A DNA stretch of 39,304 bases, from positions 1 through 39,304 of IMG/VR virus record IMGVR_UViG_3300016657_000039. The stretch is one strand, 5' to 3'. A model generated the notes under the pieces. The model did not search any database, had not been told where the DNA came from, and saw only the letters and a program-made list of their open reading frames with translations. Positions 1 to 39,304 of the stretch are shown piece after piece. Position 1 is the stretch's first letter, and every line of letters begins with the position of its first letter. Both the position numbers and the translations under genes were made by a program. The DNA comes from a virus (lineage: Duplodnaviria > Caudoviricetes).

Positions 1-7
1 AATAATT

Positions 8-226
8 ATGATTAAAGAAAAGTACCAAAAAATTATTTTTAAAGAATGGTTTAGAGTTTCACTATCTGAACAACTCGGAATAAAAGAAATGAGATTGATT
101 GACTATCTTTCAAAAGACTTTGAAACTGCTAAAAAACATAAAAAAGAAGTTGAAGAGTTTATTGAAAAATGGATAGAATTTGAAAATAAAGTTAAACAAA
201 TTAAAGTTGAGTATTTTAATGTTTAA
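8..226 (+). CDS. Hypothetical protein (72 aa)
   Basis: ORF with AATAATTATG start context; its TAA overlaps the TAAC of the first attC-like hairpin. Confidence 0.75.
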   Translation: MIKEKYQKIIFKEWFRVSLSEQLGIKEMRLIDYLSKDFETAKKHKKEVEEFIEKWIEFENKVKQIKVEYFNV

Positions 227-352
227 CGTTTTGCCCGCTTGGTGAAGTGGCAAAAAAGTACACAAAAACATTCCTGTTATCATGAATTAAAACTGATGCA
301 AAACAAATTTTAAATTTAGCCGATATGTTGCCATTGCACCAAACGGCTGTTA
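224..352 (+). repeat. attC-like hairpin element H1
   Basis: TAAC-GTTTT-GCCCGCTTGGTGAAGTGGCAA...TTGCCATTGCACCAAACGGC-T-GTTA imperfect inverted repeat. Confidence 0.8.
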
Positions 353-367
353 TAAGTAGCTTTTATT

Positions 368-589
368 ATGGAAAAGAAAAAAAACGATTGTTATAATTGT
401 ATATTTAGAGAAAAAATTATTGGTGATGCACACTCAAAATGCAATAACGAATGGAGCAAAGAAGATTTTAAAGGTAAAACAAAAACATTAACGGCAACTT
501 GGAATCAATGGTCTATGGGATTCCCTAATAACTTTGACCCACATTGGATTAAAAAATGTAGTAAATTTTCTGAACGCAATGTTGAGTAA
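368..589 (+). CDS. Cassette 1 ORF, small Cys-rich hypothetical protein
   Basis: CxxC...HxxC...C pattern; flanked by inverted repeats GTTATAAGTAGC (349-360) / GTTACTTATAAC (591-602). Confidence 0.8.
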   Translation: MEKKKNDCYNCIFREKIIGDAHSKCNNEWSKEDFKGKTKTLTATWNQWSMGFPNNFDPHWIKKCSKFSERNVE

Positions 590-598
590 AGTTACTTA

Positions 599-713
599 TA
601 ACGTTTTGCAACTTGTATAAGTGGCGTTTACTAAACCTAAACACAACAAAAAAAAGAATATTAACTAACTATCTGACACAAACTAAACCAGCCATTTATA
701 CAAATTGCTGTTA
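599..713 (+). repeat. attC-like hairpin element H2
   Basis: TAAC-GTTTT-GCAACTTGTATAAGTGGC...GCCATTTATACAAATTGC-T-GTTA. Confidence 0.8.
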
Positions 714-747
714 TAAGAAGTAGCGGATATAAACACAGAAAGTAATT

Positions 748-957
748 ATGAAAACACATACAGTAGATTTAGAAGCATTAAGAGAATGGCAAAGTGAAGA
801 AAAAGTAATTTTTGCAAGTAGTACAAAAGAAAACAAACAACTTTATTGCACATTAAGAGGGAGTTATGAAGTTTGGCATAAAAAAGAAAAAGTTTTAGAA
901 ACAATGCAACAATTTACAGCAGTTGAAAAATATAATTCAATTGAAGCAGATTCGTAG
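748..957 (+). CDS. Cassette 2 ORF, hypothetical protein
   Basis: ORF flanked by GTTATAAGAAGTAGC (710-724) / GCTATTTCTTATAAC (957-971). Confidence 0.8.
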   Translation: MKTHTVDLEALREWQSEEKVIFASSTKENKQLYCTLRGSYEVWHKKEKVLETMQQFTAVEKYNSIEADS

Positions 958-967
958 CTATTTCTTA

Positions 968-1093
968 TAACGTATCGTGGCTTGTAGCAGTGGGGGATTT
1001 TGAAAAACTACTGCTCAATTTACCACAAAAGCTGATTAGAAGTACACAGCTCAAAATATGCACTTCAACCCCTATTGCTACAAACCCTTGTTA
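968..1093 (+). repeat. attC-like hairpin element H3
   Basis: TAAC-GTATC-GTGGCTTGTAGCAGTGGGGG...CCCCTATTGCTACAAACCCT-T-GTTA. Confidence 0.8.
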
Positions 1094-1143
1094 GCGGTAG
1101 TACGGTTTAATTTACGAGGGATTAAATTAAAAGAAAGTACATT

Positions 1144-1629
1144 ATGTTAGTTAATTTAACGCCAATTGAAGCTGAAATAAAAAGAAGGAGTAATATAGCA
1201 AAAGAAAACAATTTTGAATATACACCACAATCAGACACAAAATACATTCAAGAAGTTGGAATTTATCAAAGTAGTTTTCCTTTTAATTTTCCAGAAGATG
1301 AATTTGAAGAATTGAAGAAATTAAATTGGGATGATAGATATAAAATATTCCCTACTTATGAAAAAATTACTTACGGAGTAGCTGATAATATTGAGCAAAT
1401 AAAAGAATACTACAAAGAGGAAGTAGCTGATACTGAAAAAAAATATTGTTTAGCATTGACACCTGTTTGGCAAGAAAAAGAAAATAAAGGTAAGGGTGGT
1501 GGCTGGAGATGGCATAAGTGGGGTGAGTATATAGGTAAATTAAACCCACAATGTGAATATTTAGATGATGAAGATTTTGGCGATGATTTTCAGTATGTAA
1601 TCACATTTACTTTGTTTGCAGTCAAGTAG
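1144..1629 (+). CDS. Cassette 3 ORF, hypothetical protein with GGGWRWHKWGEYIG motif
   Basis: 161 aa ORF flanked by GTTAGCGGTAGTAC (1090-1103) / GTATTACCGCTAAC (1629-1642). Confidence 0.85.
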   Translation: MLVNLTPIEAEIKRRSNIAKENNFEYTPQSDTKYIQEVGIYQSSFPFNFPEDEFEELKKLNWDDRYKIFPTYEKITYGVADNIEQIKEYYKEEVADTEKKYCLALTPVWQEKENKGKGGGWRWHKWGEYIGKLNPQCEYLDDEDFGDDFQYVITFTLFAVK

Positions 1630-1638
1630 TATTACCGC

Positions 1639-1701
1639 TAACGTATGTGGCTTTAATTCAGTTGCGTATTGTCGATACGCAATTGATTAAAACCACTGTT
1701 A
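1639..1701 (+). repeat. attC-like hairpin element H4 (minimal, 63 bp)
   Basis: TAAC-GTAT-GTGGCTTTAATTCAGTTGCGTATTGTCGATACGCAATTGATTAAAACCAC-T-GTTA, almost fully self-complementary. Confidence 0.8.
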
Positions 1702-1735
1702 ACAAATGTATTTTTAAACACAAAATAAATAAATT

Positions 1736-1993
1736 ATGGAAAAACAAAAAACAGCAGTTGATTGGTTAATGGAAAACATTAGCTATGATAACGGATATGG
1801 ACAAAGAAATAACTCTTTTACAGAAAGTTTTGATTTATCAGATTTTTTTAAAAAAGCCAAAGAAATCGAAAAAGAACAAATAGAAAAATCTTTTAATGAC
1901 GGAGCATATTGGGAGCTTTATGGAAGTAATATAACTCAAATAGAAAGAGCTGAAAAATATTATAACGAAACTTATACACAAAGTTCGGAATAA
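1736..1993 (+). CDS. Cassette 4 ORF, phage-type hypothetical protein (KTAVDWL...AKEIEKEQI)
   Basis: ORF flanked by GTTAACAAATGTATT (1698-1712) / AATATATTTGTTAAC (1992-2006). Confidence 0.8.
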   Translation: MEKQKTAVDWLMENISYDNGYGQRNNSFTESFDLSDFFKKAKEIEKEQIEKSFNDGAYWELYGSNITQIERAEKYYNETYTQSSE

Positions 1994-2029
1994 TATATTT
2001 GTTAACTACTCGATAACCGCAACTAAATT

Positions 2030-2257
2030 ATGCAACTACCTAAAAATAAAACAATTACAACTACTTTTAAAATTTTTGATTTTATAGTATGTTTAAACGA
2101 TGGTTTTTTATATCAGTTATCGCATTGCCCTAAAAAGCGTACTAAAGTATTTCGTAAATTAACTTATAACGAAAAAAGAAATGCTTATTATATAAATGGT
2201 CAATTAGTAAGTAAAAATAGATTAAAGAAATTAGCAATAAAAAACCCCTCTATATAA
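2030..2257 (+). CDS. Small basic hypothetical protein immediately after the cassette array
   Basis: 75 aa K/R-rich ORF with AAATTATG start. Confidence 0.7.
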   Translation: MQLPKNKTITTTFKIFDFIVCLNDGFLYQLSHCPKKRTKVFRKLTYNEKRNAYYINGQLVSKNRLKKLAIKNPSI

Positions 2258-2270
2258 GTGGGGTTTTGTT
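2239..2270. terminator. Bidirectional intrinsic terminator at the convergence of plus and minus genes
   Basis: AAAAAACCCC-loop-GGGGTTTT hairpin overlapping both stop codons. Confidence 0.6.
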
Positions 2271-2693
2271 TTTAAATAACTTTTTAATTAATTCTATTGG
2301 GTTAAAACTTCTATATAACCACATTGCAATTAATAGTATTAAAATAAGATATAAGATGTATTTAAACGCAATATTTAATAAGTAATTATAATCAACTTCT
2401 TTGCTTTCTTTTTCTTGTTTTAAATCCACTTTAATTGAGCCATTATCTTTTTCTTTTACTACTTCAGTTCTATAGTGGTTTTCTATTATAGTATTTACTA
2501 TTGTATCTTTTCCTATTATCATAGGTTTTTGTGGGTCAAAAGGTTTTAAAGTAAACTCCCCACTTGTTAAACTAAACTCTTTGTCTTTGTTGTAAACGCT
2601 ATCTTTTTTAATTTCAGTTTCTTCACTTGACTTTTTTACAGTGCCGCAACCTATTAATAAGATTGCGGTTAATATTAATGCTGTTTTTTTCAT
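2250..2693 (-). CDS. Lipoprotein with C-terminal transmembrane helix, candidate unimolecular spanin
   Basis: MKKTALILTAILLIG-C lipobox; C-terminal hydrophobic YILYLILILLIAMWLY; near the endolysin. Confidence 0.6.
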   Translation of the reverse strand: MKKTALILTAILLIGCGTVKKSSEETEIKKDSVYNKDKEFSLTSGEFTLKPFDPQKPMIIGKDTIVNTIIENHYRTEVVKEKDNGSIKVDLKQEKESKEVDYNYLLNIAFKYILYLILILLIAMWLYRSFNPIELIKKLFKNKTPLI

Positions 2694-3718
2694 TATACAA
2701 TTTTATAGTTTATAATTCTAATGTTTTTTAATTCGTAATTACCATCTTTACTAACTTTAACGTGTGCAAATCCGTGATTATAATTATTGTATGGTGCATA
2801 TTCTGGTTCTAAACCACATAAACAACCAGTTGACCACGTTGTTGTAACTTCTCCAGATAATGTCTTTTCTGTATGTTCACTTGTTCTGTGGTGGTGTCCT
2901 ACTATACAACTTTCTTTAGCTTTCATAAATAAACCTCTTGCTGGGTTAACTGGTGGCGCAAATCCTCCGAACCATTCGTGACCATGTAATATTGGTAATT
3001 TACCAGCTAAAGCCATTTGTTTATCTTTAACCAAAGTAACTCCAAATTCTCTGAATCTTAAAAGTTGCTCAAGTTTAAAATCGTCAATTCCTAAAAGTTC
3101 AGGAGCTTTAATCATTAAATAATCTTCATATCTTTTTTCGTGGTTTCCTATCTTATAGTAAATAGGACAATTAAAAAGTTCTTTTAGTTGTTTTAAAAAA
3201 CTTCTAACCATTTCCAACTCTCCAGCAATATCTCTTAATCTTCTATTTTTTGTAAATCTTGAACATTGATAAAAGTCAGCAATATCTCCGTTTAAATAAA
3301 TAGCGTTAACATTATTTTCTAAACCATAATTTAAAGCTAATTCTAATGCTTTGTTATCTTGATAAGGAAAATGTATGTCTGATAAAATTAAAATGTTATT
3401 TTGTCCTTTAGGAATAATAAAAGGCTCACATTTTTCATAGTCGCTTTCTGGCAAGTCAATTTTTTTTGACATAAATTGTTTTTTAGTTTCTTCAGAACGT
3501 TCTGAAACTCTTATTACAGTTGAATTTTTACCTTTCATTTCGCCTCTGTAACGCCTTACATTTGAACGTACAGCGTCTACTGAACTAAAATCTAAAGAAT
3601 GTTTTTCAAAAATCATTCTTGAAATAGCCATTGTAGATGCTTTAGGAAATTTAGCAAGATATTCAATAATAATTTCTTTTTTGTAAGTTGCGGAGTTTTG
3701 GTTTCCTTTTTTACTCAT
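2693..3718 (-). CDS. Calcineurin-like metallophosphoesterase with N-terminal extension
   Basis: Motifs SDIH, GDIAD, GNHE, HGH, GHHH. Confidence 0.88.
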   Translation of the reverse strand: MSKKGNQNSATYKKEIIIEYLAKFPKASTMAISRMIFEKHSLDFSSVDAVRSNVRRYRGEMKGKNSTVIRVSERSEETKKQFMSKKIDLPESDYEKCEPFIIPKGQNNILILSDIHFPYQDNKALELALNYGLENNVNAIYLNGDIADFYQCSRFTKNRRLRDIAGELEMVRSFLKQLKELFNCPIYYKIGNHEKRYEDYLMIKAPELLGIDDFKLEQLLRFREFGVTLVKDKQMALAGKLPILHGHEWFGGFAPPVNPARGLFMKAKESCIVGHHHRTSEHTEKTLSGEVTTTWSTGCLCGLEPEYAPYNNYNHGFAHVKVSKDGNYELKNIRIINYKIV

Positions 3719-3744
3719 AATTATTTAGTTTAGAATTATTTAAA

Positions 3745-3752
3745 CAAATTTA
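3745..3752 (-). promoter_or_regulatory. Bacteroidota -7 promoter box for the phosphoesterase
   Basis: TAAATTTG on the minus strand ~27 nt upstream of the ATG. Confidence 0.55.
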
Positions 3753-3784
3753 GTAAAAAAAGTTTACAATTAACAAAAAATCAT

Positions 3785-3910
3785 TATATTTGTGAATGTA
3801 ATCACTGAAAAGTATATAAATTTGGTGAATATAAAATTGAGTTAGTTTAGTTTTTTCATAATTGTTTAGTTTTGGTAAGAAAAGCGATATTTTTTAAGTA
3901 TCGCTTTTTT
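3785..3910 (+). ncRNA. Candidate ~110 nt sRNA (TATATTTG promoter, no ORF, intrinsic terminator)
   Basis: -7 box at 3785-3792; AAAAGCGATA/TATCGCTTTTTT terminator at 3880-3910; internal TAGTTTTTTCATAATT motif. Confidence 0.5.
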
Positions 3911-3921
3911 ATTTAAAAAAG

Positions 3922-3953
3922 TTTGTGTAATTAAAAAATTATGTTTAATATTG
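3922..3953 (+). promoter_or_regulatory. Promoter of the leader/tRNA operon
   Basis: TTTG (3922-3925), 20 nt spacer, TAATATTG (3946-3953, one mismatch to TAnnTTTG); predicted start near the ATG at 3958 (leaderless). Confidence 0.55.
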
Positions 3954-3957
3954 CAAT

Positions 3958-4026
3958 ATGAAATTTACAAAAACAAATACTCAGCATCTTCCGCAACCTA
4001 TTTTAATGGGTGGTATTGGTGTATAG
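3958..4026 (+). CDS. Putative attenuator leader peptide MKFTKTNTQHLPQPILMGGIGV
   Basis: 22 codons; codons 9-14 are CAG CAT CTT CCG CAA CCT; sits between the promoter and a terminator in front of the tRNAs. Confidence 0.65.
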   Translation: MKFTKTNTQHLPQPILMGGIGV

Positions 4027-4051
4027 TATAGTTAAAATATATTTACAACTT

Positions 4052-4086
4052 AAAACCACTTATTAATTTAAGTGGTTTTTTTATTT
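4052..4086 (+). terminator. Attenuator-type intrinsic terminator directly before the first tRNA
   Basis: AAAACCACTTA-loop-TAAGTGGTTTT followed by TTTATTT. Confidence 0.75.
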
Positions 4087-4159
4087 CGAGTAGTGACAAA
4101 ATTGGTTACGCGCCCACCTTGGAAGTGGGAGATTGCAGGTTCGAGTCCTGCCTATTCGA
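4087..4159 (+). tRNA. tRNA-Pro(UGG), weak D-arm, A37
   Basis: Acceptor CGAGTAG/CTATTCG+A73; anticodon arm CCCAC-CTTGGAA-GTGGG; T-arm GCAGG-TTCGAGT-CCTGC. Confidence 0.85.
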
Positions 4160-4257
4160 CGGAGTATAGAAGTGTAAGTTCGAATCTTACTCATTTGCCT
4201 AAATAATGTTAAGACTTGCAAATGATGGTGTAATTGGGAGCACACTTTACGTGATAT
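4160..4257 (+). ncRNA. Circularly permuted tRNA-like element (3' half precedes 5' half)
   Basis: T-arm GTAAG-TTCGAAT-CTTAC + TCATTTGC (4174-4198), 19 nt linker, then GCAAATGA-TG-D-arm GTGT-AATTGGGA-GCAC-A-CTTTAC (4218-4250). Confidence 0.6.
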
Positions 4258-4330
4258 TACAAAATGATGTAATTGGTTAGCATAACAGACTTTGACTCTG
4301 TTTGTTTAGGTTCGAGTCCTAATTTTGTAA
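4258..4330 (+). tRNA. tRNA-Gln(UUG), A37
   Basis: Acceptor TACAAAA/TTTTGTA; anticodon arm ACAGA-CTTTGAC-TCTGT; T-arm TTAGG-TTCGAGT-CCTAA. Confidence 0.9.
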
Positions 4331-4338
4331 CTAAATAT

Positions 4339-4413
4339 GGTGTTATTGTGCTTAATGGTTAAGGCAGTTAGTCTGTGAAACTAATTATATCGGTTCGAAT
4401 CCGATATAACACC
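4339..4413 (+). tRNA. tRNA-His(GUG), A37
   Basis: G-1:C73 pair; acceptor GTGTTAT/ATAACAC; anticodon arm TTAGT-CTGTGAA-ACTAA; T-arm ATCGG-TTCGAAT-CCGAT. Confidence 0.9.
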
Positions 4414-4418
4414 CAATC

Positions 4419-4492
4419 GCTCCAATGGTGGAATGGAATACACAATGGCTTTAGAACCCATTTTTTTGCAAGTTCGAATCTTGCTTGGAGTA
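4419..4492 (+). tRNA. tRNA-Leu(UAG), no long variable arm, A37
   Basis: Acceptor GCTCCAA/TTGGAGT+A73; Leu-type D-arm GTGGAATGGAATACAC; loop TTTAGAA; T-arm GCAAG-TTCGAAT-CTTGC. Confidence 0.8.
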
Positions 4493-4497
4493 CAAAA

Positions 4498-4569
4498 TTC
4501 AGTATAGTTTAATGGATAAAATTTTTGACTACGAATCAAAAGATAGGAGTTCGAATCTCTTTACTGAAA
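4498..4569 (+). tRNA. tRNA-Arg(ACG), A37
   Basis: Acceptor TTCAGTA/TACTGAA; anticodon arm TTTGA-CTACGAA-TCAAA; T-loop TTCGAAT. Confidence 0.9.
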
Positions 4570-4570
4570 C

Positions 4571-4603
4571 AAAAACCGCACTATTAATTTAGAGCGGTTT
4601 TTT
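4571..4603. terminator. Bidirectional terminator between the tRNA operon and the endolysin
   Basis: AAAAACCGC...GCGGTTTTTT. Confidence 0.7.
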
Positions 4604-4647
4604 TATAAGTATTAAAACTTATATTTGTTATTTATAAGTGATTGAAC

Positions 4648-5058
4648 TTATATATTTTTATATTCTGTCTTTGCATCAAAACTTGGACATGCTTTTGCAA
4701 CTCCTTTAAAATCTCTATGACCTTGAACTATAGCGTTAGGAAATTGTTTTTTAGCTTGTTTTATTAGATATAAAAGACTTTCTTTTTGTTTTGGAGTTCT
4801 TGTGTCTTTTGGATTTCCTTTTCCGTCTACACCACCAATATAACTAAAATGTATTGATTCAGAATTATATCCTTTAACTCCATTTGTTACTTGTTCATAG
4901 TTTGCTAATTCGTGAATAATTCCGTTTGAATCTATTAACCTATGATAACCTACAGATTTCCATTTTAAAACATTTTTCCAATAGTTTAAAATAGATTCTT
5001 TTGTTGCGTTCGGTTGTGATGCTGTGCAATGTATTACGATATATTTTATTTCTCTCAT
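4648..5058 (-). CDS. Endolysin, N-acetylmuramoyl-L-alanine amidase (T7 lysozyme/Amidase_2 type)
   Basis: IVIHCTA, GYH, GHRDF...KACPSFD zinc-amidase motifs. Confidence 0.92.
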   Translation of the reverse strand: MREIKYIVIHCTASQPNATKESILNYWKNVLKWKSVGYHRLIDSNGIIHELANYEQVTNGVKGYNSESIHFSYIGGVDGKGNPKDTRTPKQKESLLYLIKQAKKQFPNAIVQGHRDFKGVAKACPSFDAKTEYKNI

Positions 5059-5157
5059 AATTGTTACTTTTAACTTTTATTATATTTTTTCTGTATCAAA
5101 TGTTAAAATTTTATTTTTTAACGTGTTTTTATATTACAATATCTTATCGTTTTTGAA

Positions 5158-5382
5158 TTATTTACAGGCTTTTTTTGCTCTTTCTTTTAAGTATAAATGT
5201 ATTCTTGTAGCTATTATTTTACCAAAATAACCGCAAGCACCCCCAATTATACCAAAAGAAATTACTTTAAATAATTCCATAATATTCTCAACAAATAAAT
5301 GATTCTGAAAATATGCTAATACTCCAGCTCCAGCTCCAGAAATTACTGAAAAAACAGGATTGTGATGTGTATGACTACTCAT
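5158..5382 (-). CDS. Small membrane protein, holin candidate
   Basis: Two hydrophobic segments, basic C-terminus, directly upstream of the endolysin. Confidence 0.55.
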   Translation of the reverse strand: MSSHTHHNPVFSVISGAGAGVLAYFQNHLFVENIMELFKVISFGIIGGACGYFGKIIATRIHLYLKERAKKACK

Positions 5383-5602
5383 TGTTTTCTGTTTTTTTCA
5401 TTATTACTTTTTCAGCAACGTTTAAAACCCATCGCATTTTTATAAAAAACGCAACGCCAACCACAAAAATACATCCCTCAAAGATATAATTATCTGAATT
5501 AATTTGATTTTTAACATACTTGTACAACTGATACGATAAAATTATAGTTCCTATAACTTTAGGAAACCAATAATTAAACGCTCTTTTAAAATTACTTCCC
5601 AT
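5375..5602 (-). CDS. Small membrane protein, holin/antiholin candidate
   Basis: Two hydrophobic segments; lysis region. Confidence 0.5.
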   Translation of the reverse strand: MGSNFKRAFNYWFPKVIGTIILSYQLYKYVKNQINSDNYIFEGCIFVVGVAFFIKMRWVLNVAEKVIMKKTENNE

Positions 5603-6032
5603 ATTTTTTAGAATAAAAAGACTGAATTAGCATCAATAATGTCAATAGCAGTAAACAAAAACTAATAATTTGAAAGTAAAAGTTTGCTGAAAAACAAAAT
5701 ATAACGGCTAAAAAATTAAACAAATAATAAGACGATAAAAACATCGTTGCAGTTGCTTTACGTAAACAGAAATGTAGTCTTTCACGCCACAAGAAAATAG
5801 AGCTTACAAGTAAAAAAAGCACTAATTGAGTTAAAGCAATATAAACAAAATCTTTGTAAAAATCAAAGTTGCTATTTTCTGGAACATAAAACCAATTTAA
5901 AACATTACTATACATTTCAACAAATAGAATAGCAAATATTGAGTAAATAAGATAATTTTTATTTTTATCTTTTAATACTTTTTCTACTTTTTGAGTTGCT
6001 TTACATAGCAAACATCTAGGGACTGATGCCAT
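5592..6032 (-). CDS. Membrane protein (~4 TM)
   Basis: Four hydrophobic stretches. Confidence 0.6.
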   Translation of the reverse strand: MASVPRCLLCKATQKVEKVLKDKNKNYLIYSIFAILFVEMYSNVLNWFYVPENSNFDFYKDFVYIALTQLVLFLLVSSIFLWRERLHFCLRKATATMFLSSYYLFNFLAVIFCFSANFYFQIISFCLLLLTLLMLIQSFYSKKYGK

Positions 6033-6038
6033 AATTAA

Positions 6039-6509
6039 TTATTTTTTTGTTAATAAATAGTAAATAGGTATGGAAATTGTTAATCCTAACCAAATTATAT
6101 AAGCAAATATAATATTAATAAATAATTTTCTTTTTGATTTTATTAAATTATTTCTATATTCTTTGTCGCACTTTAATCTATCTTTTAAATAAGTTTTTAG
6201 ACTTGTTTTGTCAGCTACAATACAATCGTAATCGTGTTGCATTGCTGTTGCTGATAAACCATTAATTGTATAACAATCACCTATTATTGTAGCTCCGTCA
6301 AATTGGAATACACTAGGAAAATTAACAAAAGCATCAAATGAATGTAAAATATTTTTTATTTCATTTGGTTTAAATCCTTTATTAGCTAAAGTTAAAGATA
6401 ACAAATGTCTGTCATCTGATAACTTTTCCCTATCTTGACTAAAATAAGTGCTTTTAGATAACTTCATTTTAACGTAAATAAAAGCTAAAAATAAAATTAC
6501 ATATATCAT
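6039..6509 (-). CDS. Hypothetical membrane-anchored protein (DUF1353-like DGAT...HD motif)
   Basis: FDGAT...AMQHDY...CD pattern; hydrophobic termini. Confidence 0.5.
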   Translation of the reverse strand: MIYVILFLAFIYVKMKLSKSTYFSQDREKLSDDRHLLSLTLANKGFKPNEIKNILHSFDAFVNFPSVFQFDGATIIGDCYTINGLSATAMQHDYDCIVADKTSLKTYLKDRLKCDKEYRNNLIKSKRKLFINIIFAYIIWLGLTISIPIYYLLTKK

Positions 6510-7132
6510 ATTGAATCAAGTTGAGTTAAAAAAACATCTAATTCCTCAATAGTTAATTGCGTTGGAATGTTTTTTGCTAAATTCAAACAAGCATTTGCAC
6601 GTTCATATTCATTTGCTAAAATCAAATCTTTTGTTTTACATCTAAATATTTCAATAGCAGTTTCAAATTTTTGCGAACGATATTCTCCAAGTTCAAATTG
6701 CTGTACTATAATTGCCATAAACACAGGAATAGTCAAACCATAATTAAAAATAGCATTGGTATTATTCATTTCTGTAACAATTGCATCATACCAAAATTGA
6801 TTATTTATCGTAGCATCAATTGTATATTGTTTTGCTACTTTGTATTTTTCTTTATATCGTGAAATTTGACCTTGTAAATACTTCTCCCCACCCTCTTTAC
6901 TTACACTTGAAATTAAAGCTCTATCTGTTAAATATTCACAAACAGCAACTAATTCAGATAGTTGAAAAGATTGTGCTTGTTGTGTGATTTCAGATTCTGT
7001 CGATTCAACATAAGTTACACCAACAACATCTTTATCGTTTAAATATTGTTGAAATTGTGGCGTACTATCGTCTAATGGTATTTCAACACCATCTAAATAT
7101 ATTTTACCTGTTAACTCTGAAATTATATACAT
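6506..7132 (-). CDS. Hypothetical protein, possible tail fibre assembly factor
   Basis: Position directly after the last tail gene. Confidence 0.5.
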   Translation of the reverse strand: MYIISELTGKIYLDGVEIPLDDSTPQFQQYLNDKDVVGVTYVESTESEITQQAQSFQLSELVAVCEYLTDRALISSVSKEGGEKYLQGQISRYKEKYKVAKQYTIDATINNQFWYDAIVTEMNNTNAIFNYGLTIPVFMAIIVQQFELGEYRSQKFETAIEIFRCKTKDLILANEYERANACLNLAKNIPTQLTIEELDVFLTQLDSI

Positions 7133-7133
7133 A

Positions 7134-8339
7134 TTAATAAGACTTTTTAACTAAATTATATTTACCAAATCTAATGTTTGTTGCTGTTCCGCTGTTTCTG
7201 TTGTTTCTATTTATAACAGGCAAAAGTACCCTCATCAAAATAGGCGTTTCTGTATATGGGAATGTATGCTCAATTGTAGCTCCTGTTACAATATTTGTAA
7301 GGGTCATTTTTATATATCTATCTGATTCAGTTTCTGTTTGAGGTGCTTCAATTCTTAATAAATAAGCATCTGTTGTTGTATGAGCTGGAAAAGATGAATT
7401 TGTAGCTACTTTAACATAACTTGCCGTTTGACCAGCTATAGCTACTCTATGAGCATAAAAAGATAAATTAGTATCTCCAACATCATTACCAACTCCGAAA
7501 AAATCCCCTGTAAAAGAAGATATTGCTAAATTTGGAATAGCAGAAGTTAAAGAGTAAAAACCTACAGTTGTCATGTGTTGATTATCTGTAGAGTTATTCG
7601 CAAACATAAAAAAAGCATCAAAACCTTGTCTAATAGTTCCATGAGAAACGTTGTTTTCTTTTAATCCAGCATTTTGACCCGTAGCTGTTGAAGTAACGTA
7701 ATTCTGTAAAGACAAAGAGCTATATAAACTTGTTCCAGCTCTAGGAACTAGAGACTGCGTACCACTTGACACAAGAACAGCCATATTCGTTGTAAATACA
7801 CCCCCTAAATCATAGCGAGCTTGTACGCTCATCCATTCTTTGTGCATGTTATCTTCTATAGTTGAATTACCACCAAACTCGCTAACTGCTACTTTTTTAA
7901 ATCCTGTTCCATCGTCAATTAAAGCTAATTCTGTACCAGCTAATGGAGTAGTTGCTGAAGTGTAAGTTGAAATGTCGTTTGACAAAACTTCGCTTTCTTT
8001 TACGAATTTATCAGTTTCAGCATTTGCAAATTCACTCAAATCATAACTTGCTGGATTAAAAGTAAATTCTCCATCAACGTAAAACGCTGGATATTTTAAC
8101 GCTTCTAAACGCAAAAACAAATCAGTAAAATTTGAAAACGTTTCAGCAGTTCCACCAATATCGTAAACTTCAATTTCAGATATTAAATATTTTCTTCTTT
8201 TAGCTCCATAAGTTTCAACAAGTAAAAACTCGTTATCTTCTTGTTTAGCGTAAAATTTAGTCAATATAAAATCTCCATCAACATTGCTGTTATGTTTCCA
8301 CGTTTTAGTGCTTAATTTTATTATTTTTAATAGTGCCAT
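7134..8339 (-). CDS. Putative tail fibre/receptor-binding protein
   Basis: Distal tail position; S/T/G-rich beta-type C-terminal domain. Confidence 0.55.
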   Translation of the reverse strand: MALLKIIKLSTKTWKHNSNVDGDFILTKFYAKQEDNEFLLVETYGAKRRKYLISEIEVYDIGGTAETFSNFTDLFLRLEALKYPAFYVDGEFTFNPASYDLSEFANAETDKFVKESEVLSNDISTYTSATTPLAGTELALIDDGTGFKKVAVSEFGGNSTIEDNMHKEWMSVQARYDLGGVFTTNMAVLVSSGTQSLVPRAGTSLYSSLSLQNYVTSTATGQNAGLKENNVSHGTIRQGFDAFFMFANNSTDNQHMTTVGFYSLTSAIPNLAISSFTGDFFGVGNDVGDTNLSFYAHRVAIAGQTASYVKVATNSSFPAHTTTDAYLLRIEAPQTETESDRYIKMTLTNIVTGATIEHTFPYTETPILMRVLLPVINRNNRNSGTATNIRFGKYNLVKKSY

Positions 8340-8341
8340 TG

Positions 8342-9340
8342 TTATACGCCTTTATGAACTCGTGTTACTTGTAAATATCTGTTTGAAATTGTTATAGCCA
8401 CATTTGGATTAACAAAAAATTCAGCTCCGTATGTATAAAAATCCGTTTCAACAGGCAAATTAAAAGAAACAGCCACATAGTTTGTTTCTCCTGTTGGTTC
8501 TAATATGCTAAAACTTTGCGCTCTATAAACAACTCCGTTAACTTTTAGTTTTACACTTAAATAGTCAGTTGTACCAGCTGGACTTGGAAATGTAAAAACA
8601 AAATCTACAGCTAATGCGTCGCCCATTTTAATAGGTATTATTTTGCCTACACTATTCATTAAAGTTAAATTTCCATTACTTGCGTCTGTTCCTGTAAAAG
8701 AAATTAAATTATCAGTATTAGCTGTTAAATTTTGAGTGTTAGTTGTATCAACTTTACTTTGCCATCCTGTTAATTGTTCTAAAGGCTCGTAATAATCAAT
8801 TACACCACCATAATTGCATTGAAAACAAGTAAAATATAATTCAATATTAGGGTTTGGTGTTCCAACACTTGGCTTTTCAACTTCAAATGCAAAATTAACA
8901 ACATCTCCTAAATTTAAACTAAAACTTTGTGCTAATCTTATATCATTGCTATATGATTCTAAATTAACATTATTTATAAATGTATGTGTTAATATTGAAT
9001 TTATATATACTTTTAATTTTACATCAACGTTATATGGTAACACAGCGTTAATATCCCCTTGCATTAAATAAAATGAAAAAGTATGCGAGCCTGTTTTTTT
9101 AGTTGTAAATTCTAAAGCATCGCCAAAATCAAATTGAGCATAAACTCCATCAACTACATTTTGAAATAAAGTAGTTTTAAATGATTTTGCGTTTATATTT
9201 ACTTGTGCTTCGCTTGTTATTTCGTAATTACTTGAAACTCCTTCAGCCGAAAAACTAATAGTTGGATTATCTTTTAAAAGTGATTTATAATTTAAAAGAT
9301 TAATGTTTTGATTAGCTTGTATGTTTATTAAATTTGCCAT
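8342..9340 (-). CDS. Putative minor tail/structural protein
   Basis: Tail module synteny; beta-rich composition. Confidence 0.55.
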   Translation of the reverse strand: MANLINIQANQNINLLNYKSLLKDNPTISFSAEGVSSNYEITSEAQVNINAKSFKTTLFQNVVDGVYAQFDFGDALEFTTKKTGSHTFSFYLMQGDINAVLPYNVDVKLKVYINSILTHTFINNVNLESYSNDIRLAQSFSLNLGDVVNFAFEVEKPSVGTPNPNIELYFTCFQCNYGGVIDYYEPLEQLTGWQSKVDTTNTQNLTANTDNLISFTGTDASNGNLTLMNSVGKIIPIKMGDALAVDFVFTFPSPAGTTDYLSVKLKVNGVVYRAQSFSILEPTGETNYVAVSFNLPVETDFYTYGAEFFVNPNVAITISNRYLQVTRVHKGV

Positions 9341-9780
9341 TAGTTTAAAGATTGATATGTTTGATTAATTACTACTATTTCATCTACACCTATTGAGCTA
9401 ACTAAAGTTAAAGCATCAACATTTAAAGAAAATTCTACATTACAATTTGAGTTACTTCCTATTAAAGTATATGTTGTATAAGGGTCAAATTCAGCTGTAG
9501 TTATCTCTAAAACATCTTCAACACCTCCTAAAATAGAACCACTAACATTTTGAATCGTTCCGTAAATATGTATATTTCTTGCTGTTTTTGTAAATTGCAA
9601 AGAATACTCAAAATTAGCACTCAAAGAAGTAGCTACATTTGTAGTTGCTTGAGTATCTAAAATAGGTGTTGGGTAAATATTATTTAAAAGTGTATCAAAA
9701 GCATTTCTCACTTTTGTTACTGTTACAATTGCGGTTATAAATCCGTTTATTGTACTTGTTATACTTGTTTTTGTTGCCAT
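9340..9780 (-). CDS. Putative minor tail protein
   Basis: Tail module synteny. Confidence 0.55.
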   Translation of the reverse strand: MATKTSITSTINGFITAIVTVTKVRNAFDTLLNNIYPTPILDTQATTNVATSLSANFEYSLQFTKTARNIHIYGTIQNVSGSILGGVEDVLEITTAEFDPYTTYTLIGSNSNCNVEFSLNVDALTLVSSIGVDEIVVINQTYQSLN

Positions 9781-9785
9781 ATTAT

Positions 9786-10934
9786 TTAATTTACTAAAAA
9801 TTCTGTGTTATCAAATTCTGTATTGTCAAATTCGCCATCTACAATGCTAAATTTCCATACTTCCTTATCTGTTATACCTATTTCTTGAACGCTGTTTATT
9901 AAATTACTGTCAAATAAGAAATAATAATTTCCATTTGTTAAAGTTGGTAACGTAAATTCAAAATAATTACCAGTTACAGAAATTACCAATTCATTTAATA
10001 AAGCATCAGTATCATAATTGTACAGTTTTAACGTGCCACTACCAAAAGTTATAGGATAGTTAAAAGTTGCTTTTCCTAAAGTTGGTATAGTGTCAAGAGT
10101 ATAAAAAGACAAAGGTATTAGCTCTGTATATTCTAATTGCGGTGCTATTTGGAACGTATCTAAATAAGTTTCATCTTCTATTAATTGGCATTTAAAATTA
10201 GCGTCGAAAATATTTGATTTTCCTTTACGCTCTTCGGCTGTTAACGTTTCTAATATTTCAGCTTTTACGCCATTAATATAAACTAAATCATTTTCTAATG
10301 CAACCGCTAAACTTTTATATACATTTGTGTTTATATCTTCTAAATCAAAAGTATATTCAAACGATTGTATAACTCTGCTTTTGCGTATCTTGCCATTTAC
10401 CTCTGTATATACTTTACTATCTTTTTTCTCTGATATTGCGTTAAAATATCCGTATAATCTAATACTTTGGTAAAAATCAGCTAAAACATAGTTTGTTCCT
10501 TTGTATTCTCTATAACTTTTATAATCAAGTCTAAAAGTGTCTTTTTCAGATTCAGCAGTTAAAAAGAATCCGTTTGAATATAAAACTAATGTACTTGTAG
10601 TATGAGTGAATTTTAAGTATAAACGCTCAAAATAAAAATCTTCGTTTATAGGTAAAATCTCAAAAGATATTTGATAAATTCCGTTATTATCTTGGAACTC
10701 GTGAATATAAACATTTGAAGTAATGTCTTTTAAAACTGAACCACTACAATTAATAAGCTCAACTTTGTAACTTTCGTCAAATGCAATTGAAGTGCTTGAA
10801 TTTGTTGTTTGTAGATACGTTTCTTGTGGGTGCAAGCAAATACCCCCATTATAGAAGTATTCACTTTCAACCATCATATCACTTTTAGCTCGGTTAAAAT
10901 CTGTGTCTAACCTTAAAAAACTATAATCTGCCAT
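9786..10934 (-). CDS. Putative tail/baseplate protein with C-terminal Ig-like region
   Basis: Synteny; TFNYPITFGSGTLKLY...YYFLFD resembles an Ig-like (Big) strand pattern. Confidence 0.55.
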   Translation of the reverse strand: MADYSFLRLDTDFNRAKSDMMVESEYFYNGGICLHPQETYLQTTNSSTSIAFDESYKVELINCSGSVLKDITSNVYIHEFQDNNGIYQISFEILPINEDFYFERLYLKFTHTTSTLVLYSNGFFLTAESEKDTFRLDYKSYREYKGTNYVLADFYQSIRLYGYFNAISEKKDSKVYTEVNGKIRKSRVIQSFEYTFDLEDINTNVYKSLAVALENDLVYINGVKAEILETLTAEERKGKSNIFDANFKCQLIEDETYLDTFQIAPQLEYTELIPLSFYTLDTIPTLGKATFNYPITFGSGTLKLYNYDTDALLNELVISVTGNYFEFTLPTLTNGNYYFLFDSNLINSVQEIGITDKEVWKFSIVDGEFDNTEFDNTEFLVN

Positions 10935-10952
10935 ATTTTAAATTCTTTGTCA

Positions 10953-13685
10953 TCAAGACAATAAATCAATTGCTATTGCTAACTCGTCTACACTATCATA
11001 AACAACTCCGTTTAATCTAACTTGGTTGTATTTTGTACGATTACACAAAAATACATTATTTTCGTCAAAGAATTGTATAAAATCATTAAAAATATTGTAT
11101 CTTTTTTCTGTAAACGTTTTCGTACTATATCCTACCTCATTAATAGTAAATATTCCACCGCTAAAAACAATATCTAAAAAGTCGCTTTCGTTGCGTTCTT
11201 CAAGCTCAAAAGAAAGCTCTTCATATTTCCAAAGACTATCTAATTTTTTAACGTAACCTTTTACGATTCTTCCGTTTTGGTCTTGAATCCTAACAAATCC
11301 CCCTATTGTATTGTCTGCATTTATAGTTTGTAAGCCATTAAGCAATTGTTTAACTCTATCAAATGAAGCGGTTACAGTTGTTTTAATAATGTTTTGAGAA
11401 AGTATTTTTTGCTCTGCAATATCACTAATAACTATTGGTTCATTTTCTCCTACTATTTCGGCATCGTCTGTAAATTTAGTTTTACAACTTCCGTTTGCTT
11501 TAAAATAGCTGTTTGTTATTTCTTTATTTGGTATAAATTTTCCAGCCGTTGCAAGATAAGGATTCCAATACTTAACATTGTGCTTAATAGAATAACGTAA
11601 ATTTCCGTAAACATCAGCATTAAGTAGATTTTCGCTAAAAGTTAAACCCTCATTTGTTCTAATTGTGTACTGAACGTTTGTAAGTGGATAATCAATTGTG
11701 AAAACTTCCTCGCCTTGTGCGTCACTACCAGACCATTGTAAAGTTAATAACGTATTGGTTATTTCTAAAACTAAATAATCTACACCATTAACTTTTATAG
11801 TATTGCCAACGTTAAAACCTAATAAATTCCAGCTAAAAGATTCATTTGCCAACAATTTAAAAGTGTTATCATCGTCGCTTTGTTGATACTTTAAAACTGC
11901 TGTAAAACTATCTCTACTATTTGGAGCAAGTTCTATAACATCAAAAATAAATGTTGTATCGTCGTCAATATCAGCACTTGTATTGTTTGTTGCTCTTCTT
12001 CTTAAAAATTCAGCTAAATGATGGTCACGTGTAAAAGGCAAAGTTATTTTCTTTTCGTTTTGACTTTTGTTATTTGGAACGTACCATTCGCTATCTGTAT
12101 GAATTGCATCTAAAGTGTTTGCCTCGTCGTTATCTTTTTGGTATTTTTTATATCCAAACGTAAACTTATTAATTAAATAACGCTCATTCTTTTCAATTGT
12201 AAAATCTTTGTCAGGTGCAATGATAAAACCGCCCAAATCAACATTTGAATAAAAGTCTGTGTATTGTCCTATGTAGTTATTTTCTTCGTTTACTTGACTA
12301 TCTGCACAAAACTCTTCTAAACTTTCTAATGTATCGGTTAATTCTAAATAAAACGGCTCGTTTGTTATTTGGCGTATTAGTTTACCATTAAAACAAAAAT
12401 TGTTATAAAATTGTCCTCCAACATCAAATTTAGGCGCAATAACAGGAGTTGCTCCGATTGCTTTATAGTTTTGTTTTATTAAATCTATGTAACGTGTTGC
12501 ATCAATAACAGAAGATATTCCGACACTTGTTCCTTTTATTGATATTTTACCGCTTACCATAACAGCAACAACTGTATAATTAGCTAAACTATTAGTATTT
12601 GTTTGATTAAAAGTTGCCTCTGAATATGGTTCTAAATATATCCATACTCTCATTCCTCTTTGTAATAATGGAATATTAGCCGTAAATGAAGTAGGCAAAT
12701 ATTCAATTGGTGTGCTATGTACAAATCCAAAGTCTTTTTGATATAAAACAATAGTTGTTAAATCGTTACCTAATCCATCATCATAACCATACTTAATTAC
12801 AAATTTTACATAACCGCTACCGCTCAAAACAATATTTGTAAAAAAATCTGTTTTATATTGTTCTGTATATGCTACTAAATCTGTTATGTTTATTACAACA
12901 TCTTTTAATTCATTTTCAGCCTCTAAATAAGTAAAATTTAAACCATCGTTTGGGAATCCAAAACTATTTAATGCATATCTATTATCAATAAAAGAAAGTG
13001 TATTATTAATTTCCCATGATAAAGTGTTGTTAATATTGTTTGCTCCACTTCTGTCAGTTTGTCCAGTATGCGTTCCTGTACCAGTTGGTAATGGTGGCTC
13101 AATATCTCTAGTTGTTGAAAAACATCCTGCAGTATTTGTGTTATTTTCCCATTTAGATAATTGCGTAATTGGTTTAGCCTTCATAAACAACTTTTGCGTT
13201 GTTATCGGAGCTATTGTATTATCGTCTAAATCTTTTGTTGCAAAAGCATCTATTTTAACTTTTTCTCTACGTTTTATTTTAGCTTGCTCTAAATTTTGTA
13301 TAACTTTTAATTCTATATACGTTAAATCATCTGTTTTAGCTGTGCCAAAATCTAACTCAAATAATAAAAATTCAGTTCCAAATTGTAATTTCCAATATAC
13401 AACCGCTTCACTGCCTAATTCCTTGTTAATCTGTAGTAGTAAGTCTAAACCGCTGTTTTTGTGGCGTAAAACCATGCCATTATTAAGCACACGTTCAACA
13501 GCTAAAGGTTCGCCTATTTCATTACCAAAGTATAAAGATATTTCTTCATTACCTTTGTAAATATCACGCCCCCATTTTTTATTATCTTGCTCAACAATGA
13601 AACTTGAAGCATCAAAGTTTATAGGCTCTAATACTTCAATCTCTTCATCGTTAATAATTAAATAATGTTTAAAATTATAATCCAT
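10953..13685 (-). CDS. Large tail tip/hub protein (910 aa)
   Basis: Immediately downstream of the tape measure gene. Confidence 0.6.
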   Translation of the reverse strand: MDYNFKHYLIINDEEIEVLEPINFDASSFIVEQDNKKWGRDIYKGNEEISLYFGNEIGEPLAVERVLNNGMVLRHKNSGLDLLLQINKELGSEAVVYWKLQFGTEFLLFELDFGTAKTDDLTYIELKVIQNLEQAKIKRREKVKIDAFATKDLDDNTIAPITTQKLFMKAKPITQLSKWENNTNTAGCFSTTRDIEPPLPTGTGTHTGQTDRSGANNINNTLSWEINNTLSFIDNRYALNSFGFPNDGLNFTYLEAENELKDVVINITDLVAYTEQYKTDFFTNIVLSGSGYVKFVIKYGYDDGLGNDLTTIVLYQKDFGFVHSTPIEYLPTSFTANIPLLQRGMRVWIYLEPYSEATFNQTNTNSLANYTVVAVMVSGKISIKGTSVGISSVIDATRYIDLIKQNYKAIGATPVIAPKFDVGGQFYNNFCFNGKLIRQITNEPFYLELTDTLESLEEFCADSQVNEENNYIGQYTDFYSNVDLGGFIIAPDKDFTIEKNERYLINKFTFGYKKYQKDNDEANTLDAIHTDSEWYVPNNKSQNEKKITLPFTRDHHLAEFLRRRATNNTSADIDDDTTFIFDVIELAPNSRDSFTAVLKYQQSDDDNTFKLLANESFSWNLLGFNVGNTIKVNGVDYLVLEITNTLLTLQWSGSDAQGEEVFTIDYPLTNVQYTIRTNEGLTFSENLLNADVYGNLRYSIKHNVKYWNPYLATAGKFIPNKEITNSYFKANGSCKTKFTDDAEIVGENEPIVISDIAEQKILSQNIIKTTVTASFDRVKQLLNGLQTINADNTIGGFVRIQDQNGRIVKGYVKKLDSLWKYEELSFELEERNESDFLDIVFSGGIFTINEVGYSTKTFTEKRYNIFNDFIQFFDENNVFLCNRTKYNQVRLNGVVYDSVDELAIAIDLLS

Positions 13686-16492
13686 TATACTTGTCTACTT
13701 TTTAAATTTAAACGGCTGTTTATAAATTCTGTGTTGCCTTGTTTTTTTCTAAAACCTCTTTCGTCAATAGAAATATTAACACCATCTTTATTTTTTATCA
13801 CGCTTGCTAATTTACTAAAATTTTGCTCTAAATCCTCTTTTGTTATTCCGTTATTTACAATATCATTTTTAGGCATAAAATTCATATAACTACCTAAGTC
13901 ACTTATTCCGTTTTTAGATAACACTTTATTAATGTAATCTTCGTGCGATTTATACACCTTATCTCCTTTTGATAAATAAGTCAATTGCGCACCTTTGTCG
14001 CTTCCTAAAGTTTTAACATTTCCGTTTTTATCTGTAATTACTTCGGCTCCTTTTTCTTGTGTCCACGCTAAACCTTCTGGAGCGTTATCTGTACCTTTCC
14101 AGAATTGTGGTATTTCTTGACTCGCAACTAATCCAGCTTGAACCGCTCCAATAACTCCAACAGCAATAGATAATGGAATGTTTGGTAAAGCCGAAACAAC
14201 TGCTTGAGCTGTATTTATCAAAATATTAAAAATTGCTAAACGTTTTTGAGCTTCGGCTTCTCTTCTTTGTATTGCTTTTTTACGTTCGTCATATTGTCTG
14301 TCTATTTCCTCTCTCGCTGTTGCTGAACCTCCAGCCATTTCAATAGCAAAATCTCTTTGTTTTTCTAAACGCTCATATTCAGCGTCAAAATTAGCTTGAC
14401 TTGCTTCAGATATTGTGTTAAACGCTTGTTGGAACGCTTCAGACATTGCTAATCCAACAACTTTTGCTTTTTCTTCTGCTGATTCAAATTTTTGATTAAG
14501 CAAATCCATAACTTTGAAAATTTCGCTAAATCCTGACCCACTTGCAAAACTATCGACAAAAGATTTAAAATATCCTTTTGAATCAAAAAAAGTTTCATTT
14601 AATTTTTCTTGTTTTCCTGTTAAAATATCAATATCAATCTGAACAGCCTCTAACAATCTTTGATAATGTTCCCATTGAGGATTTGTTGTTGCTAAACTTT
14701 TTTGTTGTTCTTGTATTTTTGATTTTAAATTCTCATAATAATCTAACGTTCCAAATTTAGGGTCTTGTACTGATTCCTGTTTCTTTTGTTCTCCATATAA
14801 TGCCTCATAAGCGTCTTTTAATAATTTTAATTGAAACTCTAATGCTCCGTATATTGGATTTAATTTAGACGTTGCATTTATTTGACCCTCTAAAGCTTGT
14901 ATGTTTTTTTCAAAAGCTATTTTGCTGTTTTTTTCTACTTTTATTAAATCTTCTTTTGCTTCTTTATTCTTTTTTGTTTTATCTGTATTTTCAACTACTA
15001 TGTCACTATATTTTGCATATTTATTTAATATTTCAAATAAAGTTTCGAGCTGTTCTTTTACTGCTAGAGTTTTCTTTTGGTAAACAATAGTAGATGATTC
15101 TTGTGCAACACCTTCTTTTTTTAATGTTTCGTTATATTTATTTACAGATGATTTTAATCCATCAACACTTGCCATATCCTCATCAGTTGCAAGTCTAAAT
15201 TTTTGTTTTGTCTTAGTTGTTTTTTGCAGTTGTTCATCATACATTTTATTAGAATCAGTAGCTTGTTTTTCTAATTGTATGTAGTCAAATTCAGCATCAA
15301 CTAATTCTTTTGTTGTTTCTGCAATTTTATCTTTAATAGCTAAAAACATAGCTCTTTTCATCAAAGCATCATTTAAACGATATTCTGCATTTGCTGTTTT
15401 TCCAGCTAATATTTCTTCTTTAGATAAATTACCTAAATAAGAAGGATAACGTGATTGCAATTCTTCAACAGCTTTAACTCTTTGCTTGTAACTTAATGAA
15501 ACATTTTTAGCTGTTTCCATTAATATTTTGCTTCTACTTATCTCAGAACTTGCATATTGAATTTGTTGCTGATAAGCTTGTCTTTCAGCGTTATTTTTAT
15601 CTTCTAATGCTTTTTTTTCCGCCTCTAATGCTTCTTTTTTAGCTTTTGAACCGCTAATTGAATCCCATAATTTAGGACCATAAATAGTAAGTAATGTAAC
15701 GCCAACACTCAATGCAGTTCCTATGCTAAAAAAAGCTCCAGCTATTTGACTTCCTAAAGATTGTATTGGTTTTCCTTGTGCTATTAATTCCTTATTAGCT
15801 TTTTTAATGTTATTTATTTCATCAAAAAGAATTGGCAAGTTATTTGATATAGCCATAAATCCAGTTTGAGCTGAATTTACAAAAGCTGGCATTTCTCTGC
15901 TTAACTGATTAATTGAATTACCTAATCCATTCCATCCTTTTGTATAATTCCCTACATTTCTTTGATTTTTTTGTATATCAGCGTCAACCTTTTTTAATGC
16001 TGTTTGATAAATATTTAATTCTGATGTAAGTTTATATAAATCAGCTTCTTCTCTTGCTGATAAAGTGTGACCGTAAGCTTTTTTTATTGCTAAATTATTG
16101 TAAGCCTCTGTTAACTGTTTAACTGTATTTTGTGTTTTATTATATAATCCACTTACCTTTATTATTTCATTTGTTTCTTTTAAATTATTTTTAGTAAATT
16201 TATCAAACGCTTGCTCTCTTTGTTTAGCAAGTTGTAACTCTTTTAATCTTGCTTGTTGTAATTGTTTTTCTGTTTGCTCTAATTTTTTAGTTGAAACAGA
16301 AACCGAATCCATTTTAGTTTTAATATCTGTTAAAGATTTTTGAAACTCACTTGGAACAACGCTAATTTTTTTATTATAAGCATCTACAGCAGTTGCACCT
16401 TCTTTTAAAAGGTTTATATTTTTATCAATAGTAGCGTTAAGTTTATTATAAACTACTTCTAAATCAACTAAATTACTTTTTATCTCTGCCAT
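13685..16492 (-). CDS. Tail tape measure protein
   Basis: 935 aa, coiled-coil rich; QRNVGNY motif; C-terminal FWKGT...EKGAEVI. Confidence 0.85.
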   Translation of the reverse strand: MAEIKSNLVDLEVVYNKLNATIDKNINLLKEGATAVDAYNKKISVVPSEFQKSLTDIKTKMDSVSVSTKKLEQTEKQLQQARLKELQLAKQREQAFDKFTKNNLKETNEIIKVSGLYNKTQNTVKQLTEAYNNLAIKKAYGHTLSAREEADLYKLTSELNIYQTALKKVDADIQKNQRNVGNYTKGWNGLGNSINQLSREMPAFVNSAQTGFMAISNNLPILFDEINNIKKANKELIAQGKPIQSLGSQIAGAFFSIGTALSVGVTLLTIYGPKLWDSISGSKAKKEALEAEKKALEDKNNAERQAYQQQIQYASSEISRSKILMETAKNVSLSYKQRVKAVEELQSRYPSYLGNLSKEEILAGKTANAEYRLNDALMKRAMFLAIKDKIAETTKELVDAEFDYIQLEKQATDSNKMYDEQLQKTTKTKQKFRLATDEDMASVDGLKSSVNKYNETLKKEGVAQESSTIVYQKKTLAVKEQLETLFEILNKYAKYSDIVVENTDKTKKNKEAKEDLIKVEKNSKIAFEKNIQALEGQINATSKLNPIYGALEFQLKLLKDAYEALYGEQKKQESVQDPKFGTLDYYENLKSKIQEQQKSLATTNPQWEHYQRLLEAVQIDIDILTGKQEKLNETFFDSKGYFKSFVDSFASGSGFSEIFKVMDLLNQKFESAEEKAKVVGLAMSEAFQQAFNTISEASQANFDAEYERLEKQRDFAIEMAGGSATAREEIDRQYDERKKAIQRREAEAQKRLAIFNILINTAQAVVSALPNIPLSIAVGVIGAVQAGLVASQEIPQFWKGTDNAPEGLAWTQEKGAEVITDKNGNVKTLGSDKGAQLTYLSKGDKVYKSHEDYINKVLSKNGISDLGSYMNFMPKNDIVNNGITKEDLEQNFSKLASVIKNKDGVNISIDERGFRKKQGNTEFINSRLNLKSRQV

Positions 16493-17234
16493 GATTTTCT
16501 GCTCTTTTTTTACTTATTTCTTGTGCTAAATTTATATAACCTATCCATTTTAGAACATTTGTACTTCTTGTGTCTATTACATACCCTAAAACTTGCTGAA
16601 CATCTACAACTTGCTTTTCAAAAGTGTATGTTTTTTGCTCAAATTCTTTGTCATTTTCTCCAAATTTACGCTTGTAAGTCGTTTCATTTGATACTATTAA
16701 CTTTTGAATTATAGCTATATTTTCATCAATTGTATTAAATTTATCAAACTTTATGTACTTTGATATTATTTTAACGCAATCGTATATTTCATTTTCTTTT
16801 TTTATAGGTTCTTTTATAATTGCATAATTTCTTTTAATTGAAACTAAAGTATTAATGCAATCAGTAAGAATCATAATCTTTGCCGATAATTGTATTTTTT
16901 CTTGTGTTTCTTTTAGGTTGTTTTTAGCAAATTGATTGTCTAATTGAGCAAAATAATCGTCATACAACTCTATAAATTTGCTATGTAAGGCGTTATTTTC
17001 TGCTTTGTTATACTTTGTATCAAATGAATGATTTTTATCTAATAAAAACACGTTTTGTGTCTTTAAAATTTCATTCCATAACTCAATATTTATTTGGCTT
17101 AAATTCTGATATATGGAAATATTCACTTGGTTTTTCTTTAGCGTAAATCTCTGAAAAATATTCTTTTCTTGTAATCTTCCAAACGCTCGATTCATTTTGT
17201 CTATATACGTAATATTCTGTTCCGTTTTTGTCAT
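16473..17234 (-). CDS. Putative tail assembly chaperone-region protein (true start possibly GTG at 17126)
   Basis: Precedes the tape measure; the called N-terminus overlaps ORF 17083-17316 by ~150 nt. Confidence 0.55.
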   Translation of the reverse strand: MTKTEQNITYIDKMNRAFGRLQEKNIFQRFTLKKNQVNISIYQNLSQINIELWNEILKTQNVFLLDKNHSFDTKYNKAENNALHSKFIELYDDYFAQLDNQFAKNNLKETQEKIQLSAKIMILTDCINTLVSIKRNYAIIKEPIKKENEIYDCVKIISKYIKFDKFNTIDENIAIIQKLIVSNETTYKRKFGENDKEFEQKTYTFEKQVVDVQQVLGYVIDTRSTNVLKWIGYINLAQEISKKRAENHGRDKK

Positions 17235-17307
17235 AATTCTGTTTTTTTCTTCTTACTATTGCATCAAATGAACCATCAAATTGACTGCCACACGTTAAAC
17301 AACTCAT
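17083..17307 (-). CDS. Hypothetical protein (MSCLTCG...)
   Basis: ATG overlaps the TGA of the upstream gene (ATGA). Confidence 0.55.
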   Translation of the reverse strand: MSCLTCGSQFDGSFDAIVRRKKQNYDKNGTEYYVYRQNESSVWKITRKEYFSEIYAKEKPSEYFHISEFKPNKY

Positions 17308-17744
17308 ATCAACCAAACGTTATCTAAATAGTTTTCTAAAGTCATATAATAAAGCATATCAAATAATTCTTCAGTTTGCTGTTGGTCAAGATTAAATTGC
17401 TCTATTCCGTATTTTAACGCTATTCTTTCAAACTTGTAATCTGTTGAAAAAATTTCATACTTTTTATCGCCTTTTTTCTGAATTGTCAAACCTCTACCTA
17501 ATGCGCCTGTTAAAGTTAAATCTACATAACCTCCAGCACGTGGGTTAGTTGATACTTTAAACGCTTGATATTCTGAATTTCTATATTCGCCTATAATATC
17601 ATTATTTACACCTTTACCAAACGCCCATCTTCTACGAATACCCTCTACAATTTGCTCACTGTTAAATATTATCAGAGTTCCCAATACTTGAGGAATCATC
17701 TGTTTTTCTTTTTGAGCTTTTTGTAGTATTTTTTGATATTCCAT
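17304..17744 (-). CDS. Putative neck/tail completion protein
   Basis: Synteny; VDLTLTGAL motif resembling virion morphogenesis proteins. Confidence 0.55.
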   Translation of the reverse strand: MEYQKILQKAQKEKQMIPQVLGTLIIFNSEQIVEGIRRRWAFGKGVNNDIIGEYRNSEYQAFKVSTNPRAGGYVDLTLTGALGRGLTIQKKGDKKYEIFSTDYKFERIALKYGIEQFNLDQQQTEELFDMLYYMTLENYLDNVWLI

Positions 17745-17868
17745 TTTGTTTAAGTGCTGAAATTATTTCTTTGTCTGCTAACTTTGGATTTACTTTTTTT
17801 AATAACTCAAATCTATCTTCAAAGCTCCAAACTAAATCCTCGTTAAAATCTGTATTTAATATTTTCAT
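17662..17868 (-). CDS. Hypothetical protein after the major tail protein
   Basis: ORF with A-rich start context. Confidence 0.55.
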   Translation of the reverse strand: MKILNTDFNEDLVWSFEDRFELLKKVNPKLADKEIISALKQNGISKNTTKSSKRKTDDSSSIGNSDNI

Positions 17869-17885
17869 ATCTTTTTGTTTTTACT

Positions 17886-17914
17886 AAAAACCCCCTCAAA
17901 TAGTGAGAGGGTTT
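17886..17914 (-). terminator. Intrinsic terminator after the major tail protein gene
   Basis: Minus strand AAACCCTCTCA-loop-TGAGGGGGTTTTT. Confidence 0.7.
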
Positions 17915-17943
17915 AAAGAATTATGAACTAAACTAAAACTAAA

Positions 17944-18858
17944 CTATGCTATTACAGTTGCTGTTGCTGTGTTTGATTTGTAATATTTCAATTCTGTATC
18001 TGCCACAATACCATTTAAAGATACTTCTACTACTTCGGCTAATCCTAAAGCTGGAATAGTTAATGTAGCAACATTTGCAGTAATTGATACAGCCGAAATA
18101 GTAGCACTAACTCCAGCAACCAAAACTTTCCAATCTCCAACAGTATCAAATAAAGAAGCATAAGAAATAGAACTATTATAACCATCTACTAAAGTAACTT
18201 TAACACTTGTATTACCATCTTCTGGTACTGAATCAAATGCAACTTCTGCTTGAATAACACCATCAATTTCTAAAGCATTAAATCCTATTTCTTCATAAGG
18301 GAAGAAAACCCAACGAGTGTTGAACTCTTCAGCAGAAACTAATTGTAAAGTAGCTTTAGAAAATTCAGTTTCAGCACCTACTTTAAATTTGTAAGAATCA
18401 ACATCTAACATTCCAGCGTTAAACCCTTTTAAAGCAGTTTTTGACGTGTTATAAGCCATCAAAATACCTTTAGTAAAATAGAACATTGCATCCCATCTGT
18501 TTTGACCTTTTAAATAGTAAACCGCTTTATGGAATCCTAAACCTTTTTTAAACGTAAAGTTATACATTGGTTTTCCAGCTCTAACAGATTCCATCAAACC
18601 TACACTTGAAGTTGAACGCTCACTTTCTGGTGTTGTGTCCTCAAAAGCATAAGAGTTAATAACTTGGTGTAATTTTCCATCTGTGATTAAAGCTCTAAAA
18701 GCTGTTTCATCAAATGAATCTGTTGCAATTGACAAAGTAGTACCTTTCTTTAAAAGTCCTAAACCTTGCAAATCGCCTAAATCAGTAATCGGACATTCTC
18801 CAATTCCTGTTCCTAAAATATCTTCGGAGCATTGTCCGAAAGCGTTTATTTTTATCAT
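17944..18858 (-). CDS. Putative major tail (tube) protein
   Basis: 304 aa; position after the head-tail genes; followed by a terminator; Ig-like C-terminus. Confidence 0.7.
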   Translation of the reverse strand: MIKINAFGQCSEDILGTGIGECPITDLGDLQGLGLLKKGTTLSIATDSFDETAFRALITDGKLHQVINSYAFEDTTPESERSTSSVGLMESVRAGKPMYNFTFKKGLGFHKAVYYLKGQNRWDAMFYFTKGILMAYNTSKTALKGFNAGMLDVDSYKFKVGAETEFSKATLQLVSAEEFNTRWVFFPYEEIGFNALEIDGVIQAEVAFDSVPEDGNTSVKVTLVDGYNSSISYASLFDTVGDWKVLVAGVSATISAVSITANVATLTIPALGLAEVVEVSLNGIVADTELKYYKSNTATATVIA

Positions 18859-18861
18859 TTT

Positions 18862-19404
18862 TTAATTATTATTAATTATACATTTTGGAGTTATCTCCAT
18901 TTTTAATCTTAAAATCTTTGCATCTACAAGAACGATACCAACTGATTTTGTTTGCTTTGATGTTGTTGTCGCAAAATCGTTTGAAGTTAACAAAGGATTA
19001 TTTGTTTCAACACCATAGTTAGGCTCATCTTTATAAGGAATTGGTTTTCCTTCGTTTAATAAAGTAACGTATGTATGTTGTGTTAATGTTTTATTAACCA
19101 ATTCGTAAAGCGGTTCAATATACTTTAAATACGTTTGCTCGTATCTTGCAGTATTTAATATTTCGCTTTTAGTTCCTTGAAACAATATCAATTGACTTTC
19201 AACTCTTAACCTACCATTACCTAAAGGTGTAGGAGCGTTAATAACGTACCAAATTAAAGGATATTTTTGCGACTTCATTTTAGTTGCTACCCAATAATTA
19301 AATTCTTTTTGGTCTCCGAAATGAAACTGTACAGAAATTTCTTTACTATCAACTAAAATAGTTTTGTCTTTGAATATTTCTTTTAAAGCCATTCCGATTA
19401 TCAT
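18862..19404 (-). CDS. Putative tail terminator/head-tail joining protein
   Basis: Synteny; KYPLIW motif. Confidence 0.55.
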   Translation of the reverse strand: MIIGMALKEIFKDKTILVDSKEISVQFHFGDQKEFNYWVATKMKSQKYPLIWYVINAPTPLGNGRLRVESQLILFQGTKSEILNTARYEQTYLKYIEPLYELVNKTLTQHTYVTLLNEGKPIPYKDEPNYGVETNNPLLTSNDFATTTSKQTKSVGIVLVDAKILRLKMEITPKCIINNN

Positions 19405-20036
19405 ATTCCTAAAGAGTTTTTAAAGTTAATAATACCAGCTTTGAAGTCTGGATAATCTTCTTTATTATCTTGCAAAAATTGTAAGTAAGAAACGTAACCG
19501 CTTTGATTTTCTTTACACTCATAAACAACACAATCAAAATCAATTCTATTGTTTTTTGAGTTTACATAGTGTTTTGAATTTCCTTGATACATTTCTACAA
19601 ACTCATTCCATACACTTAATAAATGGTCTGTCGGATTTACTACAACTCCATTTTTTGGTTCGATTGCTATCTGTCCTAAAATTGAATTAGTAGTATTTTG
19701 ATAATGGTTAACATAAGTATAATTTGCTAATAAAGAAACTTTATAAAGTCCTAACTCATATTTTAAACCTTGCCAAACGTAATCAACACCATCTTTAGTA
19801 TAATAACATCCGTTAACTAAATTAAGCCACTTTTGAGGAGCTGTAATTTCAAGCTCCCCATCTGTGACATAACTATCAAAATCTGGAAACAAAACATTAC
19901 CTAAAGTCATTTGCATATATTGGCGACAATATCTATCAATTGACATTTCTAAATCAATAGAAGCATCACTTGTTGGTTCTTCCGTATTTGGTACGTGAAG
20001 ATTTCTTATAAAATATTCTTTGCCAATTATATACAT
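19401..20036 (-). CDS. Putative head-tail adaptor
   Basis: Synteny after the capsid gene. Confidence 0.55.
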   Translation of the reverse strand: MYIIGKEYFIRNLHVPNTEEPTSDASIDLEMSIDRYCRQYMQMTLGNVLFPDFDSYVTDGELEITAPQKWLNLVNGCYYTKDGVDYVWQGLKYELGLYKVSLLANYTYVNHYQNTTNSILGQIAIEPKNGVVVNPTDHLLSVWNEFVEMYQGNSKHYVNSKNNRIDFDCVVYECKENQSGYVSYLQFLQDNKEDYPDFKAGIINFKNSLGI

Positions 20037-20272
20037 TATTTACTTTTTTTAGATTTATTTTCCTTTTTAACTTCAACAACTTCTGAAACTTTTTCAGAAA
20101 CTTCTTCTTTTATTTCTGGAGCTTTACAACCTATACAACCGCCTTCGTTTACAATTTCCTCACTTGCAATTGCATTGCTTACAAAGAAATTTGCAGTTAA
20201 ATCCTTTTCAATATCGTATGTTTCTCCTTTTTTAAAAGAACCGAAGTTTTTATTAAAAGTTAACGTTCTCAT
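20036..20272 (-). CDS. Small hypothetical protein after the capsid gene
   Basis: ORF with K/E-rich tail. Confidence 0.6.
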   Translation of the reverse strand: MRTLTFNKNFGSFKKGETYDIEKDLTANFFVSNAIASEEIVNEGGCIGCKAPEIKEEVSEKVSEVVEVKKENKSKKSK

Positions 20273-20276
20273 TTTA

Positions 20277-21521
20277 TTAAACGTTTGTAATATCTGTTAA
20301 CGCTTGAGCAATATCAGTACACTTCATAAATGCATCTCTATCAATAATAGGCACGTGAAATTGAACTCTTTCAACAGCTTTAACTGTAACTGTTTCAGTT
20401 TCAAAATTAGTGTCATTCTCGTAAGACATTTCAACTGTTAATGCTTTTCTATCTAAAATTTGACCTTTAGTAGAATCCATAACATATAAAGTGTTTGGAG
20501 CTACTAATGGAGATGTAACGATTTGCATACCATTTAATAAACCTCCATTTGTAAGCACAAAGTTTGGAAGTAAATAGTCATTTTGAGCGTTTTTTTGGTG
20601 CATAAAACGAACTTTGTCGTTATAATTCATCAAAATAGTATCAGGTTGCCAAGCGTTTTCTTGCCCGAAAGTAACGATTTGAGCAGACATTGCGCCTGTT
20701 AATTCAGCAAGTGTTGGAGCTTGAAAACCATTACCACCAGCACCATCGAAAGGAGCTAATACGTTAGCAGGGTCAAATTCAGAAGCAATTGTTTCAATAG
20801 ATAAAATATCAGTTGGATTTGTTCCAGTTCCTGCTAAAATTTCGCTTTCTTCTTTAGCTTTTAAAGATTGTTCTACTAATTGTCTAATTTCAGCACCTAC
20901 GAAATCGTAGTCGTCCATCATATCAACACAAATATCTACATAATCACGAATTTTAGTAATTTGTACAGTTCTTTCAACCCATGTTTTTTTGGTATTGTGT
21001 GTTGAACTTGCACAAGCAACCACTACTTTAGCATCACGAGTTACAGTGTTTTCTTCACGATACTTTACATATTCCTTATTAACTGGAGTTCTACGGAATA
21101 AATCAGTAACACTAAACTTTCTGAAAGGTAATCTTCCAGTCCCTTCAAATCTTTGAGCGTAATTATCTCTATCTGCAATATCAGAAGGAGCTTGCGAAGC
21201 CTTAACCGTAATAGATAAAGTACCAGACTTTTTATTCAAGAAGTCTTTAATAGCATCGTTGTTATCTTTTAACGCTTTAGCAACTGCATCTTTTACATCT
21301 TCATTTTCTTTAGAAGTTTGCTCTAACAATTGGTTAGCTACTTCTTTAGCTAAAAAGTCTTTTAATTCAGTCTTTGCTGTTTCTAAAGACTTAACTTGCT
21401 CTGCTGATAATTCAGCTTTTAATTCTGCTTTATTAGACGCTTCCAATTCGTTTTTGTATGCGTCTAATTCTGCTGGAGTCATTTTTTCTAACTCCTCTGT
21501 TGATTTTTTTACAAAATTCAT
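20277..21521 (-). CDS. Major capsid protein (HK97 fold, N-terminal delta-like coiled coil)
   Basis: 414 aa; EILAGTG; ILMN...KNAQNDYL; C-terminal ERV pattern. Confidence 0.88.
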   Translation of the reverse strand: MNFVKKSTEELEKMTPAELDAYKNELEASNKAELKAELSAEQVKSLETAKTELKDFLAKEVANQLLEQTSKENEDVKDAVAKALKDNNDAIKDFLNKKSGTLSITVKASQAPSDIADRDNYAQRFEGTGRLPFRKFSVTDLFRRTPVNKEYVKYREENTVTRDAKVVVACASSTHNTKKTWVERTVQITKIRDYVDICVDMMDDYDFVGAEIRQLVEQSLKAKEESEILAGTGTNPTDILSIETIASEFDPANVLAPFDGAGGNGFQAPTLAELTGAMSAQIVTFGQENAWQPDTILMNYNDKVRFMHQKNAQNDYLLPNFVLTNGGLLNGMQIVTSPLVAPNTLYVMDSTKGQILDRKALTVEMSYENDTNFETETVTVKAVERVQFHVPIIDRDAFMKCTDIAQALTDITNV

Positions 21522-21532
21522 TTTCTTAAATT

Positions 21533-22378
21533 TTAAATTATTACACTTCTTTTTCGTTTTGGAGTTTCTTGCTCCGATTGAGTGTCTTTCGACGAGTCAA
21601 TATTTTCTGTTATATCAAGAGTGTCTTTCGACGAGTCTTGTTTATTTTCCACAGATAGTGTTGGTGTTGCTGAATTGCTACCCATTACAACAGCACTACC
21701 CTCAATTATTTGCGCTTCACTTACTACCCAAAAATAACCTCTTTCATCTGCTACTTCTTTATTGACTACTACTGGATAGTATTTGTCCCATAACTCTTTT
21801 TCATCTTTATCCCATTCACTCTCTGAATTAATAGCTAAGTCAATTTTAACGTAACGCATACCAACTGAATGATTTTTAACCCAACCATTGGCATATTGCT
21901 TAAACATAAATTCATTACGTTTCTTTTCAATAACACTATCAAATATTAAAGCTTCTGTTTTACCATTGTAAGGTAATCCTAAAGACTTCCAAGAAATGCT
22001 TTCAATATATCCTTTAGCGTTATCACTAATTACTTTATCAAAATCTCTATTATGTTCTTGTAGATGTAAAAACTCTTTTTTATTGCTAACTGAACGATTC
22101 CAAATTCCGTTAATATGTAAATCGTTATGACTATCAATAAAGTTAGTTGTGTTAATAACTACTTTTACTTGTAGTTTATCAATTTCTGTTGTAGTTCCGT
22201 TTTCTTCTTTATTAGCAATTAAATTACTTGTTTCTGAATTAACATAACTTACAGCATCAGCTCTTTTTTCAGTAGATTTTTTTAAAGCAACTAAAGATGG
22301 TTTATTTTCTTTTAATGCTTTGAATAGTTCTTCTTGTGAACTAAATTCTCTATCTGGAAATTCTTTACATACTATCAT
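21533..22378 (-). CDS. Putative prohead protease
   Basis: Between portal and capsid; DSHND, HSVG, EGSAV...N motifs. Confidence 0.72.
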   Translation of the reverse strand: MIVCKEFPDREFSSQEELFKALKENKPSLVALKKSTEKRADAVSYVNSETSNLIANKEENGTTTEIDKLQVKVVINTTNFIDSHNDLHINGIWNRSVSNKKEFLHLQEHNRDFDKVISDNAKGYIESISWKSLGLPYNGKTEALIFDSVIEKKRNEFMFKQYANGWVKNHSVGMRYVKIDLAINSESEWDKDEKELWDKYYPVVVNKEVADERGYFWVVSEAQIIEGSAVVMGSNSATPTLSVENKQDSSKDTLDITENIDSSKDTQSEQETPKRKRSVII

Positions 22379-22491
22379 TTTTTAACCTCTTTATCGTTAA
22401 GTAATATTTCTTTGCGTTTCTCTAATGCTTTTTTTAATTCTGGACTTAAATCTCTATCCTTTAGCATTTTTTCAATCTCTTTAGTATCCAT
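22375..22491 (-). CDS. Small ORF (38 aa, MDTKEIEKMLKDRDLSPELKKALEKRKEILLNDKEVKK), not in the ORF track
   Basis: Fills the portal-protease gap, overlapping both neighbours (ATGA coupling). Confidence 0.55.
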   Translation of the reverse strand: MDTKEIEKMLKDRDLSPELKKALEKRKEILLNDKEVKK

Positions 22492-23686
22492 AAATCTCTT
22501 TTAGTTTATTAGTTATAATTTTAGGGTCTAAACCTAACTCCTGAGCTACTTTTAAATTGTTCAACTCAATTGTAGTGTTCGCTATTTTTTCGCTTTCAAA
22601 CACTGCATTAAATGGCAAATGTTTAAATGTACCTCTAATATCTTCTTTTTCTAAAATAATTTCGTATAAGTCAGAGTGTTGCTGTGCTTTTGGCATCATT
22701 GCGTAATCGATAAAAGAACCGATTGCTTTTTCTTTATTCTCAAACGTTGAACCTTTCGCAAGTATATCTAAAATATCTTTGCCTAAATCGTACATATTAC
22801 CTATAATAGATAAATCAGCAATATAACTTTCGTCTAATTTTAAGCTCGATAAGTTCGTTACTAATTGCTTAACATCTATTTTTTGTTTAGTAGCGTAAAT
22901 CTCTTTATTGCTTTGTAAACCTTTAGTTATACTATCCTTTTCAGCATCACCCATAGGAGTACTAAATTGGTCGCTTGCGTCGTGTTGTCCGCTCACACTA
23001 AATTTAGTTGTATAAAATAAGTTTCTATTCTTTGCTTTTAAACTTAATTCGCTATTCTTTACAACTTGATATAAAGCATCTAAACGGCTGTTGCCTTCCA
23101 ACCAATTACCACTCACAGAATTTGATAAATCAGAAAGAATATAAAGGTTTTCAAGTTTTAATGTTTGCCATTCCGCATCGTCGTTAAATCTTGCTTTAAA
23201 TTGTCCTTTACGTGATTGTTTTACTTGATATTCAGAAAATCTAAATTTGTTTATTTCTTTTAATTGGCTGTCTTTTATATCCATATTCATTGGATTTAAG
23301 CAATACCAAGTATCATTTTCTACATAGATATAAGCATTGCCTAAATCACGCCAAAAAGATATGTCAAAATGAAAATCAACCCAACTTTGCATAGGGTTTG
23401 GCTGTTTCTTGTAAGTATATAAAAAGTCAGTAGTAACTAATTTATCATTTGAATATTCGTTAAACTTAATTTGACTATATACATTCGCACGATAAGACAA
23501 AACTTTTAATACTGCTGGATTGTATAACGCTGATTCAATTCTTTTTTTGTGGTCTTTAAATCCTTTACAGCTATCGCTACCATTAAAAAAGTCTTTTATA
23601 CCATACCAATAAGAGCCATCTGTTAAACGCTCCACGTAGTTAGGTAGTTTATTATTTCCGAATGATAAATTAAAGTTAAACGCCAT
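22481..23686 (-). CDS. Portal protein
   Basis: 401 aa; PNPMQSW...GNAYIY, SRLDAL, STFEN motifs; position. Confidence 0.82.
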   Translation of the reverse strand: MAFNFNLSFGNNKLPNYVERLTDGSYWYGIKDFFNGSDSCKGFKDHKKRIESALYNPAVLKVLSYRANVYSQIKFNEYSNDKLVTTDFLYTYKKQPNPMQSWVDFHFDISFWRDLGNAYIYVENDTWYCLNPMNMDIKDSQLKEINKFRFSEYQVKQSRKGQFKARFNDDAEWQTLKLENLYILSDLSNSVSGNWLEGNSRLDALYQVVKNSELSLKAKNRNLFYTTKFSVSGQHDASDQFSTPMGDAEKDSITKGLQSNKEIYATKQKIDVKQLVTNLSSLKLDESYIADLSIIGNMYDLGKDILDILAKGSTFENKEKAIGSFIDYAMMPKAQQHSDLYEIILEKEDIRGTFKHLPFNAVFESEKIANTTIELNNLKVAQELGLDPKIITNKLKEIYGY

Positions 23687-23696
23687 ATTTATATAA

Positions 23697-23805
23697 TAAA
23701 AAAGCGTATAGCCTTACCAATTTAATGATAAGGTTATACGCTAACTATTTGCTTTTTGTTCTCTGTCATCACGACAATAAACCGAATTAATTAAATACAA
23801 AGATA
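23697..23805 (-). promoter_or_regulatory. Late promoter and structured leader with terminator-like hairpin upstream of the portal gene
   Basis: TATCTTTG (23798-23805); TGTC-GTGAT-GACA hairpin; AGCGTATAACCTTA/TAAGGCTATACGCT followed by a T-run. Confidence 0.55.
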
Positions 23806-23844
23806 TACTTTTTTTTTAATATGCAATCTTTTTTTAAATTATTT

Positions 23845-24009
23845 TTATTTAAATAAAACTTTATGTATAATTTTATCTTTGTAATTTATAGGAAAAGGTT
23901 TCATTTTTAAACTATGATATGGAAATCCTTTCACTTCACACATTTTTTTAAAATTTCCGAATACTTCTACTTCTTCGGAAATTACCACTATTACATTTTT
24001 ACGTTGCAT
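23845..24009 (-). CDS. Small ORF (54 aa, MQRKNVIVVISEEVEVFGNFKKMC...), not in the ORF track
   Basis: TAATG coupling to the upstream ORF. Confidence 0.55.
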   Translation of the reverse strand: MQRKNVIVVISEEVEVFGNFKKMCEVKGFPYHSLKMKPFPINYKDKIIHKVLFK

Positions 24010-24350
24010 TATTTTACAGTATTTAAAATGAAATCAATTGCATCTTTTATATCTTCATTGTAAGAAATTGTAAAATCCGTTCCGGTAGATGAAGAAGCTC
24101 TTTTAATAACAAAAGAAAAATCAGAAGATGAATGATAAACAGTTCCTTGTTTGTGGTCTGCAATTCTTACTGATTTATCGTTTAAATCAAAATATTTGCC
24201 GTTAAAATAAGACCATAAAGAAGAAATTAAAAGTTGTTGTCTTTCGATTTCATAATCTTCCATATCTAAATCTCCATTATCTTCTCTTTCGTTAATGATT
24301 TCTAATTCTGTGTAAAAATCTTCGATTGCTTGTGTGTTAAAAGTTGTCAT
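24009..24350 (-). CDS. Hypothetical moron-like gene between terminase and portal
   Basis: 113 aa acidic protein with its own promoter-like leader; VRIADH motif. Confidence 0.7.
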   Translation of the reverse strand: MTTFNTQAIEDFYTELEIINEREDNGDLDMEDYEIERQQLLISSLWSYFNGKYFDLNDKSVRIADHKQGTVYHSSSDFSFVIKRASSSTGTDFTISYNEDIKDAIDFILNTVK

Positions 24351-24425
24351 AATTTCTATTTGTTTATTATTATGATGTAAAGATACGACTTATTTTTATA
24401 TACACAAACTTTTTTGTATTTTTTT

Positions 24426-25673
24426 TTAAATTATTTTTATTATACCGATATTAAATAAATGTTGAACTACATAACTGATAGCATCTATAGTGTGGTTATT
24501 CTTATCTTCTGGCTCTTCTAAAGACTTGCCAAACTTATCTTTTGCGTAACAATATGAACGTTGTTCAAAATCTATATTTTTACTTTCATTAGTATAATAA
24601 ATGTTTATATTTTGCATTGTTGTAATTCTGTCTATTAATTTAGACTTATTACTAATTGCTACAGCTTGCTCCCATCCAGCTTGACGCAAAGTAAATATTT
24701 TATTTGGTCTGTTACTATCGCAAATAATAGGCTTGTCTTTTTGAACTCCCCATTTAGTAAACAACCACGTTACTAAACCATCATTTGTAGCTCCGTTAAT
24801 TTGATGTAATTCAGTTGAATTTAAACGTGTTCTAATTTCGTTTTCGCTTGAGTAGTTAATTTCATGAACATATAAATTTCCATCATAATATTTAGCCATT
24901 ACTACAGCGAAAGGGTCAACTGAACCCCAGTCAACGCCATAATAAATAGGCGCATTAATATTTAAAAAGTCTGTATATTGTATTTGATTCCAAAAATATA
25001 TACGCCCTTCTACACTACCAACGTTACCAAGTCCGTAAACATTCCAACGATTCGCCCAGTATTCGTTTTTAATAGTTCCATCTTCGTTATATCCTTTTTT
25101 CTTGTATTCTAAAATAGATTCAACCTCTTCTTTAGGTAGATATTCATTATCTGTAAAATCTAATTGTACAAAGTTATTATCATTAATTAAATCGTGTCCC
25201 CAAAATAAACTATCAGGGTTAAAGTCGATAAGATTTACTTTAGAACGTGATGCAACTTGAATGTAAGCGTCTAATTTAATCTTATTAGCTTCATTAAAAT
25301 AAACAACATCCCTACGCATCCCCTTACCGACATCGTGCATATCTAAACCTAAAAACTCGACAAAAGAACCATCAGGAAAAGTATATATATTTTCTGATTT
25401 ATTCCAGTTTCCAAGCTCGTACATATTCCAATCTTTTAGGATATTTAAAAAGTCCCTAACTACTGTACGCTTCATTTTAGATAGCTCATCAGATACAATA
25501 GAAATCTTTTTATCTTTTGTTCTAAATCCTAAATCAATAATTAGCATTAGAATAGATATAGTCTTACTCGCACCTTGTCCACCTTGAATGACAAAAACCC
25601 TCCTATCATTTTTTAGTAAGGTTTGAATTTTATAAAATGCAGTTGTAGGTTTATATTTAAACTTCGTCATCAT
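24426..25673 (-). CDS. terL: Terminase large subunit (PBSX-like)
   Basis: Walker A QGGQGASKT; Walker B VYFNEA; DFNP; nuclease GVDWG and NHTIDA. Confidence 0.92.
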   Translation of the reverse strand: MMTKFKYKPTTAFYKIQTLLKNDRRVFVIQGGQGASKTISILMLIIDLGFRTKDKKISIVSDELSKMKRTVVRDFLNILKDWNMYELGNWNKSENIYTFPDGSFVEFLGLDMHDVGKGMRRDVVYFNEANKIKLDAYIQVASRSKVNLIDFNPDSLFWGHDLINDNNFVQLDFTDNEYLPKEEVESILEYKKKGYNEDGTIKNEYWANRWNVYGLGNVGSVEGRIYFWNQIQYTDFLNINAPIYYGVDWGSVDPFAVVMAKYYDGNLYVHEINYSSENEIRTRLNSTELHQINGATNDGLVTWLFTKWGVQKDKPIICDSNRPNKIFTLRQAGWEQAVAISNKSKLIDRITTMQNINIYYTNESKNIDFEQRSYCYAKDKFGKSLEEPEDKNNHTIDAISYVVQHLFNIGIIKII

Positions 25674-26118
25674 TAGATTTGTCTAAAGGGTTTTCATTAA
25701 ATACTGGAGTTTTAACTTCTGCCTTTACTTCCATTTCTTTTTTGTCAGATAACCCGTTTATACGTGCTGTTAAATTTTGAGAATAAATCATTACTAAACC
25801 ACCTGTTAATTGGTCATTTCTAATTTCTCTTTTAATACGTGATGAGATAGGGAAATAATCTTTATAACTTTCATTCTTACCTTCAAAATATTCTGTTAAA
25901 TCAGGGTAATTAATTTCTGTGTTATCCATTACGTAGCATTCAAAACCTTCCATTGTTAAAGGTTTTTCTTTTTCTCTAAATACAGTATCGGCATCTTTAC
26001 CAACCCAATCTTTAACAATTATAGGATTGTCTTTTACGTGCTTTTTATAATCTGTAAATAAATCCCATAACTTTTGTGGAGTTTCTATGTATTTCTTTTT
26101 ACCCATACCATTAATCAA
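25657..26118 (-). CDS. terS: Terminase small subunit (P22 gp3-like DNA-packaging protein)
   Basis: Upstream of TerL; ETPQKLW, KPLTMEGF, ARINGLSDK motifs. Confidence 0.8.
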   Translation of the reverse strand: MINGMGKKKYIETPQKLWDLFTDYKKHVKDNPIIVKDWVGKDADTVFREKEKPLTMEGFECYVMDNTEINYPDLTEYFEGKNESYKDYFPISSRIKREIRNDQLTGGLVMIYSQNLTARINGLSDKKEMEVKAEVKTPVFNENPLDKSNDDEV

Positions 26119-26453
26119 TTCATTTTATAAGTTTCACGCCTTTAAATTTTAAAGTGCATTTTTTCACTTACTGACATAATTTTAAAAACTTTTCATTAAT
26201 ATATTTTATTATAAGTTTATCTTTTTTGTTTTTTGGTTCGCCTATAATTGAAATTGCTATTTCTTTTTGTTTAATTAGTTTAAGTATATTATTCATAGCT
26301 TAGTTGTATCAATTGAAATTATACTTTCTTTTAATTCTTTTCCTTTTAGTATTTTGAACTCTTCATTTACATAGTTTCTTTCGCTCTCTGAAATATCTTT
26401 TAGAGCTTGTTTTTTACTTTTGCTTTGTCCTACTTTACTATAACCTTTTTTCA

Positions 26454-26666
26454 TTATGGCGTATTATCATTATCACAACCTAAAAATACATACCCTTGAG
26501 GTAAGTTAATAGGTTCATTTGTTTCACAATTTAATTCTAACGGCATTACTTCACGCATTGGAGTATTTTCTATTCGTACCCACGCATTACAACCGCAGTT
26601 ATTTTCTTCTTCACTTGAGCAACTTAATAAAATTGCAATTGATAAAATTAATAATAGTTTTTTCAT
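26454..26666 (-). CDS. Small lipoprotein
   Basis: MKKLLLILSIAILLS-C lipobox followed by acidic SSEEE. Confidence 0.7.
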   Translation of the reverse strand: MKKLLLILSIAILLSCSSEEENNCGCNAWVRIENTPMREVMPLELNCETNEPINLPQGYVFLGCDNDNTP

Positions 26667-26668
26667 AA

Positions 26669-26941
26669 TTAATTATGTAATATAATTACGTTAGTATGTA
26701 AATCTTTTACAAAATCATCTTCAATAATTTGCTTTTCTAATATTTGTATATTTTTTAAATTAATTTTATAATGTTTGTAACAAGATTTTTTAGCTATATT
26801 TATTAATCTATTAAAGTAATCTTTGTTTAATTCTATTGAATTACTTGCTTTTTCACTACAATAAAATTTTGTAATTCCTAATCTTAAATTATTTTTTGCT
26901 CTAATAAAATTTAATTTCCTGTTTTTATTGTTGTTTTTCAT
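26669..26941 (-). CDS. Hypothetical protein
   Basis: ORF right after a TAAATTTG promoter box (26947-26954). Confidence 0.5.
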   Translation of the reverse strand: MKNNNKNRKLNFIRAKNNLRLGITKFYCSEKASNSIELNKDYFNRLINIAKKSCYKHYKINLKNIQILEKQIIEDDFVKDLHTNVIILHN

Positions 26942-27653
26942 AAATACAAATTTAGTAAATTAATTGATATGTTTTACATTTTATTTGTTGTTTTTTATTA
27001 TTCTATACTGATTTTATTATTTATACGCCTTTGAGATGAAGTAAAATAACAGACTCCCTTAATTCCTTTTCCTACCCATTTCATAAAATACTTACCTCTA
27101 CCCCAATGAAGTTTTTTATTTGATTTTCTTTTTTTATTTTCAGAAGCCATAATTATTTATTTAATGTTAATTCATTCGCTTTTAATTCCATAAAATATAT
27201 AGTTTAGTTTGTTAATTATCTCTTTCAATCGTTTAGGGTTATCTTTAGAAATATATAACTTATCTCTTTCTGATTCTAATTCTTTGAAGTTAAGATTGTT
27301 TTTCTTCGCTATAAATTAAATTATATATTTTATCTAAAAAAATTATATACTCATCTGTTTGAGCATTTATATATTCTTCTGAAAGTTGCATTTTTACTTG
27401 TTCTTCACAACTTAAATTATTGCGCCAATATTTTAATGTTTCTTCTGGATTCATAATTTAAAGCTTAGTTTTTGTTTTTTATTTTCCATACTCCGATTGT
27501 ATCTTTATCTGTAAACTCATAAATCTCATACTCTTTTAATGGCAAATTAAGTACTTTATTTATTATTTTATCATTATCAACTAAAATACAATTATCATTT
27601 TCATATATAAATCCATTCTCAACACTATACCCTTTTTTCATAATATTTGTTTT

Positions 27654-28277
27654 TTAGTTATAAATTCCTAATCGTTCGTTATATTTTTTTCTTAACTCTA
27701 ATCTTACATTAGCAGAATACGTTAAATCTGCTTTTTGTAATTCTTTTACTATTTGCCTTGCTATTTTAATTTTTTCTATATAATCGTTTTTAGCCATTTT
27801 AAGCAACGGAAACAATTTTGGTATATCAAACTTTATATAATTCCAATAATCGTTACCATAACGCTCTATTAAGCCTAAATCGTACTTATGTAAGTTTGCT
27901 GACTTCCAATTATTACAATTAAAATCTTGCAAGTGGATGTTGTCTAAATGAAACGTTATACTTCTGTTTGAACCTGTGCTGTGATAATGCCCTCCAGCTG
28001 GTGTTGTTTGTCCTCCGCAACTTATACAACCGCTTCCTTTGTCTATTAACCTTACAATAGTATTAATTTCTTTTTGAAGTTCTTTTTGCCAATCTGACAA
28101 TGTTTTGTTTTTAGCTTCAATAACTTTCTTTTCCTTTTGCCATTGCTTAACTCTTTGCTTTTCCTTTTCAGCTTTTACAAACTCGTTAAATGCTTTTATA
28201 CATTCATCGTCTGATAAGCAGAACTTTTGATTAAAGTATTTTGGTGTAAATTTAGTGTTGTGATATTTGCACTTCAT
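27654..28277 (-). CDS. ninG: NinG/Rap-like recombination endonuclease
   Basis: N-terminal Cys cluster; VRLID...CISCG...GGHY...DNIHLQ...CN HNH-like pattern. Confidence 0.8.
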   Translation of the reverse strand: MKCKYHNTKFTPKYFNQKFCLSDDECIKAFNEFVKAEKEKQRVKQWQKEKKVIEAKNKTLSDWQKELQKEINTIVRLIDKGSGCISCGGQTTPAGGHYHSTGSNRSITFHLDNIHLQDFNCNNWKSANLHKYDLGLIERYGNDYWNYIKFDIPKLFPLLKMAKNDYIEKIKIARQIVKELQKADLTYSANVRLELRKKYNERLGIYN

Positions 28278-28794
28278 TTTTTTTTCTTTTTCTATATTCT
28301 TGCATTAAAATCACTTTTTTCTTTAAATATTCTGGGTCTGTATTTTTCTTTTTTAAATGATATTTTTGATGAGTAGTTAAAACATTTTTTTTATCATTTC
28401 TTTTTCTTCTTAATCCGCTATCTGTTGATTCACATTTTTTACAAATGTAATATGTTTGAGTTTTTCCATTTTTTAAAACTCTTTTTCTAAAAAAATCAGA
28501 AGGATAACTTTCTTGACATTTTTTACAAGCATTTTCAAAAACATTTTCTTTTATGTTTGTTCCGTGCCATTGAAATTGAATACTATCTATATTAACATTT
28601 GAACTTTGTAATCTTCTTTCTTCAAAAAAAAACGATTTCAATTCTGACATATAGTTATCATAATTTATATCTTTAGATAATATTAGGTCATGCGCTAAAT
28701 CAATATGATTTAATTTAGAATTGTTATTTAAAATAATTTTTTTTGAAAATGAAATTATTTTATTATATAAATCTATGTTTTCAAATGCTTCCAT
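28252..28794 (-). CDS. Hypothetical protein with CxxC...CxxC zinc finger (start reassigned to 28794)
   Basis: AATTATG at 28794; the longer called N-terminus is the hairpin element. Confidence 0.65.
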   Translation of the reverse strand: MEAFENIDLYNKIISFSKKIILNNNSKLNHIDLAHDLILSKDINYDNYMSELKSFFFEERRLQSSNVNIDSIQFQWHGTNIKENVFENACKKCQESYPSDFFRKRVLKNGKTQTYYICKKCESTDSGLRRKRNDKKNVLTTHQKYHLKKKNTDPEYLKKKVILMQEYRKRKKNEVQISQH

Positions 28795-28811
28795 AATTAA
28801 AATACTAATGT

Positions 28812-28941
28812 TAACAGCGGTTTGTTTCAAGTGGCGGTTTAGTGATATTCCGAAAACGCCGTTGTAAAATTTAATAATTAGTTTATATTTGTGTTGGCTT
28901 GGTGCTGAAATCGCCACCTGAAAACAAGCCACAAAACGTTA
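28812..28941 (-). repeat. Solo attC-like hairpin element H5
   Basis: Minus strand TAAC-GTTTT-GTGGCTTGTTTTCAGGTGGCG...CGCCACTTGAAACAAACCGC-T-GTTA, same architecture as H1-H4. Confidence 0.8.
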
Positions 28942-29352
28942 ATAATATTGTTCAATTTGTTCTTCTACCATTTCATTAGTAACTCCTATCCATTTGCAAA
29001 TGGTTTCTTTTACGCTATTGTAAACCTCGTTAAATTGTATCTCATCCATATTTGAAAAGTTAATTGAGTGTGCTTTTTTATAAACTTCTCCAGTAATTTT
29101 ACATACTTGCTCGTCATAGTTTCCGCTTACAATTAATAAATCTCTTCGCATATCTTCCATAATTCGATAGTCTGCTTGGTTATCGTATGCTAACTTAAGA
29201 AGTGAGAAAAACTTTCTATGAAATTTTATATTTCTGCGTTTTGTATATTCAATCTCAAAAACTTCATTCAAAGGCATTTTGTTAAATACTTCTTTGTCGC
29301 TGTCATAAGCTGGTTTAATTCCGTTTAGGTGTCTAACTACTAATAGTTTCAT
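28939..29352 (-). CDS. DUF1367/NinB-like protein
   Basis: RNIKFHRKFFSLL and SINFSNMDEIQF motifs. Confidence 0.75.
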   Translation of the reverse strand: MKLLVVRHLNGIKPAYDSDKEVFNKMPLNEVFEIEYTKRRNIKFHRKFFSLLKLAYDNQADYRIMEDMRRDLLIVSGNYDEQVCKITGEVYKKAHSINFSNMDEIQFNEVYNSVKETICKWIGVTNEMVEEQIEQYY

Positions 29353-29556
29353 TTAAAATAAATCTGATGTTGACATTTTATTTATTAATGTTAACCTTGT
29401 TTTTAAAGCTACTGCTCTATGTTTCAACTCTCCTACAACGTTAGAATGGTAAGGCTTCCATTTTTTATTTTCTTCATCATTTTTATATTCTTTTAACCTT
29501 TTGATGTTTTCTTGCATCATTAAAAGTTCTTGTTCTAATAATTTAATTTGTTCCAT
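29353..29556 (-). CDS. Hypothetical protein
   Basis: ORF in operon. Confidence 0.6.
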   Translation of the reverse strand: MEQIKLLEQELLMMQENIKRLKEYKNDEENKKWKPYHSNVVGELKHRAVALKTRLTLINKMSTSDLF

Positions 29557-29591
29557 AATAATTTATTTTAGTTTAGCTAATTTACTAATTT

Positions 29592-29801
29592 TTAGTTACT
29601 TGTGCAAGTTTTAACACGCAGTATTCTGCTTTTTTTATCAAATATTACATTTTCTTTAGGTATTATTTTAACCTCACTTATTAAAACTTTACAAGGTTCA
29701 TCTAAATACCAAATATAATCGGGGTCTGTTTCTGAAATCATTCCAACTTCACAAAATTGCGGTTTAATTCCTTTAGGCTGAAAATATACATATTTACTCA
29801 T
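29592..29801 (-). CDS. Hypothetical protein
   Basis: ORF in operon. Confidence 0.6.
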   Translation of the reverse strand: MSKYVYFQPKGIKPQFCEVGMISETDPDYIWYLDEPCKVLISEVKIIPKENVIFDKKSRILRVKTCTSN

Positions 29802-29805
29802 AATC

Positions 29806-30114
29806 TTAATTATTTTCGTTTAACTTCCATACATACTCACTTCTACCATACATTCCTATTCGCTTTTCATTTGTTTTAATTAACTTTCCTTGTTTGGTTA
29901 GGTTGGTTAATGCTCTGCGTATTGAGGTTATAGGGTAGTTTAAACCTATTTGACTTGGACTTAAGCCTAATTTATAATTTTTATAAATTTTATTAATAAA
30001 ATGCATTTTATTAAATATAAATAAATTTAATATTTCTTCCTCCTGACTTTTAGCCTTTGCAACGTTATTCTTTAAAGTTGTTCCGCTTTCGTTTGTTGTG
30101 TTAAAATAGCTCAT
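29806..30114 (-). CDS. Winged-helix DNA-binding protein
   Basis: ITSIRRALTNLTKQGKL...GRSEYVW pattern. Confidence 0.65.
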   Translation of the reverse strand: MSYFNTTNESGTTLKNNVAKAKSQEEEILNLFIFNKMHFINKIYKNYKLGLSPSQIGLNYPITSIRRALTNLTKQGKLIKTNEKRIGMYGRSEYVWKLNENN

Positions 30115-30263
30115 AGTTTTAGTTTTAATAATCGTTAGTTTTAATATACTCTCTAATTTTTAAAATGTTTTCTGGCTTGCATCGAACTGGAAATGTTTCT
30201 TTATCTCCTTTTTTTCTTCCAGCGTTTTCTCTCTTTCCTCCTCTGTTTTCTAGTTTCATGTTT

Positions 30264-30644
30264 TTAAGTAAATTTAGGTATGTTCATTTGTATTAATTCA
30301 TCATTATCATAAAAAAAACCATCGCATTGTAAAGTTATTTCTTCATAAGGTATTTCTTTATTGTTATTTTTATTAACCCAAGAAACACTGCCAAAACCAT
30401 CTTTTAAATCAAATGTTTTTAATATATATAAATTCATATTTAAACCATAATTAAAACATTCTTTTTCAATTTTCATTAAAAGTGTTTTATTATTTGATTC
30501 AAAATTTGGGTCAGCAAACTCCATTAATTCAACATAAGTATCTATTGATATTTTATTTTCTCTATACAAACGATTTAAAGTTTGTTCTAATTTTTGTTTT
30601 AATTCTTCCATATTAAAATCCATTTTTATCATAAAAAGCTCCAA
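30264..30644 (-). CDS. Hypothetical protein
   Basis: ORF; start uncertain. Confidence 0.55.
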   Translation of the reverse strand: MELFMIKMDFNMEELKQKLEQTLNRLYRENKISIDTYVELMEFADPNFESNNKTLLMKIEKECFNYGLNMNLYILKTFDLKDGFGSVSWVNKNNNKEIPYEEITLQCDGFFYDNDELIQMNIPKFT

Positions 30645-30816
30645 CCTCTGTATTTAATGAAAAATACATTTTTAAAAGACTTCTTAAAGTTTCTTCGCTT
30701 CTTTCTTTTATTATTTCTACACCACCTAAAAAAATCATTAAATCTTTTTGTAAAGATGAAGCGATAATAATTTCTGATTTTGTAGCGGTTTCGATGTTTA
30801 ATGTTTGAGTTGTCAT
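30613..30816 (-). CDS. Hypothetical protein (start reassigned to MTTQTL at 30816)
   Basis: TATATTTG promoter at 30844-30851; leader identical to that of the 24350 gene. Confidence 0.6.
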   Translation of the reverse strand: MTTQTLNIETATKSEIIIASSLQKDLMIFLGGVEIIKERSEETLRSLLKMYFSLNTEVGAFYDKNGF

Positions 30817-31036
30817 AATTTCTATTTGTTTAATTTTGATATACAAATATAATAAATCTATTTTGAATAATTAATATAATTTTTAAAAACTTTTCTAATT
30901 TAGACTCATTATAAATAATTGTTTTCTTTTATAGTAATCAATTTCTAATTTTGTAAATACAATCCAGCTTATTTTACCATTTATAAATAGTTCGCATTGT
31001 GTATCGTAGTAATTTTGTAATAGATTGTATTCCATA

Positions 31037-32875
31037 TCAAAAAGGTATTTCATCGTTAGTATTAAATTCAATTCCAAAAGCCTCATTTGGTGTGGCCGTA
31101 ATTACTTTCGTTTCTTCTTTAAAATCTTCTTTAACTTTTTGTATTCCTCTTTGTTCGTCAATTCGTTTAAATGGTGTTTGTCCACTAAATAAATATCGAT
31201 TAGTTTTAAAATCAAAATCAATATTATCTATATCCATTGGCCGAGCGACTAACTTTTGTTTTTTAATCTTTTGAGAACCAAATACAACTTTTGTACATCT
31301 AAAATCTAAAGCTCTGTTTGGCCTCCATACAAATAAAACATTATCAGCCTTATCGGCAAACGTTCCACCTCCTTTAATATTATTTAAGTTTGGCTTATAG
31401 TATCGGCCACCGTCTTTCTCGTTTGGCCTTGCTGTATTTTGGTGTGCTACTAAATGAATTGTAATCTCATTTTCAACTGCAAACCTTTTTAACTTTGCCA
31501 TGAATCTACTTATATATAAATCTTCACGCTCTCCAGCTTTCATTAAATGCTCAATAGTGTTATATGGGTCAATTATTAAATGCTCTATTCCTTGCTTACG
31601 AACTAAAAACTTTACCTTTTCAAATATGGTATCAATTTTAAAATCAAAGTCAGGATAAATTAAAAAGAAGTGCCTATTTATAAAACTTGAAGCGTTTAAA
31701 TATTCCACTTCTGACATTTGTAATTTTCCGTAAAAGTTATCCGAAGTCTTACCAACTAACATTTCTATTAAATCATTATAAAAGTCATCCATTGGCATAT
31801 TTTCAGGACTGAAAACAGCAAACTTATCTTTATCAAACCACGCTTTAATAAGTGATAGTTGATTTAAAAATAAAGACTTACCTTCATTCTGATAACCTGT
31901 CCATAAATTAACCTCACCTTTACGCCATTTCCACGCTAAATCAACATCATCTATGTAAGTAGTTGTACCTCGTTCAAGGCCATTCTTAAAACCATTAAGC
32001 ATGGAATCAAAGTTATCTTCTAAAGTAAAAATACCTTCAATCTTTACGTCTTTTGCCTCTTTTAAAAGTTGTGATAATTCAAATGCACCATATTTAATTA
32101 AATATTCGTTTGCATCTTTGCACTCTTTAAAATCTACTATTTTACATTTTTCAGCTCCAAATCTACGAATTAACTCTTTTTGTAAACGTATTCCGTTGTT
32201 ATCGGTATCTACGGCCAAATAAATAGTTTCAGCCTCTTCAAATACGTTATAACAATTTGTAATACATTCAAGTTTCTTATCTACGTTTGCATCGTTTTCA
32301 TTTGGCGCTCCTTGATTAACTGAAGTGTGGTTTTTATATCCAGCAACTTCCCAACTCAAAGAATCAAATTCGCCTTCACAAACAATTATTTCTTTTTGTC
32401 CTTGTAACCTATCAAGGTTATACATTATTGGCTCGGCCTCTTTTGCTTGAAAGAATTTCTTTTCTTTTAACAAACGTGTTTTATAATTTATTAGTTGGCC
32501 ATTTCTAAAATAAGGAAAAACAATTCCGTTACCATCTTTTGTCATTGCTATCTTGTTGGCCAAAATAACTTCTTGATTTATAAATCTACTTTCAAAATAT
32601 TTTAAAGCCTCATCCGATAACTTTGTTATGTTTGGCTTTTCAGGTAATTTATATATAATTTGCATTTCTTCACGTTTATATTCTTTCTCGGCCACGCATC
32701 CTTTCCAACCGCACTTATGACAATTATAAAGTCCTGTGTTTAGATTTATAGAAAGACAAGTATCATTAATATTTGTTTTACCTAAAGTAACACAGTTAGG
32801 ACATTTACATTTTTGTTCAACTCGGTTACTTTTAATTTGAACACCTAAACTATAAAATTTGTCCGCTATCGTCAT
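31037..32875 (-). CDS. Primase-helicase (T7 gp4/Twinkle-like: zinc finger, TOPRIM, SF4 helicase)
   Basis: CPNC...CHKC; CEGEFD, DTD, KDANE; Walker A GYQNEGKS; IIDPYN; LVAH. Confidence 0.9.
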   Translation of the reverse strand: MTIADKFYSLGVQIKSNRVEQKCKCPNCVTLGKTNINDTCLSINLNTGLYNCHKCGWKGCVAEKEYKREEMQIIYKLPEKPNITKLSDEALKYFESRFINQEVILANKIAMTKDGNGIVFPYFRNGQLINYKTRLLKEKKFFQAKEAEPIMYNLDRLQGQKEIIVCEGEFDSLSWEVAGYKNHTSVNQGAPNENDANVDKKLECITNCYNVFEEAETIYLAVDTDNNGIRLQKELIRRFGAEKCKIVDFKECKDANEYLIKYGAFELSQLLKEAKDVKIEGIFTLEDNFDSMLNGFKNGLERGTTTYIDDVDLAWKWRKGEVNLWTGYQNEGKSLFLNQLSLIKAWFDKDKFAVFSPENMPMDDFYNDLIEMLVGKTSDNFYGKLQMSEVEYLNASSFINRHFFLIYPDFDFKIDTIFEKVKFLVRKQGIEHLIIDPYNTIEHLMKAGEREDLYISRFMAKLKRFAVENEITIHLVAHQNTARPNEKDGGRYYKPNLNNIKGGGTFADKADNVLFVWRPNRALDFRCTKVVFGSQKIKKQKLVARPMDIDNIDFDFKTNRYLFSGQTPFKRIDEQRGIQKVKEDFKEETKVITATPNEAFGIEFNTNDEIPF

Positions 32876-33503
32876 ACTTCATTAATTTTTGGTTAGTAGT
32901 TCCTGAATCTATAAAATTATTAATTTGGCTATACTTTTCAAATTTGTCAGGCCTTGAAATAAATTCTAAAGTAACGTGTTGAAAATTTGTGTCGATGTGA
33001 TATTGAGTTTTAGATAAGTTTATAATTGCATTTACAATATCCTGTTTTGTATAATTTTGTTTTAACCTTGCGTTAAATTGTCTTTTTGCGTTATCAGTAA
33101 CAACTCTACATTTTTTATTAAACACCTTGTTAAAAAAAGATAATAACTCAGGCCAATTTATTGGCTCTATAATATCTTTTACTTTCTCTTTTACTTTCTC
33201 TTTTACTTCTACTTGTTCGGTAGGGGGTAAAACAACCCCTACACAACCCCCTTGCGTAGGGTCTAAAATAGTTTTAGTTTTATCTTCATAACCCTTTACT
33301 TGACTATCAATAGAATTAGTTTGTGAAATATATGCAAATTTAGCCATACCTTTTAAATTAGTTGGCTTTATACCTAAAAACTGCCTGTCTAATAAAGCAT
33401 CAATAAACGCAACTTTATCAGCATCAGTTTCAAGTTCATTATAAACATCGTAGTAAGAGCGGAAAAAATTAAATCCTTTTCTCTTAGTTAATTTAATTGC
33501 CAT
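32850..33503 (-). CDS. Putative replication initiator (DUF6291-like N-terminus, conserved phage C-terminal domain)
   Basis: FNFFRSYY; ARLKQNY...RPDKFEKY; upstream of the helicase. Confidence 0.7.
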   Translation of the reverse strand: MAIKLTKRKGFNFFRSYYDVYNELETDADKVAFIDALLDRQFLGIKPTNLKGMAKFAYISQTNSIDSQVKGYEDKTKTILDPTQGGCVGVVLPPTEQVEVKEKVKEKVKDIIEPINWPELLSFFNKVFNKKCRVVTDNAKRQFNARLKQNYTKQDIVNAIINLSKTQYHIDTNFQHVTLEFISRPDKFEKYSQINNFIDSGTTNQKLMKYDDSGQIL

Positions 33504-33505
33504 AA

Positions 33506-33715
33506 TTAAACCTCGCTTTCTGTTATTTTATTAATTTCAGTACGAAGTGTTTTAGCGAATTTAATAGCTGTGCTTTTGTCTAAACCTAAAGTAATACAAT
33601 TATCATCTTCATCTTTAGCGGTTATTGATATATAATTTTCTTCTATATCTTTTTCGCATTTAATCCACCATAAATCAGAATCAATTGAATAAAATCTTAA
33701 TTCAAATCTTGCCAT
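33506..33715 (-). CDS. Hypothetical protein
   Basis: ORF in the replication operon. Confidence 0.65.
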   Translation of the reverse strand: MARFELRFYSIDSDLWWIKCEKDIEENYISITAKDEDDNCITLGLDKSTAIKFAKTLRTEINKITESEV

Positions 33716-33754
33716 AATAATAAAGGTTTTGAGTTGCCTATAAACTATTTAGTT

Positions 33755-33894
33755 AAAAAGTAAAATCCCATCAAGTCAGCAGTGTTGTGAGAAGTGCTTT
33801 CCTGATAGGATTTATGTAATTTTTTCCGTTATGTTGTAATGCTTCTCACTTCATTACTTGAATACAAATATACACTTTATTTTGAATATACAAA
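33755..33894 (-). promoter_or_regulatory. Promoter and two-hairpin leader of the replication operon
   Basis: TTTG (33891-33894) and TATATTTG (33865-33872); hairpins at 33836-33857 and 33763-33813 plus a T-run. Confidence 0.6.
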
Positions 33895-33903
33895 CTATTT
33901 TAT

Positions 33904-33932
33904 AAAAAAAATGCCTAAATTTCTTCAGGCAT
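33904..33932 (-). terminator. Intrinsic terminator after the SSB gene
   Basis: ATGCCT-loop-AGGCATTTTTTTT on the minus strand. Confidence 0.6.
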
Positions 33933-33978
33933 AATTAAATCAAATGTTGATATTAAAAGTTTTAACATTGGATGCTCG

Positions 33979-34266
33979 CTAAAATGGCAAGTCGTCTACT
34001 TCAGGAACATCATTAATTTCAATTTTTTGCTCAACCAATTTACTTTCTTTTAAGTTACCAAAGTAAAACTTATCTTCCTTTTGTGCGCCTTTAAAGTTTG
34101 ATTGAAAGCTCGCAATGTTTCCGAACTTATCTTCTTCATCATTTACCCAAACACGAACATTTAAGTAAATTTTTCCGTTTTCGTTTTTAGTAAACGCTTT
34201 GTTTCCTGCTTTTGCTTGCTCTAATAATTTAGAGAAATCGATTGAACCATAAAATGATTGTGACAT
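33979..34266 (-). CDS. Putative single-stranded DNA-binding protein
   Basis: Acidic C-terminal DDLPF tail; follows ERF. Confidence 0.7.
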   Translation of the reverse strand: MSQSFYGSIDFSKLLEQAKAGNKAFTKNENGKIYLNVRVWVNDEEDKFGNIASFQSNFKGAQKEDKFYFGNLKESKLVEQKIEINDVPEVDDLPF

Positions 34267-34278
34267 AATTTAAGATAT

Positions 34279-34773
34279 TTAAAGATTAATAAATTCGTTT
34301 TCTTGTTCTTTTGTAACTGAATATTTTGCTTTTACTTGCTCAAGTGTAAAACCGCCTTGTTTAGCCTTTTTTAATATTTCAGTCGTTGCATTTTGTTTTT
34401 GTTGTACGGCTTTATTTCCATCGTCGTCATCTGCACCAACGCAAACAAAAGATTGTAATGCGTATCTACGTGCGTAACTTATTCCACTACCTTGCGCCTG
34501 TGCATCATTTTGTTTATTGTATATAATTTCTGTTAAAGACTCCATTAACTCGCCAGATTCGTGTAGTAAAATAGTTTTTACAAAGTTATGTCCGTCTACG
34601 TGTACAATAGGCTGTAAGACACTAATTCCGTTTTCGTTTAATGTTGGTATAACAGCCTCACGAATTGCGTTTAAATCTGCGTATTTTGATTTAAAAAATG
34701 GATTTGTAGCACCTTTTTTAGGGTTGCTCATTTCGGATTGTGCTTTTAATAAAGCGGTTGCAATTTGTTTCAT
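34279..34773 (-). CDS. erf: ERF-family single-strand annealing recombinase
   Basis: NPFFKSKYADL; HESGE; QAQGSGISYARRYAL...DDDGN. Confidence 0.9.
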   Translation of the reverse strand: MKQIATALLKAQSEMSNPKKGATNPFFKSKYADLNAIREAVIPTLNENGISVLQPIVHVDGHNFVKTILLHESGELMESLTEIIYNKQNDAQAQGSGISYARRYALQSFVCVGADDDDGNKAVQQKQNATTEILKKAKQGGFTLEQVKAKYSVTKEQENEFINL

Positions 34774-34795
34774 AAGATAAGATATTGATTAAAGA

Positions 34796-35032
34796 TTATT
34801 TTGAATTTCGTTTTTTCTCTCTTAAAATAAATCTATAATCTTCTAAATTTATTTTAGCTTTTTTGTAATCTAAATAAAACTTTTGATAAGTTTCATCTTG
34901 CATTAGTTCTTGATGGTCATGTAAGTCTGAACCACTTAATTTTGAACTTAAATAAGTTTCTCTGATTTCTTGCGGAACGTCTAAATATTCACGCTCCGAC
35001 ATTCTGAAAAATAAATCTGAATTTGCTCCCAT
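34796..35032 (-). CDS. Hypothetical protein
   Basis: ORF after a TAAATTTG promoter box (35053-35060). Confidence 0.65.
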   Translation of the reverse strand: MGANSDLFFRMSEREYLDVPQEIRETYLSSKLSGSDLHDHQELMQDETYQKFYLDYKKAKINLEDYRFILREKKRNSK

Positions 35033-35227
35033 AATTATTAATTTTAGTTTGTCAAATTTACGATTTTAAATTGTAAAAACAAAATTATTTGTAAAAAAAA
35101 ACGAGCTACTTTTATTCACTCGTTATAAATCAGAAAATATGTAAAACTAATTTTTATAAAATCTACTAACGACCAGTTATAAATTAATTAACTGCATATT
35201 TTTTTTAAGTTAGTTTTTGTTACTTCA

Positions 35228-35917
35228 TTAAAATAGTTTAGTTTGTGATACGTGGTTTTTAATTCTTTGCACTCCTTTGTCAAAATATTCCTTATCCAAT
35301 TCGCAACCTGTCAGCTCAAAGCTATAATCGTGGCAAGCAATCGCTATTGACATCGAGCCTAAGTGAGTGTCTAAAATTTTGTCGCCTTGTTTGGCGTATT
35401 TGTCTAAAATCCATTTGTATAATGCAACTGGCTTTTGTGTTGGGTGCAATCTACTTCCGTTGTTATTAGCGTCTGCTAAAGCCTCGCCTCTTGAAAAATC
35501 AAAAATTCTTAATGCTTTTTCTGTTTCAGAATACCAAGCTAACTCACCATCGGCTAAACTAAATTCTCTTTGTTTTTTATTCCAAATTATAAAAGAATTA
35601 CTATATTTCCAAATAAAAGGAAAATAATTACCACCCCATATTATTTGTTTCTTACTTACTCTAAATAATTCTTTAAAATATTCATCACTTGGTATTTCGT
35701 TATCCCATTCAGTTTCTTTATATACTTTCCAACCTCTACCACTTTTTGTTTTACCATTTGCCTCTAATCTTCTTTTTCCTGCTTCGTTTTGTTTTTTATC
35801 TGCATTTATTCCATAAGGAGGGTCGCAAATTGCAAGGTCGTAAAAGTTATCAGGAGTTCTTTTTAGCAACTCCATGCAATCTTCATTAGTTATTGTTATT
35901 TTATCTGTTATTTCCAT
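35228..35917 (-). CDS. DNA N6-adenine/N4-cytosine methyltransferase (beta class)
   Basis: DPPY; HPTQKP; ILDTHLGS; GCELD. Confidence 0.9.
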   Translation of the reverse strand: MEITDKITITNEDCMELLKRTPDNFYDLAICDPPYGINADKKQNEAGKRRLEANGKTKSGRGWKVYKETEWDNEIPSDEYFKELFRVSKKQIIWGGNYFPFIWKYSNSFIIWNKKQREFSLADGELAWYSETEKALRIFDFSRGEALADANNNGSRLHPTQKPVALYKWILDKYAKQGDKILDTHLGSMSIAIACHDYSFELTGCELDKEYFDKGVQRIKNHVSQTKLF

Positions 35918-36198
35918 ACTTTTGAAATATTATTTTCTTTTTAATTGCGTTAACTCTTTCTGAATTGTGTCCTCTTGATGCGTAATAGTCTAAAATTCTA
36001 TTTACTCTTTTTAACGGACTTTCTTTGCTTTTCATCTTTTCAATAAGTATTTAATATTAGTATTCTTTATTTTGTCTGGTGTATTTTCAGCTACTTTTAA
36101 AGCTGTTAAACGTTCGTTTTTCTTTTCCTCAAGCCATTTGCCTACTCTTTGATTTGTAGAAAACTTTGCTGTGTTATATTTTGATGCGTGTTTCATAA

Positions 36199-36876
36199 TT
36201 AAAATAATTCAATTTGTTTTTCGTTTTGTTTTTTTGTTATTCCTAAATATGTTTCAAAAATTGTTCTTCCTGCTTCATAGTCTACTAAATTACGTGCCAT
36301 TTTAACAATACTTTGTTTTCCTTTGTATTTATTAAAATTATAATCGTGAAATTTACATAAAGATTCTAATTCGTTTTTTTCTTGTGAAATTTTAAATCCT
36401 CTATCTTTAACATCGTTTGGTAAATTAAAGTTAGTCCAATACAAATGCCTACCTCTTTTTAAAGCTGGTATTAATGGTTCGTAATATGGTATAACATTTT
36501 CAACTACAAATTTTCCGCTTCTGTAATAATGTTGTAAAAACAAAATTTCTTCATAAAGTTTCATATCTGGATAAACAGGTTGTGTAGTTGTATCATAATT
36601 AGAACTATTCCAATATCTTGCTCTAGAATGACTTGGACAAGGCGGAGAACTCCAAATAAAATCAAACTCTTTGTAATGTTCAATTAAATATTGATGAGCA
36701 TCTTCAATTATTACTTTATCATTTGAAAAACGCTCTTGATAAAGTTTTGCGGCTTCTTCGTCTAATTCAACAGCAGTAACTTCAATTTCAATATTAGCTT
36801 CTTTGGCTACTTCATCCCATTTATACCTGTTACCTCCTAAACAAGCATATAAATTTAATATTTTTATTGTTTTCAT
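36199..36876 (-). CDS. C5-cytosine DNA methyltransferase-like protein (short)
   Basis: LNLYACLGG (motif I variant); SPPC; ENV; RH. Confidence 0.8.
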   Translation of the reverse strand: MKTIKILNLYACLGGNRYKWDEVAKEANIEIEVTAVELDEEAAKLYQERFSNDKVIIEDAHQYLIEHYKEFDFIWSSPPCPSHSRARYWNSSNYDTTTQPVYPDMKLYEEILFLQHYYRSGKFVVENVIPYYEPLIPALKRGRHLYWTNFNLPNDVKDRGFKISQEKNELESLCKFHDYNFNKYKGKQSIVKMARNLVDYEAGRTIFETYLGITKKQNEKQIELF

Positions 36877-37064
36877 TTAATTTCTATTTTAATCTGTTTA
36901 TTCATATTAGTTGCTAATCTGTAAAGAAAATCAAAACCGCATATTACTTCATTATTTAATACGTGATTCAAATGCGAATAGCTTATTTCATATTTATTAG
37001 CGAAAGCTCTTTGACTTGTTTTTTCGTTTAAAAAAAGCTCTAAAACTATTTTGTTAAAGTTCAT
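36873..37064 (-). CDS. XRE/Cro-like HTH protein
   Basis: SQRAFANKYEISYSHLNHVLN helix-turn-helix pattern. Confidence 0.65.
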   Translation of the reverse strand: MNFNKIVLELFLNEKTSQRAFANKYEISYSHLNHVLNNEVICGFDFLYRLATNMNKQIKIEIK

Positions 37065-37305
37065 TTAAGTAGTTCATTTTTGATTCGTAAATATGATATG
37101 TTGTTGTTATATATACAGGCTCGTAAATTTTTAAATTATTCTTTGTGGATTTTGTTTTAATAGTTAATAAAAAATCAACATCTTTTTTTAAATATAAACC
37201 TCTTCTAACTTTTTTTACTTTATGTCTGTATGTTCTATTTTCAAAAGCTGTTTTTGAAATACCCATTAACTCAATAGCTTCTTGTTTTGTTATGTATTTT
37301 GACAT
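37054..37305 (-). CDS. HTH (excisionase-like) DNA-binding protein
   Basis: YITKQEAIELMGISKTAF...Y.KKDV pattern. Confidence 0.6.
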   Translation of the reverse strand: MSKYITKQEAIELMGISKTAFENRTYRHKVKKVRRGLYLKKDVDFLLTIKTKSTKNNLKIYEPVYITTTYHIYESKMNYLNEL

Positions 37306-37670
37306 TTTTTATTTTGTAGTTTTTGAATATATAAAATTGCATCCATTAGTTCCTCTTTTAAATGCTGTAAAAAGTCATCAGTATTGTTTTCTTGCAAAGT
37401 AGTTCCATACTTTTCAATTCCACGTTTAGAACGCTCTTTAAATTGGTTTACTACGCTTTCAACTATACTATCTGTTTTTTGTTTTGGCATTTCATCACGT
37501 AATTTAAAAAACTCGTTTATAGTTTTATTTCCTGTATTTCTGCAATATTGAAAATCTCTTTTTGTAATATCAAAAATATTGTAATTATAACTAATAAGTT
37601 GATATAAAGTATTTTCTAATCTTGCAGAAACTTTTCTTTTATTTATTTCTAAAAATTCTTTAATTTCCAT
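37290..37670 (-). CDS. Two-domain protein: alpha-CTD-like N-terminus plus all-alpha (MazG-like) C-terminus
   Basis: VSARLENTL...RNTGNKTINE; GIEKYGTTL...HLKEELMDAILY. Confidence 0.5.
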   Translation of the reverse strand: MEIKEFLEINKRKVSARLENTLYQLISYNYNIFDITKRDFQYCRNTGNKTINEFFKLRDEMPKQKTDSIVESVVNQFKERSKRGIEKYGTTLQENNTDDFLQHLKEELMDAILYIQKLQNKKCQNT

Positions 37671-37823
37671 ATACTTTAATAATTTTTTTGTTTTTAAATA
37701 CTTGTGTTTCGATTATAACTCCTGTTGAAAGTTTTTCAATAGTTATTCTTTTAGGCTTGCGTAAAATCTTATTTAACCAACTTCTAAAAGTTACTGCTTT
37801 TCTGTAAAATGTTATTGTGCTCA

Positions 37824-38387
37824 TTATAATTGTTTTTTTAGTTCGTCAAGTTGTTTTTGTAAATTTTTTATTTTTTCTTCTATTGGGTTTGAAATAATTT
37901 CTGCCCAATTTCCATTATAAAAAATAGCGTCTGTTCCATTATTCAAAACACTTGTTTCGTTATGACTTGGATAATGAACAAAAATAGGTCTAATAAAAGT
38001 TTTTTCAATACTTTTTGTAATTTCTCCACCATGCAAAACCCTTTTAACACTTTTAAATTTAATCCCTTCTTTAAACCCTCTTTTTTTAGCTTCTTTAATA
38101 AGTGCTTCTTTTACTTCTTCTTCTGATGCTAAATATTCATTTTCAATATTTACTTCTAATATAAATTTTGCATAATACCAATCTCCATTTGCGTCAAAAC
38201 CATACATTATATTATTTTCAAAGTCTTTATAAATTAACCATACTTTGTTCTCTTCGTTTTTATCTTTATACCAACCTGTTTTATGTTTAAAAAGTTCAGG
38301 ACATTCTTTTTCGATTTTTAATTTCCATTCATTACAAGCTGATTTGTGAGCTTCTAAAATAAATTCATTTCTTACTTCTGTTTTCAT
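37824..38387 (-). CDS. Hypothetical protein
   Basis: 187 aa ORF. Confidence 0.7.
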   Translation of the reverse strand: MKTEVRNEFILEAHKSACNEWKLKIEKECPELFKHKTGWYKDKNEENKVWLIYKDFENNIMYGFDANGDWYYAKFILEVNIENEYLASEEEVKEALIKEAKKRGFKEGIKFKSVKRVLHGGEITKSIEKTFIRPIFVHYPSHNETSVLNNGTDAIFYNGNWAEIISNPIEEKIKNLQKQLDELKKQL

Positions 38388-38389
38388 AA

Positions 38390-38605
38390 TTAAAGTATTT
38401 TAATAATTTCGTTAATCTTTTTTTGGTACTCTTTTTTTACTTTTTTGTAACGTTGCATTTCGTCGCTTTGACTTTTAGTAAGTCTAAACCCATTTTCAAC
38501 ATATATTACATCAAATCTTTTTAAGTCTATTTCTAATTTTTCAATTCTACTAACTAAATCTTTTAAGTTAGTTAGTTTTTCCTGTGGTATTACTGTGTTA
38601 TTCAT
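38390..38605 (-). CDS. Hypothetical protein
   Basis: ORF in the early operon. Confidence 0.6.
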   Translation of the reverse strand: MNNTVIPQEKLTNLKDLVSRIEKLEIDLKRFDVIYVENGFRLTKSQSDEMQRYKKVKKEYQKKINEIIKIL

Positions 38606-38867
38606 ATTTAAAATTTGTTTTGTTTAGTTTTTCTATTATGTTTGATAAATATTCGTTTTCGTCAAATTTAATATTATTAACGAAAAAACCACTTCCGCAA
38701 TCATAAGCATCAAACTGAAAATAAATAATATGTTTTTTTGATTCAATAAGAGAAGGGCAGTTATATTTAAATCTATCATCTTTTTCTGCTGAATAATCTA
38801 TGTTATCAGTTCCGACTTCAACCATTTTACTTTCTATTGATTCAACTAATTTATCAAATGTTTTCAT
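38598..38867 (-). CDS. Hypothetical protein, first gene of the leftward operon
   Basis: Follows a TATCTTTG promoter box at 38896-38903. Confidence 0.65.
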   Translation of the reverse strand: MKTFDKLVESIESKMVEVGTDNIDYSAEKDDRFKYNCPSLIESKKHIIYFQFDAYDCGSGFFVNNIKFDENEYLSNIIEKLNKTNFKYE

Positions 38868-38895
38868 AGTTATATTTTTTTAATTGATTACCCGA

Positions 38896-39008
38896 CAAAG
38901 ATACAATAACTTTTTTAATTTACAAGTTTAATTTGTAAAATATTATAATTTATATTAATTCTAAATTACGTTATTAATTTGCAAAGTATAAAATTAATTG
39001 TATATTTG
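38896..39008. promoter_or_regulatory. Divergent promoter pair
   Basis: Minus strand TATCTTTG (38896-38903); plus strand TTTG (38978-38981)-19 nt-TATATTTG (39001-39008), matching the Bacteroidota consensus. Confidence 0.7.
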
Positions 39009-39036
39009 CATACGTTAAATACTAAAATTCATAATT

Positions 39037-39304
39037 ATGAAAAAACTTTCGATTTACAACACTTACGTAGTAATGGAATCACAAGAACAATGTGATAGAA
39101 TGAAACAACTTTGTATTGATAATTGGTTGCCTATTTGGGAAGCAGATTTTGCCTTTGATTTTGATAATGTATATAATAATGATTGCTTTAGTTATGCTAA
39201 AGATACAGAAGAATTTTTTATTTATCCAATATCAGGTAATGAAGAAGAGATTATCAATAAAATTAAAGTAACAGAACAAGAATTTATTGAACTATTAAAA
39301 ACTA
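39037..39304 (+). CDS. Hypothetical protein (90 aa if joined to window positions 1-5)
   Basis: Open frame MKKLSIYNTYVV...ELLKT-K-stop, with the last codons ACT A|AA TAA spanning the junction. Confidence 0.75.
   Translation, partial: MKKLSIYNTYVVMESQEQCDRMKQLCIDNWLPIWEADFAFDFDNVYNNDCFSYAKDTEEFFIYPISGNEEEIINKIKVTEQEFIELLKT

Follow-up and report, generated by a model that had tools for sequence, protein, structure and literature searches.

Integrons are built from an integrase (IntI), a docking site (attI) and cassette sites (attC), the latter being recombined as a folded bottom strand (PMC5027507, PMC2727003, PMC4889954; VchIntIA structure, PDB 2a3v), and the choice of the attC strand has been attributed to extrahelical bases, the spacer and the tip (PMC5027507, PMC2727003). 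The available portions of these articles contain no match for "wobble" in PMC5027507 and none for "G-T" in PMC2727003. Recombinases located near attC but devoid of the IntI insertion were judged not to be IntI in a survey whose available text has no match for "Bacteroid" (PMC4889954), and the insertion was described as "not fully conserved" in an integron-like subgroup (PMC8138268, as far as available). According to the accessible part of the rAID-1 preprint, a XerD-like recombinase, co-directional genes and integron-like repeats occur together in 226 of 423 Bacteroidales genomes, membership being set by a recombinase more than 44% identical to BF9343_RS08045 (bioRxiv 10.1101/471110). The Polaribacter phage P12002L has been called a CALIN, and its attC1 was not recombined by IntI1 (PMC9892861, available text). 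Cultured Flavobacterium phages were described in PMC7077304, the available part of which has no match for cassette, integron or integrase; PMC2864571 (with supplements), PMC9723704 and PMC11523902, each available in part, were also considered. The literature searched, mostly outside subscription papers and bioRxiv supplements, gave no description of the G-T sites presented here, and in the portions of it that were accessible the earlier printed record consists of partial sightings only, namely rAID-1 and the Polaribacter phage CALIN.

The window analyzed here is the whole 39.3-kb record (39,304 nt) of a Flavobacterium-type phage (CheckV 100%), with annotated terminase, capsid, tape-measure and primase/helicase genes among its 53 ORFs. 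No integrase was annotated among these ORFs, and a PF00589 profile search of the phage gave no match at E 10, i.e., no tyrosine recombinase; the profile was also without a match in five relatives, two of them near complete, hence a recombinase serving these phages would have to act in trans. Four hairpins alternate with four ORFs and a fifth, solo hairpin lies on the minus strand elsewhere (Table 1), site H2 matching 52 cultured-phage records, all of them Flavobacterium phages. Cargo ORFs 1, 2 and 4 had no match in PHROG, Pfam or PADLOC, none of the four ORFs had a tblastn relative among the fetched loci, and an Rfam search of positions 1-5200 returned tRNAs and chance matches only. Five tRNA genes are clustered at 4087-4569 on the plus strand, the two methyltransferase genes of the window (35228-35917 and 36199-36876) are outside any detected site, and when the contig ends are joined (39001-39304 plus 1-10) the last ORF closes cleanly at 90 aa. 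A TAnnTTTG motif at 39001, which we take to be a Bacteroidota promoter-like motif, would drive the array, and would therefore leave the docking site at its promoter-distal end, unlike in integrons. A degenerate "cassette 0" running from 39014 across the contig ends was rejected (8/10, AT-rich, no G11, not clearly repeated in relatives).

Table 1. Cassette array, docking site and solo hairpin in the window (numbered from its first nucleotide).
Feature	Position	Strand	Remarks
Hairpin H1	224..352	+	129 nt; heads cassette 1; inner G-T with T334
Cargo ORF 1	368..589	+	73 aa; outer pair G359/T592
Hairpin H2	599..713	+	115 nt; 78-88% similar to cultured Flavobacterium phage sites; T695
Cargo ORF 2	748..957	+	69 aa; outer pair G720/T961
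Hairpin H3	968..1093	+	126 nt; T1075
Cargo ORF 3	1144..1629	+	161 aa; PHROG 18298 (unknown function); outer pair G1100/T1632
Hairpin H4	1639..1701	+	63 nt; 5' arm with one additional base; T1683
Cargo ORF 4	1736..1993	+	85 aa; outer pair G1708/T1996
Docking (attI-like) site	1996..2022	+	T-N6-TAA box, 7-nt spacer, N-T-W-N6-A box; no hairpin
Conserved phage gene	2030..2257	+	anchors docking site in relatives; not a cassette
Solo hairpin H5	28812..28941	-	directly after NinB-like gene; G11 present

Each ORF block (4/4) is bounded by ends that pair with one another over 14-15 bp, apart from a single mismatch. The initial annotation had singled out this mismatch, a G opposite T at position 11 from the G of GTT, as invariant, and it is indeed the sole mismatch in all four cassettes, over 15 bp in cassettes 1, 2 and 4 and over 14 bp in cassette 3. 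When the whole window was searched without bias for 15-nt GTT..AAC end pairs, allowing one mismatch, three pairs were obtained, all mismatched at position 11, and the solo site H5 (28941-28812, minus strand) carries G11 as had been noticed, with no cognate end found for it within 4 kb (best 7/10). The mismatch positions did not turn out to be random in larger alignments. Pattern scans blind to the tested positions gave at least 126 and at least 120 viral loci and at least 130 genome loci, to which 21 further loci were added from relatives of the phage. The outer-stem set was made of neighbouring sites whose ends match at five of the six positions 5-10, which are therefore selected positions, and comprised, among the matches listed, 119 cassettes from 58 loci of other phages and Bacteroidota genomes. 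Position 11 is a Watson-Crick pair in none of these 119 listed cassettes (103 G-T, 14 G after a 1-nt bulge, 2 other), while the unselected positions 12-15 are paired in 85% as compared to 39% with shuffled partners; a perfect pair at position 11 occurs in one of 22 cultured-phage cassettes. Considering the single sites among the matches listed, left position 11 is T in 352 of 378 and right position 11 is G in 310 of 378, counts that are not independent events, as the sequences share descent. The "code" consists of a T and a G, each of them conserved, in mirror positions, and it shows as invariance rather than as covariation.

A second invariant, absent from the initial annotation, lies in the hairpins, where arm position 14 is a G-T pair in all five cases (5/5) in the window. 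A detector taking no account of arm positions 5 and 14 gave, among the matches listed, 380 distinct hairpins, 365 of them with the same pair; a gapped test covering all 260 listed first-pattern matches, 199 of them hairpin-like, gave G-T at position 14 in 186/199 and C:A in 53/199, and in eight cultured phages G-T was present in 28 of 29 hairpins. The ungapped detector recovered three of the five window sites, and no site in 10 block-shuffled windows. The C:A mismatch, also described as fixed, is constant at arm position 5 in the window (5/5) and nearly so in cultured close relatives (26/29), but among the matches listed it occurs in 140 of 380 sites and, in the gapped test, in 32/99 and 21/100. 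The listed sites without C:A, among the 380 hairpins, mostly have a Watson-Crick pair at arm position 5; C:A is typical of the lineage of this phage and not of the whole site family, and in our reading it arises where the inner box ends in an A facing C, one of four options. The asymmetric bulge next to the core keeps its single nucleotide on the 3' side, but the 5' spacer measures 4-6 nt (6 in H1) and not 4-5 as first given; in the family, the unpaired central spacer is 3-6 nt (mostly 5) vs. 1 nt among the matches listed. Sites of relatives, a set assembled without pattern selection, all (39 of 39) have G as the first spacer base and T as the only base of the 3' spacer, and these may constitute a third G-T. 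The suggestion that the mismatches resemble the extrahelical bases of attC is not supported, since they are opposed G-T pairs instead and, among the matches listed, 176 of 199 arms have no bulge, the commonest bulge position being seen in just 9 of 199.

Along the G-T strand, the core C is preceded by T-N6-TAA in the 5' arm, and the 3' arm has the sequence T-N6-W-A-N, so that the two wobble T's, as we read them, occupy mirror positions of two boxes. The array ends in a hairpin-less duplex in which the two boxes recur with 7 nt between them. The same conserved gene is preceded, at 24-27 nt, by a cassette end in 20 of 21 relatives (19 by script, L259 by inspection), and the cassette ends at the docking sites of these relatives are of 18 different kinds. 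The aligned docking ends (14/22) have invariant T11, core and far A, and a nearly invariant inner T, the start region of the next gene possibly accounting in part for the far A; in host docking sites the N-T-W box is present in 11 of the 11 read and the far A in 7. The T is kept everywhere, paired with A in the docking duplex and facing G in the hairpin; the G in place of A leaves the complementary strand with A-C at both boxes. By analogy, the docking site may be likened to attI in its role.

The fact that T and G are each invariant independently of the partner, in the proportions given above for the 378 sites, and that the double-stranded docking site keeps the same T's, would suit an explanation where a recombinase acting on duplex or cruciform DNA contacts both bases as sequence, the mismatch being a by-product of unequal half-sites with no strand selection. 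Arm sequences, nonetheless, vary freely without loss of pairing, all four pair types being represented, and the arm mismatches other than those at positions 5 and 14 are polarized (G:T/T:G 312 vs. A:C/C:A 17 among the matches listed), as expected of a folded single strand; moreover, G faces T at both boxes where the docking duplex has A. A role of T and G limited to such contacts appears therefore unlikely, and strand choice by the two fixed G-T pairs is the reading we prefer.

The mobile unit is a hairpin with its downstream gene, with breakpoints within the TAAC core of the 5' arm, and the array terminates downstream in a fixed docking site without hairpin, at which cassettes end. Among the matches listed, 71 near-identical viral hairpin pairs include 27 that share the downstream flank only and none that share the upstream flank only; host-host pairs showed no flank linkage (2 vs. 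0 of 125, among the matches listed), and homologous cassette bodies were linked to their own hairpins in only three pairs, a weak signal. In the cultured sisters lillamy9-2 and 9-7, a 439-bp hairpin-plus-gene unit occupies an inner slot in one case and the docking site in the other, sniff9-1 contains this unit internally and sniff9-2 is without it, and mumin6-1 and mumin6-3 differ by a unit of 506 bp. In six pairwise comparisons of cultured phages, 15 of 18 junctions had an end located at a TAAC core. The match of cassette 4 of the window to other phages, cultured ones among them, runs exactly core to core, and a contig from another study (run X7) covers positions 1645-2006 with one difference, loose ends at 2006 running on in this run into another site-like start; joints in other contigs were not used (short sides of 20-32 nt, 88% likeness), and runs with small shares were left aside for habitat. 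In the run X7 copy of cassette 4 an A replaces the G of the 3' GTT at window position 1698, which fits with this G not being the crossover base. The cut would fall between A and C by analogy with attC, the data placing it within a shared stretch of 5-7 nt.

Between phages, the frame of a cassette, comprising its hairpin, leader, start codon and last 30-55 nt, shows 87-94% identity, and within matching frames the middle gene is unrelated or far diverged (1639-2006 vs. L471 and L464; 599-750 vs. L013). Cargo seems to have been swapped inside a reused frame, which offers a lead on cassette making. The array regions of Muminvirus and Lillamyvirus (L464-L471) contain 1-4 annotated DNA methyltransferase genes each.

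Arrays in host genomes follow a tyrosine recombinase with SAM_4 and catalytic domains, which scores 166-207 bits as compared to the TIGR02249 (integron-integrase) cut-off of 265 and, in the region of the IntI insertion, lacks about 43 residues present in VchIntIA. Strong matches to this enzyme were found in 28 of 101 and 65 of 151 genomes (two order-wide samples) and, among cultured phages, only in Polaribacter phage Leef_1 (1e-40). Of 40 loci with 1 kb or more of sequence downstream of the recombinase, 11 had a site there, always on one strand (0/40 on the other), and upstream of it in 2 of 47; 29 of the 40 loci had no site within about 1.5 kb, and neither had 11 of 20 longer regions, several of which are short contig ends. 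A loose docking motif occurs within 260 nt in 33/57 cases vs. 250/1516 background windows, and the first cassette end is located 75-136 nt past the recombinase stop in 11 of 12 loci with a site. The N-terminal extension of the enzyme matched Pfam HARP in one of 12 proteins (E 5.8e-5, 23 bits vs. a cut-off of 25), its top Foldseek match was the HARP domain of SMARCAL1 (E 0.75), and comparison with the UvsW N-terminus (Z 4.4, rmsd 2.4, 52 aligned) scored level with unrelated folds. The extension is at best weakly HARP-like, fold searches having failed to establish a HARP identity.

One recombinase-headed array (L486, 1394-4900) contains a Tdi1/GAD-like immunity gene, the only immunity-family match among 37 cargo proteins, and a short sister site type of about 45 nt with an ATTA core and without G11 in the two cassettes read, indicating that the recombinase family serves more than one site type. 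A further host array (L487) has 12 sites, 11 of them with near-identical arms and several with the same flanks, which suggests repeated copies of one small cassette. Sites of the same type occur on contigs labelled Spirochaetes, Brocadiaceae and Ignavibacteriaceae (L171, L149, and L172, respectively), MAG labels that may be wrong, and L171 also holds a 265-aa recombinase.

The G-T strand carries the genes in viral cassettes (74 vs. 4, 12 without gene), while in host cassettes the genes are on the other strand (0 vs. 23, 6 without gene), both among the matches listed, and the wobble strand follows site polarity rather than gene direction. The four viral cassettes with host-like orientation are 160-207 nt long, with frames of 40-46 codons that are probably not genes. 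Since G-U is a normal RNA pair and the G-T strand is the coding strand in phages, the hairpins might be thought to act as RNA, in mRNA as terminators or as translation or stability elements, or in an RNA route of cassette movement; the host genes lying off the G-T strand argue against such a role, as do the lack of a matching Rfam family (positions 1-5200), the indels mapping to the DNA core and the docking site, and the absence of an annotated reverse transcriptase among the 53 ORFs. We consider an RNA function highly improbable, and the hairpins are treated in the following as sites of DNA recombination.

Like integrons, the system has one-gene cassettes, AAC/GTT core triplets closing the hairpin, an unpaired central spacer, a variable tip, a hairpin-less docking site and a probable crossover in the AAC of the 5' arm, on one strand. 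Unlike integrons, it has fixed mirror G-T pairs instead of extrahelical bases, a cassette-end complementarity of 15 bp instead of 7, a recombinase with an N-terminal extension and without the IntI insertion and, in phages, a gene lying on the strand presumed to recombine and a docking site that follows the genes downstream. The integron order, with the gene upstream of the site on the top strand, was found in 23 of 23 host cassettes and is reversed in 74 of 78 phage cassettes, among the matches listed. The system works like an integron and falls outside the definition on two points.

The AAC/GTT core, the hairpin, the central bulge and the single gene per unit, together with the listing of a phage with similar-looking sites as CALIN (PMC9892861, available text), could lead to the view that these are unusual canonical attC sites recombined by an ordinary IntI. 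This is very unlikely, given the lack of a fixed extrahelical base and a neighbouring recombinase that is without the insertion and scores below the TIGR02249 cut-off. The family-like P12002L_attC1 was also the only site out of six that IntI1 did not recombine, a weak argument as it was cloned without its outer arms (PMC9892861, same text). The initial annotation had already proposed a site family distinct from attC and a recombinase other than IntI, and on these same features the proposal stands.

The host loci, and only these, resemble rAID-1 in the 5' XerD-like recombinase, the co-directional downstream genes and the repeated intergenic motifs "reminiscent of integrons" (bioRxiv 10.1101/471110), a layout of this kind being present in 9 of 20 regions of the order-level sample. 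The accessible part of the rAID-1 paper offers MEME motifs only, with no fold, crossover, strand rule or phage arrays; the single immunity-gene array found here (L486) has the shorter ATTA-core sites. Compared by its published description, as far as available, rAID-1 is probably kin to the host arrays. Phage CALINs share with our phages the integrase-less arrays with methyltransferase genes (PMC9892861, in part). By eye, P12002L has sites of the G-T family on the coding strand, the detector calling no site in it at threshold, and the available text of PMC9892861 treats them as ordinary attC. Two arrays of P12002L (L274; 29150-29260 and 37190-37315, minus strand) end in the same ~70-nt post-core sequence of docking type, which is, from that text, what was tested as attC2; we read attC2 as the opposite strand of a cassette end joined to docking-type sequence. 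The Flavo-1 RNA motif (RF01705) is also a repeated intergenic hairpin of Flavobacteria, but identity with it was rejected, the sequence being different and without an RF01705 match.

Overall, with a probability of about three in four, the repeats are recombination sites of an integron-like cassette system of Bacteroidota and their phages, in which the two fixed G-T pairs likely restrict a host tyrosine recombinase to one strand; strand choice by G-T, the circles and the enzyme are what we infer, and the folded single strand with strand choice that the initial annotation put forward is supported to this extent. The cassette would leave as a circle where the two 15-bp ends complete the outer stem, and the enzyme would read the T of each box and tolerate T-G, leaving unused the other strand, which has A-C mismatches without the T at the same places. 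The bulge of 4-6 vs. 1 nt may act as the equivalent of the attC central spacer. The putative enzyme is the recombinase of about 350-390 aa, without the IntI insertion, that heads the host arrays, and it would act in trans during infection. Since the G-T strand holds the phage genes and the opposite strand the host genes, expression of either pool would be confined to arrays of its own kind. In modelled circle junctions the G-T strand was more stable in 114 of 119 cases (88/90 and 26/29, among the matches listed), a gap that is not independent of the counts because it follows directly from G-T vs. A-C.

A broader picture can be drawn more tentatively, and we lean slightly against it at present. 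This would be a second, separately built single-strand system, with strand choice placed in two symmetric G-T wobbles and an insertion-less recombinase equipped with a HARP-like junction-binding domain, where lytic phages use a docking site of their own to exploit the host enzyme and assemble cassettes in reverse, keeping phage and host gene pools apart, and where existing frames receive new cargo.

The ability of integrons to recombine folded strands is ascribed to extrahelical bases and the IntI insertion, and integron surveys have been built on both (PMC4889954, available text). If our reading is true, cassette shuffling without either feature would have been missed by survey tools across a large phylum and its phages, and strand choice would obey a simpler rule, within reach of mutation at just two point positions. 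Muminvirus and Lillamyvirus on Flavobacterium LMO6/LMO9 are cultured pairs that already show cassette loss and movement and, as differences in methyltransferase genes were linked to plating efficiency (PMC7077304, in its available part), both mechanism and benefit would be directly testable. If frames are indeed reused with new cargo, these arrays would also give a view on how cassettes are made.

Follow-up and report, generated by a model that had tools for sequence, protein, structure and literature searches.

The tRNA cassette of this phage is very probably governed by a trp-type transcription attenuator, made up of a short leader ORF, a set of switchable hairpins and a terminator that stand, as read from the sequence, directly in front of five tRNA genes. 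The mechanism is classical attenuation; what is new is the tRNA target, the sensing of a whole class of codons and the modular matching of leaders to tRNA blocks. An earlier, sequence-only reading of this DNA is supported on the attenuator and overlooked the A37 swap, the leaderless start, the mobility, the tRNA-like spacer and the leader-block codon matching described below. The window analysed here (39,304 nt) comprises an entire virus record of 39.3 kb, rated as linear and 100% complete, with a GC range of 24–33%. Among the 44 window proteins scanned against PHROGs, matches were obtained to terminase, capsid, tape measure, primase/helicase, Erf, NinB/NinG, amidase and methyltransferase. PADLOC, applied to 12 window proteins, returned methyltransferase matches only. 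The promoter type and the similarity of the tRNAs to those of Cellulophaga phages point to a Flavobacteriaceae-like host.

Firstly, the cassette is preceded by a promoter and a leader ORF. The promoter (3922–3953, + strand) is of the Bacteroidota sigma-A type, with TTTG at 3922–3925, a spacing of 20 nt and a −7 box at 3946–3953 that is TAnnTTTG-like with one mismatch. A promoter had been noted ahead of the leader and is present, but it has no sigma-70 match and was not called by a sigma-70 scan. The TAnnTTTG box, a consensus likewise given in PMC7366714, is placed at −12 to −5 (PMC9723704), and here it lies 4 nt before the ATG; a leaderless transcript is therefore predicted, with its start (+1) at the A of the leader ATG. 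The leader ORF (3958–4026, + strand), predicted to be leaderless, has 22 codons and translates to MKFTKTNTQHLPQPILMGGIGV. Its translation bears out the proposed run of six consecutive CNN codons (Q H L P Q P; 3982–3999, + strand), which also form the C-rich side of the 1:2 helix; codons 9–14 are the only C-starting codons of the leader. The longest in-frame CNN run across the 56 window ORFs (11,352 codons) is 3, against 6 in the leader. With any frame and both strands considered, the window has 9 occurrences of six C's at 3-nt spacing, so that the window alone is only suggestive and conservation carries the case. A longer C run at 3-nt spacing, at 34419–34442 (+ strand), is antisense to an Erf-like gene and is probably a by-product of the codons of that gene. 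The claim that the CNN codons match four of the five downstream tRNAs holds for Pro, Gln, His and Leu; an Arg codon is absent from the window leader despite the tRNA-Arg in the cassette. The leader codons CTT and CCT are presumably decoded by the UAG and UGG tRNAs only through four-way wobble.

The alternative folds of the leader RNA are mutually exclusive. Region 2, the antiterminator strand (4003–4014, + strand), pairs with 4055–4066 over 12 bp including 2 G-U pairs (−12.6 kcal/mol), which reproduces the duplex first noticed by eye; this pairing closes a longer inner helix, and the whole antiterminator rod reaches −18.5 kcal/mol, more than had been described. The hairpin noted at 3996–4011 is real too and belongs to a longer 1:2 helix. 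An intrinsic terminator with its T tract (4052–4086, + strand; stem 4052–4079) abuts tRNA-Pro at 4087, as had been stated, and is the only terminator-like site called in a scan of 2500–6000. The fold of 3950–4092 has a z of −3.1. In the naked window RNA cut at 4070 the antiterminator is the best fold, and in footprint-constrained folding of the window RNA at full length it wins for A-site codons 11–13, a result dependent on the footprint edge. At cut-off, Rfam reports only tRNAs over 3500–4800 and no leader family; Phe_leader and Thr_leader match weakly, below cut-off.

The five tRNA genes, all on the + strand and all with A37, are tRNA-Pro(UGG) (4087–4160), tRNA-Gln(UUG) (4258–4331), tRNA-His(GUG) (4340–4414), tRNA-Leu(UAG) (4419–4493) and tRNA-Arg(ACG) (4498–4570), that is, one decoder for each CNN box. 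The tRNA-Leu has a short variable arm in place of the long one and measures 75 nt, the length in two host genomes being 83 nt; of 30 cassette copies of tRNA-Leu, 23 were called at less than 80 nt. Two bidirectional terminator-like hairpins, which occur in empty sites too, bound the cassette on the left (3880–3910) and on the right (4572–4603).

Secondly, the leader is conserved. Related loci were sought with patterns built from tRNA features only, blind to the leader, which gave 62 hits among viruses, 12 in genomes and 60 in metagenomes; roughly half of the viral ones lack a tRNA call and are chance matches. A His-containing tRNA cluster is found in 103 loci (the window, L054, L081 and L172 included), and the terminator and leader ORF were then picked by position alone. 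A leader was found in 69 of these 103 loci; 28 clusters belong to other array types or are cut short and have no leader by the positional rule, and 6 were set apart as long arrays. Position-defined leader and terminator are present in 59 of 61 Pro-first cassettes, from which three Pro-first long G37 arrays were kept apart; the two misses arise because both loci are cut off upstream. Removal of copies with more than 90% identity left 41 non-redundant leaders, in which the CNN runs are kept, as the suggested check on related tRNA clusters had anticipated. CNN codons make up 262 of 410 codons (64%) at positions 6–15 of these leaders against 43 of 560 (8%) elsewhere. The ratio of CTN to TTR among Leu codons is 48:17 within codons 6–15 and 18:37 outside, and Arg is written CGN 33 times and AGR twice. 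Promoter spacing is also kept, 30 of the 41 leaders having the box exactly 4 nt before the ATG, against 1 of 55 window genes, and 34 having it at 4–5 nt. In three large phages with long G37-type arrays (L092, L093, L103), a leader and terminator stand upstream of tRNA-Pro, and their leaders mix several codon classes (R, Q, H, T, W, F, C, P) in a way that reflects the arrays. Six Gln-His-Leu-Trp-Ser-Phe A37 arrays (L147, L149, L151, L153, L155, L220), five of them in Melainabacteria/cyanobacterial genome bins, are without the terminator-leader layout.

Thirdly, the switch is conserved. Across the 41 loci the 2:3 duplex averages −11.3 kcal/mol for cognate and −7.8 kcal/mol for non-cognate leader/terminator pairs (permutation p 5e-5), and control stretches (codons 1–11, promoter, spacer) give no such effect. 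Folding with a ribosome footprint, the other check suggested at the outset, predicts that the terminator arm is sequestered at ∼0.7 when the A site lies in the control run and at ∼0.2 from three codons past the run and at the stop; predicted antitermination thus falls within three codons past the run. The 1:2 helix, which uses the C-rich run, is predicted in 36 of the 41 loci. In naked truncated RNA the terminator arm is sequestered at 0.48 on average, and termination is no clear default of the naked RNA. At full-length equilibrium the terminator dominates in most loci (mean 0.78–0.96); the switch therefore needs co-transcriptional, kinetic trapping. The locus thus combines a conserved short ORF with clustered control codons, a terminator between leader and regulated genes, a mutually exclusive 2:3 antiterminator kept across relatives and a stall geometry predicted by folding. 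The trp/his-like logic of 1:2, 2:3 and 3:4 helices is supported by the CNN run, the 2:3 pairing, the terminator and the promoter spacing in 41 loci.

We propose that the unit would work as follows. Because transcription is predicted to begin at the ATG, the 5' end is where the ribosome would load. With codons 9–14 in its A site, a ribosome would block region 1 and leave 4003–4014 free to capture the 5' arm of the terminator, and RNA polymerase would enter the five tRNA genes; a ribosome running on would cover region 2, and the terminator would form. The signal would be that functional CNN tRNAs of the host are lost, and the unit would respond with replacement tRNAs that lack the G36-G37 site. 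The unit would represent the CNN module of a wider design, in which the leader of every tRNA block is spelled in the codons of that block.

The leader codons follow the content of the tRNA block. Of the 13 cassettes with tRNA-Glu, 12 have a Glu codon within leader codons 6–15, against 3 of the 28 that lack the gene (Fisher p 7e-7, kinship uncorrected), and near-identical pairs have CAA or GAA at two positions, which change together with the tRNA-Glu gene. A tree-aware test gave four supported independent pairs, mostly all in the same direction (sign test p 0.125). In L142, L259 and L265 a Glu codon is present although no tRNA-Glu was called, L265 being a counter-example in the tree-aware test. 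Other additions are matched as well: one cassette (L125) adds Asp and CAU tRNAs and its run has GAC and ATA, another (L231) adds two Ser tRNAs and its run has TCT AGT, and a locus obtained after the test (L283) also fits the matching. Three phages (G004–G006) carry a second, converging array of non-CNN tRNAs with a leader of its own, which is nearly CNN-free and writes Arg as AGA/AGG. The cultured phage phi38:1 has three leader-terminator-tRNA units; codons 6–16 of its leaders are read by their own blocks at 91%, 91% and 100%, and by the other two blocks at 0–9%. Over phi38:1, Panino, Gundel_1 and phi4:1 these values are 73–100% for the own block and 0–18% for other block types, the Cys anticodon being assumed in the comparison for Gundel_1. 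A predicted drop in sequestration lies near codons 17–19 in all three units of phi38:1, and folding predicts renewed pairing near the stop in its unit 3 and in phi19:1. In L145 (6310–6662) a second promoter-leader-terminator unit stands before tRNA-Arg, tRNA-Phe and an RtcB ligase gene. Annotated small 'hypothetical proteins' overlap leader regions beside tRNA blocks in phi38:1 (L285; gp066, gp070) and in L287 (PANI_CDS0063); tRNA-Pro is unannotated in phi38:1 and phi19:1, as is the leader in phi19:1.

The cassette moves. Of 80 relatives found through the neighbouring phosphoesterase, 70 cover the site and none has tRNAs there; one of the phosphoesterase-found relatives (L054) carries the same cassette at a different site. 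Empty sites are found in the closest relative (L001, 93%) and in two sequencing-run contigs, where ∼3915–4568 is swapped for ∼60 nt between the two bidirectional hairpins. Another sequencing-run contig has just 3915–4572, in a different context; four sequencing runs were examined as contigs, and these were used for variants and empty sites only. This copy is 97% identical. Its 18 differences include synonymous substitutions at two of the control codons, a stop changed from TAG to TAA, and a compensatory stem pair at 4061/4070, by which an antiterminator G-U also becomes G-C. Copies are also found in apparently chromosomal settings (L152, L238). Judged by these comparisons, the CNN block is a mobile module of ∼650 bp, which moves alone between unrelated phages and bacteria. 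A search of 206 flanking ORFs from 68 loci for a linked protein gene found no family common to more than 5 loci. At the start of the phosphoesterase gene, a 22-nt stretch (3710–3731) is repeated elsewhere in a contig of sequencing run X1.

The cassette tRNAs differ from their host counterparts at position 37. In the non-redundant cassettes of the viral scan, where position 37 was free, A37 is found in 21/21 Pro, 20/21 Gln, 19/21 His, 14/14 Leu and 20/20 Arg genes; three 'Pro' calls and one 'Gln' call, which are misfolded Leu genes, were dropped from the tally, and Gln, His and Leu from the genome and metagenome scans, whose A37 was fixed by the pattern, were not counted. In a Lacinutrix genome, the housekeeping tRNAs for Pro, Gln, His, Leu(UAG, GAG) and Arg(ACG, UCG) have G37 and the other housekeeping genes retrieved have A37; a Flavisolibacter genome (G002) agrees except for A37 in housekeeping His and Arg(CCG). 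Inspected by eye in 31 Flavobacteriaceae genomes, G37 is found for Pro(UGG) in 30 genomes, for His in 20 rows, for Gln in 19 and for Arg(UCG) in 17; His with A37 occurs in no row, clear rows of Pro with A37 are confined to G001 and G033, within accessory arrays, and five TTG-A rows resemble chance matches. The methyltransferase TrmD is encoded by 4 of 4 bacterial genomes tested and not by the phage. The cassette is thus without G37 and the hosts have G36-G37 and TrmD, which indicates that the cassette replaces the host G36-G37 class; exceptions are L091, L113, phi4:1 and the His and Arg(CCG) genes of G002. The A37 swap and the attenuator are separable, since phi4:1 keeps G37 behind its CNN leader and G002 has housekeeping A37. 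Accessory arrays of Flavobacteriaceae genomes (L282, 6081–7160; L283, 4972–5765; L284, 4662–5917) have position 37 changed in other tRNAs as well, Glu and Asp to U37 and Phe and Leu(UAA) to G37.

What selected A37 is a more delicate matter. Attack on G36-G37 anticodon loops by a nuclease or toxin is an evenly poised proposition, independence from TrmD methylation a tentative one with clearly less in its favour, and other causes appear unlikely. We accordingly favour host tRNA damage as the signal and A37 as the evasion over a failure of TrmD, because non-G37 tRNAs join the cassettes, because other blocks share the switch and phi4:1 keeps G37, and because RNA-repair genes adjoin related A37 arrays and a nuclease precedent exists. 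Two RlaP genes and an RF-1-domain gene adjoin the A37 array of L284, RtcB follows the second unit of L145, and L265 has a convergent RlaP. The precedent is VapC-mt11, which cuts after G36-G37 in the anticodon loops of Pro, Leu, Gln and Arg tRNAs and so provides a class-wide threat (PMC6459853); it is a mycobacterial toxin with just two in vivo targets, and no such Bacteroidota enzyme was identified here. In vitro, a change of GG to GA moved its cut by one base and did not abolish it (PMC6459853). Five phage records searched for an encoded PIN toxin or domain gave none. We consider it plausible, if a little short of an even call, that the units form a modular surveillance-and-rescue system for translation in Bacteroidota phages and islands, in which leaders spell the protected codons and detect a destroyed class of host tRNA, resistant replacements are made on demand, and the CNN module answers an undescribed anti-G36-(m1)G37 defence. 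If this were true, leader codons would be a readable list of the targets of such defences.

A broader explanation, which we hold possible but rather doubtful, is a general thermostat of tRNA supply, in which CNN is just one block and A37 is not tied to a specific threat; arrays would be split since one attenuator samples only about ten codons. The coverage of the phi38:1 array by three leaders fits this account, and blocks follow first bases only roughly, with Glu and Leu(UAA) joining CNN and Asn joining UNN. However, the CNN block travels on its own between unrelated phages and bacteria, and A37 is invariant in the Pro and Arg genes, where no search pattern fixed it. Surveillance of host tRNA damage also has to be weighed against a dedicated signal carried by the same switch, namely failure of TrmD methylation at low Mg2+ or SAM, as in mgtL, with A37 bypassing m1G37. 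By analogy this would suit several findings: the cassette coincides exactly with the host G36-G37 set, TrmD is encoded by hosts and is missing from the phage, copies reside in apparently chromosomal settings, and CCG accounts for 36 of 51 Pro codons in leader control zones against 12 of 265 in window genes. Loss of m1G37 in E. coli stalls ribosomes at A-site Pro codons and acts through leader codons (PMC8384417), and A37 tRNAs escape the deficiency unaffected (PMC8643618). On the other hand, Glu, Asp, Ser and CAU tRNAs join with matching codons though their host forms have A37, other blocks carry the same kind of switch, RNA-repair genes adjoin some related arrays, and phi4:1 pairs the same leader with G37 tRNAs. 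The TrmD/mgtL analogy drawn in the sequence-only reading therefore names a possible trigger and not the sole candidate, and as the dedicated signal we judge TrmD failure unlikely.

That translation plays no part, the ORF being a by-product of the C-rich strand of a structural or protein-controlled terminator switch, is highly improbable. The use of the C-rich run by the 1:2 helix would agree with it, but in codons 9–14 of the 41 leaders C occupies position 1 at 84%, position 2 at 22% and position 3 at 19%, and this confinement to the first codon position is evidence against a mere C-rich pairing strand; moreover, the leaders preserve start, frame and stop, indels 3' of the run retain a stop, codons track tRNA content, and non-CNN leaders of the same architecture exist. 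Codon compensation, the standard account of phage tRNAs (PMC10264068), by which the cassette would supply heavily used phage codons at a fixed, dampened expression, is the least credible of all, since CNN makes up just 10% of the phage codons (11,352 codons in the 56 window ORFs), Leu is mostly TTA, and the tRNAs are absent from all 70 relatives that cover the site.

The nearest known systems share parts of this design. Amino-acid operon attenuators include trpL, hisL, leuL and pheL and the multivalent thrL and ilv leaders. Like the phage unit, they have a short leader with clustered control codons, 1:2, 2:3 and 3:4 helices and a terminator before the regulated genes. They regulate enzymes, whereas the phage unit would regulate tRNAs: the genes downstream are five tRNAs and not, as for trp, his and thr, genes that make or load the sensed amino acid. 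In the phage, by contrast, the control codons span several amino acids as a first-base class, and the unit is mobile in phages and has a leader predicted to be leaderless. Control by mgtL acts through Rho. In Salmonella mgtL and E. coli leuL and ilvL, leader codons for TrmD-substrate tRNAs likewise control downstream transcription (PMC8643618, PMC8384417). The output of mgtL is a Mg2+ transporter, whereas that of the phage unit would be the A37 decoders themselves, behind an intrinsic terminator. PARIS and a T5 tRNA are reportedly a case of a phage tRNA set against a tRNA-cleaving defence. Phage tRNAs that counter such defences likewise have altered anticodon loops and replace the attacked host tRNAs (PMC10264068, PMC11555353), but the accessible parts of these two papers describe expression from strong promoters and neither a translation-coupled sensor nor a class-wide G37-to-A37 swap. 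The nearest leaderless case is that of the mycobacterial polycysteine attenuators, in which a leaderless short ORF also serves as codon sensor (bioRxiv 10.1101/834739); they act on the ribosome-binding site of enzyme genes and involve one amino acid only, whereas the phage unit would control a terminator before tRNAs. A literature search over largely open papers found neither an attenuator that acts on tRNA genes nor an A37 swap across a whole class, and the phi38:1 transcriptome paper, as far as accessible, mentions host tRNA genes only (PMC5335546).

Why phages carry tRNAs is a 50-year-old question, and a tRNA sensor that responds to stalling would argue for conditional rescue over codon compensation. 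It would extend attenuation to a feedback loop that acts on the decoders themselves, and it predicts a class-wide anti-tRNA activity in Bacteroidota. The unit may also serve as a natural reporter of tRNA damage, and its genes as a tRNA set that is naturally independent of TrmD. Cultured systems exist, with phi19:1 and phi38:1 on Cellulophaga baltica and Panino on Maribacter.

The spacers between the tRNA genes also contain structured RNAs. Between tRNA-Pro and tRNA-Gln, positions 4161–4257 (+ strand) form a YrlA-like permuted tRNA look-alike, also seen in L106 (1696–1782) and L250 (785–870), with a T arm, a loop-closed acceptor stem and a D arm in this order and no anticodon loop. The YrlA Y RNA has the same order of elements (PMC4201824), but the spacer shows no Ro60-binding module, and no Ro60 gene was named among the 44 window proteins scanned against PHROGs. 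The Rfam model of YrlA (RF02553) reached 18 bits in L250 against a cut-off of 69 and gave no match in the window. An RNAalifold consensus of the three spacer copies lacked the tRNA-like fold; the permuted domain is visible in each copy, and covariation is not significant with only three sequences. As a guess, the spacer might act as a decoy. A second conserved structured spacer RNA of ∼57 nt stands right after tRNA-Pro in L054 (2691–2751), L112 (1410–1470), L142, L216, L242 and L259, and in Gundel_1 (L286) and phi4:1 (L288) as well; it contains a 7-bp stem that covaries and a GACTGTTA-like motif that is invariant, and the theta ribozyme did not match it by eye. A long tRNA-like spacer element with D and T loops occurs in L265 (1024–1171) and L275 (1390–1534), and the Pro-Gln spacers of L087, L225 and L253 form a hairpin of 41–45 nt.

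Follow-up and report, generated by a model that had tools for sequence, protein, structure and literature searches.

Five tRNA genes in the window

The window, a 39,304-base (39.3 kb) stretch of DNA with a G+C content of about 28%, carries genes annotated as terminase, capsid, tail, primase/helicase and amidase. ARAGORN and Rfam find exactly five tRNA genes in it, all on the + strand, in a block flanked by a metallophosphoesterase gene on one side and the amidase gene on the other. These genes, and the spacer between the first two, are as follows.

4087-4160, + strand: tRNA-Pro(UGG), anticodon TGG, A37 at 4123, weak D stem (sequence, ARAGORN, Rfam)
4161-4257, + strand: optional Pro-Gln spacer in which pieces of a tRNA follow a permuted order (T arm, then a closed acceptor-like hairpin, then the D arm), with no anticodon loop intact
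4258-4331, + strand: tRNA-Gln(UUG), anticodon TTG, A37 at 4295 (sequence, ARAGORN, Rfam)
4339-4414 (4340-4414 by ARAGORN), + strand: tRNA-His(GUG), anticodon GTG, G-1:C73 present, A37 at 4378
4419-4493, + strand: tRNA-Leu(UAG), anticodon TAG, A37 at 4455, short variable loop, C31-C39 mismatch
4498-4570, + strand: tRNA-Arg(ACG), anticodon ACG, A37 at 4534 (sequence, ARAGORN, Rfam)

By their Rfam scores (50.5-65.5 bits against a gathering cut-off of 29) all five are canonical tRNA genes. Identity elements recognized by eye include the G-1:C73 of tRNA-His and the G72/A73 of tRNA-Pro. CCA is not encoded in any of the five. The initial annotation had read five anticodon loops, one for each amino acid of the C row (CNN codons), with A37 in every one, and the sequence agrees with these readings letter for letter. 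Substrates of TrmD are tRNAs with G36-G37, a class to which the host counterparts belong. Judged by sequence, the five phage tRNAs cannot be TrmD substrates. In the window and in most of the related cassettes described below, tRNA-Leu(UAG) has a short variable loop, compared with the long-armed tRNA-Leu of the host.

The set is not a typical draw of anticodons. The probability that five of five would carry G36 is 1.5e-4 when they are drawn from the 30 anticodon types of a Flavobacterium genome, seven of which have G36. CNN codons make up 9.9% of the 11,737 codons in the 62 open reading frames (ORFs) of the window. The earlier statement that C-row codons are not the commonest holds for Leu (CUN, 173 of 976 codons) and Arg (CGN, 109 of 370), whose tRNAs miss the most used codons. 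It does not hold for Pro (CCA, 139 of 269) or Gln (CAA, 419 of 459), where the codon read is the commonest for its amino acid. Pure codon compensation was considered as the sole reason for the set and rejected on these figures, namely the low CNN share and the Leu and Arg anticodons that miss the main codons.

The permuted spacer at 4161-4257 is covered in near relatives of the window, and other cassettes have different spacers or none. A search of viral contigs for the motif gave one match, in the L022 contig, where the order of parts is the same and the stem letters differ between the two copies. Comparison with Rfam gave nothing of weight, and no such order was seen by eye in the T5 stable RNAs. 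The folding z score of the spacer is only -0.56. It would be unable to decode as it stands, and may be an elbow mimic or a relic. The cassettes of phi19:1, L244 and L034 have a different Pro-Gln spacer with a shared GGAGAG hairpin.

A predicted attenuator precedes the tRNA genes

The region upstream of tRNA-Pro contains the elements expected of a leader-peptide attenuator.

3922-3953, + strand: predicted Bacteroidota-type promoter, with TTTG at 3922-3925, a 20-nt spacer and TAATATTG at 3946-3953, ending 4 nt short of the leader ATG
3958-4026, + strand: 22-codon leader ORF; a variant with 97% identity preserves its frame and stop
3982-3999, + strand: control codons by ORF reading, a run of six CNN codons (Gln His Leu Pro Gln Pro)
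4005-4014, + strand: G-rich segment with two alternative partners, the control codons or 4055-4064 (antiterminator), as predicted by constrained folding and by comparison of own with swapped pairing
4052-4086, + strand: intrinsic terminator-like hairpin (4052-4079) and U tract, between the leader and the first tRNA

The promoter-like call is based on the Bacteroidota -33/-7 consensus; a sigma-70 scan did not report the site at 3922-3953. A similar box lies at an equal distance ahead of most cassette leaders. The longest CNN run across the 62 protein ORFs is three codons, compared with six in the leader, and a run of at least six within 21 codons has a chance probability of 1.25e-5. The hairpin at 4052-4079 is the only terminator-like site within 3600-4800, and 3954-4086 folds with a z score of -3.18. 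In the window, control codons are clustered in a short ORF ahead of the tRNA genes, and an intrinsic terminator-like site separates the ORF from them. A mutually exclusive antiterminator that a stalled ribosome could free is indicated by covariation, by folding of the partial transcript and, for the first stall site only, by folding of the full one.

The covariation comes from the 24 distinct cassettes introduced below. Antiterminator pairing of each G-rich segment with its own terminator arm averages -8.7 kcal/mol, versus -6.3 kcal/mol with swapped arms, and none of 20,000 permutations was as low, although the cassettes are related rather than independent, so that permutation p values overstate the case. 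The preference for the own pair is weak or null in six cassettes (L027, L034, L192, L210, L218 and L241). Control codons also track the tRNA content. Glu codons occur in the control region of all seven cassettes that carry tRNA-Glu and in none of the 17 that lack it. The Pro codons of the leaders are 22 CCG and 2 CCA.

Constrained folding of a partial transcript yields the antiterminator when a ribosome masks the first control codons, and the terminator when it masks the leader to its stop. The naked partial transcript also prefers the antiterminator, and at equilibrium the full transcript favors the terminator except with a stall at the first control codon. Such a switch would therefore be kinetic. 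Quick reading of the six CNN codons would let the terminator form, as covariation and folding suggest. A ribosome stalled on these codons would free 4005-4014 to pair with the 5' arm of the terminator, and transcription would then continue into the tRNA genes. The phage tRNAs made in this way would relieve the stall, giving negative feedback. An upstream attenuator had been proposed in the initial annotation, and both the anatomy and the covariation over 24 cassettes support its prediction as an attenuator tuned to the codons of its own cassette.

The leader and tRNA genes form an accessory cassette

Two further features delimit the unit.

3915-4568, + strand: accessory cassette of about 650 bp, defined by empty-site alleles and by identical ends in different flanks
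4571-4602, strand not assigned: terminator-like hairpin beyond the tRNAs, which empty-site alleles have as well

The layout of the cassette is a promoter-like site, the 22-codon leader, the antiterminator/terminator region and the tRNAs. In L290, which is 94% identical to the window over 2238-3920, about 60 (59-66) other bases replace 3921-4568. Contigs of runs X7, X19 and X20 have the same empty site, again with 59-66 other bases in place of the cassette. Conversely, L343 and a contig of run X3 hold a cassette with the same ends inside different flanking DNA. The empty sites and the shared ends together define the cassette as an accessory module. The X3 variant, at 97% identity, keeps the leader frame and stop, and both of its control-codon changes are synonymous. 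Position 38 of tRNA-Gln varies in it, and no change at position 37 is listed. The exact tRNA-Pro pattern of the window has no match in the viral contigs. Among relatives of the phosphoesterase gene, the cassette is present in only 1 of 80 flanks, so that this gene is not a synteny anchor. Upstream, 3785-3909 contains another promoter-like box, then non-coding sequence and a strong hairpin, all of which empty-site alleles retain. Part of this segment is complementary to an A-rich translation start context, and it might encode a small antisense RNA.

We judge the cassette to be a real, conserved and mobile unit. It might nevertheless be a decaying or silent passenger with no present function, as the weak D stem of tRNA-Pro, the stem mismatch and short variable loop of tRNA-Leu, the lack of encoded CCA and the existence of empty-site relatives could suggest. 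We consider this very improbable, given that 24 divergent cassettes conserve the order of genes, the frame and control codons of the leader, and compensating hairpins.

The likely host and its position 37 baseline

Three observations lead us to infer that the host belongs to the Flavobacteriaceae: matches of the capsid protein to Flavobacterium phages, occurrence of the cassette in cultured Cellulophaga and Maribacter phages, and the Bacteroidota-type promoter-like box. Flavobacterium phages give the best cultured matches to the capsid protein at just 25.7%. This protein matched none of 151 Flavobacteriaceae genomes, and the amidase matched none of five.

In Flavobacterium sp. SUN052, all eight core G36 tRNA genes that were read have G37. 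Across 31 Flavobacteriaceae genomes, G37 forms were matched in 30 for Pro, 31 for Gln, 30 for Arg-ACG, 20 for His and 10 for Leu-TAG, with patterns that left position 37 free for Pro and excluded only C for the other four. tRNA-like A37 matches were found in three of these genomes, all within accessory arrays. Over 41 genomes across the phylum, Gln has G37 in 35, and Arg-ACG has G37 in 21 and A37 in two. Both tallies were read by eye, with non-tRNA pattern matches discarded. A loose Pro-to-Gln adjacency pattern was also run against 401 Flavobacteriaceae genomes, and the matches inspected were core tRNA-Gln or noise, with no cassette. All five Flavobacteriaceae genomes tested for trmD have it.

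The core G36 tRNAs of the sampled Flavobacteriaceae carry G37, and the whole C row is therefore decoded there by G36-G37 tRNAs. The initial annotation had named A37 in host tRNA-Pro and tRNA-Leu as an observation that would count against its proposal, and this is not what the core tRNAs of the sampled genomes have. On the sequences compared, the phage set is a G37-free mirror of the C-row tRNAs in the likely host lineage.

Position 37 across related cassettes

Related cassettes were collected with a Gln D-arm pattern (54 viral loci), a leader-only pattern (56), a Gln-His pattern (20) and from cultured phages. One cassette was kept per leader lineage, giving 24. Excluded before counting were L038, as it lacks a C-row cassette, repeated entries of one lineage, and three mis-called genes (Leu-TAG of Calle_1 and of L192, and the second 'Pro' of L236). 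The survey finds the Pro, Gln, His, Leu and Arg set with A37 conserved as a unit in many phages, and the cultured phages that carry it are Cellulophaga phi19:1 (KC821607), Calle_1 (MT732432) and Maribacter phage Panino (PP540027). The leader-only pattern contains no tRNA sequence, and tRNAs lie downstream at 15 of its 56 viral loci. All of these are C-row sets, several of them from one lineage. In a metagenome scan with this pattern, tRNAs were present at 1 of 119 loci, which belongs to a known lineage. The tRNA-Pro(UGG) of phi19:1 (L006 2366-2440, KC821607) is absent from the record annotation.

Among 108 distinct G36 tRNAs in the 24 cassettes, position 37 is A in 98, U in one and G in nine. 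Twenty cassettes are wholly free of G37. The exceptions are L215 (all three tRNAs), L245 (four of five), L248 (His) and L252 (Gln). L215 and L245 have a CNN leader and host-like G37 loops on phage-type tRNA bodies, and so provide natural controls for the role of A37. Some cassettes also contain Glu-UUC and Leu-UAA, which are not G36 tRNAs. The mean likeness of the tRNA bodies is just 0.61-0.64, and tRNA trees are too poorly supported for counting origins of A37.

A37 could simply be inherited or drifting, in a cassette that tops up any shortage of charged tRNA and has nothing to escape. The base composition of the genome, with about 28% G+C, favors changes from G to A. A37 is frequent across phages generally in Leu, Gln, His and Arg tRNAs; T5 has it in Leu-UAG, together with G37 in Pro. 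In 118 tRNA-bearing loci found with a Ser-Ser pattern as control arrays, whatever the phage host, Leu-NAG has A37 in 30 of 42 genes, and the excess in cassettes is not significant (p 0.08). Wholly or partly G37 cassettes exist as well. Drift would explain poorly why position 37 is less often host-like than positions 32 and 38. Only nine of the 108 G36 tRNAs match the host at position 37, compared with 35 at position 32 and 43 at position 38, and position 32 has mostly shifted from U to C, opposite to the AT bias. The U37 of tRNA-His in one lineage also fits poorly with G-to-A drift. Pro A37 is far commoner in cassettes (22 of 24) than in the Ser-Ser-pattern arrays (8 of 37), which makes Pro the discriminating member of the set. 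The 44 non-cassette loci of the Gln D-arm search have A37 in 4 of 11 Pro and 1 of 7 Leu-TAG genes.

Leader-gated tRNA operons in larger phages and chromosomes

The tRNAs of Calle_1 are divided among three leader-terminator operons, and the codons of each leader match the tRNAs behind it. Panino has at least two leader-gated tRNA operons. These layouts place the C-row cassette as one block within a wider leader-gated tRNA scheme of larger phages. The division can be seen in Calle_1 (L007 2038-5662), Panino (L258), L049 and L201, where one block serves purine-start codons (K, I, G, M, D, T, V, R-AGA, A), a second mostly U-start codons (Y, S, N, W, F, C), and a third C-start codons plus Glu and Leu-UAA. 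A very long gene labeled 'tRNA methyltransferase' adjoins the Panino tRNA arrays (L258 7286-9081; PP540027 28228-33717).

Such matched operons are what would be expected if the cassette were one of three blocks that answer any shortage of charged tRNA. With the position 37 and Pro results set against it, we regard this general account as unlikely.

Related accessory arrays occur in five Flavobacteriaceae chromosomes (G001:C2 77500-78300, G002:C14, G003:C78, G023:C1 998000-999400 and G024:C14 37600-39000). A leader and terminator are visible in four of the five. A37 is found in 22 of their 23 G36 tRNAs, and 10 of 30 non-G36 tRNAs are also altered at position 37 (U37 in Asp and Glu, G37 in Phe). 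Genes for Rnl2, RlaP, RtcB or an RF-1 domain adjoin three of the five arrays. Band-7 genes are also among the neighbors. Only the chromosomal arrays resemble L-arrays in being long and having RNA-repair neighbors; the cassette of the window is five tRNAs long, with a phosphoesterase gene on one side and an amidase gene on the other.

Possible nuclease evasion and modification bypass

We favor a model in which the cassette is a ribosome-stall attenuator that supplies replacement tRNAs when a host nuclease directed at G36-G37 destroys the C-row tRNAs, and tentatively assign it a probability of about 0.45. The trigger would be a defense or toxin that cuts tRNAs of the G36-G37 class; with A37, the phage tRNAs would be cut less and would no longer depend on TrmD. 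Precedent and gene context are the grounds for these two steps. In vitro, the mycobacterial toxin VapC-mt11 cleaves tRNAs for Pro, Leu, Gln and Arg on the 3' side of G36-G37 (PMC6459853). In the sole tRNA-Pro examined there, G37A shifted the cleavage site without preventing cleavage, and the toxin had two tRNA targets in vivo. The anticodon loops of the window tRNAs differ from those of the host, as in phage tRNAs thought to evade nucleases. Against escape, tRNA-Pro(UGG) of the window retains G35-G36, G37 is kept partly or fully in 4 of 24 cassettes, and the non-G36 Glu-UUC and Leu-UAA tRNAs join some of them. In the Flavobacteriaceae, no G36-G37-specific nuclease was identified; a PIN domain is present in one of five genomes, a domain match that does not give specificity.

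Alternatively, the attenuator could sense under-methylated host G37 tRNAs when TrmD is blocked or SAM or Mg is short, or A37 could spare newly made phage tRNAs the wait for TrmD. The core of the cassette corresponds to the TrmD substrate class of the host, and trmD is present. Two studies provide precedents. In E. coli that lacks m1G37, tRNA charging falls, ribosomes stall at CCN, CGG and CUA, and the leu and ilv operons are expressed more strongly (PMC8384417), and evolution of trmD-deficient cells gave rise to an A37 tRNA-Arg recoded to CCG (PMC8643618). The leaders favor CCG, a strongly stalled codon, but this choice may instead serve pairing with the G-rich segment. In flavophages, 110 of 121 G36 tRNAs differ at position 37 from the host, for which one genome is the reference, compared with 4 of 82 non-G36 tRNAs. 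This near confinement to G36 tRNAs fits the nuclease and TrmD readings equally. Bypass of TrmD fails to predict the U37 Asp and Glu, the G37 Phe or the RNA-ligase neighbors of the chromosomal arrays, and fails to predict leader-gated operons for non-TrmD tRNAs. No TrmD-directed defense was found in the literature searched. We judge this explanation to be quite unlikely.

The RNA-repair neighbors and the altered Asp, Glu and Phe tRNAs of the chromosomal arrays favor RNA damage over either a TrmD shortfall or a plain top-up. The initial annotation had proposed that the set bypasses a defense or stress that hits G36-(m1)G37 tRNAs. The difference from host G37, the conservation of the unit and the matched leader agree with this proposal, whereas the 4 of 24 cassettes with some or all G37 and the phages with three operons weaken it. 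TrmD, SAM or Mg limitation, which it had listed among the stresses, is weakened by the chromosomal-array context, which points to nuclease evasion. A broader version of the nuclease model is doubtful. It holds that an undescribed flavobacterial defense disables the entire G36-(m1)G37 class, and that the mobile cassette acts as sensor and antidote, reporting the attack while its G37-free tRNAs restore C-row decoding.

Comparison with known systems

The presence of tRNA genes in phages has long awaited an explanation. The parts of the cassette are known, and their combination was not found in the literature searched. Full-text searches, with most subscription papers outside their coverage, found no attenuator-gated phage tRNA operon and no class-wide loss of G37.

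Attenuators of amino-acid operons (trpL, hisL, thrL, ilvL and leuL) consist of a leader with control codons, alternative 1:2, 2:3 and 3:4 hairpins and a terminator. Those of thrL and ilvL are multivalent, and mgtL has a Pro-rich leader. The predicted cassette attenuator shares with them the short control-codon ORF, the alternative hairpins and the terminator, and would be multivalent like thrL and ilvL. Unlike these leaders, it is phage-borne, and what it would control are tRNAs that read its own control codons, not enzymes or transporters.

Van den Berg et al. (2023, PMC10264068) proposed that phage tRNAs with altered anticodon loops escape the anticodon nucleases of the host, and T5 tRNA-Tyr acts against retron-Eco7, relying on a strong promoter (PMC11555353). 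The cassette tRNAs resemble these in having loops that differ from those of the host, rescue of a depleted tRNA pool being proposed or shown there. They differ in replacing the whole G36-G37 class as a mobile unit with a codon-matched predicted attenuator. The main-text passages of the two studies name neither a position 37 class nor an attenuator; loop changes, which may include position 37, are tabulated in the supplement of PMC10264068. The in vitro substrates of VapC-mt11 (G36-G37 tRNAs for Pro, Leu, Gln and Arg) approximate the cassette set, but this enzyme is a mycobacterial toxin from a different phylum and not a flavobacterial defense (PMC6459853). The Anabaena trn operon is a long tRNA array (L-array) that is induced when translation is impaired and adjoins or is co-regulated with rtcB (PMC8421152). 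Its control is attributed to promoter repeats (PMC8421152) and a repressor (PMC10272220). The cassette is likewise an accessory tRNA operon; the text of PMC8421152 contains neither 'attenuat' nor 'position 37'.

The phi19:1 cluster (KC821607) and the Pro-Glu-Gln-His-Leu-Leu-Arg blocks of Calle_1 (MT732432) and Panino (PP540027) are the same cassette, with leader, terminator and A37 C-row tRNAs. Their records annotate only tRNAs, with neither leader function nor A37, and phi19:1 omits tRNA-Pro. To our knowledge, m1G37 modification is held to be essential. If functional, the cassette would decode Pro, Leu, Gln, His and Arg codons without m1G37 and would apply attenuation to tRNA genes. In about 650 bp it joins a predicted sensor to replacement tRNAs set apart from those of the host by one defined base. 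Its occurrence in cultured phi19:1, Calle_1 and Panino makes codon supply, nuclease evasion and modification bypass separable. Were a class-wide defense to exist, the cassette would be a ready reporter for finding it and a natural TrmD-independent decoding set.
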